Shown piece after piece: positions 1 to 64,000 of a stretch of DNA of 64,000 nucleotides. Both the position numbers and the translations under genes were made by a program. Origin of the DNA: a virus (lineage: Duplodnaviria > Caudoviricetes); the IMG/VR virus record IMGVR_UViG_3300010356_002872, positions 1 to 64,000 of that record, one strand, 5' to 3'. Under the pieces are notes generated by a model. That model ran no database searches and had not been told where the DNA came from. It saw only the letters and a list, made by a program, of their open reading frames with translations. Within the stretch, counting starts at the first letter, position 1. Each line of letters begins with the position of its first letter.

Positions 1-1402
1 GGAACGCCACCACGAGGTTCTTGTTGTCAGTGACAAAGATCTTTGGATCTTTTGCAGCGTCAACAAGGGTACCGTAACCAATCCGGTTAACCGCACCAGA
101 CACGTTTACTGCCGCATCGATGACTACACCGATATCATCAAACTTGCGGTATGTGATCCGACCCGCTGTAGCGTTTTCCCACGCGATATACACATGGTAG
201 TCGTCGGTAACAAAAAGACTTGGCGAAATGTTGTTGGATGCGTCGTTTGTGACGTTCAATGGTGCGGTGACAGGAGTGCCGCCGGTATCCACTGTCGTGA
301 AAAAGATCTGATACTGGCTGGGGGCAACAAGGCTCTGGTAGACTACGTAAGTTCGGCTATCAAAGGGGTCGATCGCAATCTTTGGACTCAGGCACTCCCC
401 GGACTGTGAATCGATCGTAATCGCAGCGGTCTGGGCTACCCCTGTGGAGTTGAACTTACGCCATAGAATGTTTCCACCGGAAGACCAAACCAGATAAAAA
501 TTGTCCGCGGCGTCCATGGCAACGTCAAACGCGGCGTCTCCAAGCCCTGTCTGGATTTGAGTTTCTGCGATCAGAACGGTCAGCCGGTCCGAGGATACTT
601 TCTTATAGGAAACCGAGTAAACGCCACCGTAACCGCTAGACGTGAAAATGTGTGCGGTGTTGTCTGACGCAATAACCGTCTTGACCTTGTTTCTTACAAG
701 GCTTGTACCGAACGCTTGCGTGTCCGCAGTCGTTGCTGGCGCCGTATCGAAGGTACCCCCCACCAGGAGTTTTCTAACCCCGATCCGGTTTTCGTCGTCA
801 AGAGGGCGGCGATAGACTACCCGGTCGACCCGGTTGTAGTCTGGGTCATCTGCCACGACGGGGAAAGACGCGATCTCTGTAAGGCTTCGGCGAAGCCCGG
901 TCTTATCAACCAAAACCCCAGGGGAGTTTTCATAGTCGGAAGGGACCGTTGTAAGAAGGCCAGAGAAGGGACCGACTCTCTCAAAATCAATGTTCCCTTG
1001 GTTGATATCGTCATAAACGCCGTCGAAGCTCAAAAACGGCTGCCGGGTCCATTCATTTCCGTCCCACGCCGCAATGATCGTTTCGTTCGAGACCACGTCG
1101 CTCGGAGACTTTGCAAACGTGAAGATCAGGTCATCGATGTTGGCAGAGGTCGGGGCTGACACTACAAGGTAGAATGGAGCTTCAAGTGCAAGAGGGATGC
1201 CGACAATGTGGATGTCGGTCTTTTCGACCAACATCCCCTCTTGGATAAAAGTAAACGGAGGTATCGTGATATCGGTAAGATCCTGCGTTACCTCGCCAGA
1301 CATCGAAACAACACCGTTTCGCCCGGTGTGCGCATTTGAGATGCTTCTAAACGTCTCGCTTCGGTACGCCGCCCGAAAGCCGTTGATCTTATTTACAGCC
1401 AC
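1..1402 (-). CDS. Virion structural protein (tail/baseplate-associated, beta-rich), runs off the left edge
   Basis: Not in the ORF track. My translation from GTG at 1402 (MAVNKINGFRAAYRSETF...) stays open to base 1. Beta-propeller-like segments (AFDVAMDAADNFYLVWS, SPSLFVTDDYHVYIAWEN); adjacent to the fibre gene. Confidence 0.7.
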   Translation of the reverse strand, partial: MAVNKINGFRAAYRSETFRSISNAHTGRNGVVSMSGEVTQDLTDITIPPFTFIQEGMLVEKTDIHIVGIPLALEAPFYLVVSAPTSANIDDLIFTFAKSPSDVVSNETIIAAWDGNEWTRQPFLSFDGVYDDINQGNIDFERVGPFSGLLTTVPSDYENSPGVLVDKTGLRRSLTEIASFPVVADDPDYNRVDRVVYRRPLDDENRIGVRKLLVGGTFDTAPATTADTQAFGTSLVRNKVKTVIASDNTAHIFTSSGYGGVYSVSYKKVSSDRLTVLIAETQIQTGLGDAAFDVAMDAADNFYLVWSSGGNILWRKFNSTGVAQTAAITIDSQSGECLSPKIAIDPFDSRTYVVYQSLVAPSQYQIFFTTVDTGGTPVTAPLNVTNDASNNISPSLFVTDDYHVYIAWENATAGRITYRKFDDIGVVIDAAVNVSGAVNRIGYGTLVDAAKDPKIFVTDNKNLVVAF

Positions 1403-1405
1403 AAC

Positions 1406-2929
1406 TTAACCCCTTTTTCTCACAACTACACGGAGGAAGCCTGAGGTGCGCACGACGTCACTGTAGTCTTTGTAGAATACACCGCTGTGGGCATTTTTGA
1501 CGCGGACTTTGTTTTTATCCCAGTTACAGATGGCAGAGCGGTCCATCTGGACGGATCCGCCAATGGAGCCGCCAACGGTACCAGTAAGGCTCGGGGTGCC
1601 CGATAGGGTCGGTGCGCCCGTAAGCGACACGCTGCCTGTTAATGTCTGGTCCCCTGCGGTAAGGCCAAGTGTGTTTGTAATCCCAAGAGTTCCGATCCCC
1701 GTAGCAAGTGATCCGATGCCAACAGCAAGTGTGCCGTTGCTTGGTGTGAACGCAAGGGTGTTGGAGACTCGTGCCATCGAGAGCTCTTCCACGGGAAGAG
1801 ACCCATCGTTAGCCTGGGAGACCTGAAGTGACACATCCAGAACATCGCTACCGAGGCCATGCTGGAATATCTCGGTAAACGTTGTTGGGGAGGTGACATC
1901 GATTGTACGCCACTCACTGACGAAGGTGTCCTTGAAGTGACGCGGGCGGACTGCGGTGACAGCAACTCCATCCCAATCCGCCTCACCGATATAGATCTTA
2001 CCCGTGGCCGGAACCTCTGTGGTGTCAAACCCGAGGGTCACTGCCTGCCGGTCCCGGATTACGTAGTTGATGGAGGAAAGACCACCAATGGGGAATATTC
2101 CGGAGATCTTAAGCTGCTGGATGTTGCCGCCTGGGGCGACTTCCTTGATGATATATTCCCCGGCGTCCGCGCCCGTAAGGATGACAAGAAGGTCTCCCGG
2201 CTGTACATTCTCGGCTGTGAAATCGACAATCGATGCGTCTGTGAACAGAGTCATCTCTGAGTTTACGTCCGCACTGGTGACGCCTGTCGCAGAGACCGGA
2301 GGAGGTGTAGATGTATCGCCATCGATGGTGATGACACCGTCCGCCTGATATTGTGCGTAAATATACTTAGTACCAGCACCGCCGGAGAGGGTCACGTCTT
2401 CAGAGGAACGAATCCGCCCGAGCTTGCCATCGATTAAAAGATGGATGGCTTCCACAGATCCGTTGACGTTAACGTCCGCACCGGTGAACCCCATCCACGA
2501 TGGGTAGCCGTTGAGGTTTTTCGTGCCGCTAAGGATCATATTTCCAAAGGCAAACTCACGAAATGCCAGTGCGTCCATAAGGGTGTTTCGGCCTTCTCTG
2601 GCTTTCCACATTTCCTTATCAACCTGGTTTAGACGGTCGACCAGAGAAAAGAGTGCATTTGATGTGGGATCTCTGTGGCCATATACCGCAGAGTTACGCG
2701 CATCGGCAACCTCTGGGGTTGCCTTCAAGCTACCATCCGGCTCATGGCCAACTTGGAGGTAGTCCAGAAGAGTAGGCATCGTTTGACGAGCATCTGCGAT
2801 CTCATCAGAGATGGCCTTTGCCTCAGCGTCGATCTTCTGAAAGTTATCGTTCAGCAGCTCCCACCAAGAATCGCGGTACTCACCGAATCCAGGCAAAATA
2901 AGACTAAGGTGTGCGGTCGTTGAAGGCAT
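1406..2929 (-). CDS. Tail fibre-like structural protein
   Basis: N-terminal fibre-type motif TTAHLSLILP..E...W...LNDNFQKID; Gly/Thr-rich C-terminal segment; tail operon context. Confidence 0.6.
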   Translation of the reverse strand: MPSTTAHLSLILPGFGEYRDSWWELLNDNFQKIDAEAKAISDEIADARQTMPTLLDYLQVGHEPDGSLKATPEVADARNSAVYGHRDPTSNALFSLVDRLNQVDKEMWKAREGRNTLMDALAFREFAFGNMILSGTKNLNGYPSWMGFTGADVNVNGSVEAIHLLIDGKLGRIRSSEDVTLSGGAGTKYIYAQYQADGVITIDGDTSTPPPVSATGVTSADVNSEMTLFTDASIVDFTAENVQPGDLLVILTGADAGEYIIKEVAPGGNIQQLKISGIFPIGGLSSINYVIRDRQAVTLGFDTTEVPATGKIYIGEADWDGVAVTAVRPRHFKDTFVSEWRTIDVTSPTTFTEIFQHGLGSDVLDVSLQVSQANDGSLPVEELSMARVSNTLAFTPSNGTLAVGIGSLATGIGTLGITNTLGLTAGDQTLTGSVSLTGAPTLSGTPSLTGTVGGSIGGSVQMDRSAICNWDKNKVRVKNAHSGVFYKDYSDVVRTSGFLRVVVRKRG

Positions 2930-2937
2930 CAGATCAC

Positions 2938-3657
2938 CTATTCAATGTAAATGGTATATCGAATGGTTATAGCGATATCGTTTGCTGCCTCAAAAGGCAC
3001 GGACTTAAATGTACGGATTGAAAACATACGCTCGTCCGCAGAAGGAGTTGCCGGTGCAGTGACAGACGCGCGCGGTAGAGGTCCCCCCGTTCCTTCATCA
3101 ATCGTGATAAGGGCGACTTCGTTTACAATCGGTAATGCTTGGTTTGAGAAGGCGGTGATGGGAATGCCCGTGGCTGAGAATGTCTTAATGAACTTCACTT
3201 CATGGACCGTTGGCGTACCAATATTAAGAACAACAGCGTCTACGTCATCTCTAAAGACTTCGTTATAGAGTGACGTCATGGTATCCGTCGGGACTTTTGG
3301 AACGGTTACATCAGACGGTATCGTGCCTCGATCGCCGATTGCCATCCGAGCAACATAGTCCATCAGCCCACCCTCGATGGCGGCGATGACCTTATCTTTA
3401 CCGGTGTTGACTATGATGTTGTGCAGAGTCTCTTTTTCTAGAAGGCGGCACCCAGAAAAATCAATCTCGGCTGAGTTGTAGAGGTTTGGGCGCCGGCTGG
3501 CTATCTTATCTCCGAGGACGAGGGATGGCGATCCCTTTGAAACAAACAACTCAACCATACCTTTTGGAGAAAGACTATCTCTAAGCGCAGGCACTCCAAG
3601 TGGTCGAAACCCGCCACCTTGGTGTCGTCCTGACGCTTTTACCCGTGTTTGTTTCAT
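2938..3657 (-). CDS. Tail collar / fibre-attachment-like protein
   Basis: HNIIVNTGK...MAIGD...LYNEVFR motif typical of collar proteins; start moved to the ATG at 3657 behind GGAG. Confidence 0.55.
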   Translation of the reverse strand: MKQTRVKASGRHQGGGFRPLGVPALRDSLSPKGMVELFVSKGSPSLVLGDKIASRRPNLYNSAEIDFSGCRLLEKETLHNIIVNTGKDKVIAAIEGGLMDYVARMAIGDRGTIPSDVTVPKVPTDTMTSLYNEVFRDDVDAVVLNIGTPTVHEVKFIKTFSATGIPITAFSNQALPIVNEVALITIDEGTGGPLPRASVTAPATPSADERMFSIRTFKSVPFEAANDIAITIRYTIYIE

Positions 3658-3685
3658 CCGAATTTTCTCCAATTAAATTCTACAC

Positions 3686-5269
3686 TCAAGCCGTAAAGCT
3701 GTCGATAAGGACATTGAAGCTGTAGACCTCGATTTCAACATTTTCTTGAAGGAGGATCACTTCACTGTCGAGGTCAAGCCCCGGGTTATCGACGGTCTCG
3801 TAAGAAAGAAGATCCACCTCTTCAAGGTAGGTGGTCTCGTTTGCGTCGAGGTTTGGGGTAACGTCTATAGAATGAAGATAAGAGTACCTGTCGTCAATAT
3901 TAACTTCATCCCTAAAAGTACCAACTATAACCTGAAACAGGTATGTTTTATTAATAGGCTTAATAGCGTCTAAGAACGTTTTAACGTTTGCAAGATTTAT
4001 GTCAGGGGTGATGAACGCGTCCACAGAGATCTGTGGAAGAAACGTGTACTCCTCAAGCATCTTGAGAGCTTTCGTCTCGTCGGTGTCCCCGATTCCGAGG
4101 CTGGCGTTTTCCGTCAGGAATCGCTGAATCCCATCCCGGCCTATTTCGTTCTCGATGAACCCAGGTCGGTTGATCTTGTCATAAACATCGATCCCGCTGA
4201 CCAGCGCGTCAAATCGCGTTACGCGGTCTCCTACGGAAACAAGCGAGACAAGCCCAGTCGGGATGTCAAACACCCTAACCGTACCGTCATCTCCCGTAGT
4301 GGTAATCGTCGTCGGGGTAACTGCGGTCACCGCCCCCGCCTCCTTCGCCGTGGGAAGGCCAAAGAGGAGGTAGAGAGACGTTTTTACATTGGATGGCTTT
4401 GGCCCTGTCCAGAAAGCAAACCACAGGCCCTGAATAACATCCACGTACCGCTGAGAGTTCGGCTGATAGATGTCCATGAGAAAACCAAAGTTGTTCCATG
4501 GATTCTCTTCGTCAAAGAGGCTGCGCCGCGCCCACATCTTCTCAGGAGGCTGCTCCTTGAAGGCAATGTAGGCTTTATTTTGAACTATGAAGTCTGTTCC
4601 TTGAGAAAGAAAAGCCTCCACAGACTCATCCCGGATCGCATCCTGAAGATCTGGAAGCTCCGCCAGGTTTGGATAGGGCGAGGAGAAGATCCAGGGGAAC
4701 TCTGGTACCGAGTAGGGAAGCTCGATGTCCTGCACCCCGAGAATGAACTCACAGGCGTTTGCTGAAGGAACGGAGGTCTCGTGGATTGTAATCTTTGAGG
4801 TAATACCAGAGATGTTGGATACCAGCTGGATAACGGTGTCTTCAAAGATTCCACGAGCAAACCTAAAACCAAACGCAGCGTTGATCTTGGCGACAATCTC
4901 AGGAACGAGGGTCTTATTGATCTGGGCGCCTTGGACGTTAACTTCGATCGGGGGATTATCATTAACAGACAGTTTTAGGAGGTATCTTGTGGTTAGATTT
5001 ATCCCAAGCGACAGATCCTGGCTCGATGTAAACGAGGCAGGCTCATCCACGAAGTTGTCGTCATTAAATGTGTAAGGAAGCCACCGCTCCGTAGAGAAGG
5101 GAAGCAGGTTCTTGACCGTGGTGTTAAGGTTCCCCTCAATATACTTTTGATAAGACGCGGCGACTACCTGCTCTACGCCCTGCCACACCTCACCAAAGCG
5201 CTCGCGCTCCTCGGTTGGAAGCAGATCCCAGACTGTCCCCAAGAAATCAAAATATTGAGTGGAAGACAT
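3686..5269 (-). CDS. Baseplate wedge-like protein
   Basis: 527 aa in the baseplate cluster; shares an 'EI..KINA.FG' domain with the baseplate J-like protein. Confidence 0.5.
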   Translation of the reverse strand: MSSTQYFDFLGTVWDLLPTEERERFGEVWQGVEQVVAASYQKYIEGNLNTTVKNLLPFSTERWLPYTFNDDNFVDEPASFTSSQDLSLGINLTTRYLLKLSVNDNPPIEVNVQGAQINKTLVPEIVAKINAAFGFRFARGIFEDTVIQLVSNISGITSKITIHETSVPSANACEFILGVQDIELPYSVPEFPWIFSSPYPNLAELPDLQDAIRDESVEAFLSQGTDFIVQNKAYIAFKEQPPEKMWARRSLFDEENPWNNFGFLMDIYQPNSQRYVDVIQGLWFAFWTGPKPSNVKTSLYLLFGLPTAKEAGAVTAVTPTTITTTGDDGTVRVFDIPTGLVSLVSVGDRVTRFDALVSGIDVYDKINRPGFIENEIGRDGIQRFLTENASLGIGDTDETKALKMLEEYTFLPQISVDAFITPDINLANVKTFLDAIKPINKTYLFQVIVGTFRDEVNIDDRYSYLHSIDVTPNLDANETTYLEEVDLLSYETVDNPGLDLDSEVILLQENVEIEVYSFNVLIDSFTA

Positions 5270-5718
5270 TACTTACCTTTTTTAAGGATTTTCTTGCCAA
5301 GCTGCCAAGCATATGGAGCCGCCAACGTCCCCAGGCCAGCAAGCTCAAGCTTATGGACAGTATCTTCCTTAAGCGGCCTCCGTGCAAGGTGCATCGCGCT
5401 CGGAACAGCAAGCATCCCAAGACCGCCGAGCTCCGCTGCTACGTTGGCCTTTTTTTCAAAGCCTGCCCAAAACGCTGTTTTTTCCATCTTTCTAATTCTC
5501 CCTAGATGAAATGACCGAATGGCCTTTCTTTTGTGATCAAACGCAACCATCACTTCCCCGCGCATCGAGAGGGGATCGACTTTTCTTTTTACAATCCGAT
5601 TAGAGCTTTTTTTATGATAGGTGAGGTGAACCGATTTTCTTGCGGGGTTATTCTTATTATGAGCCATCAGGCGCTCAAGATGCTTTCGCTTAGTAGCGGA
5701 TATGGGGGTTTGCTTCAT
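5269..5718 (-). CDS. WYL-like domain protein with AFWxGFxKKA motif
   Basis: VHLTY....RKVDP......AFDH.RKAIRSFHLGRI matches the WYL pattern (Y...R.v.P...RsF..dRI). Confidence 0.6.
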   Translation of the reverse strand: MKQTPISATKRKHLERLMAHNKNNPARKSVHLTYHKKSSNRIVKRKVDPLSMRGEVMVAFDHKRKAIRSFHLGRIRKMEKTAFWAGFEKKANVAAELGGLGMLAVPSAMHLARRPLKEDTVHKLELAGLGTLAAPYAWQLGKKILKKGK

Positions 5719-5962
5719 CTTGAAACTCCGGTCCTAGGTGGTGGGGACTAAAGTCACGGGCCGTGCGGTCGCGGTCCAAAAGTTCTTTGCTGGCTCTGGT
5801 ATCTGGATCCGACCGTCCGTACCCTTCCTGGGTGCTGTTGTGTTGGTCATAGGTAAGCTGACCTGTGATAGAGCCCTTACCAGTGCCGGTAAATCCGCTG
5901 CCGCCAGTAAGACCTGCAATAGCGCTGGCTTTTTTGGTAAACCCTACCCAAAAAGCTTTCAC
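5690..5962 (-). CDS. Small Gly-rich hypothetical protein with N-terminal AFWxGFxKKA motif
   Basis: GTGA overlap with the upstream gene; shared motif. Confidence 0.6.
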   Translation of the reverse strand: MKAFWVGFTKKASAIAGLTGGSGFTGTGKGSITGQLTYDQHNSTQEGYGRSDPDTRASKELLDRDRTARDFSPHHLGPEFQDEANPHIRY

Positions 5963-6750
5963 TGGAAAGCCTTGTCAATATACTTAGATACTGATTTCAC
6001 ACGCTTTTGGCCAAGACGTTTGATCGCCATGTGGGAGTTCCACGCAGCCTTAAAGATGCCGGCTGTCTTCTTCTCCCCAACGTTAATGTTCACGGTGTGG
6101 CCGTCGGTCTTTTTCTCCTTAGGCTTCTTCTCTGCGGGCTCTGAAGTTACCTCGTTCTGTGGAGCCGGTGCCTGCTCTGGCGCTGCATCTTGCCCCTCAG
6201 GGTTTTGGAAGTCCGCCATAATACCATCCGCAGTTACCTGCTCTGCCCCCTCTGGGGCGACAGGCATTTGCGTACCGACGTCTTCCCAGGAACGAACAAC
6301 AGAGGGGTTATCCCACTGACTGCAGTGCATCCGAACGGTCACATCCTGCTTGATATCTGGGCTCATACAAAACCCAGAACCAAGATCTGGGTCGAGCATC
6401 CGGAAGTTAACGCAGTTCATGCAGCTGGCGCCTTCCACGTCTGCCGGCAGCGTGATCAAATCCACCGCCTGCGCGACCTGGGCGTCTTCCGGGGTTCTTG
6501 GGTCAACTCCCTGAAGATCGTTCCAAAGAAGAGACCTCTCATGCATCCCGGCTTGGTTTGGGGCGGAAACATAGGTCTGGGCTTTCTTAACAAACCCATC
6601 CCAAAAGGCTTTCTTCTTCATAACTTTCTCCGGAAGTTTCTTGTTTTTCGGCGTTGCGTCTTCCCACTCTTTAACCACTTTGGGACTGATCTCCCCACTA
6701 GACGCCATGGCATAAAACTTACGACGCTGGGCTTTAGATTTAAATGGCAT
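5959..6750 (-). CDS. Hypothetical (probable virion) protein with MPFKSKAQRR N-terminus and HiPIP-like 4-Cys motif
   Basis: CMNC..F...GFC...CSQW; AFWDGFVKKA motif. Confidence 0.6.
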   Translation of the reverse strand: MPFKSKAQRRKFYAMASSGEISPKVVKEWEDATPKNKKLPEKVMKKKAFWDGFVKKAQTYVSAPNQAGMHERSLLWNDLQGVDPRTPEDAQVAQAVDLITLPADVEGASCMNCVNFRMLDPDLGSGFCMSPDIKQDVTVRMHCSQWDNPSVVRSWEDVGTQMPVAPEGAEQVTADGIMADFQNPEGQDAAPEQAPAPQNEVTSEPAEKKPKEKKTDGHTVNINVGEKKTAGIFKAAWNSHMAIKRLGQKRVKSVSKYIDKAFQ

Positions 6751-6751
6751 T

Positions 6752-9208
6752 TTATGAATCTATCCTTGTTAACGTAATGTTATCAGAAATCCAATGGGCA
6801 ATGCGAGGACTAAGGGGTCTTTTTGTGTCCTTCGGGAACGGATCGAACGTAGGGATCGTCAACTCGTTCTGCCCTGTGATGATCAAGGTTGACCCGTCGG
6901 TATTTAGGACCGTGGCCGTGAGCTCAAAGGCTTTTACGGATGCTCCGAACCTATCGAACGGGTCTGTCACGCGGGTGATAAATTGACGGAGGTCAGAGTA
7001 GTCCAGCACACTTCCAGCGGGGCGAAGGTCTATAAATTGTTTTACAAATTCAGTAAGTTGCTCGTTTGTCGGGATCTCAGAGTCCGTGGCGTCCACGCTG
7101 TACTGGATCTCGCCGCTGACGTAGGCCGGGATAAAATGCTTAACAAGAATGTCCCCGTCAAGAACCCGCTCAGATTCCGAGCGACAGAAATTATGAAAGT
7201 CCTCGATCTCAGGAACGTACTCGTACTCCACCGCAAAGCTAAAGCCTTGGTAGGATGGGTTTATTACAATGAGGCTATCTTCAAACGCCGAGTACCGCTC
7301 ATGAACAGAGTTGATAACCATGTAATAATCCGTACCCGATCCAATACCATAAGGTCCCTCGCCGTAACCACCAACCCCGTACCCACCGGCGCCGTTTAAG
7401 ATTTCGCCGAGGGGCTCCTCTGTGATGGGGTCAATAAGCTCGATTTTCTTAACACGGAGAAATGCCACATCTGAGATGGTCTGTTCCTCTCGCCCGGTAC
7501 GGATGCCCCGGTTTGTCCCGAGGTCATCGAGCTTTATATATTTGCCGATATCAATAGACAGGGGGTTAAAGTAATACTCAACGTAAACTGCCTCTTCGTT
7601 CTTAATCCCACCCTCTCGGATCAGATACTGTACCGAGGAGCTTGTGTCGGTAAGCTCGGCGTCCAGTACCAGCGTGTTTGCGTTTGTCACTTCTAAAATA
7701 CGGTAATCGCCGGCGTCAGGCCCGGCTAGGATCGTCAGGACCATGTTCTTTGCAACAAGCGAAGGAAGAGAAAATATTCCCACGGTAGGGTCTGTGAATA
7801 TATCACTCCCAGTCGTGGTATCTCCGGTGTTCTGCGTGCTGATAAATATTGGGCGGACGACTCTTTGGATCTCACCATCATTGTCGTTGATGGCGTAGTC
7901 TGTACCCTCAACAAAAACAATGGGCCCGTCCCCATATGCCTCTGTGTAAGACATAACCCCAAAAACACCAAAAAGAGCTGAAGGTAACGGAACAGACGGG
8001 TCATTGATAGAAACAGAGCTGTTTGTGCCTTTTGTGGGAGAAACGAGCTTAAAGCTTGTCGGCGTGGAGAACGCTACTGTCTTGCCAAAGACAGCGTTGA
8101 TCTTACCGATGATTTCAAACTTAGAGGTGAAGGACGGATTGGCCCCCTGGAGATTTATCTGGCGCTCTTCTCCGTCGATTGCAATCTTTACGTAACGGTT
8201 AACTGACAAGTTAACAGGGAACGTCGTCACAAGGCTTGTAAATTCAGCTGCAGTCTCATCTTTGATCTGCTTAACAACGGGGTCGTTTCCACCAACTCGA
8301 CTGATGTTTGTTGTGCCCATGGAAGCAAAATCTGTGTTTATAAGCTGAACTGCAGTAGAGGAGAAAACCTCTCGGGTGGTGTCGATAAGCAGACCGGTGA
8401 AGTTCTTGGTCTTTGTCAGAATGTTGGGTGTTTTCACGTATCCGTCAATCTTACCACCAACATGGGTGTTAAACAGAATATCCCGCATCATCTCAGGATC
8501 ACCGAAACCGATCGGCTGCAGCTCTGTCAGGGTGCTCGGAAAGTTTTCAAACAGCGTTGCGTTGAACCCCTTCCCTGTCACAAGGTCCCGAACCGCAATT
8601 GACTTTTTTGTCCTCTCGATGACCTGCGTGTTCGTCTCCCTGGCCCGACCTCCCGAGAACGCAATCTTGTTTGTTACAGTAATAACATCAGGGTCTCCAG
8701 CAAGAGATACAAGACCCCCAGCATCCAGATCGCTATCAGAGCCTGCCTCAAGAGCAATAACGGGAATATCATAATAATAAAGCCCGTTTTCGATTTGGGC
8801 GCCCATTTGGATACTTGTGATCGCAAACGGTGCGGTATTGACATACGACTTACCGTTGCTTCCGGAGAAGACCGCCCCTCCCTCTGGCCACTCACGAGAT
8901 ACGGCCGCGTCAAAATAAACGCGAGCAACCCCAGCGGAGAAAGCGCCAGTAGCCCGTTCCACAAAGAAGTTTGAAATGAGGTCATCGACAGTTTCCTCGT
9001 CAAAGGAGTCAGGGTCATCCGTCAATAGAATGCGGCGAAAGCTCTGACCCGTCTGGATGATATTAGCCTCATCCCGAAACGGCTGGATGATAAACTCCAG
9101 GGGCTTGAAGATCAGTTGCTGGAACGACGTGCCCTTGCGAACCTCAAAGTTTGCGTCGTATTCCTTCAGCCTGGCTTCCAAAAACTCTGCGATAGGTAAT
9201 TTTGCCAT
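6752..9208 (-). CDS. Baseplate J-like (wedge) protein with inserted domains
   Basis: VTN..AFSGG..RETN....R motif of gpJ/gp47-type proteins; follows the gp25-like gene. Confidence 0.75.
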   Translation of the reverse strand: MAKLPIAEFLEARLKEYDANFEVRKGTSFQQLIFKPLEFIIQPFRDEANIIQTGQSFRRILLTDDPDSFDEETVDDLISNFFVERATGAFSAGVARVYFDAAVSREWPEGGAVFSGSNGKSYVNTAPFAITSIQMGAQIENGLYYYDIPVIALEAGSDSDLDAGGLVSLAGDPDVITVTNKIAFSGGRARETNTQVIERTKKSIAVRDLVTGKGFNATLFENFPSTLTELQPIGFGDPEMMRDILFNTHVGGKIDGYVKTPNILTKTKNFTGLLIDTTREVFSSTAVQLINTDFASMGTTNISRVGGNDPVVKQIKDETAAEFTSLVTTFPVNLSVNRYVKIAIDGEERQINLQGANPSFTSKFEIIGKINAVFGKTVAFSTPTSFKLVSPTKGTNSSVSINDPSVPLPSALFGVFGVMSYTEAYGDGPIVFVEGTDYAINDNDGEIQRVVRPIFISTQNTGDTTTGSDIFTDPTVGIFSLPSLVAKNMVLTILAGPDAGDYRILEVTNANTLVLDAELTDTSSSVQYLIREGGIKNEEAVYVEYYFNPLSIDIGKYIKLDDLGTNRGIRTGREEQTISDVAFLRVKKIELIDPITEEPLGEILNGAGGYGVGGYGEGPYGIGSGTDYYMVINSVHERYSAFEDSLIVINPSYQGFSFAVEYEYVPEIEDFHNFCRSESERVLDGDILVKHFIPAYVSGEIQYSVDATDSEIPTNEQLTEFVKQFIDLRPAGSVLDYSDLRQFITRVTDPFDRFGASVKAFELTATVLNTDGSTLIITGQNELTIPTFDPFPKDTKRPLSPRIAHWISDNITLTRIDS

Positions 9209-9223
9209 TGGTTTTGTTCACCT

Positions 9224-9643
9224 TTAAAGGACGATATCTGAGATTCTTCCGGCTTCGTTTATGACACGGATTGTAACAAGGAGCTCGTCTGGAGTCTCCC
9301 CCTGCCGGACGCCGGCAATAAAAAGACTGGACAGCTTTTCTTCCGGATCGAGGGTCAGCCCGGTCTGGGCGTTAATGATCTCAATTTGGGATTTCTTTAC
9401 CCGCCTGGTCAGCTCGGCGATCACCTCGCTTGAGTCCGTGGCATCGATGTTCATCCCGATCATCTCGGGAATACCCCCACCGTCATCGGGGTCTAGCACG
9501 TCCTGGCCTGGAGTATTCATAAGGGAAAGAAACACCGTCTGCGTCAGAAGGTTTGCCCCAGAAATTGGGGTTGGGCTTGCCTTCATAGTAACGCGCCGTG
9601 TGCTAGGATCGATGTAAATAAGAGAAATGTCTTGTGTCATCAA
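9224..9643 (-). CDS. gp25/gpW-like baseplate protein
   Basis: 139 aa, L.NTPG....P..GGG motif; upstream of the J-like gene. Confidence 0.65.
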   Translation of the reverse strand: MMTQDISLIYIDPSTRRVTMKASPTPISGANLLTQTVFLSLMNTPGQDVLDPDDGGGIPEMIGMNIDATDSSEVIAELTRRVKKSQIEIINAQTGLTLDPEEKLSSLFIAGVRQGETPDELLVTIRVINEAGRISDIVL

Positions 9644-11694
9644 AAGCTCAATAAATCTTGGAGTTTATTAAATATGTTACCAACCCCGGCATCCTCTAGC
9701 AAACCGCAAAGGTATTCTTTGCTTAAGAAATCCTTGGCGAGTGCGGTCAAGTCCAAGCAATCTTGGAGGTTTTTAAGGATTGCCAGATCGAAGTCAAAGG
9801 AAATCTTGAAGTTAAGAAGCTCCTGGTCTCCCCGGAGTTTACTTTCTTCTTCAGAAAATTTAGCAGCAGAGGCGGTGTCGGGAAAGCAGTCTCTAAGGAA
9901 AGCAAACGCCTCGATGGCAGCACCGATGTAGGTGGCGTTTTTGCTGTTTAGCTTGAAGAATTTATCGTACTCACCGCCATCCAGAAGATCCGCCGCGCGG
10001 TCGAGACCCAGGCCGCGAAGCGCTTGCATTAGACCATCTTGTATCTTCTTAAGGGTGTCCTCAAGCGGGATCGGAGTATTCACAAACGCATTAAGCCTAG
10101 TCTTAATGTCCTCGCTTCTTTCCGTGACGAGGTCGCACCTTGCGATGAAAGACCGACAAAGCGATATATTTGCAGGGTCTACCTTACCGCGAGCCACGTC
10201 AAAAGTAGCTGCGATTAGAAAGTTATTGAGCTGTGCGGAGAACAGCGAAGCGTTTTCTTTCGCCTCCGTCGCGATAAGCGCAGCTTGGCCGGATGACGTA
10301 CTTCCAAGTGCCTTTAGTGCGGTAACCGACGTGGAGTAGGCATTGACTGGCCCGAGGCTTAGCTCAAACGCGCCGATGCCTTCTGCTGTCACCTCATATT
10401 CAACTTCCGAGTACTGGATATCCGTTCTATTTATTGCCCTGTCCAAGACCAGGTGATCTTGGTCTCCGCTCACAGATTTAGCCCGGAAGATCCCTTTAAG
10501 CGCAGGAGGGGAGAACACCTCGACTGCATCTCCTGGGTTAACTTTTTTAAAGTGCCCTGCTTTATGAACGATCAGACGATCATTCAGTCCCGTTGCCTTA
10601 CCGAGAACATGTGCGTTCTTTTGTTTTTCAACTACGACATGCCCTGCTGGAATGAACTTAAACGACTCTAGAATAAGAGACCCGTCCATAGCCCACTTGA
10701 ATGCGTTGGCAGTAACCTTCACAGGGTTAGGGTTAAACTTAGGGGCTGGTCCAGACACGCGTGCCTGATCGCCGTTAAGATTAAGGGCCATCGCGCCTAT
10801 AAGATCTGACAGCTTGACAAGGACGTTATCAAAGAGACTTACGATGAAACCTGTGATCAGCGGGGGCAGTCCCGTCTGAAGTGCGTTGAGTCCTGCGTAG
10901 TACGCGGTTAGCATGGCGTTTATTTTTGTGACTCGGTCTGCGTACCCTTTTGCGGACGTAATAACGTCGCTCGTTAAGGTTGGGATTGCAAGAAGGTTTG
11001 TGATCTGCTCCTTCTCTGTCGGCACCCCCACGCTATTTAAGATCTCTTTGGTATTTGATTTCAGATATGGGTTATCAGCAAAGGGCCGGATAGACTGCAC
11101 AGCACTCTCTACTTTACCGTGCCCTGCTTTATAGCGTTTACCCAAAAACTTTCCAGAGGACGCTAGCGTATTTCGCACAAGCCTAACGTCAGCTGCGCCA
11201 CTATTTAGAGTGACAAGCGCTGCCCGAAGATCCTTTAAATATTTTTCAAAAACCGGGTCTCCAGCGGAGTATGCCTTAAGGCCGTTATGCAGGTTCGTCA
11301 GAGTCTGCTTTAGTTTTTGGTTTATTTTCTCTTTCTGCTCCAGCTCATGAATAATGTTTAGAGCAAGCTTCTTAAGGAAGATTAGAAGAAGATCGTTGTA
11401 CGCGGACATCGCCTGGGCAAGCATATTATAGAAGAGGTTAAGAGAGCTCAGTACATTGTTCTCTTGCCCTGTAACCTTGAGCGCTGCCATAAGCAACGTA
11501 TCGGCGTTATTCGAAATGTAGTTGGTTGCATACTCCTTTAGAGAGCCAAAATCGCCAGATGCCGCATCTGCCAACACACCGGATATGTCCACCTGAATGA
11601 GGCTTCCGGGGTCAGACAATTTTTGAAGAATGAGGTTAACGTTTTGTGTTAACTTCTTTCGACATTTTTCTTCAAAATGCTGGGCTATGCTCAT
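9640..11694 (-). CDS. Hypothetical helical protein, probably structural, with an inserted beta module
   Basis: 684 aa ORF with ATGA coupling in the tail operon. Confidence 0.55.
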   Translation of the reverse strand: MSIAQHFEEKCRKKLTQNVNLILQKLSDPGSLIQVDISGVLADAASGDFGSLKEYATNYISNNADTLLMAALKVTGQENNVLSSLNLFYNMLAQAMSAYNDLLLIFLKKLALNIIHELEQKEKINQKLKQTLTNLHNGLKAYSAGDPVFEKYLKDLRAALVTLNSGAADVRLVRNTLASSGKFLGKRYKAGHGKVESAVQSIRPFADNPYLKSNTKEILNSVGVPTEKEQITNLLAIPTLTSDVITSAKGYADRVTKINAMLTAYYAGLNALQTGLPPLITGFIVSLFDNVLVKLSDLIGAMALNLNGDQARVSGPAPKFNPNPVKVTANAFKWAMDGSLILESFKFIPAGHVVVEKQKNAHVLGKATGLNDRLIVHKAGHFKKVNPGDAVEVFSPPALKGIFRAKSVSGDQDHLVLDRAINRTDIQYSEVEYEVTAEGIGAFELSLGPVNAYSTSVTALKALGSTSSGQAALIATEAKENASLFSAQLNNFLIAATFDVARGKVDPANISLCRSFIARCDLVTERSEDIKTRLNAFVNTPIPLEDTLKKIQDGLMQALRGLGLDRAADLLDGGEYDKFFKLNSKNATYIGAAIEAFAFLRDCFPDTASAAKFSEEESKLRGDQELLNFKISFDFDLAILKNLQDCLDLTALAKDFLSKEYLCGLLEDAGVGNIFNKLQDLLSF

Positions 11695-12422
11695 TTCTTG
11701 GCAGCCTTCTCGTACTTGACCTTAATTCGTGTGGTGATGCCACGCACTTTGGATGGTGAGAAACCGAGCACCCGCCCGATCCTATCGTAGTCAATACGCC
11801 CGTTAGCCTTAGTCATCTTTGGCTTACCGTGTTTTCCGAAAATGTGATCATAGGTGAGCTGCTCTTCCGGGGTCAGCGAGAAGTAAATATATTCGAGGAC
11901 TTCTTCCGTTTCTGGAGTCTCGTATACCCCGAACTCCTCAGTTCCGGCATCGAGGGCAAGATCCTTATGAACTTCCTTCTTGATCCTTTCGACTTCCTTG
12001 ACAGACCAGCCGAGGTTTGTGGCCACTTCCTGTGGGCTAGGCTCCCGGCTTAGAGAGTCCCTCAGGTTAGCCACGGCGTTTTGGTACACACCGACGTTCA
12101 TGGCCCTGGGCTCTGGCATATACGAGAGGTTCTGGTACATATAGTTCAGCCGCTTGGCTTTCTGATGGACCGCTCCGTAGACGTGGGACTGCAGGGCGGC
12201 GCCCCCGGCCGGATTATAAGTCTTTAGGGCGTCGTGAAAGCTTTGAGCTGCATAAGCGCGGTGCGCACTCTCGGGAAGGTTGGACCCGTAGGACGCCTTA
12301 CGTGCCGCGTCATAGATGAGCGGCTTCATCGATCCGTAGAGCTCTTGGAAATACTTAGGGTCGTTTGTAGCCTGCCACTTCTTAAACGTCTCAAGCTCTG
12401 GTTGCTTTTTTTCGTTAGCCAC
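11691..12422 (-). CDS. RNA polymerase sigma-70-family factor (FliA/WhiG-like)
   Basis: Region 2-like (PLIY..A...A...YNP..GA.L.SHV), region 3 (LSREPS..EVA..LG) and region 4 HTH (LTPEEQ......IG..LG.S..KV). Confidence 0.75.
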   Translation of the reverse strand: MANEKKQPELETFKKWQATNDPKYFQELYGSMKPLIYDAARKASYGSNLPESAHRAYAAQSFHDALKTYNPAGGAALQSHVYGAVHQKAKRLNYMYQNLSYMPEPRAMNVGVYQNAVANLRDSLSREPSPQEVATNLGWSVKEVERIKKEVHKDLALDAGTEEFGVYETPETEEVLEYIYFSLTPEEQLTYDHIFGKHGKPKMTKANGRIDYDRIGRVLGFSPSKVRGITTRIKVKYEKAAKK

Positions 12423-14526
12423 GGAAACCTCTAAAGTTTTTAAGAGCTGTTTGGTACTCGGTTACGACGGCCATCTTAACTTTTAACACATTACCGTAGT
12501 CTGCGTCATTTTCATTGAAAGCCCCTCCTTTAAAGACGTTAAAGAAAGACTTCCTAAGGTCAGTGCCCTTGATCTTATCTGTTTTCAAAGATGACGTTGC
12601 GCTCAGTTCATCTTTTTCAAGGGACGCCCCTAGAAATGTAAACGCATCCCTTGTTCTAATGTAGTCCCTGTCCGTGATCTCAGAGATAAACGTTTGAACA
12701 GCCTCGTTGCCGAGCTGCTTCTTTTTCTTGTACTCGTCGATTAGCTTCAAGGTAGCACCGATAATTGTAGGCTCACCGCTGAAGTAATTTGTAATCGCAG
12801 GAGATCCCTTCCGTCCAAGAAGGGCAGCGTAATACTCAGATAGACCAGGGCCGCCGACGTAGGTTGTGCCCTTAGAAGAGACCGCTTCCTTGCCTGCTTT
12901 AGATTCTGGTGGCTTCTCTACTGCTCCGAAAATATCTTGGTCAAACCACGGAGGTACGATGGGATCATTACCGTTCTTCGATGCGTCCCTCTCCTCGCCG
13001 ACGGTACGCGCGTAGGAAAGTTGCACGTTAGTATAGCCACCCTCTGTCGCGTAGATCCGGTGTGTTACAGAGGAACAGTAGGCAAGCGTGCTCTGATTTG
13101 AGTCACTATCGTCCAGGAGCAAGATGTTGAACCCAGGCACGACAGAGAGTTTTAGGTGGCTTGTAATCTGAAGAGATCTGTTTTCAAACCTTTTTTTGTA
13201 AAACATGTACCTAGCGATCTGCCGCACAAAATTGTTTTTTGAGGGATCGTTGACATCCTTTGCAAAATTCGTGGCCGCAGGAAACATACTCTCCTGGGCC
13301 ATCCAGATACCCTTCATGAGTTCTTCGTTGGTTGTGAACTGCCCTTCTCTCTTTAAGCCGTTATTTGTTTTTGAGGTGTTTGCATCCTTGTCCGCTTCTC
13401 CAAAAAAACCCTGATCCTCAGGTACCTGTAGCTCGTCGCTGCCAATATGACCTTTGAGTCCATCTTTGCCCATCATAAATGCCTGAAAGCTGTCGGGCTC
13501 GAACCGGTACGGCATGGCTATATTGCCGGACTGCTGGAGGTACGTTGGGAGTTGCGGTTTGTAAATAAGGCGAGTCGGCTCTTTAAAGAAGTTTCGAGAG
13601 TACTGGAAGTTTGAGTACTCATCTGGGAAAAAGATGTTACACATCGGAGGGGGGATCATATAGAGGTTTGGCTTAAATACAAACTGTCCAATGGTGTACT
13701 TTCTTTTATCACTGTCTGCGGGGACTATGGGCCTATCCTTCGGCAGATCGTCTTTCTCAACACGAGCTGGGAAAGGAATTGGGGTGAAGTCATGGAATAC
13801 CACACTCATCAGGTCTTGAATAACCATTCGGAGGCTAGCAAACCCACCCCCGGTTTTCCCCGCAATCCCCTGAAACCACTTAAACGCCTGGTTCTGCTCA
13901 AGAAGCTCCGTTAGCTTGCCGCTGGACTTTAGAAGTATGCGGTCCGAGATCCTAAGCCTCTTCTCTGCGTTCTGGTAAAACTTATTGATGTTGCTGATTG
14001 ACTTGTAGACGGAAATAAACCCTTCAAGAAAGTCTTTTTGTCCCTTGTCTCTCATCGTCTGGAATAAGTACGAGTCGATGGAATCCTGGGTGGCGACCGT
14101 TTTAAATCCACTTTTCTCCGATGTGAACCCATCAAGACCAACAGCGAGCATCTCCTGCCCACCCTTACCAAGTGACGTGGTTGGGTTAAGAAAATACGTT
14201 AAGACATTATCCCAGTAGCTGGAAAAGTCTATGCAGGTTAAGGAAAAAGAACGTGACCCTGGAGACTTTGAGAACGAGTACCCAAATACTTCACCTTCCC
14301 ACGCTAGGACATAGGGATACGGCTCAGAGGCTTTTGAGTTGTTGGTATCCCGAATGTGGATCGAGACATGGGTTCTTGGCTTAACGTTATTTATCGCCGA
14401 GTGCGGCACAACATCGATGTAGGCTATGGACGCTTGCCCAACAGCAGCGGTGATGGTAGCTCCTATGAAGGGAACCTCCATGCCTTCAATAAAAAGCTTC
14501 GCCCCTAATGATTTTCCAACGCCCAT
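12415..14526 (-). CDS. Baseplate hub-like tail protein
   Basis: N-terminal LFIEGMEVP...WEGEV.GYS..K......L.C.D pattern of hub proteins; C-terminal PG..I......Y..SVTH. Confidence 0.55.
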   Translation of the reverse strand: MGVGKSLGAKLFIEGMEVPFIGATITAAVGQASIAYIDVVPHSAINNVKPRTHVSIHIRDTNNSKASEPYPYVLAWEGEVFGYSFSKSPGSRSFSLTCIDFSSYWDNVLTYFLNPTTSLGKGGQEMLAVGLDGFTSEKSGFKTVATQDSIDSYLFQTMRDKGQKDFLEGFISVYKSISNINKFYQNAEKRLRISDRILLKSSGKLTELLEQNQAFKWFQGIAGKTGGGFASLRMVIQDLMSVVFHDFTPIPFPARVEKDDLPKDRPIVPADSDKRKYTIGQFVFKPNLYMIPPPMCNIFFPDEYSNFQYSRNFFKEPTRLIYKPQLPTYLQQSGNIAMPYRFEPDSFQAFMMGKDGLKGHIGSDELQVPEDQGFFGEADKDANTSKTNNGLKREGQFTTNEELMKGIWMAQESMFPAATNFAKDVNDPSKNNFVRQIARYMFYKKRFENRSLQITSHLKLSVVPGFNILLLDDSDSNQSTLAYCSSVTHRIYATEGGYTNVQLSYARTVGEERDASKNGNDPIVPPWFDQDIFGAVEKPPESKAGKEAVSSKGTTYVGGPGLSEYYAALLGRKGSPAITNYFSGEPTIIGATLKLIDEYKKKKQLGNEAVQTFISEITDRDYIRTRDAFTFLGASLEKDELSATSSLKTDKIKGTDLRKSFFNVFKGGAFNENDADYGNVLKVKMAVVTEYQTALKNFRGFRG

Positions 14527-14542
14527 GTTTTTCCTCTAAACC

Positions 14543-15493
14543 CTACCCGACCATCGTTGCCGGAGTACTTGGTAATAACCCAGAGCACGGCTCGCCGCCG
14601 TCGATTGTTTTTTTAGTTTCGTTATATGCTAAGCTCGCGGTAGGCTGTGAAAGCCCCACTCCCTGAGCGCCCGCAATCTGATCGAGCATAGCATTAAACG
14701 TGCTATCCGTCGTCTCGCCGCTTCCTGTAGTGAAGGTACGAAAATCTTCAGAAAGGTTCAAGGTAGCCATGCGCTCAAAGACCACCACCTGAAATGACAC
14801 GGACACTCCAGCCTCCAGGGCAGCGTCCGTAGTGGTCTGAAAATTAAGCATCAGACCCTCGATCTGGCGGCCTCCGTAAGTAAGCGCAATGTGAGCGTTA
14901 CGCTCTGTGCACTTTGTACCCCTCAGATAGTTGTCGTAGTAAAACTGGAAGTCCTGCCTCCAGTTAATGTCCTTAGTGTTAATGAGTTTCCCGGAAAAGG
15001 TATACATGGGAGGGCGCTCGCCAAACATGAACACGTAAAACGCCCCAAAAGTCTCAACGATCTGGGATCTCTCTGCGTGCCCTTCATTTGTCCCCTCAAG
15101 GATAAATTTAGTAAACGGAGGGACTAGCTCGACGCTACCCTTCTTCGTATTCGGATCAGTCCCGAACACACGGATTGCAGCAGTCTCCTCATCAAAGGAA
15201 GGATTAATACTTCTTGGCGGCCGTATAAATAGATTCTCTCCTGTCGGGTCTGGCCTCCCGAAACGGTACCAATCTGCCATACGGACGTTCGTCGGTACCT
15301 TGGCGTAGCTTGAAGCGAGCAAGGTCTCTTTTACAACAGCGTCCTCGATCCCGGTGGACGCCGATTTCTGCACCGAGTTCTTGGTTTTACCCATGTTATA
15401 GATGCTATTAGACGAAGAACCCCCAGACGTATTTGGGGTCGTGGTCGTCGGAGTTGACCTTCCTGTACCAGCTACACCTGCGATATCAGCCAT
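14543..15493 (-). CDS. Tail tube initiator-like baseplate protein
   Basis: ERSQIVETFG..YVF.FGERP..YTFSG tube-fold motif; lies between the tape measure and hub genes. Confidence 0.55.
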   Translation of the reverse strand: MADIAGVAGTGRSTPTTTTPNTSGGSSSNSIYNMGKTKNSVQKSASTGIEDAVVKETLLASSYAKVPTNVRMADWYRFGRPDPTGENLFIRPPRSINPSFDEETAAIRVFGTDPNTKKGSVELVPPFTKFILEGTNEGHAERSQIVETFGAFYVFMFGERPPMYTFSGKLINTKDINWRQDFQFYYDNYLRGTKCTERNAHIALTYGGRQIEGLMLNFQTTTDAALEAGVSVSFQVVVFERMATLNLSEDFRTFTTGSGETTDSTFNAMLDQIAGAQGVGLSQPTASLAYNETKKTIDGGEPCSGLLPSTPATMVG

Positions 15494-15732
15494 TAGCTTG
15501 GTAACTCCTCTGCTGTTTTAGTAAAGAGGGACTCAATCGTTCTCGGGGCTTTAGGGTCGTTAACACTAGCACGCTGCGCCTGGTTGTAGAACTGAACCGA
15601 CCGTGCCTGGGATACTGCCCTGTCTTTGATGATATTCTCGACGTCGTACTTGTCCACGACCATCAGCCTGGTTACTACCGACCCCATATCTGTATGGAAC
15701 ACATATGATTTTTCTTTTTTAACAACGCTCAT
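15493..15732 (-). CDS. Hypothetical protein
   Basis: 79 aa with RBS; coupled in the operon. Confidence 0.55.
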   Translation of the reverse strand: MSVVKKEKSYVFHTDMGSVVTRLMVVDKYDVENIIKDRAVSQARSVQFYNQAQRASVNDPKAPRTIESLFTKTAEELPS

Positions 15733-15823
15733 ACCCCTCTCCCTTCTCGCCTAAGTCTGTCCATAATATCGGTGTCGTCCGCCATGGAGATGTTAAGCCT
15801 ATTTGCCATGCTCTCCCACGCAG

Positions 15824-16612
15824 CTAAGACGGTTTGATTTTCTGCGACTGCTGATTCGACGGTTCCGTTGTAGATCCCGGTGAGTTGGGTTGACTCACGA
15901 GGGGACTCTTTTTTTTTTCAGGTGCTATTACAGCTGGCTGGTCCCTGCTGGCCACGATGACCGGGGAGCTCTTGCCGTATACAGCCTTCTGGGCCTGCCT
16001 TCTCGATACATCGTCTGTTTTCGCGATATCTCTGGATCGGTACGCGTCATACACACCACGGCCGAGCCCATACTCACCGTAGTGCTTAGAAGACGCCGCC
16101 CTTGCCTTCAGAGATTCTTCTGGGTTCTTGCTTAAGTGCTTTCTGAGCTGCTGGACGTATTCTGGGATTCCAACGCCAGCGTTGCCGGCCGTGCCCTTAG
16201 TTATGTCAACACCTGTTTTAAGGAACTTCTCCGCCCCGCCGGATCCGGCAAAGTGGGCCATCGCGGCAAGGTCTTCATCTGCGTAGTCCTTACCGAGGCC
16301 AGTCTTCCGCATCTTAGCCACAAAAGGAGCAAGCTCTCTTTCGTAGTATCTCGGGAAGAGCTCTTCCATCTGAGCTCGGGTGGCCCGTTCCATCTCGGCC
16401 TGGGAGTTGTCTTTGGGCATGAAGTCGTCGATGGAACGACCAAGCTCTTCTTTAACCCACTTTTCGTGCCACCTAGGAATGAACTGAAAAAGACCCCGTG
16501 CCTTGGTATCCCATTGCACGGCAGAGGGGTTACCAGAAGATTCCTTCAGGGCTAGCGCCGCACGGAATCTCTCAAAATCAGGTCCGGTTGCTTTTCTTCC
16601 TAGCGTACCCAT
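15824..16612 (-). CDS. Lytic transglycosylase (SLT/lysozyme-like); possible -1 frameshifted extension to 15729
   Basis: ESSGNPSA.....ARGLFQF catalytic motif and A..H.AG motif. Confidence 0.8.
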   Translation of the reverse strand: MGTLGRKATGPDFERFRAALALKESSGNPSAVQWDTKARGLFQFIPRWHEKWVKEELGRSIDDFMPKDNSQAEMERATRAQMEELFPRYYERELAPFVAKMRKTGLGKDYADEDLAAMAHFAGSGGAEKFLKTGVDITKGTAGNAGVGIPEYVQQLRKHLSKNPEESLKARAASSKHYGEYGLGRGVYDAYRSRDIAKTDDVSRRQAQKAVYGKSSPVIVASRDQPAVIAPEKKKSPLVSQPNSPGSTTEPSNQQSQKIKPS

Positions 16613-19600
16613 TACTGTACTCCTAGTTTTCGAGCGAGAGCTTCAAACGCTTTATAGGTCACCATGTTTATGCTCGTCTGCACGGCAAGCTGATCTTGCG
16701 CTGACCCGGCTGCGGCCCCGGTCCCAATCCCGGCAGCAGCCCCCGCGGCAGCTACTCCAGAGGTACCCGCTAGTTCCTTTGGACGACTTATTAGCTCTTC
16801 CGTCATTGCAGAAGAACCGCGCTCCTTGAACTGACTGATAAAGGTCTCGTGCATGCTTGTCGGAATGTTTGCTTCCGACAGCGCTCTTTTTCTTGACTCG
16901 TCGGAGCTGCCAGCTTTTTCAAGAATCTGAGCAGCTTTGACTCCGTAGGCGCGGGAAGCAATATCGCTGCCGATTACGGTCTGGCTAAGGAGGTCTTGGT
17001 TTTTCTGGAAGTCTGGGTTTTTTACGTATTCTCTAAATGCCTCTCCGCCGCCCATAGCGAGTTTATCCGCAATGCCGAGGATCTGAGACTTTGCCGTTTC
17101 AGGTATCTTGTCCATACCCTTAAGCTCAACGCCAAGGGATTCTACGCCTAGGACCGAGCCCATCTTCTGCCTAAGAACCTCGGAGTCCCGCAAGTTCTCG
17201 ATTAAAGTCTCAGCGGCGATTACCTGGCCTTTCGATGCACCTCTTGCGGACTCTTCTATCCTACGCCAAGCGCCACTACTAATAAGGTTTCTATCTTCTG
17301 GGCTTGCATACGCTGCTGCCGCGGCTTTCTTAAGCAGGTCAGCTTTCTTCACTTCATCTTTTTCAGTAATCGACATCGCGAGGAACGCTTTGGCGTCCGC
17401 ACTCTTTACTTGCCCGAATCCAAGTTTTTCCTGGGCGGACTTGATATTTTTTGTGTACTCCTGCTGCATCGCCACATCGACTGCACCCTCTGCGGCTCGA
17501 AGAGAGATCGCTGTCTTTCTGCTCTCGTCCAGGTCGCCTGCGCGATCGCTACCTTCGACAAGGCGTTGGTAGGATGCAAACTCTGCTGCAGTCGCCTGGC
17601 TCATGTCTTTGCCGAAAATCTCTTTAAACATCTGCTCATTGGACATCTTCGCCGCTCGGCCCGATACCCCAAGCTCGATAAATTTTTCCTGAGCCTTGGG
17701 AAGGATGCCACTCAGAAGACCTTCCCTCTCCATCTCTTTGGCTGCTTCCGCAGATATGGAAGACACCACACGGGCGAGCTGACTCACTCGCCTAAGCTCT
17801 TTGGTTTCGATACCCGTCACCATCCCTGTCACGACGTTTCGGTCCAAAGAAACTTCTGGAGCGACCCCAGCAAGGATGCTAGTGCTTGACGTCCTCACAT
17901 CGGAAAAGAGATTACCCTTTCTGCCGCGCGCGCCCTTAAGCGCGTCTGCCAGCGCCTCGCCGGTAGTCTCTGAGAACACGCCACCCTTATCGAGGTCAAT
18001 CGATACCTTTCGGTAGGCACCGCCCCTCTCTTTGGTTAACCCAAGCTCAAGCCTTCTCTCGGATTCTCTTCGTTTGCCCGCCTCGCCGGTAAGCATAGAC
18101 CCGGCCTGGCCGAACGCACCATATCCGGTTCCAGCGAGGTCGAACCTTTGCTGGCCGAACATTTCCTGCTCCGTAAACATCTGCGTGACTTCGGCCATGT
18201 CATCGTACATTTTACTGATTGGAGAAGCCGCGTAGTCAGCTCCCTTTTTTATGACGTCCCCGACGTAGGCACCAAACCTGGTGAAGGTAAAGTTATTGTA
18301 CGACTGATCTGCAAGCGTCTGATTCCTTACGGCCAGCGCTGCCGCCTGTTGGGCTTTTAGGAACTGCTCTGGATCTTTTATTTGAGCAAGCCGTGCCTGA
18401 ACCTCAGACTCACTAAGTCCCATCTGGCTTTTCATAATGTACCGGGTAGCTGTGGTCATATCTGTACCGGTCCACTGGGCGATGCTGGATGCCTGCATGA
18501 GGGCTTCGTTCATCATCCCGATGTCCAGCCCGCGCCCCCCGAACATTTTTCCTTGCTGAGATCGAAACTTCTCTTGGTTGACCTCATACTCAATCATGGC
18601 TTTTGGGGACGAAAGATTTTGGGTTGCCCGGAATGCAGCCTGGCCCATATCCATCTTCCCGGATAGGGCGTCCATGAACGTGCCGGAGTCAAACCCAGTA
18701 CCTTGCTTGAAGTATAGACCCCCGAACCCTCTCCCCATGGCAGACTGGGTGTACGCCATGGTGGTCCCCGTCATGCGCTGGGCAAGCGCCTCCTCCCCGC
18801 CTGCCTGGGCTACGGCCTCTTGAGATATGAGGTTTGCATCCCGAGCTGCGCGGACTGCGGCAAGGTTCATGACGTTTGCCTGGTACCCGATCTGCATGGA
18901 TACCCCGGTGCCCCGAAATATCTCAGCGCCTTGCATGCCGATGTTTACCATCTCGGACGCTGTCCGTCCCGACATCTTCCCGAATGTCTGGGCCTGAAGG
19001 ACCATGCCCCCGACTGCCCCGGCGTCCACCCCGATTCCCTTGAAGTCCTTCATGACGCGAAGGCCTTCTTCCAGGGTGGTGTTTAACGTCGTGGCAACAA
19101 CTTTTACGTTTTCGACGATGGTCTTGAACTTCTTCTTAAAGTCTTCGGTCTCCCGAACTCCCGAGAAGAGCCCAAGCTCGGTGGATCCCTTGAGGACTGT
19201 GGACAGGTCTTCCGTGCCCATCATGCGGTCTTTAATATCGAGGTCTCGGATGTATTCTGATACATCTCTCCGAGCGGCCCTGCTGAATCCAGCACCCCTT
19301 CTCGGGTCTGCTGCCGAGCTTCCCGCCGTGACATAAAGGTCACTTGTTCTTTCCAGGTAATCCTGGACGTCGCGCCTTGCCGCCACCCCTTCATATATTT
19401 TATCTGCGGCGAACCCGCCGATTGCATACCCTGCTAAGCCGCCCGCGACTGTACCGACCATGCCACCGAGTGCCATGCCACCGAGTTTCCCCCCAAGGGC
19501 AGATGCCCCCAGAACTCCGGCGGTGACTCCGAGCCCAGCCATGGCACCACCAGCCCGCTCACCGACATCCGCCGCCCCTGTCATTGCGTAGAGATACGGG

Positions 19601-20097
19601 GATGTCGCTCGTGGCGGATCAGATATCCCGGTCATCGCCTTGAAACTACTCCACATGCTTGTCTCTTGCATCACCCTGCCGCTGAACCCGGCATATACCC
19701 TGGCAGGAGGGGTGTAGGTCATGGGCCGGATCATCGAGCCAAGGTCGTGCATCATCCTGCCGGCACCAGACACGGCGCCGCCACCGACGGTCTGGATACC
19801 CCCGACTGCACCCCCGAAGTAGGCTCCCATCATGGGGGAGTCACCATACGAAGCTCGCATGTTGGTGTAGGCCGCCTGCGCGTCCCCGTACATCGGGGCG
19901 CCGCCCATGGGGGCGATCGGAACGTTATCCGTCCGGCCCTTCATGGCCATTACGTTGGAGTAGATAGAGTCGATTTTATAGCTTCGATCCGCCGCTGCGA
20001 AGTCTGTGGCTGCCGGGGACTGATATACGGGGGGTGGTGCCATATCCATAGCCGGCATTCCAGCGTCATCCGAACCGTAATAATTCTCGTCTGCCAT
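16612..20097 (-). CDS. Tail tape measure protein
   Basis: 1161 aa, Ala/Gly-rich and helical with a hydrophobic Gly-rich segment; directly downstream of the frameshifted chaperone pair. Confidence 0.7.
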   Translation of the reverse strand: MADENYYGSDDAGMPAMDMAPPPVYQSPAATDFAAADRSYKIDSIYSNVMAMKGRTDNVPIAPMGGAPMYGDAQAAYTNMRASYGDSPMMGAYFGGAVGGIQTVGGGAVSGAGRMMHDLGSMIRPMTYTPPARVYAGFSGRVMQETSMWSSFKAMTGISDPPRATSPYLYAMTGAADVGERAGGAMAGLGVTAGVLGASALGGKLGGMALGGMVGTVAGGLAGYAIGGFAADKIYEGVAARRDVQDYLERTSDLYVTAGSSAADPRRGAGFSRAARRDVSEYIRDLDIKDRMMGTEDLSTVLKGSTELGLFSGVRETEDFKKKFKTIVENVKVVATTLNTTLEEGLRVMKDFKGIGVDAGAVGGMVLQAQTFGKMSGRTASEMVNIGMQGAEIFRGTGVSMQIGYQANVMNLAAVRAARDANLISQEAVAQAGGEEALAQRMTGTTMAYTQSAMGRGFGGLYFKQGTGFDSGTFMDALSGKMDMGQAAFRATQNLSSPKAMIEYEVNQEKFRSQQGKMFGGRGLDIGMMNEALMQASSIAQWTGTDMTTATRYIMKSQMGLSESEVQARLAQIKDPEQFLKAQQAAALAVRNQTLADQSYNNFTFTRFGAYVGDVIKKGADYAASPISKMYDDMAEVTQMFTEQEMFGQQRFDLAGTGYGAFGQAGSMLTGEAGKRRESERRLELGLTKERGGAYRKVSIDLDKGGVFSETTGEALADALKGARGRKGNLFSDVRTSSTSILAGVAPEVSLDRNVVTGMVTGIETKELRRVSQLARVVSSISAEAAKEMEREGLLSGILPKAQEKFIELGVSGRAAKMSNEQMFKEIFGKDMSQATAAEFASYQRLVEGSDRAGDLDESRKTAISLRAAEGAVDVAMQQEYTKNIKSAQEKLGFGQVKSADAKAFLAMSITEKDEVKKADLLKKAAAAAYASPEDRNLISSGAWRRIEESARGASKGQVIAAETLIENLRDSEVLRQKMGSVLGVESLGVELKGMDKIPETAKSQILGIADKLAMGGGEAFREYVKNPDFQKNQDLLSQTVIGSDIASRAYGVKAAQILEKAGSSDESRKRALSEANIPTSMHETFISQFKERGSSAMTEELISRPKELAGTSGVAAAGAAAGIGTGAAAGSAQDQLAVQTSINMVTYKAFEALARKLGVQ

Positions 20098-20100
20098 GCC

Positions 20101-20514
20101 TTAACTCCGTTTCAAGCTTCCCTTTTTCTTCTTGGTCCCACCCATGGCCTTGATCTTGATTGGGCCTTTCGCGGCTTCTTCTTCGAGAACACGCTTAATT
20201 TTGTCAGTCTTCTGCTTGGAGCGATCTTTCTCTCCGGGCATAAGAACGTTTTTAAGCTCGTCCAGAGTCTTCTTAAAGGCGTCTCCGGAGTTGCCCCCAC
20301 CGCCGCCCCCAGCCACGCTTGCTGAAATGGTGTTACCTACTGCAATGATAGCATTAACGATCGTCAAGGTCGTCAGATAACGGGTGTAGTTTTCATGCAT
20401 GACCGCTTCGATAGCGAGGGCTTCCTTCACGCTATCGGGCGGCAAGTCAATGTTTTTTAGGAGAAGCTGAGCCCTAGCCCGCCCAACTGGCGATTCTAGG
20501 GCTTGTCTAAAAAA
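20101..20514 (-). CDS. Tail assembly chaperone T segment (reached by -1 frameshift)
   Basis: -1 frame relative to 20496..21221, entered at T TTT TTA (20508-20514); no convincing independent start. Confidence 0.65.
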   Translation of the reverse strand, partial: FFRQALESPVGRARAQLLLKNIDLPPDSVKEALAIEAVMHENYTRYLTTLTIVNAIIAVGNTISASVAGGGGGGNSGDAFKKTLDELKNVLMPGEKDRSKQKTDKIKRVLEEEAAKGPIKIKAMGGTKKKKGSLKRS

Positions 20515-21221
20515 TATCCGTCCTTCTGAGAAAGGAGGATCTCGATATTCAGCACAAACTTCCAATACTTACTGGCGGCCTGGCTCAGCACGGCTGGGGA
20601 CATGATGCCTATAATATTTCTTTTTTCTTTAACTGTGGCGGCAACATCAATAATGCGCTCTTTAGTTTTATCGCTTTCTTTAAACTTAGGCTTACAAATT
20701 GGCATGTTATTAATCTTTTGGAGAGCACACGCCAAAGCCCACATTTGTTTTCTGTTGTTAAACCCATCCATCGTCATCTCAACAAATTTTGTATCTATCG
20801 CTAAGAGAGAGTCAACGACATCGTTCTCTTCCGCCGTCAGAGTGCGAACTGTGACCGTAAAAGGTTTGTTTGTCTTCTTAATGGGATCCGGCATGTAAGC
20901 AACCGTAAGCGTTTTCTCTACGTAGCCTTTAAAGAAAATACTGCTCCAGTCTTCAGGAGTCATCTCGATGCCTAGGTCAGAAAGCTCCTTCAACGCCATC
21001 TGGGCGGGGGTAGACGGCTCGTCGTTCTTAACGTCCGTGCTATCTCGCTCGACAGAAGAAACATCGAAGCCATCGTCTTCCACCGGTACCTGAGGACCGG
21101 CCGCGACCGCTTCTGGTTTTTTACGGTCTTCCATTTTTGACTTAACGAGTTCAGGATCAATTTCGGGAGGGATGCCAAAAGAGCCTTTTTGGAAGGATTG
21201 CGCGGACTGACCAACTTTCAT
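20496..21221 (-). CDS. Tail assembly chaperone G
   Basis: VRTLT..E motif, AAGGAG RBS, slippery heptamer just before the stop, upstream of the tape measure gene. Confidence 0.7.
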   Translation of the reverse strand: MKVGQSAQSFQKGSFGIPPEIDPELVKSKMEDRKKPEAVAAGPQVPVEDDGFDVSSVERDSTDVKNDEPSTPAQMALKELSDLGIEMTPEDWSSIFFKGYVEKTLTVAYMPDPIKKTNKPFTVTVRTLTAEENDVVDSLLAIDTKFVEMTMDGFNNRKQMWALACALQKINNMPICKPKFKESDKTKERIIDVAATVKEKRNIIGIMSPAVLSQAASKYWKFVLNIEILLSQKDGYFLDKP

Positions 21222-21239
21222 CGAATGTTTCTCCTTTAG

Positions 21240-21248
21240 GGTATAAGT
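21240..21248 (+). promoter_or_regulatory. Variant of the phage promoter motif (GGTATAAGT)
   Basis: Lies in the 49-bp divergent gap upstream of the plus-strand arm. Confidence 0.5.
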
Positions 21249-21270
21249 CTCCAGGGAGAAATCTTACTTT

Positions 21271-21786
21271 ATGGAGGAACCAATGGCAACGACTACCCTT
21301 TTATCTTTTTGTCCCAAGTGCAGTGCTGAGTTACCTGTGGGTACTAAAGAAAAATGCCCCACCTGCTCCACGATCATCTACCCGAAAGCAAATAAATACT
21401 TCGATACCCCGGACTACCTTTGGTACCAGCGTGACGACCAGTTAGCAAACTTCGACCCAACGCACAACAGATCCCAGACAAAGGTCCTTGATCTGACAAA
21501 GATCGAGGAGGTCGAAGACGAACTTGTAGCGTGGGCAAGAAGCTGCCCGGCGGACGACCGCATTGCAGCACTCAGAGACGCGCAGGTACTCCTCTCTAAC
21601 GCAGTGCACGCGCCGCTTTCCGCAAGAGAGCTGCAGCAACTTACGTCTCTTGGCAAAGAGATCGGAAAACTTTCACAGTCAATTGAAGACTTTTTCAGAC
21701 ACGGAGGATCCATACATGACAGAAAAGCTGGACGAGTTCGCCCCCTCCCAACGGATGATAACGGGGGTAACGAGGCAACTGGTTAA
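21271..21786 (+). CDS. Zinc-ribbon hypothetical protein
   Basis: CPKC...CPTC. Confidence 0.6.
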   Translation: MEEPMATTTLLSFCPKCSAELPVGTKEKCPTCSTIIYPKANKYFDTPDYLWYQRDDQLANFDPTHNRSQTKVLDLTKIEEVEDELVAWARSCPADDRIAALRDAQVLLSNAVHAPLSARELQQLTSLGKEIGKLSQSIEDFFRHGGSIHDRKAGRVRPLPTDDNGGNEATG

Positions 21787-22282
21787 GGCCGGCATCCCCA
21801 TGGAGAATATCCCCCACGAGTGGGTGGATGTTATCCTGGCGGGGACCTTAAAATGGATGACAACTTCATTAGAAGGCACAGAGGAGACATTAGGAAGATT
21901 AAAGTTTGACCTGTACCCAGCAGACTCCACTAAAGAGTATGTGGTTGAAGACCCTGGTAGTACTACAGCGCGCATAGTATCTTCAGACGACATATTTTTT
22001 GTTCGCGGTGCTATCGCTTCCGGAGAGCCTATCTCCTTCAAACAATTGGCAATCTCAGACAAAGACAAGAACCAGTGCGAAGACTGCGGCATAGTTTCCC
22101 ATTGTCTTCTTGACGTAAGAGATCCAAGCTCTGGTAGAATCAAAGATCTATGTAACTTCTGCGTAGCTTTCCACGAGAATCCTCGTGTGAACGATTTGGC
22201 TACAAAGGAAACATGCCGCTCCTGTACAGTGGCAAATTGCATCCATAACCCAGCACGGCTTGGCCTAACACGCCAGGCCTAA
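21716..22282 (+). CDS. Cys-rich hypothetical protein
   Basis: ATG at 21716 behind GGAGG; CxxC pairs at the C-terminus. Confidence 0.6.
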   Translation: MTEKLDEFAPSQRMITGVTRQLVKAGIPMENIPHEWVDVILAGTLKWMTTSLEGTEETLGRLKFDLYPADSTKEYVVEDPGSTTARIVSSDDIFFVRGAIASGEPISFKQLAISDKDKNQCEDCGIVSHCLLDVRDPSSGRIKDLCNFCVAFHENPRVNDLATKETCRSCTVANCIHNPARLGLTRQA

Positions 22283-22311
22283 TTTTTCGGAAATACATTT
22301 GAAGGTGACAC

Positions 22312-24219
22312 ATGGCAGAACCGAGTTTTTTTGTGTGGAAAGACGTCATCGTTCTGAAACCGGGGGCAACCCTAATCCCCGATGAAAGTGGATTAAACGA
22401 CTACCCAGATCTCGCCCCGTTCGGAAGGTACAACAAAAAGTTTCAAGGTTTTCTCTTTGCGTTCAGTGTCGGTAATCTAAAGAGAATCCACAGCTCTCTT
22501 GGAAAGATTAAGGTCACTGGCGGTCAGAAACAAATTGAAGAACTTCGCGAAGAGTACAAACAATTTCAGCTCCATGAAAAAAGAGCCGTTGAAATAAAAA
22601 CCCTACCGATAGAGTCCCTTCCTAAAATTAACTACAAAATGCCGCCTCTTGGGGACTACCAACACAGAGAAGTTATATATCTGTGCGAGGTTCCTGAGGG
22701 TCCTTTGTTTGCAGACTGTGGCTTAGGGAAAACCTTCTGTGTTCTCGTCTCAACCGAAGAACAATTCAGACGCGGCATTGTTCGCAGGGGTAAGGTCCTC
22801 ATTGCAGCAAAGCTCGCGACTCTATTTGGTAACTGGATGGAGGACGCAGAAAAGTTCACAGATCTCAAGGTAAACTGCCTCTGGGCTCCCACGGGTAAAA
22901 AGAAGAGAGACCTCATTTTAAAAAAGCTTGAAGAAGACGCAGATGTTTACCTCATTAACCATGATGGCATACGGGTGTATGAGGATGAACTCGCCGAAAA
23001 GGGGTTTGAAAAGATAGTGGTTGATGAAAGCACGATCTTAAAAAGCTTCCGCTCGGAAAAAGCGCAAAAGGGAGGAGCTTTCGGGAAGGCTCTCATGAAC
23101 GTCGCCAGGAACGCGAGATGGCGAGTGGTCATGAGCGGTACCCCCGCACCGAACGGAGTGCACGATCTGTGGGGGCAGTTTAAGTTTATTGACCCTCGCG
23201 GATTTAAGCTGGAACCGAGCTTCTATGACTTCCGTCAGCTTTATATGGAGGAGGTGAAGTTTGGAAGAGATCAGATTGTTTCGGCACAGGAGGGGGAAAC
23301 TTCCGACAAATCCATCATAAAGGCCCCGTCGACCTGGAGGCCTACAAGGGACGGAACTGCGGAGGTAAGCCGTCTTATAAAAGACCTGACCTTTAGAGTT
23401 AGGATGGAGGATCATCTCAAGGACCTTCCTCCCAAAACCACCATGAAACGCATTATAGATATGAGCATCGAGCAAGACGAACACTACCGTAGGCTGGCGG
23501 AAGAGTTCTTTACGGTGATCGGAGGAGAGACCGTGACCGTTTCGATGAAGTTAACCCTTATGGGTAAATTTCGGCAGGTCACCGGGGGGTTTCTCTATGA
23601 CGCCCTAAAGACAGCTCACCCAATCGAAGGTACAAATCCAAAGTTCTTTGAGATGGATAGCATCCTTGAAGACGAGATCGGAAGAAAGAAGGTAATCGTA
23701 TTTGCTCAATATGAGTACGAGATTGAAGCCCTCCGTTCTCGGTATAAGGACAGAAACCCCCTAACTGTATATGGCGGAAACTCAAGCAAGGTAAATCTTG
23801 AGAACCTCGATCGTTTTAAAAACGACCCCGACGTCCTCATGCTTATCCTGCACCCACGCTCTGCAGCGCACGGAGTGAACCTCACGAACGCACACTACAT
23901 GATTTTTTACTCTATGAGCTTCTCAGCAGAGGAAGACTACCAAGCGGTTAAGCGTATCGAGAGGGCGGGCCAAAAAAGCGCCATGTTTGTTTATTACCTT
24001 TTATGTGAGGACTCTATTGATGAGTACATTTTTAAAGTGGTGCAGGATAAGCACAAAGATCAGGCAGCTCTCATAGATGAGGGGAAAGTAGTGAGTGAAA
24101 GCACGGCCACGGAAGAGCTGTGGAACGACATGACAGGGCACCTAACGAGTAAGTATCCGAAACTATCAAAAGCTATCCAGAGGAGGGAAGTGAAAGATGA
24201 CACCGCAGGAAAAGACTAG
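22312..24219 (+). CDS. SNF2-family helicase
   Basis: GLGKT, VVDES, SGTP, HGVNLT and Q..KRIERAGQ motifs. Confidence 0.9.
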   Translation: MAEPSFFVWKDVIVLKPGATLIPDESGLNDYPDLAPFGRYNKKFQGFLFAFSVGNLKRIHSSLGKIKVTGGQKQIEELREEYKQFQLHEKRAVEIKTLPIESLPKINYKMPPLGDYQHREVIYLCEVPEGPLFADCGLGKTFCVLVSTEEQFRRGIVRRGKVLIAAKLATLFGNWMEDAEKFTDLKVNCLWAPTGKKKRDLILKKLEEDADVYLINHDGIRVYEDELAEKGFEKIVVDESTILKSFRSEKAQKGGAFGKALMNVARNARWRVVMSGTPAPNGVHDLWGQFKFIDPRGFKLEPSFYDFRQLYMEEVKFGRDQIVSAQEGETSDKSIIKAPSTWRPTRDGTAEVSRLIKDLTFRVRMEDHLKDLPPKTTMKRIIDMSIEQDEHYRRLAEEFFTVIGGETVTVSMKLTLMGKFRQVTGGFLYDALKTAHPIEGTNPKFFEMDSILEDEIGRKKVIVFAQYEYEIEALRSRYKDRNPLTVYGGNSSKVNLENLDRFKNDPDVLMLILHPRSAAHGVNLTNAHYMIFYSMSFSAEEDYQAVKRIERAGQKSAMFVYYLLCEDSIDEYIFKVVQDKHKDQAALIDEGKVVSESTATEELWNDMTGHLTSKYPKLSKAIQRREVKDDTAGKD

Positions 24220-27200
24220 GCTCTACCGAGGCATGTTTTTCGGTAGACAGGACGTCTACGGGAAGAAGATCGAGTTTGTAAACAAAGAGGACGGGACCAC
24301 GAGGGCGATCTATGCACCCGTGTGCGGTAACTTCTGGTCTCAGGGATGCCACATCAAGAACAAAACAGGTATTACCTGTGAAGGGTGTGAGATCCGGCAG
24401 AATGAGCCCGTCAGCGATGAATCAATTGCAAAGCACCTTCGGGGTGAAGAGCAGCATATTCAGTACGTCCTTCAAAAAGACGGGACAATCAAGTTTGCGG
24501 CGATTGACCTCGACCTTAAGCCCGGTAAAGAAGACAAGGGGTACACGTGGGATGATGTGAAAAGGCTTTCCCTGCAGCTAGACACCTGGGAGATACCCCA
24601 TGCGATCGCCAGGTCTACGACCATGGGCTTTCACGTGTATATGTTTTTCGAAGAGTTCTACTCAGCTGACAAATTTCGCTCTATCATGCTGGAAGTCTTT
24701 AACCGAATTGGGTTTATGACCTACCTGCAGATGCAGCAAAAGCCATTAGCCGAGATCTTCCCAAAGCAGGGATTCGTCCCAGATGGTGGGCTGGGAAACG
24801 GCATCAAGACCCCCATGATTGTCTCAAGTTACCCGAAAGAGAGAAACGGCTGGGTAACCAAAGAAAACGAATGGATTGGGGCCGGCAAGGAGCTTGCAGA
24901 GGTAATCGAGGATCAGTGGGAATTCTTTAAGAATATCCCCCTGGTGGCTTCCAAGCACCTTGATGACCTCATCGAGCGCGAGAGCATTCAGGTTTTCTAT
25001 GATAACCCCATCGCAAACAAAGGGTCCAAGGGAGCGAGTTCGTACCTTGAGCACTACACATCAGGCCGTAGCGGGAAGTGGCAGCCACCTCTCTCGGGGT
25101 CCATCGAAAAGGTCCTTGAGGGGTGCGCAGCATTCCGTGGAATCCGGGATAAGTGCCTTAAGGGAGTGGTCCCGAGCCACCAGGAAGGGTTCTCGCTGTA
25201 TCACTTAGCCATGCATACTTTGGACGGTCTTGAGTGGTTTGATCAGCACGTCCCAGGGTGGGGTAAAACTGCTGCTGAGAGAAAGCAGCTCGAGTACTCC
25301 ATCAAAAAGGACTACGCGCCGTCGACTTGCAAAACCATGCAGAATAACGGGATTTGCGTTGCCGGAACACAGTGCTTTAAAAAGAAGCCTCCTGTCGAGA
25401 CTGTGGAGGGGAAGACGGTTGTCCGAGACGACATCCCTGAGTCAAAATGGGCCGAGCCGTCTCCAATCCGGTATGCCTTTGGTAAGGGAGAGGACTACCT
25501 CAAGAAGCTCCAAGAAGAGGCTCTGGAGGCTGCAAAGATCACCGATAAAATCGAACGGCACAAGGTCCTCTACGACTTAGCCATGAGATCGCAGGTCTTT
25601 GACGTCGATCAGATCAAAGAGTTCAAGCAGTTTCTAAAGGACAACAAGATCCTCAAGATGGGTGAGATGTCACGGCTTTTTGCGGAAGCCTCTGACAAAG
25701 TCGAAGAGGGCATGAAAAAGAAGGCCGGTGATCGGTCCGACACCGTTGGGGTTGATGATAACCTTTACCAAAAGCTTAAGCCTTATGGTTACTCACTGCT
25801 AAGACCGGCGAAGGGCGGTAAGTTTAAGGAGATCAAGCTGTGCAGCATGGACGTTGTCATCGAGGAGGTGAAAACCTATCTGGACGAGGACCGTCAGGTT
25901 GACGCTGTGTTCAAGGGTAAACTTATCGGCGAGCGGTTTGAGAGGAAGTTTGAAATACCAGTGGATAAGTGGGCGGAGGATGGTGAGCTTTTAAAGCTCT
26001 TCACGGTTGTTGCTACAAACCACTGTACCGTTATGCGGGCAAACGTGCCGTTTATACGGCAAGCCGCAATAGCGTACTCAAACTATTCGGGTGTAGAGAC
26101 TACGAACTGTCTGGTAGCTCAGGGGTGGCACGGGCCTAACTATATGATGCCATCATGCATCATAGGAAAAGAAGGGATCCGCCCAAACACAGAGCAAAAC
26201 GTGGACCTGTCAAGAAAAGAGTTCGCAAAGCATCTTGACTTCGAGATCCTGTCCGACGACGAGTTCAAAGAAATCTTAATGCATATCAAGACGGACTTCT
26301 TAAACGCATGGCCTAGGCTTTGGACTACGGTAGCGCTCTCCCACGCGCTAACACCTGCAATCCTAAAACCTCTTGGTAGCTCGTTTAATAAAAAGCCCAC
26401 TCTTTTCTTTGAAGGCCTTACGGGTACCGGAAAGACCGAGCTAGTGCACACGACACAGTATTTTTGGGGTGACTTCCCGCAGATCCTAAACCTCTTATCC
26501 TCTGGTAAGGGAATTATGGACGTGGGGCATGACTTCAAAGATGCTTTCCTGGCGGTGGACGACTTTAAGGGGCTTACTTACTCGCAGACCCAGGCGGTAG
26601 AGAGCGTCATTCAGTATTCGTATGATGGTAACTCAACCATCAAAATGAATAAGAATATGACGCAAAACAAAGCCAAGGGCCCGCGAGCGATGTTCACCAT
26701 GACAGGCGAGCAGTTTCTCTCGTCCGACGCAGCTATGGTAGCAAGGTGTATCATCATCCAGTCTAAGAGACAGAACACTCTTTTGACTAAGGACTTCTAC
26801 CAGCAGTGCCTTACCCACCGTCCAAAGTACAGCGGTATAACAGCAAGGTTCATACACTGGTTTTTAAACAACGGCGCCTACGTCGCAAAAGACATATTTG
26901 AGGAGGTGAAAAACAGAATATTTAAGTCCGTGCATTCACGCCAAAACGCGAATCGAATTACCTACAACCTCGCCCTAAATCATACAGTCTGGAACATGTT
27001 CGTAAAGTTCATGCGACATAACGACGTCCTCACGCACAACGAGGAGAACGAAATGATTGCAGAGCACTTGGAGTACGTGGATCAGCTATGCTTTGAAATG
27101 ATTAAGCTCTGTGAAGAGGAGGAGAACTGTTGGGTAATCCTTCACCTTCTTAAGCAGATGCTTGACGGCGGAGAAGTGGTTATTAGAGGCTGGGGCAGAG

Positions 27201-27550
27201 GTCAGGATAACCCCCGCGGCAAGACGGTGGGGTTTCTTAGAAAGGACGGGTTCGTCTGTCTTTACCCTGATATTGTTCTCGAATCTGTCAAAGGGTTCGC
27301 AAGGAACATGCACCTCAGGGGTACTGTGCGTTCAATCGGGCGTCAGCTTAAGGATGAGGGGATTCTTCTAGAGACAGACCCAGGTCGTTTTCAGAAGAAT
27401 GTTAAGATTAACGGCTATGGCAACAAAGTATGGGTGGTGGACAAAAAGTCCGTCTGGTACGACGCAGGAGATGATACAAGTCCTCTTATGAACGTAAACC
27501 TTACATTTGAAGCTAGTGCCGAGAGTCAGAGGTTAGACGGTATTCTTTGA
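24197..27550 (+). CDS. AEP primase (TOTE-type) fused to a PriL-like Cys domain and a P-loop helicase
   Basis: F.GRQDVY, AAIDLD and GFHVYMFF AEP motifs; C...H...P.TC......IC.....C cluster; GLTGTGKT Walker A and VDD Walker B. Confidence 0.8.
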   Translation: MTPQEKTRLYRGMFFGRQDVYGKKIEFVNKEDGTTRAIYAPVCGNFWSQGCHIKNKTGITCEGCEIRQNEPVSDESIAKHLRGEEQHIQYVLQKDGTIKFAAIDLDLKPGKEDKGYTWDDVKRLSLQLDTWEIPHAIARSTTMGFHVYMFFEEFYSADKFRSIMLEVFNRIGFMTYLQMQQKPLAEIFPKQGFVPDGGLGNGIKTPMIVSSYPKERNGWVTKENEWIGAGKELAEVIEDQWEFFKNIPLVASKHLDDLIERESIQVFYDNPIANKGSKGASSYLEHYTSGRSGKWQPPLSGSIEKVLEGCAAFRGIRDKCLKGVVPSHQEGFSLYHLAMHTLDGLEWFDQHVPGWGKTAAERKQLEYSIKKDYAPSTCKTMQNNGICVAGTQCFKKKPPVETVEGKTVVRDDIPESKWAEPSPIRYAFGKGEDYLKKLQEEALEAAKITDKIERHKVLYDLAMRSQVFDVDQIKEFKQFLKDNKILKMGEMSRLFAEASDKVEEGMKKKAGDRSDTVGVDDNLYQKLKPYGYSLLRPAKGGKFKEIKLCSMDVVIEEVKTYLDEDRQVDAVFKGKLIGERFERKFEIPVDKWAEDGELLKLFTVVATNHCTVMRANVPFIRQAAIAYSNYSGVETTNCLVAQGWHGPNYMMPSCIIGKEGIRPNTEQNVDLSRKEFAKHLDFEILSDDEFKEILMHIKTDFLNAWPRLWTTVALSHALTPAILKPLGSSFNKKPTLFFEGLTGTGKTELVHTTQYFWGDFPQILNLLSSGKGIMDVGHDFKDAFLAVDDFKGLTYSQTQAVESVIQYSYDGNSTIKMNKNMTQNKAKGPRAMFTMTGEQFLSSDAAMVARCIIIQSKRQNTLLTKDFYQQCLTHRPKYSGITARFIHWFLNNGAYVAKDIFEEVKNRIFKSVHSRQNANRITYNLALNHTVWNMFVKFMRHNDVLTHNEENEMIAEHLEYVDQLCFEMIKLCEEEENCWVILHLLKQMLDGGEVVIRGWGRGQDNPRGKTVGFLRKDGFVCLYPDIVLESVKGFARNMHLRGTVRSIGRQLKDEGILLETDPGRFQKNVKINGYGNKVWVVDKKSVWYDAGDDTSPLMNVNLTFEASAESQRLDGIL

Positions 27551-27568
27551 AAAAAGACCCCTAAAATT

Positions 27569-27617
27569 GGTATAAGAATGATGTAAAAGAAGTCATATCC
27601 ATCCGGGTATGGCTTCT
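27569..27617 (+). promoter_or_regulatory. GGTATAAGA promoter plus 5' hairpin (27588-27617)
   Basis: Recurrent motif; 13-bp stem with G-U pairs followed by a U-rich tract. Confidence 0.7.
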
Positions 27618-27674
27618 TTCTTCTTACGGCCACAATTTTTTTTAATCGATATACCCTTAAAGGAGGAGATGATT

Positions 27675-29288
27675 ATGAAAAAGATTACTTTGTTGATGCT
27701 TCTTAGTATCATGGGTTGTGACGAAGAGCAGCCCGCCGGTACCCAGGTTCCCGTGTCCCCTAGGAGTGAACAGCGTGAGACTGAACAGAGGCCAGTTGAT
27801 GGAGAGAGAAAGACCGCCGAAAACACTGATCCAGCGATTAGTACGGCGAGAGAACCAGTTGATAGCGTGGATGCTAACAGCGGGGTTACTGATGCTACTC
27901 CTGGTACTGTTAACAGCTCTGCTCTAAAACTGACCGCCGAAAACTGTGTTGACCCGAATCTGAATGAAGTGAAAGCTGGCGTGCAGCTGATGCTTTGTGA
28001 CGGGACTCTTGCTACTGGTACTCTTGCTATCCCCGATCCTGTTGTCCTGCCTGACCTCTCAAACCTTATTGCTGGTAACATCCGAGCTGGTGTTACGATC
28101 AATGGGGTTTCTGGTACTTTGGTGGAAGAAGGCCACGCAAGCTGCTCTGGTAACAACCAGACGGGTTGCGTCTCTACCACCACCTACCGCTCGGCTGACC
28201 TTTCAAACCTTCTGGCCCAAAACATTAAAAGCGGTGTAACCATCGCTGGCGTGTCTGGGTCGGTTTTGGAAGAAGGCCACTCGGACTGTTCTGCAAACGC
28301 CCAGACGGGGTGTGTTGCCACTGCAAGCTTCAAGGCTGCGGATCTTACGAACCTTCAGGCATCTAGCATCAAAGCGACTGTTACGATTGCCGGGGTTACT
28401 GGATCTCTTGCCGTGGAAGCCCACAGTGACTGTTCTGCAAACAGTGAAGTTGGGTGTGTTACAACTGCTACCTACAAAGCCGCGGATCTGTCTAACCTTT
28501 CAGCTGGTAACCTGAAGTCTGGTGTTTCGGTTGCTGGTGTTACTGGTAATTACCCATCTGCTACAAGCCCTCTTTCCGGCGCTACTGCTACGGCAGACCT
28601 TGACCTGGCTACCTTTAATGCCAAAATCAAGAGTGCTTCGGACTTTGAGTGGTTTGACGCTTACGGTAATCGCTATGTAAACGCCGGTGACGCAGACCTT
28701 ACGGCTGCCAACCTGGTTAAAGATGTCTCGGTCTTTGGTACAGTCGGTACAACGGAAGCTCTCGGTACAGTGGACTCTTGGGATATCCGAAAGGGAGTAA
28801 CGGTTGGCTCTGTTACGGGTACGATGAACGTCAATTGCCGAGACATCTCCGAAGCTGGCCCTGCTGCGGATAAGTGCTATGGTGACTCTTTTGTTGACGT
28901 GTCTGTACCAAGCTTTCCTTGCTCTGCTGGAAACAAGAGCAACTGTATCTTCAAAGATCGGATTTCTGGCCTTCAGTGGTCTAAGCAATTCGATGCCCAA
29001 ACCCACGCTAACGCTACCAACACCTGCGCTGCACTGAACATTAACGGAGTTACTGGGTGGCGTTTACCTGAGTTTACTGAGCTGGTCGTTGCAAGAAACA
29101 ATGGGTTTACACATAGCTTCTCCCCTTCAAACATTCTCCTCGTCGGGACGTATAATGGGGTAAGCCTAACGTCTTCTGCACACCCCACAGCTAACACACA
29201 GTGGGGTATTTTTATGCAGCATACCTCAGCGTACCGTACTGGGGGAGCGTCCGACGCCACCGCGTATCCGTTCTTTTGTGTCAAGTAA
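27675..29288 (+). CDS. Lipoprotein with 48-aa Cys repeats and a C-terminal DUF1566/Lcl (C-type lectin-fold) domain
   Basis: Lipobox IMGC; D..SGL.W......A...C..L...G..GWRLP...EL...CVK. Confidence 0.75.
   Translation: MKKITLLMLLSIMGCDEEQPAGTQVPVSPRSEQRETEQRPVDGERKTAENTDPAISTAREPVDSVDANSGVTDATPGTVNSSALKLTAENCVDPNLNEVKAGVQLMLCDGTLATGTLAIPDPVVLPDLSNLIAGNIRAGVTINGVSGTLVEEGHASCSGNNQTGCVSTTTYRSADLSNLLAQNIKSGVTIAGVSGSVLEEGHSDCSANAQTGCVATASFKAADLTNLQASSIKATVTIAGVTGSLAVEAHSDCSANSEVGCVTTATYKAADLSNLSAGNLKSGVSVAGVTGNYPSATSPLSGATATADLDLATFNAKIKSASDFEWFDAYGNRYVNAGDADLTAANLVKDVSVFGTVGTTEALGTVDSWDIRKGVTVGSVTGTMNVNCRDISEAGPAADKCYGDSFVDVSVPSFPCSAGNKSNCIFKDRISGLQWSKQFDAQTHANATNTCAALNINGVTGWRLPEFTELVVARNNGFTHSFSPSNILLVGTYNGVSLTSSAHPTANTQWGIFMQHTSAYRTGGASDATAYPFFCVK
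28053..28547 (+). repeat. About 3.4 intragenic tandem repeats of 144 nt (48 aa)
   Basis: DLSNL.A.NIK.GVTIAGV.G....E.H..CS.N...GCV.T...KAA repeated. Confidence 0.85.
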
Positions 29289-29318
29289 ACTCCTGATGAG
29301 AGTTACCTCCTATCGTAG

Positions 29319-29349
29319 GCCAGCCTCTCATCAGGGGGCTGGCATTTTT
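29319..29349 (+). terminator. Rho-independent terminator
   Basis: GCCAGCCTCT-CATC-AGGGGGCTGGC followed by a T tract. Confidence 0.6.
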
Positions 29350-29379
29350 CTAACCCTTAAATTTAAGAGGTACAAAAAT

Positions 29380-29688
29380 ATGAACAGCTTAAATTCAGAT
29401 ACCCCTGGGTCAAAGATGGTTTCGGTTTTGGATCGTGCAGCTAAAGAAGAGAGTGACTACCAGATAAAAGGAGAACTCATACTACTAAAAAGCAGGTTAA
29501 AGGTTGAGCTTGAGATTCTCTCTGGCCTAGACGATGTTAAAAAAGCAAGAGCTGAGGTCGGTCCTATAATCCTAGACTGTATCGCGGACGCCATCGAGCA
29601 GGCTCTTAGATCTTGCGGGTCACGGGAGAGAAAGCTCGCGTTCGTTCGGCACCTTGGTCATATGATCGAATGCGAAGACACGGACTGA
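29380..29688 (+). CDS. Hypothetical protein
   Basis: ATG at 29380 behind GAGG. Confidence 0.55.
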   Translation: MNSLNSDTPGSKMVSVLDRAAKEESDYQIKGELILLKSRLKVELEILSGLDDVKKARAEVGPIILDCIADAIEQALRSCGSRERKLAFVRHLGHMIECEDTD

Positions 29689-29706
29689 AATAACAGCACG
29701 TTTCTT

Positions 29707-29755
29707 GGTATAAGATCTATGTAATCAAAAGCTACACCTCACAAGTGTGGCTTTT
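29707..29755 (+). promoter_or_regulatory. GGTATAAGA promoter plus 5' hairpin (29727-29755)
   Basis: Recurrent motif; 11-bp stem followed by a U tract. Confidence 0.7.
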
Positions 29756-29801
29756 TCTTTTCTCAAATTTTTTCTAGCTAACCAATATGTAGGAGAAACC
29801 T

Positions 29802-30386
29802 ATGAAAAAGTTACTTGTCTTTATCAGCACGTCTCTTGTCGGCTGCGCCACCACTCAGTACGAAGTCAAAAAACTTGAAAACCAAAAATTTGAAATCAAA
29901 GGGGGTACTGCAGATGGCAAGATCGGCATTAACGAGAAGAACCAAGTTGTTATCAAAAAAGAACGGTCAGCGGACTATGAGCTCCGAGTCCAAGAGCTTG
30001 CCAACACACACCTCCAAGACAGAGCCGTCCGTGGAATGCACATGCTTAAGCTGTGCCGGTCAGATCTGGCGGATCCGCGGCTCGGGGGTACCGGAGAAAT
30101 TAGTCCAATTTCCGCCGTCGACGACTTGCACTCGCTCCCGGCTATCCGTGAAGAGATGGGGTTAGACAAGGACGGAAACCTTAACATTGTCTCAGAAGAG
30201 TTTTTTGAAGAGCGTTTACAGGCAGAGCGCAAGTACGGTAAAGCCCTTGACGGTATTATCAAGGTTACTGAAAAGCACACACTGTCTTGTGAAAACGATC
30301 TCCGAAAGGCCCGTCTGAGAGCAGGACTCCCCGCAGAGAAAGGCGGGAGTGACCTGGATCGAGAGTTTGCAAACTTAAACCAGTAG
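29802..30386 (+). CDS. Lipoprotein
   Basis: Signal peptide with lipobox LVGC; AGGAG RBS. Confidence 0.75.
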   Translation: MKKLLVFISTSLVGCATTQYEVKKLENQKFEIKGGTADGKIGINEKNQVVIKKERSADYELRVQELANTHLQDRAVRGMHMLKLCRSDLADPRLGGTGEISPISAVDDLHSLPAIREEMGLDKDGNLNIVSEEFFEERLQAERKYGKALDGIIKVTEKHTLSCENDLRKARLRAGLPAEKGGSDLDREFANLNQ

Positions 30387-30394
30387 GAGGAAGT

Positions 30395-30541
30395 ATGGTA
30401 AGGGTGAAGCTTATGTGCAACACCTGCTCTTATGAAGAGGAGCAGGAACGGCAAGCAGGTACTACGTTTGATGGGCTTAAGTGCCCAAATTGCGAGGACG
30501 GTGAGCTGGCAGAACAAAATGAGGAGGACGAAGAGGAGTAG
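30395..30541 (+). CDS. Small acidic zinc-ribbon protein (48 aa)
   Basis: Not in the track; AGGAGG RBS; CNTC...CPNC. Confidence 0.65.
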   Translation: MVRVKLMCNTCSYEEEQERQAGTTFDGLKCPNCEDGELAEQNEEDEEE

Positions 30542-30545
30542 CGTT

Positions 30546-30668
30546 ATGAGATTTACAAAATGGGGTATCTGTACGCTTATTTTTGGAATATTCCTAGTGA
30601 GCGGAGGAGCCTACTCCTTAGGAATATTCCTTGTGATAATAGGCATGCTATCGTTAATCCCGTGGTGA
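30546..30668 (+). CDS. Small membrane protein (40 aa)
   Basis: Hydrophobic; GAGGAG RBS. Confidence 0.55.
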   Translation: MRFTKWGICTLIFGIFLVSGGAYSLGIFLVIIGMLSLIPW

Positions 30669-30683
30669 CTGGCCATCAGAAAT

Positions 30684-30707
30684 CCGGGCGAACACCCGGT
30701 TTTTTTT
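30684..30707 (+). terminator. Rho-independent terminator
   Basis: CCGGG-CGAACA-CCCGG followed by a T run. Confidence 0.7.
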
Positions 30708-30715
30708 ATATTTTA

Positions 30716-30724
30716 GGTATAAGA
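30716..30724 (+). promoter_or_regulatory. GGTATAAGA promoter
   Basis: Recurrent motif upstream of the ORF at 30759. Confidence 0.7.
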
Positions 30725-30758
30725 GAGATGAGGTCACTAAATTTAAAGGAGGAGCCAG

Positions 30759-31244
30759 ATGTCTAAAAAAGATCGAGTTAAGTTTAAGGGCGAGGCGGTC
30801 ACGCCAGCACTTGTTTCTATGATTAAGAACTTTCTCAAAAGCCATCCTGACTGGTCGGAAGAACGTTTAGGACAGGCTGCGGGTTACGAAGGTAGGAGCG
30901 CTAAACACAGCATTTTAGAAATTATAGACCCCAGTAAAAGGCGAGGTAACTACAAGGGGGAGAAAAGAATTCATAAAACGCGGTACGACGGGATCATCAA
31001 GGTCATTGAAGAAAACAATGACGTCCGCCCAACGTCAGCTCCTAAGGAGAATGCATTTCCCTTCGACGAGCAGCTGTCAGCGGATAAGGTTCTTGAGGGT
31101 ATTAACAAAAAGTCAAAACTGATTAGTAAAACTATCGCGTTTGTAAACAACATTGAAGGAGAGAATGAGGATGAAAAAATGCAGCTCATCTCTATTTTAA
31201 CAAGCGCCCACTTTAAAAGAAAAACGGAGCACGTGACCTTATGA
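30759..31244 (+). CDS. Hypothetical protein (possible DNA-binding)
   Basis: AGGAGG RBS; WS...LG.AAGY is HTH-like. Confidence 0.6.
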   Translation: MSKKDRVKFKGEAVTPALVSMIKNFLKSHPDWSEERLGQAAGYEGRSAKHSILEIIDPSKRRGNYKGEKRIHKTRYDGIIKVIEENNDVRPTSAPKENAFPFDEQLSADKVLEGINKKSKLISKTIAFVNNIEGENEDEKMQLISILTSAHFKRKTEHVTL

Positions 31245-31711
31245 ATGAAGAGCTAAGAAAGAAAATGCAGCATATCGGTGAGGTGAGGAAAGCAACTGGT
31301 AAGCACTTATCTCGTCAAGAGATCCAAGACATGATCGATTCTGTCTATCTGTCTCCGGAGCCAAAAATGGCGCACGGAGTGGACTACATTGCCCAAGTTT
31401 GCTGCACCTTGGCAGCTGTTGAGCTGAGTGTTTTGGCTAGTATACGGGGTGGGATTTTAAAAGAAGGCACCCCTCCGGAAGAGCGAGAGAAGTTCTTTAG
31501 GATGGCGCTCGGGATTAAGAATATGGAGCTAACTCACCTCGTTCTGGGGGCTGTAGGGGACGGGAATCTGTCTAGAAAAGAAGCAGAGGACCTATGTCCT
31601 TATGACGTACATACGCCAGAATGGCATATCTACCATCAGGGAGTTGGGGAGGCACTCGGGGTTGATGGAGCGGCCGAGGCTCTCCGGGAGTATGAGGAGC
31701 ACAAAAAGTAA
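31241..31711 (+). CDS. Hypothetical protein
   Basis: ATGA coupling. Confidence 0.6.
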   Translation: MNEELRKKMQHIGEVRKATGKHLSRQEIQDMIDSVYLSPEPKMAHGVDYIAQVCCTLAAVELSVLASIRGGILKEGTPPEEREKFFRMALGIKNMELTHLVLGAVGDGNLSRKEAEDLCPYDVHTPEWHIYHQGVGEALGVDGAAEALREYEEHKK

Positions 31712-31880
31712 TCATATCTGTCTGCACCTTAATTAAGCAGACCCCGCAGCATCGAGCAAAGTTGTTGTGTGGTCTGTCTATTTTTTACCCCCACGCCGTG
31801 CCTGCAAATTGAACAAACCAAACAACACAAAGCAGTCTTGTTGCGTGGTCTGTTTAAAAATTAATCAGCTTATTTTTTAG

Positions 31881-32215
31881 GCAATATACTTGTTTAATAA
31901 AATCAAATACTTACATAAGTTAGTGGATTCATTAAGTAAAGCACCTGTTCAATAACTACACAGCACTTTACTTATAAATATCGGATACTTACGTAATATA
32001 GTGAAATGACTGAGGAATAAAATTGTTTAGTTATAACAGCGACTTACATAAGTTATTGGATTTATTAAGTAAAGTGTCTGTTCAATAACTATACAGCACT
32101 TTACTCAGAGATATCAGGTGCTTATATAAGTATCTGATTAGATTGAGCAATAAATTTGTTTAACTAAATCAGTGCCTTAACTAACTCTTTGTTTTTATTA
32201 AGTAAAGTGCTGGTA
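31881..32215. repeat. About 2.5 tandem degenerate 133-bp repeats containing IHF-consensus sites
   Basis: ATTAAGTAAAG at 31931, 32064 and 32197 (period 133); WATCARNNNNTTR matches at 31901, 32112, 32127 (minus) and 32167. Confidence 0.85.
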
Positions 32216-32247
32216 CGTCATTTTGGCCTGTTTATTAATTATACAAA

Positions 32248-32630
32248 GTTCCCAGAAGTGGGGTTTGAAGCAAGTTTTTTTTTGAATTTTTTCGGTCAAG
32301 TGGGAACTGTTTTTCCTTAAAGACTGGAACTTGGCCTAGGCCAGAAAACCTAATATATATATATATTTATACTATAATAATAAATATATATATATATACG
32401 GTTCCCGAAGTACCCACATATTCACTGTTATATAAGAAAGCTTATGGAGAAAATAAAAAAAATACACACACACCTTTTTTTACGTACACGCATATATAGT
32501 CTGTTATGCACTGGATTTGTGGGAACGTGGGAACCGGAGCGCAACCACCTAACTTCATTATTAAATAACAGGGTAGCTGGTACTCAAACTGAAATTTCAT
32601 CTGGGGTAGGAAAGTGGGTACTTCGTAACA
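32248..32630. other. Putative replication origin: GTGGGAAC/GTTCCC iterons flanking a (TA)n core
   Basis: Motif copies at 32248, 32300, 32401, 32519, 32527 and 32614 in both orientations; TA-rich quasi-palindrome at 32351-32398. Confidence 0.55.
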
Positions 32631-32675
32631 TACTGTTTTTACTAGACTACTTTTTAGAAGCATCTCGCCTTTTTA

Positions 32676-32684
32676 GGTATAAGA
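32676..32684 (+). promoter_or_regulatory. GGTATAAGA promoter
   Basis: Recurrent motif upstream of the ATPase gene. Confidence 0.7.
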
Positions 32685-32724
32685 ACTAAGTAACGAATTT
32701 TATTAAAGAAAGAGGTACACAGAC

Positions 32725-34506
32725 ATGATAAAAAGTGTTTTCATTAAAGATTTTAGAGGCTTAAGAGAGGCAAGTTTTTCCCTCCCCCTGATTGCTCACA
32801 TTTTGGGCAAGAACGAAGCCGGCAAGACAACCATCGGCCACGCGATCTCTTTTGCCTTCACCGGCCGAGACCTGTTCGGAAATCGAATGCCAACCCACCT
32901 AATCTCAACAGGAAGCGATTCTTTGGAGGTCCGGGTAGAGACAGCTAAGGCGACCATAAAACGAACCCTGACGGCCAAGAAGAGCTCCACGATCAGGCTT
33001 ACCATCGGAGAGGTCGGGCACACCCTGACCCAAGACCAGCTTGAGCAAAAACTAAGATGCTCCAGTGACCTTTTCCTCTCGGTGTTTAACCCGGGATTTT
33101 TCTGGACTCTACCGGAAGCAAGGAAACTTGAAGTTCTAAGTGAAGTTCTTCCACCGTTCAACACCCTGGGCTTTTTAGAGTCCTACCTAGCGTTCACGAT
33201 ACCGCAGGAGGATATTGACTCCTTTGGCCTACTGACAAGAAGGCCAGATACCGCAGCGACCGCAGTCGCAGGCTCGCGGAATGCGCTTGCAAGACAACTC
33301 AACATAATCGACGGGCAGATTAGAGAGCTGTCTTCTAGGAACGTGCACGTAGAAAAACCTACACCGCCTCCGGAAGTGTCCCTCCTCCCTGCTCTAGAAA
33401 GCATAAAAAAGTCTTGGGACGATTTTAGGAGAAACTACGCACTTTTTAAATCCTCGCTCACGGCGGTCGAGTCCGTCGTACAGCGAAACAATGAAATAAG
33501 AGAAAGGCGTAAAGCAGTAGAGGAGGAACTCCAAAAACTCAAACCTGACGGCAGTCTCGCTCATAGACTTTCAGAGGTTGAGGGAAAACTCCTAAGCATT
33601 ACTTCAGCGCTGCAGGTAACCCGACGTAGTATGGAAGGTATAGACACTAATGTTACACTCATCAAAGAAGTTAACTCAGATGTATGCCCTACTTGCGGCC
33701 AGGTGGTAGGGTTAAAGCACAGGGAGCGGGTAAAGGAGGAAAATAACAACCGCCTTCTAGAGTTTGAACGTGAGAGAAAACTTGTAGAGGAGCGAAATGC
33801 AAAAAGAGCAGAAGAGATTTCCTGCCTCGAAGAACAAAGAAAGGAGTGTGAGGATGAAAGAGCAAAAATTGTGTCTTACGCCAATTCAATACATCGGCGG
33901 ACGGCGGAGTTGGAAGGAGAGCTTACGGCTCTTAAAGATCTACCCGTTCCCCCTGTTCCTACCCACCCGGAGCCACCATCAGAAAATGAGCCTGACCCTA
34001 AAGAAGAACAAAGAATTCGTAGTGTGGTCGAGCATTTTAGCCGAAAACTGGTGGAATTTGAATACGCCCAAAAAGAAGCTCTGGCAGCTGATCAGAAGAT
34101 TTCTTCCCTTTTAAGCGAGCAGAAAACCCTGACGGTACAGCGGGATCACCTTGCAAAGCTGGAAGAAGCCCTAAAAGAGCTGCCGTCTGCGAAAAGAAGG
34201 CAGCAGGCGGAAGATCTCCGTATGGAGGGTTACGTCCTGGAAGCCGATGACTCGGGAGTTAGTTTAAAGAGAGCCGACGGCATGCCCCATCAGCTTCTTT
34301 CTACGGGAGCCCTCATCAAAGCAAACCTCACCTTTTCCCTAAAACTTAATTCCATGATGAAGCCACCGATCAATATGATGTTTATCGATAACGCAGAGCT
34401 TTGTGACGACATTAGGATTCCAGAAAGCGGTTTACAAGTACTCATGGCGTATGTATCTAAAGAGCACAAAGACGTCGAGATCCGAGACATCGGAGGTCGG
34501 ACATAA
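32725..34506 (+). CDS. SbcC/Rad50-like (gp46-like) ABC ATPase
   Basis: GKNEAGKTT Walker A, coiled coil, CPTCG zinc hook, LSTG signature, FIDNAE Walker B. Confidence 0.85.
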   Translation: MIKSVFIKDFRGLREASFSLPLIAHILGKNEAGKTTIGHAISFAFTGRDLFGNRMPTHLISTGSDSLEVRVETAKATIKRTLTAKKSSTIRLTIGEVGHTLTQDQLEQKLRCSSDLFLSVFNPGFFWTLPEARKLEVLSEVLPPFNTLGFLESYLAFTIPQEDIDSFGLLTRRPDTAATAVAGSRNALARQLNIIDGQIRELSSRNVHVEKPTPPPEVSLLPALESIKKSWDDFRRNYALFKSSLTAVESVVQRNNEIRERRKAVEEELQKLKPDGSLAHRLSEVEGKLLSITSALQVTRRSMEGIDTNVTLIKEVNSDVCPTCGQVVGLKHRERVKEENNNRLLEFERERKLVEERNAKRAEEISCLEEQRKECEDERAKIVSYANSIHRRTAELEGELTALKDLPVPPVPTHPEPPSENEPDPKEEQRIRSVVEHFSRKLVEFEYAQKEALAADQKISSLLSEQKTLTVQRDHLAKLEEALKELPSAKRRQQAEDLRMEGYVLEADDSGVSLKRADGMPHQLLSTGALIKANLTFSLKLNSMMKPPINMMFIDNAELCDDIRIPESGLQVLMAYVSKEHKDVEIRDIGGRT

Positions 34507-34757
34507 TGGGAAGAGTAAAGGAGAAGATGATGCGAGATGAAGAGGAAGTTCGCGAGGAGCTAGAAGGAGTCGAAGACGATGTTCTTGTTGACGCTGTCTT
34601 AGAGTGGGCAGACGAACAAGAAAACTTTGACCGCTCCTTTTTAGAGTCACTTCAAGACTGGCTTGAAGATAATGACAATCTGACAGAGGGGCAGAGAAAA
34701 GCGGTTGAAAAAATAGTTCATAAGTTTGATATCGACTTGGACGATTACCTGCTCTAA
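34506..34757 (+). CDS. Small highly acidic protein
   Basis: 83 aa, D/E-rich; GGAGG RBS. Confidence 0.65.
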   Translation: MGRVKEKMMRDEEEVREELEGVEDDVLVDAVLEWADEQENFDRSFLESLQDWLEDNDNLTEGQRKAVEKIVHKFDIDLDDYLL

Positions 34758-35009
34758 TCACCACTTCTTTAAGGGGCACTGACTCACCTGTAAGGCAGCC
34801 TTCAGGTGGACAAAGCACCCACACTCAAGACACCTCTGGCCGGTAAACTTCTCACACTTTGAGCAAGCGGCGATCCTTTTTTCTATGAGAACAGGATCAG
34901 CGGCTATCTCTCTTGTCTTTACGGCATGAGTGAGCGCGTTAGCCATTGTCTTTGCCAGGTCAGAGGCGCTTCTTCCAAGGTTTGGAAGGTTTGTACAACA
35001 TTTACGCAT
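34758..35009 (-). CDS. Cys-rich small protein (DUF6171-like)
   Basis: R...C..C.....C..CGCF...KA.....CP..KW. Confidence 0.65.
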   Translation of the reverse strand: MRKCCTNLPNLGRSASDLAKTMANALTHAVKTREIAADPVLIEKRIAACSKCEKFTGQRCLECGCFVHLKAALQVSQCPLKKW

Positions 35010-35020
35010 AGGAGACTTTC

Positions 35021-35512
35021 ATGTCAGGAGATTTTGAAATCGTAGGGGTGTCTCAGCCTCTTGCCGCTCTAATCAATAATATCATAAAAGACGGAGACCA
35101 TGCTGTTATAGAGAAAATACTGAATGGCGTTAACGAACTAAGTGAAGTAATCAATAAATACCCTGCAGGGAATGACAGGGTTGTGGAGCTTCACAAGTGG
35201 GTTGACGAGTACATTAAAGACGATGACAAAGGACTCTTGCCTACGGAGAAGGAGGTATCGTGTAGCACTGGTTGTAGCGCTTGCTGCTCGATCTTGGTGG
35301 AGGTACATGATGAAGAAGCGGATTACGTCTACGGAGTCATCAAGAGAAAGGGAATTTCACTTGATAGAGAGAGGCTTCTGGAGCAATCGTCTTACTCGAT
35401 GTCTGATTACCAGAAAAACTACTTCTCTGGAAAATCAAAATGCGCGTTTCTTGGTGAAGACAACCTATGTACGATATACGAAGAACGGCCTTCTCACCAA
35501 GGGAACGTTTAA
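35021..35512 (+). CDS. YkgJ/CxxCxxCC-family Cys-cluster protein, apparently C-terminally truncated
   Basis: C..GCS.CC ... CAFL....C.IYEERP, but lacks the usual following xxCR. Confidence 0.65.
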   Translation: MSGDFEIVGVSQPLAALINNIIKDGDHAVIEKILNGVNELSEVINKYPAGNDRVVELHKWVDEYIKDDDKGLLPTEKEVSCSTGCSACCSILVEVHDEEADYVYGVIKRKGISLDRERLLEQSSYSMSDYQKNYFSGKSKCAFLGEDNLCTIYEERPSHQGNV

Positions 35513-35769
35513 CTACCGCTCCTGGTGCCTGACCCCAGTTATAGAGATGTTGTGTCACGTGAATGAGATCGATTCTAATATCTCGAAGGAGCGTGAGAAG
35601 GTCACCTCATTTCTAGAAAAGACTACCCCGATTGAGATTGAAGTTACAGGCGCGTCCGAGTGGGAGCATACCGCACTTTATGATTGCGCAAAGGAGCTTC
35701 GGATGCTTAACTCAACCATAGCGATGGCACACGCGATCCCTAAACTTTCATTAGAATAAGGCAACTCAG

Positions 35770-35973
35770 ATGGATGTAAAAACGCTCAGTAAGGAAGTTC
35801 AGATCCTTCAAACACGACTTGAGAAGTTTGAGGACGCTCTGCTCGAAGGTAAAGGCGATCGGGAGGGTATCAAGGACTCCGTAGCGTACTACCGAGGAGA
35901 GGTGGCTAAGGTGCGTGATAAGTACATGTCACTCATATCGGCAGTGAATAAAGAGATCTCTGGCAACGACTAA
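35770..35973 (+). CDS. Small coiled-coil protein
   Basis: 67 aa ORF in the operon. Confidence 0.5.
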   Translation: MDVKTLSKEVQILQTRLEKFEDALLEGKGDREGIKDSVAYYRGEVAKVRDKYMSLISAVNKEISGND

Positions 35974-36023
35974 CAACAAAAGGCTCTTAACCGGGCCTTA
36001 CTTTTTTTACCATAGGGGTTGGT

Positions 36024-36752
36024 ATGCAAGAAAAAGAAGAAGAGCAGTATTTCGGAGATTTGTTCGCTAAGACAATCTCTGAGGCTGTTGACGACGTCGA
36101 GAAAGAAGATACTCCGCCGAAAGAGATAGCGGAAGGCACTGACGAAGATCTACCAAAGGAGAAAGAGTATAAAGACCACAAGTACCGCTCTTTTTTTGAA
36201 ACGTATACTGAGGGCCCCAAGAAGGAACTTACCCTGGCAGAGGCGGTTCGGATTGCCGTTACCCCAAGGGTGTTCTTTTCAAAAAGGCTTGCCCCACCGT
36301 TCACGGTCTGTAACGCGAGGGTTTTTTGCGGGGGAGGGTATCTTCTAAAGAGTGATATCGTAATTCCAGAAGCAGCTGAAAGACTTCACCACGTCGCCGA
36401 GCTCTTTGGGGTTACTCTTGAGATAACCTATGAAAGCAGCGGAGAAGCCCTCTGGTCGTCAGACACCCCGACTTTATGGCGCGGCGGTAACCCATACGGC
36501 GATGCCCCTGTCCCCATCGCGTCTGTCATGGAGATGATGACCGAGATCGCCGATAGGCAAAAAGAGCAATGGCACAAAGACCACATGGAAAATGTGTTTA
36601 CACAGGACCCTAAGAAGATAAAGAAAGCGAGCACGGGAACAAAGGTGACCTATACGGTAAGCATCGCTGGCAAAAAGAAGAAAGCCGCGAAGAAGGTGAC
36701 TAAAAAAGTAGCTAAGAAGAAAGTGATCAAAAAGAAGAAAGGGCGAAAATGA
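36024..36752 (+). CDS. Hypothetical protein with acidic N-terminus and Lys-rich C-terminal tail
   Basis: KKKKAAKKVTKKVAKKKVIKKKKGRK. Confidence 0.65.
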   Translation: MQEKEEEQYFGDLFAKTISEAVDDVEKEDTPPKEIAEGTDEDLPKEKEYKDHKYRSFFETYTEGPKKELTLAEAVRIAVTPRVFFSKRLAPPFTVCNARVFCGGGYLLKSDIVIPEAAERLHHVAELFGVTLEITYESSGEALWSSDTPTLWRGGNPYGDAPVPIASVMEMMTEIADRQKEQWHKDHMENVFTQDPKKIKKASTGTKVTYTVSIAGKKKKAAKKVTKKVAKKKVIKKKKGRK

Positions 36753-37195
36753 GCAAAGCCGTGTTTTTTGACTTAGACGGAACAATCCGCACCACAAAGT
36801 CGGGGGATGTTGCTCCAGCTTACCCGTGGGACCAGGTTGTTCTTCCTGGGAGAAAAGAGAAGATCGCGGAGCTTAAACAAAAGGGTTACAAGATTATCGC
36901 TGTGACAAATCAGGCTGGGGTTGAGCACGGACATCTGACAGAAGGGGACGTTTTACTATGTCTGTACGACCTCGACGAGTCTCTTGGGTTTCCATTTGAC
37001 GATATGCTTTATGAAAAATCAAAGGACCCCGCGCACCCGCGCCGGAAACCAAATCCTGGGATGATTCTTGAAGCGGCCGAGAAACACGGCATCAGTCTGA
37101 AGGACTCCGTGATGGTGGGTGACATGGAGAGTGATCAGAAAGCCGCCGAGAACGCCGGGGTCAGTTTCTCGTGGGCGAAAGACTTCTTTGGTTAG
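36749..37195 (+). CDS. HAD-IIIA phosphatase (GmhB/polynucleotide 3'-phosphatase-like)
   Basis: DLDGT, TNQ, RKPNPGM and VGD...D motifs. Confidence 0.85.
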   Translation: MSKAVFFDLDGTIRTTKSGDVAPAYPWDQVVLPGRKEKIAELKQKGYKIIAVTNQAGVEHGHLTEGDVLLCLYDLDESLGFPFDDMLYEKSKDPAHPRRKPNPGMILEAAEKHGISLKDSVMVGDMESDQKAAENAGVSFSWAKDFFG

Positions 37196-37314
37196 TGGTT
37201 GTTTTTACTAATATTTGTACTCGTCATGTAAAAAGGTGGTCCGTTTTATTAGTGGGTTTGCGCGCGGTCAGGCGATAATGGAGGTTGAGACCTTTTAACC
37301 TTAAGGGGCCGCCT

Positions 37315-37674
37315 ATGACCAAGGTACTTGTGGTTGATGATAGCGATAGTTTTCGGTTTGTAGTCTCTGAGATGCTCAAACTTCGAGTCCCCGGTGTGGA
37401 CATTGTGGAGGCAGATGATGGCTCCCAAGGGCTTGAGATCCTTGAGAAGTACGACTACAACTTTGATGTTATCGTGACTGATCTTCAGATGCCCATTATG
37501 GATGGCGAGGAGTTTGCAAAGAACGTTAGGTTCGTGGATAAGCAGGTGCCCCTCTTCCTTATTTCTAGCTGGACACCTGGGGTAAAAAATGTAGATTTGT
37601 TCACTGGAATCTATGATAAGGCTTATGTCGCAGATCTTGTCTCTGACATAAAAAAACTCAGGAGTAGCCCTTAA
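37315..37674 (+). CDS. Stand-alone response-regulator receiver (CheY-like)
   Basis: VLVVDD...DG..GL.......DVIVTDLQMPIMDG. Confidence 0.85.
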   Translation: MTKVLVVDDSDSFRFVVSEMLKLRVPGVDIVEADDGSQGLEILEKYDYNFDVIVTDLQMPIMDGEEFAKNVRFVDKQVPLFLISSWTPGVKNVDLFTGIYDKAYVADLVSDIKKLRSSP

Positions 37675-38009
37675 TGTTTTTACGACTGACACGCGCCGGT
37701 GACGTGCAAGCGCACCTAACCCCTTATATTATGATCAGAGTCTGCGCGTTTAACCACATGGTCCGCGTCCTCCCTGCTGACGGTAACCCCGCGTACACCT
37801 TTATCGGGCGAGCTGTGCTTAACGCCAATGGTCACGAGCTTGGTGACTCTGTTGTGGAGACTCCCGAGCAGATCGCTGCGTTAGAGGAGTTCGCCCTTAG
37901 GCAGTCCTCTGCCACTGAAGGGACTACGTACCCCTGCGACGATGAAGTCTCACTCGTAGTGTTGAGCGACGGGCTCTTTGGGTTTGAGCCGTATCCGGAG
38001 AGCAAATGA
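37674..38009 (+). CDS. Hypothetical protein
   Basis: Coupled ORF. Confidence 0.5.
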   Translation: MFLRLTRAGDVQAHLTPYIMIRVCAFNHMVRVLPADGNPAYTFIGRAVLNANGHELGDSVVETPEQIAALEEFALRQSSATEGTTYPCDDEVSLVVLSDGLFGFEPYPESK

Positions 38010-38233
38010 CTATCTCTAGTCTTAAAGCGGAGGCAGAAGCCTTGGCAGGTCGGCCCCTTGAGGTTGAAGCCTTAACGACCGGCAAGAAGGTCGTGGCGTG
38101 GATGAGCTTTTCGGCCCCTCCCCCACCTCCTGGGGATACCGAAGAAGAGGCGCTTAAGAACTTCATTGCCCATATCCAGGCGCACAGCCCTAAAAACCTA
38201 CCTGATGTAGAGGACCAGCCTCAGGTCACTTGA
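38006..38233 (+). CDS. Hypothetical protein
   Basis: ATGA coupling, GGAG RBS. Confidence 0.55.
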   Translation: MTISSLKAEAEALAGRPLEVEALTTGKKVVAWMSFSAPPPPPGDTEEEALKNFIAHIQAHSPKNLPDVEDQPQVT

Positions 38234-38461
38234 AACTATTGCATCCTAGGGGAACTCACTGTAACATAACCTTCGGAAAAACATTTCTGGAGAACAGTTA
38301 CATGAGTCCCGCGCTTTCGCTTCATTTCTCACGTCTTATTTCCCCCACTTACAATCTAGTCTCTAGTCACATCGACTGCGCTTGTGTGCTTTCTCCACTT
38401 TTTTTATCTCTTACGGTGGGGTACCACTAAACTATATCAATATATTTTGAAAGGTCTTTTT

Positions 38462-39055
38462 ATGGAAATTACAATCAATCTTCCCGAGACCACATTAAAG
38501 AAGGTTCGCGCGTTTGGAATCTTATGCAAGGGCCAGACGGCAGATCTTGAGACGGTGCTGATCGACCTAGTCGACGAGGCCGTATCAAACGCCATCATAG
38601 ACTCAGTGTACCGGCCCAAGAAGAGCGAGACCTTCGAAGAGCCTCGCCGAGGAAAGACTTTAAACATGCTCTCAGGCGCGATGTCCCCATCAGCCGCAGC
38701 GCCGGTTGGACGAAGCTACGAAGAAGAGCCTATGGGGATATCCGCTGAGCTTGGCGACGACGAAGAAGACACGGAAGACCCCGAGCTTGATGAAGCTGCG
38801 TTTGTGCCAGCCCATGGCGGCCTAACGGAGGAAGATCTTCTTCATGAGATGGAGGTCGACGACCCAGAGCACGAAGTTAAGGTAAGCGCCCCGCCTCCAA
38901 GGTCCGTTAAAAAGACAGTGGCCGAAGAGGTGTTCGCCGAAGTCGCCGGCATGCCGTACGTTTCGGAGGAACGCATTCAAAAGAGAAAAAAGAAGGTCAA
39001 CTCAAAAGGCCGCGTGATCGCGTTTACCGGTAGCGAAGAGAGCAGCTTCTCATGA
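38462..39055 (+). CDS. Hypothetical protein with RHH-like N-terminus and acidic middle
   Basis: MEITINLPE..LKKV; ATG at 38462. Confidence 0.55.
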   Translation: MEITINLPETTLKKVRAFGILCKGQTADLETVLIDLVDEAVSNAIIDSVYRPKKSETFEEPRRGKTLNMLSGAMSPSAAAPVGRSYEEEPMGISAELGDDEEDTEDPELDEAAFVPAHGGLTEEDLLHEMEVDDPEHEVKVSAPPPRSVKKTVAEEVFAEVAGMPYVSEERIQKRKKKVNSKGRVIAFTGSEESSFS

Positions 39056-39423
39056 AAAAAGACGCGTCCGTCAAAGACTGCCCGAAGTGCAAGGGTGCCG
39101 CAAGGTCTCTCGTTCCATCTCAGTTTGAAAAAAGATCCTTCGCTATATATGGCTGCCTCGCGTGTGGGTTCGCGTTCAAGGAAGATGGCACTGCCTACGT
39201 GGATAACATAGCAGAGCTTAGGGACTACTTTCGTGGGGCTACTTTAGGGCACCGTACCCTAAATGAAGGTCTTAAAGACGTAACCCTTCCGCCTGCGGCA
39301 AAAGTCCTTCTTCAGGCGCAGATTCTTGAGTATGGTACCAATATGTGGTTTGACGGATTAAAACAGGGTCTCCTTCTTGGGGCGATCCATACGGCGCATG
39401 AGGAAAAAAATGGAAAAATATAG
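39052..39423 (+). CDS. Zinc-ribbon hypothetical protein
   Basis: CPKC...CLACG. Confidence 0.6.
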   Translation: MKKDASVKDCPKCKGAARSLVPSQFEKRSFAIYGCLACGFAFKEDGTAYVDNIAELRDYFRGATLGHRTLNEGLKDVTLPPAAKVLLQAQILEYGTNMWFDGLKQGLLLGAIHTAHEEKNGKI

Positions 39424-39634
39424 CCAGGGTAATGATCTTCTTTTGCGCCAGCTTCAGGACGAAGAGCATGTCTTGATGCGGAAGCTTGGCGGTCTGATGT
39501 CTCAGATGGAAAAGACCGCAGAGGAAGAAAAAGAAATGTCCTCCATCGACAGTCGCCTTGTCCAGGTTAGAAACAAGATCTACGAAATGATGATGTCAGA
39601 TAAAAAAACAGGCGAAAACTTGGAAGAAGAATAA
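39410..39634 (+). CDS. Small coiled-coil protein
   Basis: ATG at 39410 behind GAGG. Confidence 0.5.
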   Translation: MEKYSQGNDLLLRQLQDEEHVLMRKLGGLMSQMEKTAEEEKEMSSIDSRLVQVRNKIYEMMMSDKKTGENLEEE

Positions 39635-39664
39635 TGTAAAGATCTTTACTTTTTGGAGGACGTT

Positions 39665-40810
39665 ATGGCTATTCAGACAATTGAGCAGAGGAAGAGCTCT
39701 CCTGTGCTCGGGACGATCCGGCTCGGTATACGGCAGGAAGCAAAAAGCGGGAGTAAATACCCAAAGACAGTACCGCATTTTGTGCTAACAGATGCCCCCG
39801 AGGTGGCGAGGGTTTACGGCGACGACCCGAAAGAAATTGATATTATTTTTATCTCAGAAGATATCGAGATGAATATCCCGACGTGGCTTATGTGGTTTGG
39901 GGCTGGGATTAAGGACAAAGACGGCAATATGAAGGGCGGCAAGCTTTTCTGTAAAGGCAACGGACCCGACGTAGAAGGCCGGCCTGGTGTAGCTCAGTTT
40001 TACTCTAAACGAGACCCGAAGACTGGCGCTACCCCGGAAAGACCTTGCCTTGGTGAGCAATGCCCAGACTGGTTGGACAAAAACGGAGCACGCCAGTGTA
40101 AGCCCGCTATGAAGGTCCTCTGCGTCCTTCCTTTGGTCTCTCCATATGGGGTTTATGAGATCAACACCAACTCCTGGAACTCCATCAAAAGTTTCCACGA
40201 GCAGCTTTCTTGGATTAAGACTCTCAAGGGCAATATTTCTCTTCTCCCATTTAAGATTGTGCGCGAAGAAGAAGATATTAAATACCTCGACAAGGCTGAG
40301 GGTAAGGAGAAGCAAAGTCTTCAGTACGTGATGAAGCTTCGGCCCAACCAGCACTTCTTGGAGCTACACGGAGAGAAGGCAAAGGCCATTATGGCAACCC
40401 TTCAAAATGCCCCGTCAAACCTTCTACCGTCAGGTGAGCGCATGGAAGCTCTCCTCGCGGCCCCACGAGAAGATGGCTATGAGATGATTGACGTGGCAGT
40501 AGCTCAGGTTCACGAGCAGGCAGCTGTAAAGGTTTCCGCTGCGGAAGCACTGGCACAGGATCCAGAAATCCAAGATGCCTTTGACATTATGGAACAAGAG
40601 CTTGGTAGAAAGCTGTCCCCCAAGGATCGCCTCCTCCTCATTCGTAAGAAAGAAAAGGAACCAGACATGAAGGCTGCTGTGTTGGAAGCTGTCCGCACGG
40701 CGATCAAGTCTGCTGTGAAGAAAAAGGCCCCCGAGGCTACCCAAAACACTGTTATGGACGTACCAGCAGAACCATCCTCCCCTGTGGTGGATTCTGAAGG
40801 TATTTTGTAA
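39665..40810 (+). CDS. Gp3-like / recombination directionality factor-like protein
   Basis: P.LG.IRLG......YP....HF N-terminal motif and C....C.......C cluster. Confidence 0.65.
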   Translation: MAIQTIEQRKSSPVLGTIRLGIRQEAKSGSKYPKTVPHFVLTDAPEVARVYGDDPKEIDIIFISEDIEMNIPTWLMWFGAGIKDKDGNMKGGKLFCKGNGPDVEGRPGVAQFYSKRDPKTGATPERPCLGEQCPDWLDKNGARQCKPAMKVLCVLPLVSPYGVYEINTNSWNSIKSFHEQLSWIKTLKGNISLLPFKIVREEEDIKYLDKAEGKEKQSLQYVMKLRPNQHFLELHGEKAKAIMATLQNAPSNLLPSGERMEALLAAPREDGYEMIDVAVAQVHEQAAVKVSAAEALAQDPEIQDAFDIMEQELGRKLSPKDRLLLIRKKEKEPDMKAAVLEAVRTAIKSAVKKKAPEATQNTVMDVPAEPSSPVVDSEGIL

Positions 40811-40817
40811 CCATAGG

Positions 40818-40848
40818 TAAGTGGGCCTTAACCGGCCCGCTTATTTTT
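40818..40848 (+). terminator. Rho-independent terminator
   Basis: TAAGTGGGCC-TTAACC-GGCCCGCTTA followed by a T run. Confidence 0.7.
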
Positions 40849-40864
40849 AACTATTGAGGACCGT

Positions 40865-41476
40865 ATGGCAAAAGTTGTTGTTGTTATGCTCTCTGGAAAA
40901 CAAGGTTCGGGGAAGTCATCCACCGCACAGGTACTGCGTGATTTTCTTGGAAGTAAGGGTATCGGTGTGGTTTACGATCGGTATGCGAAACCACTTTATG
41001 ATGCGCACGACGCCGTCCTCGCCGTCCTCCGCCCCCAGGGGATCCTTCCGGATCCGGATGTTAAAAAAGACGGCCTCCTCCTCCAGGTACTCGGTAATGA
41101 CTGGGCCAGGAAGATTGATGTGGACATCTGGGTAAAGGGCATGAAGCGCCGTGTAGAGATGCTTACGGAACGGTTTGCAGGAAATCCCCATATGAAGGTT
41201 GCGATCGTATGCGAGGACTGTCGTTACGTTAATGAATTTGACGCATTCCCCGACGCCGTGCGAGTTAGACTTGAAGCGCCAGAAGAAGTGCGCAAGCCGC
41301 GGACGGATCAGTGGAGAGAAAACGTTAACCACCAGTCTGAGACAGATCTGGACCAGCATGTCATTGATGGTAAGTTCGATAGGGTGTTTAGGACCGATCT
41401 AGAACCTCTGGGCGATGTCGCTTCGGCCATAAGCAAGATTGTAGAGGAGAAGTTTGAGGGCATGACGGGTGGATAA
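40865..41476 (+). CDS. Deoxynucleoside monophosphate kinase-like P-loop kinase
   Basis: SGKQGSGKS, YAKPL, LLQ..G, DCRY.NE and H.SE motifs. Confidence 0.75.
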   Translation: MAKVVVVMLSGKQGSGKSSTAQVLRDFLGSKGIGVVYDRYAKPLYDAHDAVLAVLRPQGILPDPDVKKDGLLLQVLGNDWARKIDVDIWVKGMKRRVEMLTERFAGNPHMKVAIVCEDCRYVNEFDAFPDAVRVRLEAPEEVRKPRTDQWRENVNHQSETDLDQHVIDGKFDRVFRTDLEPLGDVASAISKIVEEKFEGMTGG

Positions 41477-42323
41477 GTCTCTTACAAAGTTTTTAATCAT
41501 CTTGGGCTTTTCTGACGGGGAAAGCCCGTCGAGAGATGAGCTTAAAAAAAGATGGAAAGATCTGTGCCGTAAGCATCACCCAGACGTCGGCGGCAAGGAA
41601 GAAGACTTCCTGAAGGTAACCCACGCCTATGATATGATCACGGATCCGTCTTATCGCGATAAGCATTTCACTGAAGAGATGCGCCGGTCTCAGCACAACG
41701 CCGCCGGGGATCTCAACGTTAGAATTCAGGTCCCTATCTCCTTTGAGGACTCATTCTTTGGGAAAGACTTTGTGGTTAGCTTTAACAGGATTGAGATGGA
41801 CCCCACGTTTAAGCCAATTGTAAAGAGCGAACTTGACGTAGTGGCTGTGCCTCTATCAATCCCTCCTGGGTCCATGACTGGGTTCAGCACAGTACTCTCT
41901 GGGTTCGGGCACCGAGTTAACGACGTCTTTGGAGACTTGCACGTTCACGTGATGGCAATGAAGCACCCCACTTTTACGGCGGAAGGGCAGAACATTTCCT
42001 CCGTAGAGAAAGTTCCGCTTGATATCCTTCTTAAAGGTGGAAAGATAGAAGTTCTCACAATGTACGGCATGAAGACTCTCCGAGTTCCTCCAGCCACTAA
42101 ACCGGGTACAAAGCTTACAATTCGAGGGTGCGGCGTTATGCGTATGGGCAGCCACATTGCCCAGGTTGATGCGATCTATCCGAGTAGGGATGACCTTAAG
42201 AAAGAAAACTGGGGATTTAAAATTGACTGGGAAGAGGTTGAAAAGGAAGATGAGGAAGAAAAGTTAATCAGGGAAGCAGCAAAAAAGTTTACTTCGGGCA
42301 CGATAACATTCTCATGGAGATGA
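41469..42323 (+). CDS. DnaJ-like co-chaperone (J domain plus C-terminal domain, no zinc finger)
   Basis: HHPDVGG...F.....AY; G.DL......SF....G; KL.IRG.G. Confidence 0.85.
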   Translation: MDKSLTKFLIILGFSDGESPSRDELKKRWKDLCRKHHPDVGGKEEDFLKVTHAYDMITDPSYRDKHFTEEMRRSQHNAAGDLNVRIQVPISFEDSFFGKDFVVSFNRIEMDPTFKPIVKSELDVVAVPLSIPPGSMTGFSTVLSGFGHRVNDVFGDLHVHVMAMKHPTFTAEGQNISSVEKVPLDILLKGGKIEVLTMYGMKTLRVPPATKPGTKLTIRGCGVMRMGSHIAQVDAIYPSRDDLKKENWGFKIDWEEVEKEDEEEKLIREAAKKFTSGTITFSWR

Positions 42324-42324
42324 C

Positions 42325-43014
42325 ATGGATCTAGATAGATTTAATACTTTGAAGAAAAAAGGTGCTCGTTACCTCGACCCGGGGTCTGTGGTCAGCCCAG
42401 AGGTGTTTGCCCTTGTGAAGTTTCTAGAAGCTGTCGTCACTGGAGTAAGCTACACAATTGATGGGGAGGTCTACGTCTGCAAAAAAGACGGCAAAGAGTT
42501 CTCGCTCCCGCTTGAGATTGAAGATCTTTACCCAAGGACCGACGAACTGGTAGACGTGTACTTAAAGACAGCCATGGGACGGCTTTACGCGCTGGTAGAG
42601 GACATCAAAAAGACGGGAAACCGCGCCGTGCCTCCTCTAAGAGACGAAGCCATTACCAGGGGTGTCTCTAAAAAAGAGATTGGAAAACTTGAGAAACTCG
42701 GCCTAGTGCAGGTGCGGATTGTTGCACTGAACAACGTCAAGACGAAAAAGTCTGTCGGGGCACGTGCCTGCATCCATTTTACAAAACAAGGGAGAGCTTA
42801 TGTCAGAAAGTACTTCAACCCAAGCTACGGAACAGATCGAGCAAACGAGTGGGACGCCGTCCGAGCAGACCCCAAGTGGGGAGGGTACATCAGACGGTCT
42901 CGAATGGATGGGCCTAGTTTGGGGAGAGCGGATGAGACACCTAAAGAAGTCAATGCCAGACTTCCAGCGCATAGCGAGCAGGTCCCTGCAGGAAGCAGTG
43001 AGCCAGTTCAATGA
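42325..43014 (+). CDS. Hypothetical protein
   Basis: 229 aa ORF. Confidence 0.55.
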   Translation: MDLDRFNTLKKKGARYLDPGSVVSPEVFALVKFLEAVVTGVSYTIDGEVYVCKKDGKEFSLPLEIEDLYPRTDELVDVYLKTAMGRLYALVEDIKKTGNRAVPPLRDEAITRGVSKKEIGKLEKLGLVQVRIVALNNVKTKKSVGARACIHFTKQGRAYVRKYFNPSYGTDRANEWDAVRADPKWGGYIRRSRMDGPSLGRADETPKEVNARLPAHSEQVPAGSSEPVQ

Positions 43015-43195
43015 GTATCTTAAGGAGTGGCACGAGGCCACTGGGTGTACCGCAAACTTCGTCTGGGGGTACGACCCGTCAGGTGGGAAGCAGCTTCGCG
43101 TGAGCGAGATTGACCTCCCTGTTTACCGGAAAGAAGCCCCGAGCGACACGGCAGTCCGAGACGCCATGTCTAAGTACCGCGAAGGCAAACTTTAA
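42800..43195 (+). CDS. Hypothetical protein
   Basis: ATG at 42800 behind GGGAG; overlaps the previous ORF by 215 nt. Confidence 0.5.
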   Translation: MSESTSTQATEQIEQTSGTPSEQTPSGEGTSDGLEWMGLVWGERMRHLKKSMPDFQRIASRSLQEAVSQFNEYLKEWHEATGCTANFVWGYDPSGGKQLRVSEIDLPVYRKEAPSDTAVRDAMSKYREGKL

Positions 43196-43213
43196 AATCC
43201 CCTTTGAAATTTT

Positions 43214-43480
43214 GGTATAAGATTTATGAGCGCGACATCATAAGATGTTGCGTTTTCTCACATCTTTTAGGTGTTCCAGACTTTACCTATTAAGACATTT
43301 TCAGACGTAGCGTAGCTAAAATGATCAAAGAGGCAGTTCTCCTACACTGTCTCTGATCAATATAGGGAAGGCAACCCTGCGTGTACCTCCGCTTGGGTTG
43401 TCTTCTCTTCTATTTTTTCGGTGTATCACTGACCTTTGGGGTACGGGGTCACATTATGAGTCGCTAGTTCTGCGACAAGG
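43214..43480 (+). ncRNA. GGTATAAGA promoter followed by a ~260-nt multi-hairpin leader or ncRNA
   Basis: Stems at 43230-43253, 43322-43359 and 43364-43408, plus two short stems before the RBS. Confidence 0.5.
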
Positions 43481-43487
43481 AGACTTT

Positions 43488-43868
43488 ATGTCCGTTGGCA
43501 AAGTTTTGTTAGTTAGTCATTTCGGTTTGAAGTGGCAAGATGTTCTGGATTATGAAGATATCCAGAGCAGCATTGAAAAAGGTGCTGCGTTCCATCCAAA
43601 GATTCTTTCTTTCCCGCGATGTGAGCACTGGAACACAAGCGCTATTGCTGGAAGGCAGGATGAGGTGTCTATCATCATTAAGTGGCCAGAAAAAGACGAG
43701 ACTAATCTGAAGAACTGGATAGACACAGGCACCATGATACTTTTGTGGAAGCATCCTGCGGACGTTCTCGTCACAGCCCCCTACTCTGTTACATGGGAGC
43801 CAACCGGAGAAGAGCAGAAGACCTACCTCTCTGGATTTCATCTGAGGGAGTACGTTAAAGCTAAGTAA
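43488..43868 (+). CDS. Hypothetical protein
   Basis: ATG at 43488 behind AAGGAG. Confidence 0.6.
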   Translation: MSVGKVLLVSHFGLKWQDVLDYEDIQSSIEKGAAFHPKILSFPRCEHWNTSAIAGRQDEVSIIIKWPEKDETNLKNWIDTGTMILLWKHPADVLVTAPYSVTWEPTGEEQKTYLSGFHLREYVKAK

Positions 43869-43873
43869 TACCA

Positions 43874-43906
43874 GAGCCCCTGCGCGACTGCGGGGGCTTT
43901 CTTTTT
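43874..43906 (+). terminator. Rho-independent terminator
   Basis: GAGCCCCTGCG...TGCGGGGGCTT followed by a T tract. Confidence 0.65.
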
Positions 43907-43919
43907 CAAGGAGTACGTA

Positions 43920-44414
43920 ATGCCACTTTATTTAGTACCGGGAGATCGATTAATCGATCCAAAGAAAGTAGAGAAAAAGCCTGTTGTGGATAAGATACTA
44001 AGGGCAACGCATCGCTCAAGCCTAGATCGCCTTTTTAAGACTTATGAGGAAGGTCTGGCATGCGTTTTAAATAATGGAGGCCGGGTCGTGTGGACAAAAA
44101 CTGGTGCTTTGTTTGGTCACAAATCAAGCCTACCCCATAAAGATATTGAGCATCTTTGGTCTACCGTTACGTCATCTGTGGGCGATGGAAGGCTTTGCTA
44201 CCAAGGCGTCGGGACACTACTGCAGCTTATGATTTCTAAAAGACCAGAGACGTGGCTTTGTAATCTTGTGGAGACCGGGCATGTCGATCCGCTGGACGGT
44301 ACAGATATCTATGCTTACCAGTACTGGGTCGACGATGGGTATACCCCTCCAGAAGAACCCCTGCCGTCAGTAGCCCTTTTATCGAAGAAATGGGGCGCAA
44401 AGTTTAAAAATTAG
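43920..44414 (+). CDS. Hypothetical protein
   Basis: AAGGAG RBS. Confidence 0.6.
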   Translation: MPLYLVPGDRLIDPKKVEKKPVVDKILRATHRSSLDRLFKTYEEGLACVLNNGGRVVWTKTGALFGHKSSLPHKDIEHLWSTVTSSVGDGRLCYQGVGTLLQLMISKRPETWLCNLVETGHVDPLDGTDIYAYQYWVDDGYTPPEEPLPSVALLSKKWGAKFKN

Positions 44415-44425
44415 AGGGATTTCTT

Positions 44426-44471
44426 GGTATAAGATTGATGTAAAGGAAGCCTAACCATTGTGGTTGGGCTT
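44426..44471 (+). promoter_or_regulatory. GGTATAAGA promoter plus 5' hairpin (44447-44471)
   Basis: Recurrent motif; 11-bp stem followed by a U tract. Confidence 0.7.
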
Positions 44472-44507
44472 TTTAATTCCAAAACATTTTTGTAGGAGTG
44501 AAACGTT

Positions 44508-44675
44508 ATGAGCAACGACAACAAAATCCTTTCTGTAGAAAACACTGTATTCGCTGGCGCGGTTATCCTTGGATGGGAGCTTCTTAAGTTCGGGTACCGC
44601 AAGGTGTTCAAGAGTGAGCAACCAGCCGCCCCCGCGCAGCCAGAGCAACAGGCAGCTGCCGGTGGTAAGAAGTGA
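44508..44675 (+). CDS. Small membrane protein (55 aa), paralog of 44917..45180
   Basis: Not in the track; AGGAG RBS; NT...AVI.GWEL..FG.RK. Confidence 0.7.
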   Translation: MSNDNKILSVENTVFAGAVILGWELLKFGYRKVFKSEQPAAPAQPEQQAAAGGKK

Positions 44676-44730
44676 TCGAGCAGGGGGAGGTTATCTCCCC
44701 CATTCTTTTTTAATTTAACAAGGGGGTAGT

Positions 44731-44838
44731 ATGTTAGAAATAGCGGTCGTTCTTTTAATACTACTCGCAGAGGGAACTGCGATCTCAAGGGCTATGGACA
44801 GAGAAAACGTTAGGATCCCGCCTAAACCAAAAAACTAG
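44731..44838 (+). CDS. Small hydrophobic peptide (35 aa)
   Basis: AGGGGG RBS; MLEIAVVLLILLA. Confidence 0.45.
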   Translation: MLEIAVVLLILLAEGTAISRAMDRENVRIPPKPKN

Positions 44839-44916
44839 TGTGTTCTGCAAAGGAAGGCGAAGGCATTGCTGACTTTTGCTGGTTTTATTAACTTTTGCGT
44901 TGAGAGGTTCTGAGTT

Positions 44917-45180
44917 ATGAAGTTCAGTGGAAAAGATGTTGTAAGTAAAAGAAATACGGCCATGGGGGCAGCTGTAATCGTAGGCTGGGAATTGGCAAGG
45001 TTTGGTTTCCGTAAGTTAGCCCACTTCTCTGAGAGAAAAGAGGTAGAAAGGCTTCAGCGAGAGAACACACTTCTGCGGGCTCTGCTGGACCAAACACCTG
45101 AGCCAGTAAGCGTAGCGCCAGAAAGCACAGAACCAACTCAGATGGTTGAAGAGAAAAAAGTTAAAAAGACGGGTACATGA
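44917..45180 (+). CDS. Small membrane protein, paralog of 44508..44675
   Basis: NTAMGAAVIVGWELARFGFRK. Confidence 0.7.
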   Translation: MKFSGKDVVSKRNTAMGAAVIVGWELARFGFRKLAHFSERKEVERLQRENTLLRALLDQTPEPVSVAPESTEPTQMVEEKKVKKTGT

Positions 45181-45187
45181 TAAACCA

Positions 45188-45227
45188 GGACTGGAGGGCT
45201 TAGCAGCCTTCCAGGTTCTTTTTTTTA
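45188..45227 (+). terminator. Rho-independent terminator
   Basis: CTGGAGGGCT...AGCCTTCCAG followed by a T run. Confidence 0.7.
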
Positions 45228-45243
45228 GATCACGGGAGGTACT

Positions 45244-46362
45244 ATGTTTACTGTTAGTAGGGAAGAGATCGCAAAGTATGCAAAGAAGTTAAGCTCTGTC
45301 GTTACATCTAAATCATCGTCCGGCCAGATACCTTACTTCGCCGGTATTAAGATAACAGGAGAAGGAGACTGGTTACTTCTCAAAGTGTACGGCCATAACA
45401 TTGAAGCGGAAGCTGCGATGAAAAAGAAGGGTGATTCGGGATCGTTCGTTTTTGGAACAAGAGCGGAACAGTTTTTTGAGCTGATCCAGGCGCTACCGAA
45501 GTCAGCTCCTGATGTGATGTTTGATTTTACAAATGAAGCAGATAAACTACTTGTAAGATCTGGTGGAAGCAAGTTTTCAATTAGGACGTACCAAGATGAT
45601 ATATTCCCACCAAAGAGAGAGATCGATACATCCGCATTCTCTGAGATCCCCCTGGGAGATTTGATTGACAGCCTCAAGAAGGTCTCCTACTGCCGAGACG
45701 TGTCCACGAAAGATGATGTTACGTCCTACCGAGGTTTGATCTGTGTGAACAAGGATCACTTTGTTGCTACAGACGGGTATCGCTTATCGTATACCCTAAA
45801 TGACGTGGTGAGCTTTCAGGATGGGGATGACGGGCTTCTTCTGTCCGCCGATAAGGTGGATCGTCTTTTAAAAATTTACGATAGAGATAAGTCACCGGGC
45901 AAGGTGCTCTATAATAAGTCAGACGTGATGATCCTCGGGCAGGGTATCTTAACTATCGTCCGTCGTTCGAATAGTAAGTACCCGAACTACCAGAGCATCC
46001 TCCCGAAGGAGAGCCTGGGGTTCGTTGTGTTGGACAGGGCTGAGGTTCTTTCTGCTTTAGACAGATCTCTCATTTTCAGCTCTTCGTTTAAGGCTGTGAA
46101 AGTAAGCCTACTACCAACAGGAAACGTTCTCATATCTTCTGACAGTGAGCACGGGTCTGCTAACGAGCAGGTAATCTGCAAAGACTTTAATGTTCCGGAT
46201 CTTATCGAGTTTAACCTCAACGGCAAGTTCCTTCTTGAGTCCTTCAAGAATCGAAGCACTGAGCTTATTCGTATTGAGTACAGAACTATTGATGAGCCAA
46301 TTGTTGTTACCGGGGACAACCACCGGGACATTATTTTACCGATTCGAGAGAAAGGGCAGTGA
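45244..46362 (+). CDS. dnaN: DNA polymerase III beta sliding clamp
   Basis: 372 aa; VATDGYRL, YPNY..I.P, N..FL.E and I.PIR motifs. Confidence 0.85.
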   Translation: MFTVSREEIAKYAKKLSSVVTSKSSSGQIPYFAGIKITGEGDWLLLKVYGHNIEAEAAMKKKGDSGSFVFGTRAEQFFELIQALPKSAPDVMFDFTNEADKLLVRSGGSKFSIRTYQDDIFPPKREIDTSAFSEIPLGDLIDSLKKVSYCRDVSTKDDVTSYRGLICVNKDHFVATDGYRLSYTLNDVVSFQDGDDGLLLSADKVDRLLKIYDRDKSPGKVLYNKSDVMILGQGILTIVRRSNSKYPNYQSILPKESLGFVVLDRAEVLSALDRSLIFSSSFKAVKVSLLPTGNVLISSDSEHGSANEQVICKDFNVPDLIEFNLNGKFLLESFKNRSTELIRIEYRTIDEPIVVTGDNHRDIILPIREKGQ

Positions 46363-46577
46363 TGGAGGAAAAATTTAAGAAGTTTAGAGAAGAGTATATT
46401 AGGACGGAGCACGAGCGGCTTCGTCTTTCTTTTCGTGAGTTTATCACGGACCAGTATGTTAATCTAAGCCCAACAGAGATTGCATTTCATATTGACAGAA
46501 AGGCGCTTGTTACCTCTGTATTAAAAGAGATGGCGGAAGAGTTTATAGGAGGGAGTGATGGCAAAAGAAAGATCTGA
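46359..46577 (+). CDS. Hypothetical protein
   Basis: Coupled ORF. Confidence 0.5.
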   Translation: MMEEKFKKFREEYIRTEHERLRLSFREFITDQYVNLSPTEIAFHIDRKALVTSVLKEMAEEFIGGSDGKRKI

Positions 46578-47265
46578 GGAGATGACCAAAATTCTTGAGG
46601 AAGCTGCAAAGAAGTCTGCCGCTATCGAAATTTTATTGGATGAGATATCTCCTCCTGGCGTGTTTGGGCCTACGCCTCCTATTGTTGATGGCCCGCGTTT
46701 TTTACGAGTAGACGCTGGGAGCCGGATTAACTACCACGAAGATCGGTTGATCGAGGAGGGTGGCACCGTACCCCACAGAGGAAGTCCTGGGGCGGCTGCA
46801 TGGGATATCCACTCGGCCGAGGACGTCGAGCTGGCCCCTTACGTGTACCACCGAATAAAGACGGGGCTTTACTGCGAGATCCCTCAGGGGCACGTCCTTC
46901 TTGTTTTGCCTAGGTCTGGTTTCTCCTTTAAAAATCAGATAGTTATGCCGAACAGTGTGGGGGTGATCGACGAGGACTACCGAGGTGAGATCTCGATCAC
47001 AGCCTGCTGGACGCCAAACCCGGCAGAAACTCTGCAGTTTGAAATCTCCCAGTCCAAGCCCTATGAGTTTCGAGGAGATGCCCACTACCCGATGTCCGCG
47101 CGTGTGTTCTTTGATGAAAAGCTTCGCTTTCATATTAAAAAAGGGGATAGAATCGCCCAGGCCCTATTGGTAGAATACAAAGTGCAAGAATGGAGGGGAG
47201 TGGATGGTCTCTCAACGACAGCAAGAGGAGCCGGAGGATTCGGATCAACTGGAGTTCGATCCTGA
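46555..47265 (+). CDS. dut: Trimeric dUTPase with N-terminal extension and insertion
   Basis: AAWDI, PRSG, GVIDEDYRGEI, GDRIAQ and RGAGGFGSTG motifs. Confidence 0.92.
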   Translation: MMAKERSEEMTKILEEAAKKSAAIEILLDEISPPGVFGPTPPIVDGPRFLRVDAGSRINYHEDRLIEEGGTVPHRGSPGAAAWDIHSAEDVELAPYVYHRIKTGLYCEIPQGHVLLVLPRSGFSFKNQIVMPNSVGVIDEDYRGEISITACWTPNPAETLQFEISQSKPYEFRGDAHYPMSARVFFDEKLRFHIKKGDRIAQALLVEYKVQEWRGVDGLSTTARGAGGFGSTGVRS

Positions 47266-47419
47266 CGCACCGTCTTCAGAAGTTATCGAGAAAGCCAACA
47301 AGTCCAAAGAGGACCCCAACGAGATCCTTCTTGGAGATGACGAGATCGATAACGACGATGTTGACGGGGATGGCGACTTCGACCTGGACGACATTCTCTA
47401 TGACGAAGACGAGGACTAA
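47204..47419 (+). CDS. Small extremely acidic protein
   Basis: D/E-rich; fills the gap up to the next ATG. Confidence 0.5.
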   Translation: MVSQRQQEEPEDSDQLEFDPDAPSSEVIEKANKSKEDPNEILLGDDEIDNDDVDGDGDFDLDDILYDEDED

Positions 47420-47746
47420 ATGACTGAAGAAAACAAAGCCCCAGAAGAAGAGAGAGCGCCAGCAGATTTGCAGTCCATCACAAAAGACTTTTTTACAAAA
47501 CTCTTTGATATGGAAGCACGCGTGAAGCGGCTTGAGGACACCTACAACTTGGTTAACTCCGGCCCCATGAAGGTGGTCGGTATCCTTCTTAAAAAGGAAC
47601 ACTTTCATGCAGCCCTTGACGTCTTCGACGGGGCCATCGCAGAAGGAGACCGGGTACTTAACGAGATCGGTGAGATCAGGGACATCCTGCGGTCGCTTGA
47701 ATCCCAGTCCACAGACTTCCTTAAGAAGCTTGCGGAGGGGCGTTGA
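47420..47746 (+). CDS. Hypothetical coiled-coil protein
   Basis: GAGG RBS. Confidence 0.55.
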   Translation: MTEENKAPEEERAPADLQSITKDFFTKLFDMEARVKRLEDTYNLVNSGPMKVVGILLKKEHFHAALDVFDGAIAEGDRVLNEIGEIRDILRSLESQSTDFLKKLAEGR

Positions 47747-48087
47747 TGAAGGCGGTTTTGATCTTAAAACCGCACGTCCTAAGAAACAAAGAACTCGGTG
47801 CTGCGATCTCAAGGGCTGAAGGTCTTGGTTTTAATGTCATAGAGATAATGTCTCTCGTGGTGAAGGACGACGACCTATACGAGGCCTACAGCCGTCTTGG
47901 TGATTATCCAGGAAAGCCTGAGCTCGACTCATACCGCGGCGGTTCTTCGGCGGTTCTTTATCTCACCATAAACGACAGTTCTGCCCAAGAAGCTGTGCCC
48001 GCACTGTCGGGGGCCTTAAGAAAGCACCCTCACCTTTTTGTTAAAGACAATCCTGAGTTCTTACAGTTTTGGTTTGGAAAGGGATAG
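47743..48087 (+). CDS. Degenerate nucleoside diphosphate kinase-like protein
   Basis: LILKP......G..ISR....GF N-terminus and C-terminal FWF; no H(G/A)SD motif. Confidence 0.55.
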   Translation: MMKAVLILKPHVLRNKELGAAISRAEGLGFNVIEIMSLVVKDDDLYEAYSRLGDYPGKPELDSYRGGSSAVLYLTINDSSAQEAVPALSGALRKHPHLFVKDNPEFLQFWFGKG

Positions 48088-48090
48088 CCT

Positions 48091-48480
48091 GTGAAGATTG
48101 AGCTTGACCCCTCGATCGTCGCTGCCTTGGAGGACCGGGAGGATGTCCAGGGTTTTGTAAACGGCGTGATGGCGGCTTACCTTCACAACCAATTCATCAG
48201 AAAATCTGATATCGCAGGAGTGGCGGTTACAAACAAGATGTATCGAAAGTACTCTGTCGAGGCAAATCAGGTCTTTGACACGATTACGGACCAGTTTGTA
48301 GGCGTAGCGGTAGAGAGCGAGAAGGTGGGCGATGTGGCGTTCATCCCTAACGAGCGGCTTTTCGAGCTTCTTCAAAAACACCAGGTTGTTCTTGTGATGA
48401 ATAGCCCACGGTCAAAAGAAGTTCCCGTGGAAGAGTCCTCAGGGTGGTTTATTAAGCTTCAAAACGAAGAATACGTTTAA
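48091..48480 (+). CDS. Hypothetical protein
   Basis: 129 aa ORF. Confidence 0.55.
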   Translation: MKIELDPSIVAALEDREDVQGFVNGVMAAYLHNQFIRKSDIAGVAVTNKMYRKYSVEANQVFDTITDQFVGVAVESEKVGDVAFIPNERLFELLQKHQVVLVMNSPRSKEVPVEESSGWFIKLQNEEYV

Positions 48481-48483
48481 TTT

Positions 48484-48492
48484 GGTATAAGA
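48484..48492 (+). promoter_or_regulatory. GGTATAAGA promoter
   Basis: Recurrent motif. Confidence 0.7.
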
Positions 48493-48546
48493 TTTTTGAG
48501 GTGCGCAGAGTAACCTCGCGGAAAAACATTTAAAGGAAATACAGTC

Positions 48547-49788
48547 ATGCACGATTTGAAGTACGGGCCCTATAGCCCATCTCGCCTTGATACTGGAATT
48601 TGTGGTTACTCCTTTTATCACCAATATGTTGCCCCAACAGAAGAGACTAAAAGAAAAGAAGGTCTTGCTCAAGCAAGGGGATCTGCTGTTCATGAAGTTT
48701 TTGAACAGATAACAGAGCGACTTAAGGTAGGCGAGCAGTCTTTTTCCCCCAGCTGGGTCAGAGAGCTTGTTGTTAGTGCGGTAAACCGGCATCCGGCTGC
48801 TTACGAGGAGCTTGAGGCTATTCTTAACATGGCGAGGCTTTACATCGACCGCCCGCCCCGGAGTCTTGTCTCTGATGCAGGAGTTGAGTTAAGGCTTGCT
48901 GTAAAGCTTGAGCAGGGTACGGATGAGCTAATGCCAGATCTTGGGTTTACCTTTGTCGAGTGCGACTACGACGACCCCAAGGCATTTGCCAGGGGCCGTG
49001 CCGATATCTTCATGGTGTCTGATGATACCACTGAGGCTACGATATTCGATCACAAAACTCAGCCAAACGTGGAGGAGGCTGACACGTTTCAGATGGGGTT
49101 TTACGCTTGGGTTATTTTCAAAACGCATCCGTTTTTAAACACCATCAAGACCACCCTTCACTTTGCAAGGTATGGCTTTTACTCTGCCCCATACGTCTGG
49201 AGAAGAGAAGACCTCTTTAAAATCCAAGATGAGATCCTAGCCAGGGTACAGTCCATCGAGACTAGATCTGACTGGGTAGCAACCCCGAACAATAAGTGCC
49301 AATATTGCCCTCTTCTCCACAAGTGCCCCGCTATGAAGGAATTTGTCGAGGTGGAGGGAGACAGCGTCCACGTGAAGTCTGAAGGTCTTATGATTCTTGG
49401 GGACCACAATAAAGCCGTGCGTGTGGCAGGCCTTGTGAACATCCTTGAAGACGTTTTAAAGACTGCCAAGGCTAACCTAAAGGATTACTGTAAGACCTAT
49501 GAGTCTAAGGTAGCAATCCACGGGAAGGTCTACGAGTTTAGGGCAAGCGAGCCCAAGGTAGACTGGGACAAAGTCAACAAGGTACCAAAGCGCGGGCCAG
49601 ATCCGGGGTACCGAGAGAAAATGTACAGCATCTTTGAAAAGCACGGTGTCGACCCAAAGAGGTTCATGGGCTTTAGCTCAACGTTTTCAAATAGCATTTG
49701 GCTCTTAGAAAATGAGGCTCTGGTCAGAGAACTCGGTGAGGTCTTACCAAAAACAATTGACACAACATTTAGTGGATACAAGGTCTAG
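48547..49788 (+). CDS. PD-(D/E)XK RecB/Cas4-like exonuclease
   Basis: YSPSRL...C, G..VH..FE, G.AD, DHKT, Q...Y and C.YCP....CP motifs. Confidence 0.85.
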   Translation: MHDLKYGPYSPSRLDTGICGYSFYHQYVAPTEETKRKEGLAQARGSAVHEVFEQITERLKVGEQSFSPSWVRELVVSAVNRHPAAYEELEAILNMARLYIDRPPRSLVSDAGVELRLAVKLEQGTDELMPDLGFTFVECDYDDPKAFARGRADIFMVSDDTTEATIFDHKTQPNVEEADTFQMGFYAWVIFKTHPFLNTIKTTLHFARYGFYSAPYVWRREDLFKIQDEILARVQSIETRSDWVATPNNKCQYCPLLHKCPAMKEFVEVEGDSVHVKSEGLMILGDHNKAVRVAGLVNILEDVLKTAKANLKDYCKTYESKVAIHGKVYEFRASEPKVDWDKVNKVPKRGPDPGYREKMYSIFEKHGVDPKRFMGFSSTFSNSIWLLENEALVRELGEVLPKTIDTTFSGYKV

Positions 49789-49792
49789 CAGC

Positions 49793-50098
49793 ATGGAGAT
49801 TATAAACATTTCAAGTAAGTCCCTAACCAGGGATGAGAGAATGCCGCATGTTTTCTTTTATGAAGCTTTTTTAGAGGACATCGGCGAGGCATACTGCCTT
49901 AACGGTATGATGGATAAGATCAAAGTGTGCGACGGGACGGAGACGTCCCCTCATACTTTGAGAGTACCGATATTCTTCCTTGACTCGGCACGATTAAAGA
50001 AGTTTGATCAGTACTGGTCAGGGTTTCAGGATAGTACTAAGTTTGAGGTTATCGACGGACCAGAAAAAGGATACGTTGGTTACTTTAGATACGCATAG
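49793..50098 (+). CDS. Hypothetical protein
   Basis: ATG at 49793. Confidence 0.5.
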   Translation: MEIINISSKSLTRDERMPHVFFYEAFLEDIGEAYCLNGMMDKIKVCDGTETSPHTLRVPIFFLDSARLKKFDQYWSGFQDSTKFEVIDGPEKGYVGYFRYA

Positions 50099-50125
50099 CC
50101 TGACTATAACTTTACCGGAGACCTC

Positions 50126-50566
50126 ATGAATTGGATAAGCGAGATCGAGTACGATTTTAGATATGAGTGCGAGGATGGGCACGAAAGTCTTTATCAGATG
50201 AAGGCTTCTGAGCACAACCCAGAAGAAAAGGCTGAGTGTTTGACCTGCGGTAAACCCGCAGGCTACACTTCTTTTTTACCTATTGAGCTTAATATGGTTA
50301 CCAAGGTCTCCTTCGACAAAAACGGGATCAAGGCGTACCGAATTTCTGACGGCAAGGGTGGCGTGACCCACATCTCCCAGACCAAATATAATTACCTCCA
50401 GACCGGTAAAATCGAGCACGCGCACACGGACTCGCACAGAAAGATGCTTTTAGAGCAAGAAGAGAGATACCAGCATCTTCTTAGGAGCGATACAGGCCCA
50501 GGTCATGGTAAAGTTAAAAAGTTTACAGGATTTAAATCAGCCAAGAAATCGGAGGCGTCCCTATGA
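50126..50566 (+). CDS. FmdB-like zinc-ribbon protein
   Basis: Y.CEDGH......C..CG. Confidence 0.6.
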   Translation: MNWISEIEYDFRYECEDGHESLYQMKASEHNPEEKAECLTCGKPAGYTSFLPIELNMVTKVSFDKNGIKAYRISDGKGGVTHISQTKYNYLQTGKIEHAHTDSHRKMLLEQEERYQHLLRSDTGPGHGKVKKFTGFKSAKKSEASL

Positions 50567-50931
50567 AGATCGCAGGTGTAGGTACAGAGAAGCATAACAA
50601 GGGCCAGGCGATTGAGCTTAAGCCAGTGGAGAAAGTACCGCACGCAGTACGTATGGCTCTGGCAGAGCACGACCCAGACTTTTCGATCTCAGTTAAAGAG
50701 ATCAAATTAGGGCCCACTAGGTTTACCCCGGGTGGAGATCTTCTTAAGAAGAAGTACCAAAACAACCGCTACTTCTCTGAGGGGACCGGCACATTTCGTT
50801 ATATAAGAAAGTCCACAAACACCTACTTAGGCGAGAAAGAACGATCCTTTAAGATTGAGTTCTGCGACTGTCTTGATGGGCACGGTCTTCCCGAGCTTAA
50901 AGTTGAGAAGTTTGATTTGAAGCCACTTTGA
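50563..50931 (+). CDS. Hypothetical protein
   Basis: GGAGG RBS, ATGA coupling. Confidence 0.6.
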   Translation: MKIAGVGTEKHNKGQAIELKPVEKVPHAVRMALAEHDPDFSISVKEIKLGPTRFTPGGDLLKKKYQNNRYFSEGTGTFRYIRKSTNTYLGEKERSFKIEFCDCLDGHGLPELKVEKFDLKPL

Positions 50932-50949
50932 ATTTTCTGGTAAAATAGG

Positions 50950-51037
50950 GTTGTAACCTACATCCCTGGTTGCACCACGTTTTCGTTATTTCTCCTGTGT
51001 AGAAAGCCCCTGCAGCGTTGTGGGGGCTTTTTATTTT
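50950..51037 (+). ncRNA. Candidate small RNA (promoter, 5' hairpin, CU-rich linker, terminator)
   Basis: TTGAAG-N18-TAAAAT with extended TG; terminator AAAGCCCCTGCAGCGTTGTGGGGGCTTTTT. Confidence 0.4.
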
Positions 51038-51105
51038 CCCTCCTCAAAATCTCCCATCTTCTTGTTATAAGAAAAATAGAGCAACGATTTATATATGTTA
51101 CGTCT

Positions 51106-51429
51106 ATGGAGGGGTACGTGAAAAAGCTGTTTCCACGGTTTCGGAAGTTGAAGTTCGCACAAGGATACGTGATTAGCGTTCGCTGGTTTTCTCGGTTTGT
51201 GGACATCCTCTCTTCAAAAGAAGGATTTCATTTTGTGCAATATGGTTCTGTCGGTAAGCCGACAAAATTTGTGTGCCGTGTAGTGGCGTCAGCAAAAAGA
51301 CCGCCGATGTTTCTTTATTCGGACCGCTGGTCCATTTACTACAAATCTAAAAATTTAATAGCCGGGGAAGGCAAGAAGCCTTTTGACCTGTCTAAGCTAT
51401 GGAAGGGAGCCAGGCATGGGGTTTGCTAA
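51106..51429 (+). CDS. Hypothetical basic protein
   Basis: Follows the variant motif GTTATAAGA at 51064. Confidence 0.5.
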   Translation: MEGYVKKLFPRFRKLKFAQGYVISVRWFSRFVDILSSKEGFHFVQYGSVGKPTKFVCRVVASAKRPPMFLYSDRWSIYYKSKNLIAGEGKKPFDLSKLWKGARHGVC

Positions 51430-52507
51430 GAAAGCTCAGGATTACGAAGAGAAAGAGAGGCAGCTTGATGAGTGGATGTATAACACCGGGGACGGAATTC
51501 TCGGTGGGTGGTGCTTTGAAGAGATCCCCCAGGAGTGCGTTCAGTTTTGCATCGATCAATTTGCCAGATTTAAGATCCCCCTTACGCCAGAGATGGAGAG
51601 TGTCATCCACGTCGCGGGGGCGCGTGCTTTCTACCTTCTCGATGTGTTCGACCCCTACGCCATGTTTTTTGGCATCAGCGATGTTAACGTTACAGATGAT
51701 TGGGCAAACGTAACTTACAAGATATTTGACGTTCGCGGTGTGAGCACGTCTTCTCATGAGCCAGACCCTCATGAGGTCGAGAGTTTTGTTTTTATGCCTG
51801 GCCAGGCGGAGGAGACGTTCAGGAACCTCATAGCAAGGCCCGGCCTCGACGCGCTCGACGGTATTCATGGGCACGGGTCTACCCTGAGAGATATGCTCTT
51901 TGATGAGGACTGGCACCAGCACCCTCTAAGCATGATCACGAGTGAAGCCAGGCGGGCTCTTGAGTTTTATTGTCAGGTACCTACAGAAGACGGTACGGTT
52001 AAGATCAATGACACCAAGATGAACGCTTACTTCGAGCTTGCCGCGTGGGCGGCTTATGTTTGGCTTATTGGCCCGCACAGCCGTAGTTACCGGTGCTACC
52101 ACCATGAGGTGATCGGGACCGCTGTGGCAGATGGGGAGTGCATTCTGTCAAGTGGCATGATCATTTCTCCGAAGTACTACACGAAGATCGACCGGCCCCC
52201 GCTCAGTTGTCATAAGTGTGGGGTTCAGACGTGGTGTGTTGAGCACACTCAGATCATGTCCCACTCGGCATACATCTGCGAGGCGTGCTTAAACTTTGAC
52301 ATACCGCTTTCGAGGTTTTCAAACTGCGGTACGAAGTTCTGTCACTTCAACATTTGCCCAAATCATCCAAACTATGCCTATGGTACGGAAGGCCGCTATA
52401 TGACATACCGTCAGCAGGGTCAGCTTATCGCCATGGCAAGAAACGAGATGGTCACTCAAGTGATGGGTGCTCCGGACAAGAAACTCCTTGGCCCAGCCCG
52501 TTTTTAG
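51416..52507 (+). CDS. Hypothetical protein with Cys-rich C-terminus
   Basis: CHKC..C...CEAC...C....C....C; similar in layout to 21716..22282. Confidence 0.6.
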   Translation: MGFAKKAQDYEEKERQLDEWMYNTGDGILGGWCFEEIPQECVQFCIDQFARFKIPLTPEMESVIHVAGARAFYLLDVFDPYAMFFGISDVNVTDDWANVTYKIFDVRGVSTSSHEPDPHEVESFVFMPGQAEETFRNLIARPGLDALDGIHGHGSTLRDMLFDEDWHQHPLSMITSEARRALEFYCQVPTEDGTVKINDTKMNAYFELAAWAAYVWLIGPHSRSYRCYHHEVIGTAVADGECILSSGMIISPKYYTKIDRPPLSCHKCGVQTWCVEHTQIMSHSAYICEACLNFDIPLSRFSNCGTKFCHFNICPNHPNYAYGTEGRYMTYRQQGQLIAMARNEMVTQVMGAPDKKLLGPARF

Positions 52508-52568
52508 TTCCACGACTCCCCTGTAGCATGTTACCATCCCGACTGGAAACACAGGTTACGGGGGAGTA

Positions 52569-53015
52569 ATGGACATTAATCGGGTATGGCTAAGCGGGCT
52601 TGCAGTATCTCAGCCTGTCCTCACCTCAGCCAGCGGCAAGACGCCTCTTGCCAGCTTTAGTTTACAAGTCAATGAACAATATATCGACAGTCAGGGTGTA
52701 ACCAAGACTCGCTCCAACATTATTCGGATCGAGGGGCTCGGTCGCGTAGCATCGAGCATTATGGAAAAGGTCCATAACGGCGTTCGCTACAGCATCGAGG
52801 GGTACATTCGGCAGGATATATTTTCACGATCCAACCATAACAAAGAAGAGACCAGTGAGTACTTCAAGGTACGTGTGTTTTCTGTTTCAAAAGACGGAAG
52901 CGGAGACGGAGCACAGTACGATGAAGGGCTTAGGCAGGCTCTCAGCCTTCTTGAAAAAAGCCGCGATAAGGAAGCAGCTCTGGAATCACTTCGGAGGCTC
53001 CTCGCGGTAAGATAA
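52569..53015 (+). CDS. ssb: Single-stranded DNA-binding protein
   Basis: INRV.L.G....P.......ASFSL.VN OB-fold pattern; IEG.I. Confidence 0.75.
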   Translation: MDINRVWLSGLAVSQPVLTSASGKTPLASFSLQVNEQYIDSQGVTKTRSNIIRIEGLGRVASSIMEKVHNGVRYSIEGYIRQDIFSRSNHNKEETSEYFKVRVFSVSKDGSGDGAQYDEGLRQALSLLEKSRDKEAALESLRRLLAVR

Positions 53016-53032
53016 CCACGCGCGAGGAAAAA

Positions 53033-53701
53033 ATGGACCCCAAAAAGCATTTTGACTCCTACCGGGCGTCCGTCCTGAAGGACGTCCTGGCGGGATCAGT
53101 TGAGTTCTCAAAGACAATCCCCTCCATAGACCCTGAGGCTCCTGGCAGCTCGTTCTATCATATGAACACTGCCGTAACCTACATTAAAGACTGCATTTCT
53201 GGCGGGCATCGAGAGATCTACAAGACGTGGGTGGTGAAGCACCAGGCCATGATGCTGCACCTTCTTAACAAGATGGCGGCAACCGTACTCGGGGAGGGTA
53301 GGCCTACCCCGGATCAGGTGTTTGACCTTATCCACCAGAGGGGATGGTCTTGGTTTAAGTTCTCATCCCACGCCTGTCAGCTTAACATGACTTTTGACAT
53401 GAAGGACGGGCCTCTGCCGGTTAAGGTGGTTTGGGTACCTCGCTACGACAGCCAGTGGAAGAAAGACTGGACGGAGCCCGGTACTGCAACCTTCGACGCC
53501 GGTGAACTGGCCATGATATGGAAGAGTACCCCACCGCCTGCGGAGGTTATCCACCCTGTCATACTGTTTAAGCTAAAGAACCAAGGGCATCGGATTGTGG
53601 AAGCGAGTCTAACGGACCGGGATATAGGGGTGACCTACAAACCTATAGAAAACATCAACACCACAGATGAAGTGGTTGATTGGTCTCTTCCTCTGTTTTA
53701 A
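53033..53701 (+). CDS. Hypothetical protein
   Basis: GAGG RBS. Confidence 0.6.
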   Translation: MDPKKHFDSYRASVLKDVLAGSVEFSKTIPSIDPEAPGSSFYHMNTAVTYIKDCISGGHREIYKTWVVKHQAMMLHLLNKMAATVLGEGRPTPDQVFDLIHQRGWSWFKFSSHACQLNMTFDMKDGPLPVKVVWVPRYDSQWKKDWTEPGTATFDAGELAMIWKSTPPPAEVIHPVILFKLKNQGHRIVEASLTDRDIGVTYKPIENINTTDEVVDWSLPLF

Positions 53702-53735
53702 AGTAATTGGTGGAAACACAGATAAGGGGAATACA

Positions 53736-54254
53736 GTGCGCACGGAAAACGAATTAAATAGCCTTCTAAGCAGAGAGCTAAAAAAAGTCGAACAGCTCCA
53801 CGGCACGGTCTCCCTGAAAACCTCCGACCGCTTTCAGGTCGGTATCAGTGACTTCCTTATCTGGCACAACGATACCAGCATCGGTATCGAGAGTAAGTTC
53901 ACAAAGTCCCTTCCCAAAAAAGATGGTCTTGTTCTAAGCCGACCCTTTACAGGTCCGCAGCGCACCTGGCTCAGCCGCATGAGCAGGACTGGGTGCGGTG
54001 GTTTTGGTCTTGTTGGGATTGATTCCCTGAAGACAGCATACGTGTTTCACCGTGCTCATATCCCAGAAAGCGGAAACTGGACAAAGTCTGAGTTTGAGAA
54101 AGCTCTCTCATGGGCTTTGCCACTTTCCCTTAAAGGACAGGATAGCCTGCACGTTCGGCTTATCGAGCTTTTAAATACTCTCGTTCTTTATAGGAGCGAG
54201 GAGCATTTTAAAAATTATATCCTTTCACTTAACGAGGACGACGATGACAAGTAG
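53736..54254 (+). CDS. PD-(D/E)XK nuclease (VRR-NUC/Holliday-junction resolvase-like)
   Basis: E......GISD.......IESK.......Q..WL; GTG start at 53736. Confidence 0.65.
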   Translation: MRTENELNSLLSRELKKVEQLHGTVSLKTSDRFQVGISDFLIWHNDTSIGIESKFTKSLPKKDGLVLSRPFTGPQRTWLSRMSRTGCGGFGLVGIDSLKTAYVFHRAHIPESGNWTKSEFEKALSWALPLSLKGQDSLHVRLIELLNTLVLYRSEEHFKNYILSLNEDDDDK

Positions 54255-54702
54255 TAATCTTTACGCCGACATCTTTAAAACAAAGGAAGAGGACGTTAAG
54301 ACGTTTGCCGATGTTATCAAAGTCGAGAGGGAGTCTAGCGAGGACCCGCTTGGCTTAGGCGGCCAGGAGAGGATTAAGGCTCCAGAGTTTGTAAAGCAGG
54401 AAAGCGGCTTTCTTACGATTGAGCACGGATGGCACCACGAAGATTACGTATGGCATGTGTCCGTCAAAAAGCCAAGAACGTGGAAGGTAAGCCCCGACCG
54501 GGTAATCTATGCGTTTGCAAAGACCATGGATGAGTTCATCCCAAAGCAAATACGAGTTGATATCTTTCCGCCGTTTGGGGACTGGGACATTAAGGATTAC
54601 ACCGCAAAGGCCATCGGGTTGCGCGCGGCCTGGAACGTGCCTGCTGAGAGCATAGAAAAGATGACTATAAATCTATTCACCGTCTTAAACACGTTGGTAT
54701 GA
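54244..54702 (+). CDS. Hypothetical protein
   Basis: GAGG RBS. Confidence 0.6.
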   Translation: MTSSNLYADIFKTKEEDVKTFADVIKVERESSEDPLGLGGQERIKAPEFVKQESGFLTIEHGWHHEDYVWHVSVKKPRTWKVSPDRVIYAFAKTMDEFIPKQIRVDIFPPFGDWDIKDYTAKAIGLRAAWNVPAESIEKMTINLFTVLNTLV

Positions 54703-54995
54703 CTATGAAACTACTTACTATTTTTTTAGCTATGGCTGTGTCTGGGTGCGTTACGGTCACGCAGAGAAAACTTGAAAAAGATGTGAACCTTCTAAAGTAC
54801 AGGGTCAAAAAACTAGAAAAGCTCGTTGACCAGCTTGAGGGCGATCTCACCATTTTAAATTCGTCCCCTCCCGAATACTTTTCAATACCCATGCCGGATA
54901 CAGACCCTATCCCAAAGGTAAAGCAGGCGCCTAAGATAACCCCAAAGCCAGTGCCTCTTCCAAAGGCTCCCGCGTCGCCGATCAAAAGACCTTAA
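54699..54995 (+). CDS. Small lipoprotein with coiled coil and Pro-rich tail
   Basis: Lipobox VSGC. Confidence 0.6.
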   Translation: MTMKLLTIFLAMAVSGCVTVTQRKLEKDVNLLKYRVKKLEKLVDQLEGDLTILNSSPPEYFSIPMPDTDPIPKVKQAPKITPKPVPLPKAPASPIKRP

Positions 54996-55045
54996 AATAA
55001 CAAGACCTCTGGGTATAAGCCTCTTGGGTAACGTGGGATCTATAT

Positions 55046-56931
55046 ATGCAAGAGGAAATCAATAAAGTAGCTGAAGAGATGGCACGCGAGAGGAGACGGC
55101 GCACGTCGCTTGCGCGGGAGACCCTAGCGGGTGCATCTTTGAAGCTTCTTGTCACGATTCTCCCAAGCCCGGCAGATCTTAGACGGATGGCAGCATACGT
55201 CAACGTAGATAAGATCAAGTCGACAGAAGACCCCCGCGAGCTCTCATCTCACTTCAGTGAGGTTGAGCAAGCTCTTAACTTAATGGCGAGTACTTTGGAG
55301 GTGTTTCATGAAGGAGAAAGAGGAGTACCTGGTGCTGAGCACACTTTACCCAGGGAAAATGATGTGCTTTCATTGCGGGGGAACGGAGACGATAAAATAT
55401 CCAGCCTGCCTTGATTTTGTTGCAGGCGTTATGAAGGTTTTTGCCAGGATCCACCGTAAATGCAAAGAGACAGCCAGTGGAAAAGAGCTTCGAGAGTGGC
55501 ATAGAAAAGAGTACGAGAAATTCAAACTAGACCAAGCCGAGAGGGAAAAAGAAAGTGGTTCAGTACCAGATCAGGTTGACGGAGAGCGGGAAGGTCGAAC
55601 TAACGAAGATGATCCTTCGGGACGGAGTGATCTGTGACAGTGCAGCCGCGTCATATGACTCCTATGAGCAAGCACTGGAGGAAATCCCCGACCGGTACGA
55701 AGCGAGAAGAAAGGGGGACATCGAGGTATGGACGATTCCCTGTTTGAGAAGTGCAAGATAGGCCCTTGTCAAAAAGAGCCGCTTACGGGGAACGCCATGT
55801 GCAAAGAGCACTGGATGATGGTTCCTTGGCAGATGCGCCGTTACATCAGTAAGTATTTAAGAAAAAATGACATGATGAAAAACAGTCTTTGGGAGCAGCT
55901 TATGGCAGAAGCTTGCTGGCACGTCCGGGGGCTTCTTAAAAAACCAAAAGTACCCCCACCACGAGAAGAACCACCAGGAGGATTTAAATGGTAAAGGAAA
56001 GAAGAGAGGGATTTAAGATCCCAGCGTCGTATGTGTGCCCTACGTGTAAGACAGAATACGAGACTAAGAAAGAGGCTGAGAACTGTTACAGGTATAATTT
56101 TGAGGTCTTTAAAAAAGGAGATATCATTTTGTGGGGAAATACCCCCTATACTCTACGTTACGACTTAAGTAACGAGGGATCAGATGCTTGTTTTGTGCTT
56201 GATAAGCATGTTCCCCTAGCGATAGCAATGGGGTGCATCGACGTGAAGAAGCAGTCGTGGGCGCCTTTATATAGGTGCTTTTGTAAAGGCGCACCGATCA
56301 GACGGTTTGACCTTGAAAAGGCAAAGGCTAAGCTCAAGTATTACAAACAAGCGGTCAAGACGCTGGAAGGTGTTTTAAATGGAAATAAAAGTTGTTGATG
56401 TGTCTGCTGCCGATTTCGCTTTTCCAGCTGGGGTAATTGGAAAATACTTGCCTGAGACGGAGGATATCCCAAAGGAGTTCAAGGGGTCGAAGGAACACCG
56501 CTACTGGGAAGGACTGGTGTCAGGTCTTTTTTACGGTAGCCCGAGAAATAAAGACCTGCAGCTTTACCCAAAGGAGGGGATAGACCCTGCGAAGGCGTAT
56601 CGCATGATTAACGCGTGCCTTAGGTCATTCCAGCCAAAGCATGAACATAAAATGCTCGGAGTGTCCTTCCTGTTCCACTCGTTTTTTGAAAAATATGACT
56701 ACAAGGAGGTAGAGGGTGAAGGAGTCAGTCCTTGATAAAGCGATGTTCATCAAAGTTTGCCCGTCACGAGAGCACCCAGGGTTTTATGAAGGGATCGCTA
56801 CATTTGGATACAAGACTTACCCGCCGGTGTACGCGAGAGACAAAGAGAAAGCAGTAGCGTTTGCCGTGCAGACACTCGGAGAAGAGCTCCTTAACAAAGC
56901 CTGCAGCTACCGACAACCACTTCCCCCGTAA
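55046..56931 (+). CDS. Run of small coupled hypothetical genes (55046-55414, 55308-55637, 55555-55761, 55728-55994, 55988-56398, 56379-56735, 56716-56931)
   Basis: Overlapping plus-strand ORFs with RBSs, downstream of the variant promoter GGTATAAGC at 55012. Confidence 0.5.
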
Positions 56932-56948
56932 CTGGGGGTTTTTATTTT
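56922..56948 (+). terminator. Rho-independent terminator
   Basis: CCCCCG-TAAC-TGGGGG followed by a T run. Confidence 0.6.
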
Positions 56949-56958
56949 AGGGAACAGT

Positions 56959-58251
56959 ATGGGTCTTTTTACGGATGAATCATATGAGAACGCTGCGAAG
57001 ACAATGAACGATTGCCAGAAGAAAGCGTTCGATAAATTATGTGACACAAATGACAATATATTTCTTACCGGAGGCGCCGGGACTGGAAAGAGCTACGTTC
57101 TGAAACACTTTAGAGATTTGAGCCATGAATACGGCGATTTTGTGCCCGTGGCCGCCAGCACGGGGGCCGCTGCGATTCTTGTGGGGGGTCAGACGTTTCA
57201 TAGGATGTTTGGTCTGGGGGTCGCCTCTGACGTCACGTCTGCTGTAACGGTCGCGCTCCAAAAACCCTCAGTTATTAGGCGTCTTCAGAGTATCGACACA
57301 CTTGTCATCGATGAAGTATCCATGTTGCCAGACTACGCGATTACTGCAGCCGAGAGGGTAGCCTACTTAGCTAGGAAGATCGATGCGCCGTGGGGAGGGA
57401 TCCGAATTATAGCTGTGGGGGATTTTAGGCAGCTGCCCCCTGTCAGTAAAGGCTATGGGCCAAGGCCGTGGGCGTTTCTTAGTGAGGCATGGAAGGAGTC
57501 GAACTTCCGGTGTGCCATGCTGAAAACCCCGGTCCGCTCCATTGACCCAGAGTTCGTCAAGATCCTTCACGATGCGAGGGTCGGTAACAAGACCGATAGG
57601 TTTGTGGCCTTTCTCGCAAAGCGCTCCATCTCAAAGTCAAACAAAGAGGACATCCCGAGGATATACGGAAAGAGAGAGCAGGTTGATCAGCATAACAACC
57701 TCAAGCTATCTGCTATATCCCATGCGGAGCAATACTTTGAAACGAAGTACGGGGGGATCGACTCCTCTGTGGCCCTTCTCAGAAAAGAAGCTCCCATCCC
57801 GGAGGTTCTCGTCCTTAAGATCGGGGCTTTTGTGATGCTGAGAAACAATGACTCTGAGGGTAGGTGGGTCAACGGGACTACAGGGTTTGTTACCTCTATC
57901 CGCCCAGGTCAGATCCAGGTTCGGCTTTCTTCAGGGCCAGTCGTTGAAGTTGAGGAGGCTCTTTTCATGCACACAGATGAAAAGGGCAACACCCTTGCTA
58001 CAGCCACAAACTACCCCCTTAGCCTTGCCTGGGCCACGACAATCCATAAAAGCCAAGGGGCTACGTTTGACGAGGCTGTGATAGATCTGTCTTCCATCTG
58101 GGAGCCCGGTCAGCTCTACGTGGCTCTTAGCCGTGTTAGAAGGCCCGAGGGGGTGCACATTTTGAACTGGAACAAAGGGGCGGCGCTGAAGGTCGATCAT
58201 AGGGTTACAGAGTTTCACCTAGAGATGCTTGAGGGGATGAAAAATGACTGA
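56959..58251 (+). CDS. PIF1-like SF1B helicase
   Basis: TGGAGTGKS, IDEVSM, GDFRQLPPV, TIHKSQG and YVALSR motifs. Confidence 0.92.
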   Translation: MGLFTDESYENAAKTMNDCQKKAFDKLCDTNDNIFLTGGAGTGKSYVLKHFRDLSHEYGDFVPVAASTGAAAILVGGQTFHRMFGLGVASDVTSAVTVALQKPSVIRRLQSIDTLVIDEVSMLPDYAITAAERVAYLARKIDAPWGGIRIIAVGDFRQLPPVSKGYGPRPWAFLSEAWKESNFRCAMLKTPVRSIDPEFVKILHDARVGNKTDRFVAFLAKRSISKSNKEDIPRIYGKREQVDQHNNLKLSAISHAEQYFETKYGGIDSSVALLRKEAPIPEVLVLKIGAFVMLRNNDSEGRWVNGTTGFVTSIRPGQIQVRLSSGPVVEVEEALFMHTDEKGNTLATATNYPLSLAWATTIHKSQGATFDEAVIDLSSIWEPGQLYVALSRVRRPEGVHILNWNKGAALKVDHRVTEFHLEMLEGMKND

Positions 58252-59494
58252 AAACAAAAAAGAAAGATACAAGGTTGTGTGGTTTAAAGTAGCAGGCTAT
58301 AACATAGAGGGTATGGTAACAAAGGAACACAAGGGATGGGTGACCATCAAGACGTTTATAAGCGGTAACCTCTACCGACGTAAAAAGAAGAATGTGATGA
58401 CCCGCTCACAGTTTGAAAGCTATCAGCTAAGGAGCGGACTAAATAGGAGGGAGTACGTGTGGTAGACAAAAAGGGTACTATACCGGTAAACGTGGCATCG
58501 ATGGTTTCATGGCTTAAGCAGCAGCCAGAGGGGACATTTCTTCAGGTTATTAACGTTCAGGTGGAAGGGGTTTCGTTTCTGTGGAACAAAGCAACAAACC
58601 AAACATACCTCGTCCACGAAAAGAAGGAAGACTCATCCGATTTGAAGAAATCAGATCTTTGATCCGAGAGAAAAAGATCGAGTGGATGAAGGACGGGGAG
58701 AAAGCTTACATGCATGGAGACCCTCGTCAGCAGAACTTTTATGACGGGGCAGTCTTTGCAATGGAGGAACTCCTCCTTGAAATTAAAGAGAGGTATGGTG
58801 AATCATGATCAGGATTTTTTTACTGTGCCTTGTGGCCTCTTCTTGTAGCGATAACTTGGAGAGGTACCTCATCTCTACGGAGTTCAAAAGAGTTTGTATC
58901 AGTGGTGTTACTTATCTTGTTTTCCAGCGCGGTGTTACAGTGCAGTACGACCGCAATGGTTCTGTCTTAAAATGCAGTACAGCACAGGAGAAAAAGTTAG
59001 GTGAGGAGATATACAAGGAATTTGGTGGCGAAGGTGGGAGAGATCAGCGAAGACGTTAGCCCTATGGGAATGACCATGATCGCTATAGGGGTGTTGATTC
59101 TTTATTCGTACTTCTACTATGGGATGAAAGCAGGACTGTGATGGTTATAGAGAACTTTCTTAAAGAAAATGGGTACCGCCTATTTAAAGACCATCCCTAC
59201 GGGGTCAGGATTAAAGACAAGCTAGACCTATTCCAAAAGTTCTATGACCTCCCGGAGGGGAGGTTTTTTATTAACATCTGGAAGTTTGACAATAGGCCTC
59301 TTCTCTCAAGGGGTATGGTCGCAGATCCTTTTGTCTTTCAGATAGAGATTAACTTCGAGCTGAGTGACAGCAAGAACGCAGAGATTAAGTTTTATTCCTT
59401 TTCAGGAGCTGACCTTCTTAGCAAGCTTGATGACTATGAAGTACAGTGTCTTAAACTTTGGAAACTTTTAAATGGTGTAGGAGAAAAAGTATGA
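58244..59494 (+). CDS. Run of small hypothetical genes (58244-58465, 58459-58662, ~58659-58808, 58805-59059 lipoprotein-like, 59138-59494)
   Basis: Coupled ORFs; ASSC lipobox-like in the ORF at 58805. Confidence 0.5.
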
Positions 59495-59604
59495 GTCTTC
59501 AGGTACTACGAGAGCTACCTCCATCTTTGATCGCTTTTATTGGCTTTGTCATAGGAGTGGTCACAGGTTTTTTAGTTCATGTCATCGTGGAGAAACTCGA
59601 ATAG
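59491..59604 (+). CDS. Small single-TM protein (37 aa)
   Basis: Not in the track; AGGAG RBS, ATGA overlap. Confidence 0.5.
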   Translation: MSLQVLRELPPSLIAFIGFVIGVVTGFLVHVIVEKLE

Positions 59605-59701
59605 TTTACACGTCTTTCTTCCTTCTATCAGGAGTGGCCTTGGGGTACATGGCTGGTCCTTTTATTTACGAACTATTTATTAGAGTCTTAGGAGACATAA
59701 G

Positions 59702-61285
59702 ATGAATCAGTATCTAGACTTGTTGGAATATATTCTAAAAGACGGCGAGAGACGAGAAAACCGCACGGGGATCGATACCATTGGGATCTTTGGGGCGCAG
59801 ATGAGGTTTGACCTAAGCAAGGGGTTTCCCCTTGTTACGACAAAGAAAGTGTTTTGGAAAGGTGTGGTTGAGGAGCTTTTATGGTTCATAAGCGGCTCGA
59901 CAAACGTTAGACCTCTTCAAAATAGAGGCGTCTACTTTTGGGATGAATGGAGTAAAGATGACGGGAGTCTGGGGCCTGTGTATGGGCAGCAGCTCCGGCG
60001 CATCGAACGTATAGAGTTCAAAGAACCGTTGCTCTTTACACCAACGGACCGAGCCGACATCCCAGAGTTCAGTAAAGAGATAGTTATTGACTATAAGAGT
60101 GGCAGCTCTTCCATTCTAGGGCGAGTACTCTCTACTAAAAGCTCCGGCAAAGCCACCGTCATTAAACAGTGTGGGACGAAGTCCAATGGAGGGACGTTTA
60201 TCGTAAAATTCCACGATACAGGAGCAACAAGAGAAGTACCCTACGGACTTTGTAATGAGGCTCTCTCAGACTTTTGGAAACCAACAGTTTGGGGTATTGG
60301 GGTATACGGGGATTATGATACCCAAGACCCTTACTACGATGTCCTCGTTACAACGTGGAGAGATATGATCCGAAGATGCTACTCAAAAGAAACAAAATCG
60401 TATAAATCCTATGGCGGAAAAGGGGTACACGTTTCTCCCCAGTGGCTTGTTTTCTCAAATTTTCAGAGAGATGTGAAAAAAATTCCGGGGTGGGATCTCA
60501 AAAAGTTGTACCCGAGTGAGTACAGTCTAGACAAAGACATGTCGGTGTCTAACCGTTACAGTATTGAAACATGCCGATGGGCAAGTGATGAGGAACAGAG
60601 AGCTAACGGGTGCCAGATAACGCCATTCAGTGCTACGGATCCTGATGGGAACAGGCACAGTTTTTACTCACTTGGTTACTGTGCAAAAACGGGCAATCTC
60701 AACGTTAGTGCAGTCCACCGATGTTTAAACGGATCGCTTCGTTCACATAAGGGGTGGTCTGAATTTTCATATATCTATAGACCACCTAACACTGTACCTA
60801 CCGTGCGAATTGTCGACCAACTCAAAGAGACACTAGCTATGCTCAAGAGTGACCCCACAACTAGGAGGGCCGTAATATCGTTATGGAACCCCGCGCTGAT
60901 CGAAAGAATGGCGTTACCACCATGCCACGGTAACGTAATTCAGTTCTACGTCAGCAAAGGGAAATTATCCTGCCATATGTACCAGAGAAGTGCTGATATG
61001 TTCTTAGGGGTGCCAGTAAATATCGCAAGCTACGCTCTACTAACGCACATGGTAGCCCATGTCACGGGACTTGGCGTGGGTGAGTTTATTCACAGCTTTG
61101 GTGATGCGCACATCTACGTGAACCACTTGGATCAGATAAAGGAACAGATCATAAGAGAGCCTTTCCCTCTACCTGCTGTAGAAATAAACCCTGACAAAAA
61201 AGACATCTTTGATATTGGGTATGACGACATTACGTTGAAAAATTATAAGTTCCACCCACCCATTAAAGGAGAAGTTGCTGTATGA
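59702..61285 (+). CDS. thyA: Thymidylate synthase with an in-frame ~260-aa homing endonuclease insertion
   Basis: RTGIDT, FPLVTTKK, ELLWF, GPVYG, LPPCH, YQRSAD..LGVP.N and GDAHIY.NH motifs. Confidence 0.95.
   Translation: MNQYLDLLEYILKDGERRENRTGIDTIGIFGAQMRFDLSKGFPLVTTKKVFWKGVVEELLWFISGSTNVRPLQNRGVYFWDEWSKDDGSLGPVYGQQLRRIERIEFKEPLLFTPTDRADIPEFSKEIVIDYKSGSSSILGRVLSTKSSGKATVIKQCGTKSNGGTFIVKFHDTGATREVPYGLCNEALSDFWKPTVWGIGVYGDYDTQDPYYDVLVTTWRDMIRRCYSKETKSYKSYGGKGVHVSPQWLVFSNFQRDVKKIPGWDLKKLYPSEYSLDKDMSVSNRYSIETCRWASDEEQRANGCQITPFSATDPDGNRHSFYSLGYCAKTGNLNVSAVHRCLNGSLRSHKGWSEFSYIYRPPNTVPTVRIVDQLKETLAMLKSDPTTRRAVISLWNPALIERMALPPCHGNVIQFYVSKGKLSCHMYQRSADMFLGVPVNIASYALLTHMVAHVTGLGVGEFIHSFGDAHIYVNHLDQIKEQIIREPFPLPAVEINPDKKDIFDIGYDDITLKNYKFHPPIKGEVAV
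60002..60811 (+). mobile_element. HNH-type homing endonuclease plus NUMOD-like DNA-binding module inserted in thyA
   Basis: W..MI.RCY......YGGKG..V...W..F.NF..D......LDKD.....YS..TCRWA....Q..N and F.S....AK......AV..CL.G....HKGW. Confidence 0.75.
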
Positions 61286-61665
61286 AAAATTTTAGTGGGG
61301 ACATCCATGTAGATAGTGGAACTATTCTTATTGGAGACGTCGAGTTACTTAAGTCACTTGGACTCGTCGACCCTAAAGTGACAGGTCGCGTTAAGCCTGG
61401 GGTGTACAGAATACGCCTTGCCGTAGAGTGCTGGAACAACCCCGATATGGACGACATTCTTTTTGCGGATGTCCCTTTTCCATCCGGAGAGGTCTTTATA
61501 GGGGATCCCTGTTACTTCATGCCAAACGATAGGTGGATCACCCTTTTAAAGGAGACAAATCACCTAATGGACCTACCTGTATCAGTTCGTTTGTTCGGTC
61601 CTGGAGGTGACGGGCGATTTCCGTATCGCATGAGCCTTGCGAGGCAGGAAGATGGTAAAAGATAG
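61282..61665 (+). CDS. Hypothetical protein (VDSG / IGDPCY motif)
   Basis: DUF4241-like motifs. Confidence 0.55.
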   Translation: MKNFSGDIHVDSGTILIGDVELLKSLGLVDPKVTGRVKPGVYRIRLAVECWNNPDMDDILFADVPFPSGEVFIGDPCYFMPNDRWITLLKETNHLMDLPVSVRLFGPGGDGRFPYRMSLARQEDGKR

Positions 61666-63484
61666 AACCATTATACATTCTGCCAAGGAGTACGATGAAT
61701 TCCTTGGCGTGGAGGAGCAGATGACAGAAGAAAAGACAGACTACCCCTTAAACTTTTATCAAGCGATAGAAGCAGCGATGGACGGAGCAGTGGTTGAAGA
61801 CATCTATGGTGTAACTATCAGTAGACAGGAAAACCGCTTAGTCTGGGAGAATACGTCGGGAGCTGTAGTCACAAAAAGAGCCACTGCACTGGGATACCGC
61901 ATCCACACACCCGCGCCAAACCCGAAGGTTAAGAGGGCGCAGTACATGGTGTACCAGGAGGGATCTCTTCCACGACCCCTCCCGCATATGTATAAGGACG
62001 ACCAGGAGTTTAAGGAGCACAACCCAACTGTGACTGATTTTGAGCGTATTGAGAGTACAGAGGTGGAGTGTAAGGAATGAGTTACTCAGGAGCTATATTC
62101 TTGTTTTCGTGCGCGCTTCTTATTTTTGTGAGGCATATCCTTCATAAAGATAAGAAGCGCTTACTCGCAGATCTCGACCGTTTAAAACGTTTAAACAAAG
62201 GAGCGAGCATGAATGATGAAAAAAGCTATGTGGATGAAAACGGTGTGCTGCATATCAATCTCGTTAGACACGAAGTAGTTCCACAAGAGATGATACACGT
62301 AACTTTAACGCTGGAAGGGACAGACAGCATGGGCGTAGATGTATCAGGATCATATGCAAGCAACTTTCTAACGAGAGACAAGGACGGCACCCTAGAGCTC
62401 AGAACAGCGTGCTGCAGGTGCTACCCTGATGCTGATGTTGCCACGGAAAAGAATCTTACTGAGCATATAGAGCATCTCAAAGACCTTCTAAAGGAAGCGG
62501 AGGGAGCCTTAGATGAGATTAGGAGCAAGGTCTGAAAGGAGCTGTACGAAGTGCGCCTACTACGGAGAAGAGCATGAGGGTGAATACGGCGGTACACTTG
62601 TCGGGGTGTATTGTCACAAGCCCGGACAAGAGAGGTTTGGAAACCTGAAGACTTTTCCATTTAAAAATAAGAGGCATTGCTTTGTTATAGACTTCTGGCA
62701 CTCAGAGTTCACAGATGAGATAGATGGATCAGAGAAGAGTCTCGATGAGGCGTTTAGGAGGTATAACTTAAAATATCATGACTGATAAACTTTCAGAGAT
62801 TTATTCAGTATTAAAAGATGAATGCCTTGCTTGTTGGGCAATAGAGATCTCGGACATATTTCCAAAATCCTTAAATAGAGAAATCGCAAATAGAGAGCTA
62901 GCGTACTACGGGCACCCTGACTGTCGCTGCAAAGGTGAGAGTGCGAGGAGGCTAAAACTATTTAGGAGTGAACACGACACCAAAGAGCCGAGGGATGACC
63001 AATGATGAAACGACGCCTGTATGGGCTTGTGGCCCTAATGTCTGGGCTGGCCGCGTCTTCTGATATGTTAGATCTTTCGGGAGAAGATCCATCTCCAAGA
63101 GAGAAAACCCCAGAGGAAGTCGAGCGTGAGCGCAGGCTTGGTGAAGAAAAGATGGCTGCCGCTCAGGCCAAGCGAGACAGAAGAGCGGCAAAGCGCCGCA
63201 TTGATAAAGGAGACTAAGGTATGAGATTTTGGGTTAGTTGGTGGACTGCAAATGAGGTTGAAACGCCATTTCAATATTGGGTTTCCGGATTTGACGGTAA
63301 TGATCGCATGTCTTTGTGTGCAGTAATAGATGCGCCAGATAGTAATAAAATTGAAGAAAAACTATCCGAGCTATACCCAGACATGAAGATGAGATTCTGT
63401 GAGGCACGTCCCAGCGATTACGTACCGGGCGACCGGTTTCCGGGGTTCGACCCGCTTATGTGCTCTTTGGGGGAAGAGAAATGA
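61652..63484 (+). CDS. Run of small hypothetical genes (61652-62080, 62077-62535, 62513-62785, 62778-63005, 63002-63217, 63221-63484)
   Basis: Coupled plus-strand ORFs. Confidence 0.5.
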
Positions 63485-63882
63485 ACTCCGAAACTACTAC
63501 TGTTCTCTTAGATTTTTTTGCTCTCTTAGTCTTGTTTCAGGTTAAGCATTTCCTAGCTGATTTCCCCTTACAAGGAAAATATATGTTAGGGAAGTTTAAA
63601 GGCGGTTGGGGGTGGGTACTTCCTTTAACTGCACATGCACTCGTTCACGCTACTTTTACCGCACTGATCTGCTTTTGGTTCTCAGACCTTACGAAGATGT
63701 GGTTCTTACCAGTTATCGACTTCACTGTTCACTTCGTGCAAGACCGGATAAAAGCATCCCCAAATCTTTTGGGCCGATGGAAACCTGACAGCAAGTATTT
63801 TTGGTGGGCTTTAGGGCAAGATCAGATGGTGCACCATTTAACGCACTATTACATAATTTGGATTCTTTTAATATGGGGGTAG
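63481..63882 (+). CDS. DUF3307-like membrane protein
   Basis: H..ADF.LQ...H...H...H...D..K...DQ..H. Confidence 0.7.
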   Translation: MNSETTTVLLDFFALLVLFQVKHFLADFPLQGKYMLGKFKGGWGWVLPLTAHALVHATFTALICFWFSDLTKMWFLPVIDFTVHFVQDRIKASPNLLGRWKPDSKYFWWALGQDQMVHHLTHYYIIWILLIWG

Positions 63883-63886
63883 TAGG

Positions 63887-64000
63887 ATGAGAATTAGCGC
63901 ACCGAAACGTAGGGCTTGCACCCGATGTGGCGTACCCAGAGCCGTGATGATTAAAGGACAGCTTCAACTTCCTGATATTGCGTATAGCTTGAGATGGCTC
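63887..64000 (+). CDS. Partial hypothetical protein running off the right edge
   Basis: MRISAPKRRACTRCG..., open to the end of the window. Confidence 0.4.
   Translation, partial: MRISAPKRRACTRCGVPRAVMIKGQLQLPDIAYSLRWL

What the first reader, a model, noticed from the sequence alone, without database searches (positions are those of the whole stretch)
59702..61285. Homing endonuclease inserted in frame into thymidylate synthase with no intein or intron signature
Seen: ThyA motifs are intact on both sides, but 271 aa lie between GPVYGQQLRR and DQL, where E. coli ThyA has about 10. The insert has a phage HNH-type endonuclease pattern (W..M..RCY, YGG.G..V...W..F.NF, LDKD, YS..TC.W, Q..N) and a NUMOD-like tail. 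There is no N-terminal C/S nucleophile, no HN-C/S/T end, no stop codon and no evident non-coding group I core. Established: phage td/thyA genes are classic homing targets, normally via group I introns, inteins or free-standing endonucleases, and this loop tolerates length variation. Inference: a splicing-free homing element that persists as a permanent domain in a permissive surface loop, giving a bifunctional ThyA-nuclease. This is the best candidate here for an undescribed class of mobile element.
Basis: partly seen in the sequence, partly recalled or inferred. Interest (0 to 1): 0.85.

Follow-up and report, generated by a model that had tools for sequence, protein, structure and literature searches.

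The report
Unspliced homing nuclease inside phage ThyA
The only thymidylate synthase gene of this sewage-sludge phage carries a complete homing-endonuclease-like protein in frame in a surface loop, with nothing to splice it out; related phages show the same module moving between thyA genes, so a selfish gene seems to persist by being tolerated inside the enzyme.

Summary
Window 59702-61285 (+) is one 527-aa ORF: ThyA residues 1-99, a ~271-aa insert, then ThyA 372-527. The insert is a whole free-standing-type endonuclease: a small beta-barrel, an IPA-HNH-like core and an I-HmuI-type DNA-binding tail, joined to ThyA by two short linkers.

No Hint domain, group I intron, hidden alternative-frame ORF or internal start was found. 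AlphaFold2 gives one confident multidomain protein (pLDDT 96.7) with a complete ThyA fold. It is the phage's only thymidylate synthase.

At least 120 divergent protein clusters carry the cassette in this loop. In cultured relatives it is present or absent between ~96%-identical thyA genes, with a co-conversion tract. It is under purifying selection in the host frame (omega 0.16), and its divergence is uncoupled from ThyA's. I read it as a splicing-free, in-frame homing cassette.

Not shown: nuclease activity (the canonical HNH histidine is replaced, D-K-D), ThyA activity, and any RNA or protein data. The closest published cases are the ShiLan and lone LAGLIDADG insertions in actinophage methylases; I found no paper on the ThyA case. 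This scan has already noted the same element on other DNA (84 notes, at least 64 genomes).

The parts
59690..59694 (+). Shine-Dalgarno-like AGGAG, 7 nt upstream of the thyA ATG. It is the only good ribosome-binding site serving the whole fusion ORF.
   Evidence: Sequence read. No in-frame start with an SD sequence lies near the beginning of the nuclease module.
59702..61285 (+). Whole fusion ORF (527 aa plus stop): ThyA-N, inserted cassette, ThyA-C.
   Evidence: AlphaFold2 pLDDT 96.7, pTM 0.93.
59702..59998 (+). ThyA N-terminal part (residues 1-99), with R21, E58, Y94 and the YGQQLR motif. The Trp usual in YG.QWR is Leu98 here.
   Evidence: PF00303 profile positions 1-103. Aligns to PDB 6auj residues 9-107.
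60002..60094 (+). N-linker of the cassette (residues 101-131). Strand 101-107 pairs with the C-linker; P109 is conserved in 89 of 111 inserts.
   Evidence: Secondary structure; conservation. The free-standing homologue begins only at insert residue 37.
60095..60265 (+). Small SH3/Tudor/KOW-like beta-barrel (residues 132-188). It is present in the long insert class only.
60287..60610 (+). IPA-HNH-like core (residues ~196-303) carrying the invariant W219, R225-C226-Y227, D277-K278-D279 and Y286, with N/Q at 299. Predicted beta-beta-alpha at 274-277, 292-295 and 296-303.
60611..60778 (+). I-HmuI-type NUMOD-like helix-turn-helix DNA-binding domain (residues 304-359).
60779..60814 (+). C-linker (residues 360-371). 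Strand 365-371 leads back into ThyA. The family motif is h-x-R-h-x-x-h before DQL (Arg in 85 of 111; Thr367 here).
60815..61282 (+). ThyA C-terminal part (residues 372-527), with R388-R389, the catalytic C408 (PPCH), R429-S430-D432, N440 and H470-Y472.
   Evidence: PF00303 profile positions 105-266. Invariant columns. Aligns to 6auj residues 115-272.

Best explanation
This is a splicing-free, in-frame homing-endonuclease cassette living inside thyA.

A complete endonuclease of the free-standing phage type sits in the variable 'small-domain' surface loop of ThyA. It consists of a beta-barrel, an IPA-HNH-like core and an I-HmuI-type DNA-binding tail. Two short linkers (about 31-36 and 12-18 residues) form an antiparallel stalk joining it to ThyA. 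It has no promoter, ribosome-binding site, start or stop of its own, so it is transcribed and translated as part of ThyA from the thyA signals.

Shown by computation: the polypeptide is continuous and is predicted to fold as ThyA plus an appended module, and the ThyA part can still form the canonical dimer.

Inferred: ThyA stays active. The embedded module, displayed in two copies on the ThyA dimer, recognises and cuts or nicks insert-less thyA alleles of co-infecting phages near the loop codons. Recombinational repair then copies the cassette together with flanking thyA sequence into the empty allele. After fixation the module can decay by in-frame deletions, leaving relic domains.
For: Anatomy:
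- One open frame.
- ThyA in two stretches with all catalytic motifs.
- The insert aligns end to end with the free-standing 240-aa gp46 of Bacillus phage Chotacabras, which lies directly upstream of an intact thyA (E 3e-30).
- Core homologous to ICP1 gp59, a founding IPA-HNH gene.

No removal device:
- No Hint family and no Rfam intron.
- Other frames are closed (longest open stretch 53 aa) and there is no internal SD-plus-start.

Fold:
- pLDDT 96.7, pTM 0.93.
- Dimer model: ipSAE 0.72 against a best control of 0.01. The mark was reached by 20 of 30 proteins solved as pairs and 1 of 23 solved as single chains. The runs share at least 70% of contacts and pLDDT is at least 80. The interface uses ThyA residues plus the stalk base and none of residues 132-359. 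Because ThyA dimers are solved, this pass may reflect likeness only.

Necessity: this is the only ThyA-family gene in a genome CheckV rates complete, and there is no ThyX.

Family:
- About 120 of the top 150 representative clusters carry a 110-300 aa insert at this loop.
- W219, R225, C226, Y227, D277, K278, D279 and Y286 are conserved in at least 107 of 111 inserts.

Mobility in relatives:
- Phage 015DV002 has an 810-nt insert that is absent from 015DV004, 000TH008 and 000TH009.
- Their flanks are 98-100% identical except for about 150 bp downstream at 58-76%, a co-conversion tract.
- The Klebsiella and E. coli jumbo phages show the same kind of pattern.
- For KP13-7 against UE-S1, insert omega is 0.16 (core 0.09) and insert dS is 0.54 against ThyA dS of 1.1-1.7.
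- ThyA identity and insert identity are uncorrelated, r = -0.01 over 6105 pairs.
- Insert-less ThyAs are scattered in the ThyA tree.

Decay series: barrel+core+tail (82 clusters), core+tail (39), core only with motifs lost (6).
Against: - No RNA or protein data exist for this phage; only DNA runs were found.
- No close relative of this phage with an empty site was found, so mobility is inferred from other lineages.
- The insert's GC content does not differ from its flanks, so it is not a recent arrival here.
- The Trp usual in YG.QWR is Leu here, so full ThyA activity is not guaranteed.
- The protein databases list only single-ORF forms, so the 'always in frame' count is conditioned on that.
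- The top-150 sample is biased towards insert carriers, and the ThyA tree is poorly resolved.
Confidence: 0.62

Rival explanations
1. Domesticated or inert passenger. The cassette arrived by homing in the past, but in this phage it no longer cuts DNA. Either it is kept as a DNA-binding or scaffolding domain of ThyA (for example tethering dTMP synthesis to replicating DNA), or it is simply tolerated until it decays.
For: - The canonical catalytic His is absent (D-K-D) and no HNH model matches.
- GC content equals that of the flanks.
- No insert-less sister genome or insert-less population variant was seen in three sludge runs.
- Strong conservation over very divergent hosts could reflect a host-beneficial function.
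- Relic inserts show that the module can stay after losing its motifs.
Against: - The same D-K-D core is shared by free-standing genes with homing-type distribution (ICP1 gp59, Chotacabras gp46), so D-K-D is the family's normal state, not a decay product.
- The motifs are invariant in 110 of 111 inserts.
- Relatives show recent transfer: a co-conversion tract, lower dS than the host gene and no co-divergence. A purely host-serving domain would not produce these.
- All three modules, including both DNA-binding parts, are intact here.
Confidence: 0.25
2. The insert is removed or released after translation by a non-canonical route: an unrecognised protein-splicing chemistry, or proteolysis at the linkers. 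That would yield ordinary ThyA (or two associated halves) and a free endonuclease.
For: - Both linkers are conserved as peptide (P109; Arg before DQL), which could mark processing sites.
- Inteins with HNH nucleases exist (10.1101/2025.01.02.630785).
Against: - No Hint family at E<=1.
- No Cys/Ser/Thr at the first insert residue or at the +1 position (D372), and no terminal His-Asn, here or in the aligned phage homologues.
- The linkers are predicted with high confidence as a paired beta-stalk continuous with the ThyA sheet.
- The rest of the insert is fully accounted for by endonuclease modules.
Confidence: 0.05
3. The insert is removed at RNA level, either as a group I intron or another ribozyme whose ORF happens to be open into both exons, or skipped by translational bypassing.
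For: Phage thyA/td genes are classic group I intron hosts (T4 td; established knowledge). Some Bacillus phage thyA loci are annotated with intron-associated endonucleases.
Against: - No Rfam family at E<=10 on either strand.
- The frame is open and conserved as protein across both junctions in over 100 divergent members.
- Omega is 0.16 in the host frame, with 4 synonymous and 0 non-synonymous changes in the C-linker.
- Virtually every residue belongs to a confidently folded protein module, leaving no room for a ~200-nt ribozyme core.
- The insert length in 015DV002 is an exact multiple of three (810 nt).
Confidence: 0.03
4. Assembly chimera or sequencing artefact that joins thyA fragments to an unrelated endonuclease gene.
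For: The genome is a metagenome-assembled viral contig.
Against: - Identical sequence across both junctions in contigs of three runs from three studies.
- The same architecture occurs in completely sequenced cultured phages.
Confidence: 0.01

Closest known systems
IPA-HNH putative homing endonuclease genes (ICP1 gp59, gp115-116, gp209; Barth, Dunham & Seed 2023, PMC10448857)
   Same: The insert core shares the GVG..G, W..M..RCY, LDKD and Y..E.C motifs with ICP1 gp59 (E 6e-5 and 5e-6). It is likewise too divergent for Pfam HNH models, and it associates with nucleotide-metabolism or replication genes of phages.
   Different: IPA-HNH genes are free-standing ORFs with a C-terminal AP2 domain. Here the module has an I-HmuI-type NUMOD-like tail instead, has no start or stop of its own, and is embedded in frame in ThyA. 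The paper does not mention thymidylate synthase.
ShiLan-domain insertion in actinophage DNA methylases (Arsenault, Gosselin & Gogarten 2025, PMC11855218; Gosselin et al. 2023, PMC9957025)
   Same: A homing-type insertion in a phage enzyme gene that keeps the host frame open, has no detectable intein or intron, shows a disjunct distribution, and is proposed to remain in the protein as a tolerated loop.
   Different: In ShiLan the HNH is encoded in a different reading frame, and the host-frame read-through is only a hairpin or loop. Here the nuclease-like module itself is read in the host frame and folds as domains, and the other frames are closed. The host gene and the nuclease family also differ.
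Second (non-intein) LAGLIDADG endonuclease domain in cluster F actinophage methylases (PMC9957025)
   Same: An in-frame homing-endonuclease-type domain inside an enzyme with no splicing domain, predicted to form its own domain beside an intact host fold.
   Different: It is a LAGLIDADG rather than an IPA-HNH-like domain. It was found in nine related methylases, and its divergence tracks the host gene (vertical inheritance). The ThyA cassette occurs in over 100 divergent clusters and does not co-diverge with its host.
I-HmuI (SPO1 DNA-polymerase intron HNH nicking endonuclease, PDB 1u3e)
   Different: I-HmuI is encoded in a group I intron and has a canonical D-H...N HNH site. Here there is no intron, and the core has D-K-D...Q/N.
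mobE-split nrdA of Aeromonas phage Aeh1 ('genes in pieces'; Friedrich et al. 2007, from my own knowledge) and free-standing endonuclease genes next to their target genes
   Same: A homing endonuclease gene invades an essential nucleotide-metabolism gene without an intron or intein, and the host enzyme still works. Chotacabras shows the free-standing arrangement next to thyA.
   Different: There the host gene is split into two polypeptides. Here the host polypeptide stays continuous and carries the endonuclease as a domain.
Lactobacillus casei-type ThyA with a ~50-residue small-domain insert (PDB 1lca and others)
   Same: The same variable loop region of ThyA tolerates extra residues (established knowledge; L. 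casei ThyA hits).
   Different: That insert is short, is not endonuclease-like and is not mobile.

Membership tests
Thymidylate synthase ThyA (PF00303, TIGR03284, NF002497) | Profile match above the curated cut-offs | tested here: met
   PF00303 352 bits against a cut-off of 24.3. NF002497 371.5 against 327, and TIGR03284 350.4 against 108.
Thymidylate synthase ThyA (PF00303, TIGR03284, NF002497) | Catalytic Cys (PPCH) and the dUMP/folate-binding residues R21, E58, Y94, R-R, R-S-D, N, H-Y | tested here: met
   R21, E58, Y94, R388-R389, C408, R429-S430-D432, N440 and H470-Y472 are present and lie in (nearly) invariant columns. Exception: Leu98 stands where most ThyAs have Trp.
Thymidylate synthase ThyA (PF00303, TIGR03284, NF002497) | Complete ThyA fold and homodimer | tested here: met
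Thymidylate synthase ThyA (PF00303, TIGR03284, NF002497) | dUMP to dTMP activity | not testable with these tools
   Needs complementation of a thyA-deficient host or an enzyme assay.
Intein (Hint domain protein splicing) | Hint-domain profile match | tested here: not met
   No Hint or intein Pfam family at E<=1 on the whole protein or at E<=10 on the insert.
Intein (Hint domain protein splicing) | Cys/Ser (or Ala) as first intein residue; terminal His-Asn; Cys/Ser/Thr at +1 | tested here: not met
   The insert starts R100/I101 and ends R-I-V before D372. The junctions of homologues carry no conserved nucleophile either.
Intein (Hint domain protein splicing) | Hint fold formed by the two ends of the insert | tested here: inconclusive
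   The model shows a two-stranded stalk, and no Hint structure is listed among the matches. The insert could not be folded and searched alone.
Group I intron | Covariance-model match to a group I core | tested here: not met
   Rfam 15 scan of 59000-62000, both strands, E<=10: only an irrelevant lncRNA match outside the gene.
Group I intron | Sequence not constrained as host-frame protein | tested here: not met
   The frame is open and conserved as peptide across both junctions. Omega is 0.16 in a related pair.
Group I intron | Spliced RNA | not testable with these tools
   No RNA run holds the sequence.
HNH / beta-beta-alpha-Me nuclease superfamily | Match to HNH profiles (PF01844, PF13392 and others) | tested here: not met
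   The core alone matches 0 Pfam families at E<=10. Only PHROG families labelled 'HNH endonuclease' match.
HNH / beta-beta-alpha-Me nuclease superfamily | Beta-beta-alpha topology with a metal-binding Asn/His in the helix | tested here: inconclusive
HNH / beta-beta-alpha-Me nuclease superfamily | General-base His at the end of strand 1 | tested here: not met
   The position is occupied by the invariant D277-K278-D279 (110 of 111 inserts).
IPA-HNH homing endonuclease genes (PMC10448857) | Homology to the N-terminal domain of ICP1 gp59/gp115/gp209 | tested here: met
   Search of the whole ICP1 record hits gp59 only (E 6e-5). Pairwise BLASTP gives E 5e-6 with shared motifs.
IPA-HNH homing endonuclease genes (PMC10448857) | C-terminal AP2 DNA-binding domain; free-standing ORF | tested here: not met
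   The tail is PF22083 NUMOD-like, not AP2. The module has no start or stop of its own.
I-HmuI NUMOD-like DNA-binding domain (PF22083) | Profile above cut-off and matching fold | tested here: met
ShiLan-type unspliced insertion (PMC11855218) | Host frame stays open, with no intein or intron | tested here: met
ShiLan-type unspliced insertion (PMC11855218) | Endonuclease encoded in an alternative frame within the insertion | tested here: not met
   The longest open stretch in the other five frames of the insert is 53 aa. The nuclease-like module is in the host frame.
Homing element (operational definition) | Presence/absence between near-identical host genes, with co-conversion of flanks | tested here: met
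   Met in relatives: 015DV002 against 015DV004/000TH008/000TH009, and KP13-7/UE-S1 against RaK2/K64-1/Muenster. Not testable in the window's own lineage, because no close relative was found.
Homing element (operational definition) | History of the element incongruent with that of the host gene | tested here: met
   r = -0.01 between ThyA identity and insert identity. Insert dS 0.54 against ThyA dS 1.1-1.7. Ten state changes on the ThyA tree, weakly supported.
Homing element (operational definition) | Site-specific cleavage of the empty allele by the encoded protein | not testable with these tools
   Needs purified protein and insert-less thyA DNA.

The most novel reading that the evidence does not exclude
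These ThyA cassettes may be a distinct, widespread way of life for homing endonucleases. The nuclease would never be separated from its host protein. It would borrow the host gene's expression signals, and through the obligate ThyA homodimer it would gain a ready-made two-headed architecture that could turn a nicking enzyme into a double-strand cutter. It would stay mobile across very divergent thyA genes at two neighbouring loop sites, using a non-canonical D-K-D active site.
Probability: 0.35. Interest if true: 0.8.

Novelty: new variant of a known kind. Interest (0 to 1): 0.62.

Why it matters
Homing endonuclease genes are thought to survive inside essential genes only if an intron or intein removes them, or if they sit between genes or split the gene. 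This would be a well-populated fourth solution: an in-frame domain that is tolerated by the enzyme and still behaves as a mobile element.

Possible consequences:
- It could explain many unexplained 'long' ThyA proteins that databases annotate simply as thymidylate synthase or as HNH endonuclease.
- It offers a natural example of domain insertion into an enzyme loop, of interest for protein engineering.
- It gives tractable cultured pairs for testing: Bacillus phages 015DV002 and 015DV004, and Klebsiella/E. coli jumbo phages with and without the insert.
- It raises the question of whether the IPA-HNH D-K-D core is a real nuclease.

For this particular phage it is one more instance of a recurrent element rather than a unique oddity.

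Tried and rejected
- **Single-sequence AlphaFold2:** useless (pLDDT 34). Refolding with a 150-row alignment solved it.
- **Foldseek against the PDB and BFVD:** swamped by ThyA entries, so uninformative on the insert. The clustered VIA-align search gave the domain matches.
- **phmmer of the insert against PDB sequences:** only chance hits such as streptavidin and lysozyme, E>0.01.
- **Megablast of the gene against cultured phages:** no match.
- **The search for related loci in IMG/VR:** returned mostly insert-less ThyAs at 55-61% identity and no close relative of this phage, so an empty-site comparison for this lineage was impossible.
- **RNA evidence:** no RNA holder listed. Laying the three DNA runs showed no variant and no insert-less joint. 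Because these are contigs, that cannot prove an insert-less form is absent.
- **Hidden alternative-frame ORF (ShiLan model), internal SD-plus-start, internal plus-strand promoter:** none found.
- **Compositional anomaly of the insert:** none.
- **Cassette inside host proteins other than ThyA:** all 29 longer proteins found were ThyA. This was a word-indexed search with limited sensitivity.
- **Neighbouring genes:** no informative PHROG matches.
- **Literature:** six searches found no paper describing the ThyA case. The thymidylate synthase inteins in the actinophage survey are in ThyX (IPR003669) and are true inteins.
Full report
**1. The observation**

Window 59702-61285 (+) is a single 527-aa ORF with no internal stop. 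Pfam finds thymidylate synthase (PF00303, E 2e-105) in two stretches, residues 1-~103 and 367-527, and the I-HmuI NUMOD-like domain (PF22083) at 312-353. No Hint or intein family appears at E<=1. NCBIfam thymidylate-synthase equivalogs pass their own cut-offs despite the interruption. PHROGs match ThyA families and, over residues 140-362, phrog_2081 'HNH endonuclease' (E 6e-51).

An Rfam 15 scan of 59000-62000 at E<=10 finds no group I intron or other relevant RNA. The alignment to a solved ThyA (6auj) stops at R99 and resumes at residue 369, where 6auj has about seven residues.

Contigs of three activated-sludge runs from three studies, one possibly the source, carry the identical sequence over both junctions. 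An assembly chimera is therefore very unlikely.

**2. What the insert is**

Strand 101-107 leaves ThyA and strand 365-371 returns. Between them lie three modules:

The free-standing 240-aa gp46 of Bacillus phage Chotacabras lies directly upstream of an uninterrupted thyA. It aligns over its whole length to insert residues 37-255 (E 3e-30). So the insert is a complete endonuclease gene of the free-standing type, minus start and stop, plus two linkers.

The core is homologous to ICP1 gp59, one of the founding IPA-HNH genes of Barth, Dunham & Seed (PMC10448857). A search of the whole ICP1 record hits only gp59 (E 6e-5), and BLASTP gives 5e-6 with shared W..M..RCY and LDKD motifs. tblastn finds the core-plus-tail module in 603 phage records, mostly as free-standing genes annotated as HNH or HTH homing endonucleases. 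No Pfam model matches the core, even at E<=10.

**3. Is anything there to remove it?**

There is no Hint profile. The first insert residue is not a nucleophile, the +1 residue is D372, and there is no terminal His-Asn. The same holds in the aligned homologues. There is no intron model.

Unlike the published ShiLan element, the other five frames of the insert are closed (longest open stretch 53 aa). No in-frame start with a Shine-Dalgarno sequence lies near the start of the nuclease module, and no plus-strand promoter-like site lies inside. thyA itself has AGGAG 7 nt upstream of its ATG. The module can therefore be made only as part of the ThyA polypeptide.

This gene is the only ThyA-family gene in a 108-kb viral genome that CheckV rates complete, and there is no ThyX. 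The module occurs once in the genome.

A two-copy model of residues 1-500 gave ipSAE 0.72 against a best control of 0.01. The mark was reached by 20 of 30 proteins solved as pairs and by 1 of 23 solved as single chains. The runs share at least 70% of contacts, and pLDDT is at least 80. The interface is the canonical ThyA one (residues 16-35, 386-430, 461-468) plus the base of the stalk, with none of residues 132-359 in it. ThyA dimers are solved many times, so this pass may be memory of those structures. It shows only that the model sees no clash.

**4. How common, and is it mobile?**

An exhaustive HMMER search of 1.84 billion cluster representatives returned, among the best 150, about 120 ThyAs with a 110-300-aa insert at this loop. 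tblastn finds continuous fusion ORFs in cultured phages of Bacillus (015DV002, Kioshi), Klebsiella and E. coli jumbo phages (KP13-7, phiKp_21, UE-S1, ph0011) and Vibrio (D181 and others). They are annotated simply as thymidylate synthase or HNH endonuclease.

Across 111 inserts, W219, R225, C226, Y227, D277, K278, D279 and Y286 are conserved in at least 107, and position 299 is N or Q in 105.

Mobility is visible in relatives:
- *Bacillus pair.* 015DV002 carries an exactly 810-nt insert that is absent from its sister isolates 015DV004, 000TH008 and 000TH009. Their flanks are 98-100% identical, except for the ~150 bp downstream of the insert at 58-76%. That is a co-conversion tract from a divergent donor.
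- *Klebsiella and E. coli jumbo phages.* These show the same kind of presence/absence and flank divergence.
- *Selection and age.* Between KP13-7 and UE-S1 the insert has omega 0.16 (core 0.09; C-linker 4 synonymous and 0 non-synonymous changes). Its dS is 0.54, against 1.1-1.7 for the ThyA parts. It is therefore selected as protein in the host frame and was shared more recently than the genes that carry it.
- *No co-divergence.* Over 6105 pairs, ThyA identity and insert identity are uncorrelated (r = -0.01). Some pairs are 64-68% identical in ThyA but only 26-32% in the insert.
- *Tree.* Insert-less ThyAs are scattered through the ThyA tree (10 changes), although only 2 are forced by well-supported branches and the sample is biased towards carriers.

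The size classes form a decay series: 82 clusters with barrel+core+tail (the window's class), 39 with core+tail, and 6 with the core only, of which 5 have lost both motifs.

**5. Best explanation and what is not shown**

I read the element as a splicing-free, in-frame homing-endonuclease cassette. It is expressed from the thyA signals, displayed on a stalk from the variable small-domain loop, and tolerated by the enzyme. It spreads to empty thyA alleles of co-infecting phages by break repair with co-conversion, and it is later free to decay in frame.

Shown by computation: the continuous frame, the confident two-part fold, the absence of known splicing devices, selection in frame, and recent transfer in relatives.

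Inferred: ThyA activity, nuclease activity, the target site, and continued mobility in this phage.

The main weakness is catalytic. By ungapped alignment with the I-HmuI motif as I remember it, D277-K278 stands where I-HmuI has D74-H75, and Q299 stands where it has N96. So the canonical general-base His is missing. Since the same D-K-D is found in free-standing relatives with homing-type behaviour, it is probably the family's normal state, but no member has been assayed.

Further caveats:
- Leu98 replaces the usual Trp of YG.QWR.
- The insert's GC content equals that of its flanks.
- No RNA data exist.
- No close relative with an empty site was found.

The rivals are a domesticated or inert domain (0.25), non-canonical post-translational removal (0.05), RNA-level removal (0.03) and artefact (0.01).

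**6. Comparison with what is known, and novelty**

The nuclease module is of the IPA-HNH type, but it has an I-HmuI-type tail instead of AP2 and is not free-standing.

The idea of an unspliced homing insertion has precedents in actinophage methylases. In the ShiLan domain the HNH is encoded out of frame and the host-frame product is only a loop (PMC11855218). A second LAGLIDADG domain sits in frame without a splicing domain, but occurs in nine related genes and tracks its host vertically (PMC9957025). Neither paper, nor the IPA-HNH paper, nor the jumbo-phage survey, mentions thymidylate synthase. Six full-text searches found no description of the ThyA case.

The thymidylate synthase inteins of actinophages are in ThyX and are true inteins. 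I therefore class it as a new variant of a known kind (homing endonuclease genes), not as categorically new.

This scan has already noted the same element on other DNA: 84 notes in at least 64 genomes, including decayed relics and a split-gene version. I used those notes as leads to the ShiLan and IPA-HNH papers, and I tested both links myself.

**7. Verdict**

Confidence in the best explanation is 0.62. Interest is 0.62.

Noticed in passing
Proteins P0063, P0099, P0121, P0125: The same cassette family occupies a second site in ThyA, after 'IW.EW' and before 'GELGPVYG.QWR'. That is about 10-15 residues upstream of the window's site, so two neighbouring loops flanking one helix are used.
   Followed up: partly
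L004 2495-4432 (Bacillus phage Chotacabras): A free-standing homologue of the whole insert (gp46, 240 aa) and a small helix-turn-helix gene (gp45) lie directly upstream of an uninterrupted thyA. This looks like the free-standing form of the same element next to its presumed target.
   Followed up: partly
Phage records PP579742/3/5 (KKP_4047/4048/4050) and MW749007 (TimeGriffin), hits H51-H54: thyA is annotated as two thymidylate synthase pieces and spans 1183 nt instead of 885 nt. The ~300-nt interruption is different from the nuclease cassette and may be an ORF-less intron.
   Followed up: no
Phage record ON366411 (Bacillus phage vB_BceH_LY2), hit H4: The thyA region stretches over ~3 kb in four matching pieces and is annotated with an intron-associated endonuclease, an HNH endonuclease and two thymidylate synthase pieces. 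It is apparently a multiply invaded thyA.
   Followed up: no
window 59993-59995 (Leu98 codon): In this phage and its closest fusion relatives, the Trp of the ThyA motif YG.QWR is Leu, Met or Phe. Most insert-bearing ThyAs keep Trp. This may be an adaptation to the neighbouring insert, or a sign of altered folate-site chemistry.
   Followed up: no
window 61282-61285: The thyA stop codon overlaps the ATG of the next ORF (61282-61665, ATGA), which suggests translational coupling with a gene of unknown function.
   Followed up: no
Insert size classes among ThyA fusions: Inserts fall into three classes: 236-300 aa (barrel+core+tail), 161-235 aa (core+tail) and 110-160 aa (core only, motifs mostly lost). 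This looks like an in-frame decay series of the cassette.
   Followed up: partly
L001, record MW419086 59652-60149 (Bacillus phage 015DV002 gp125): The Bacillus phage that carries the thyA cassette also has a free-standing paralogue of the core-plus-tail module elsewhere in its genome, annotated as HNH homing endonuclease.
   Followed up: no
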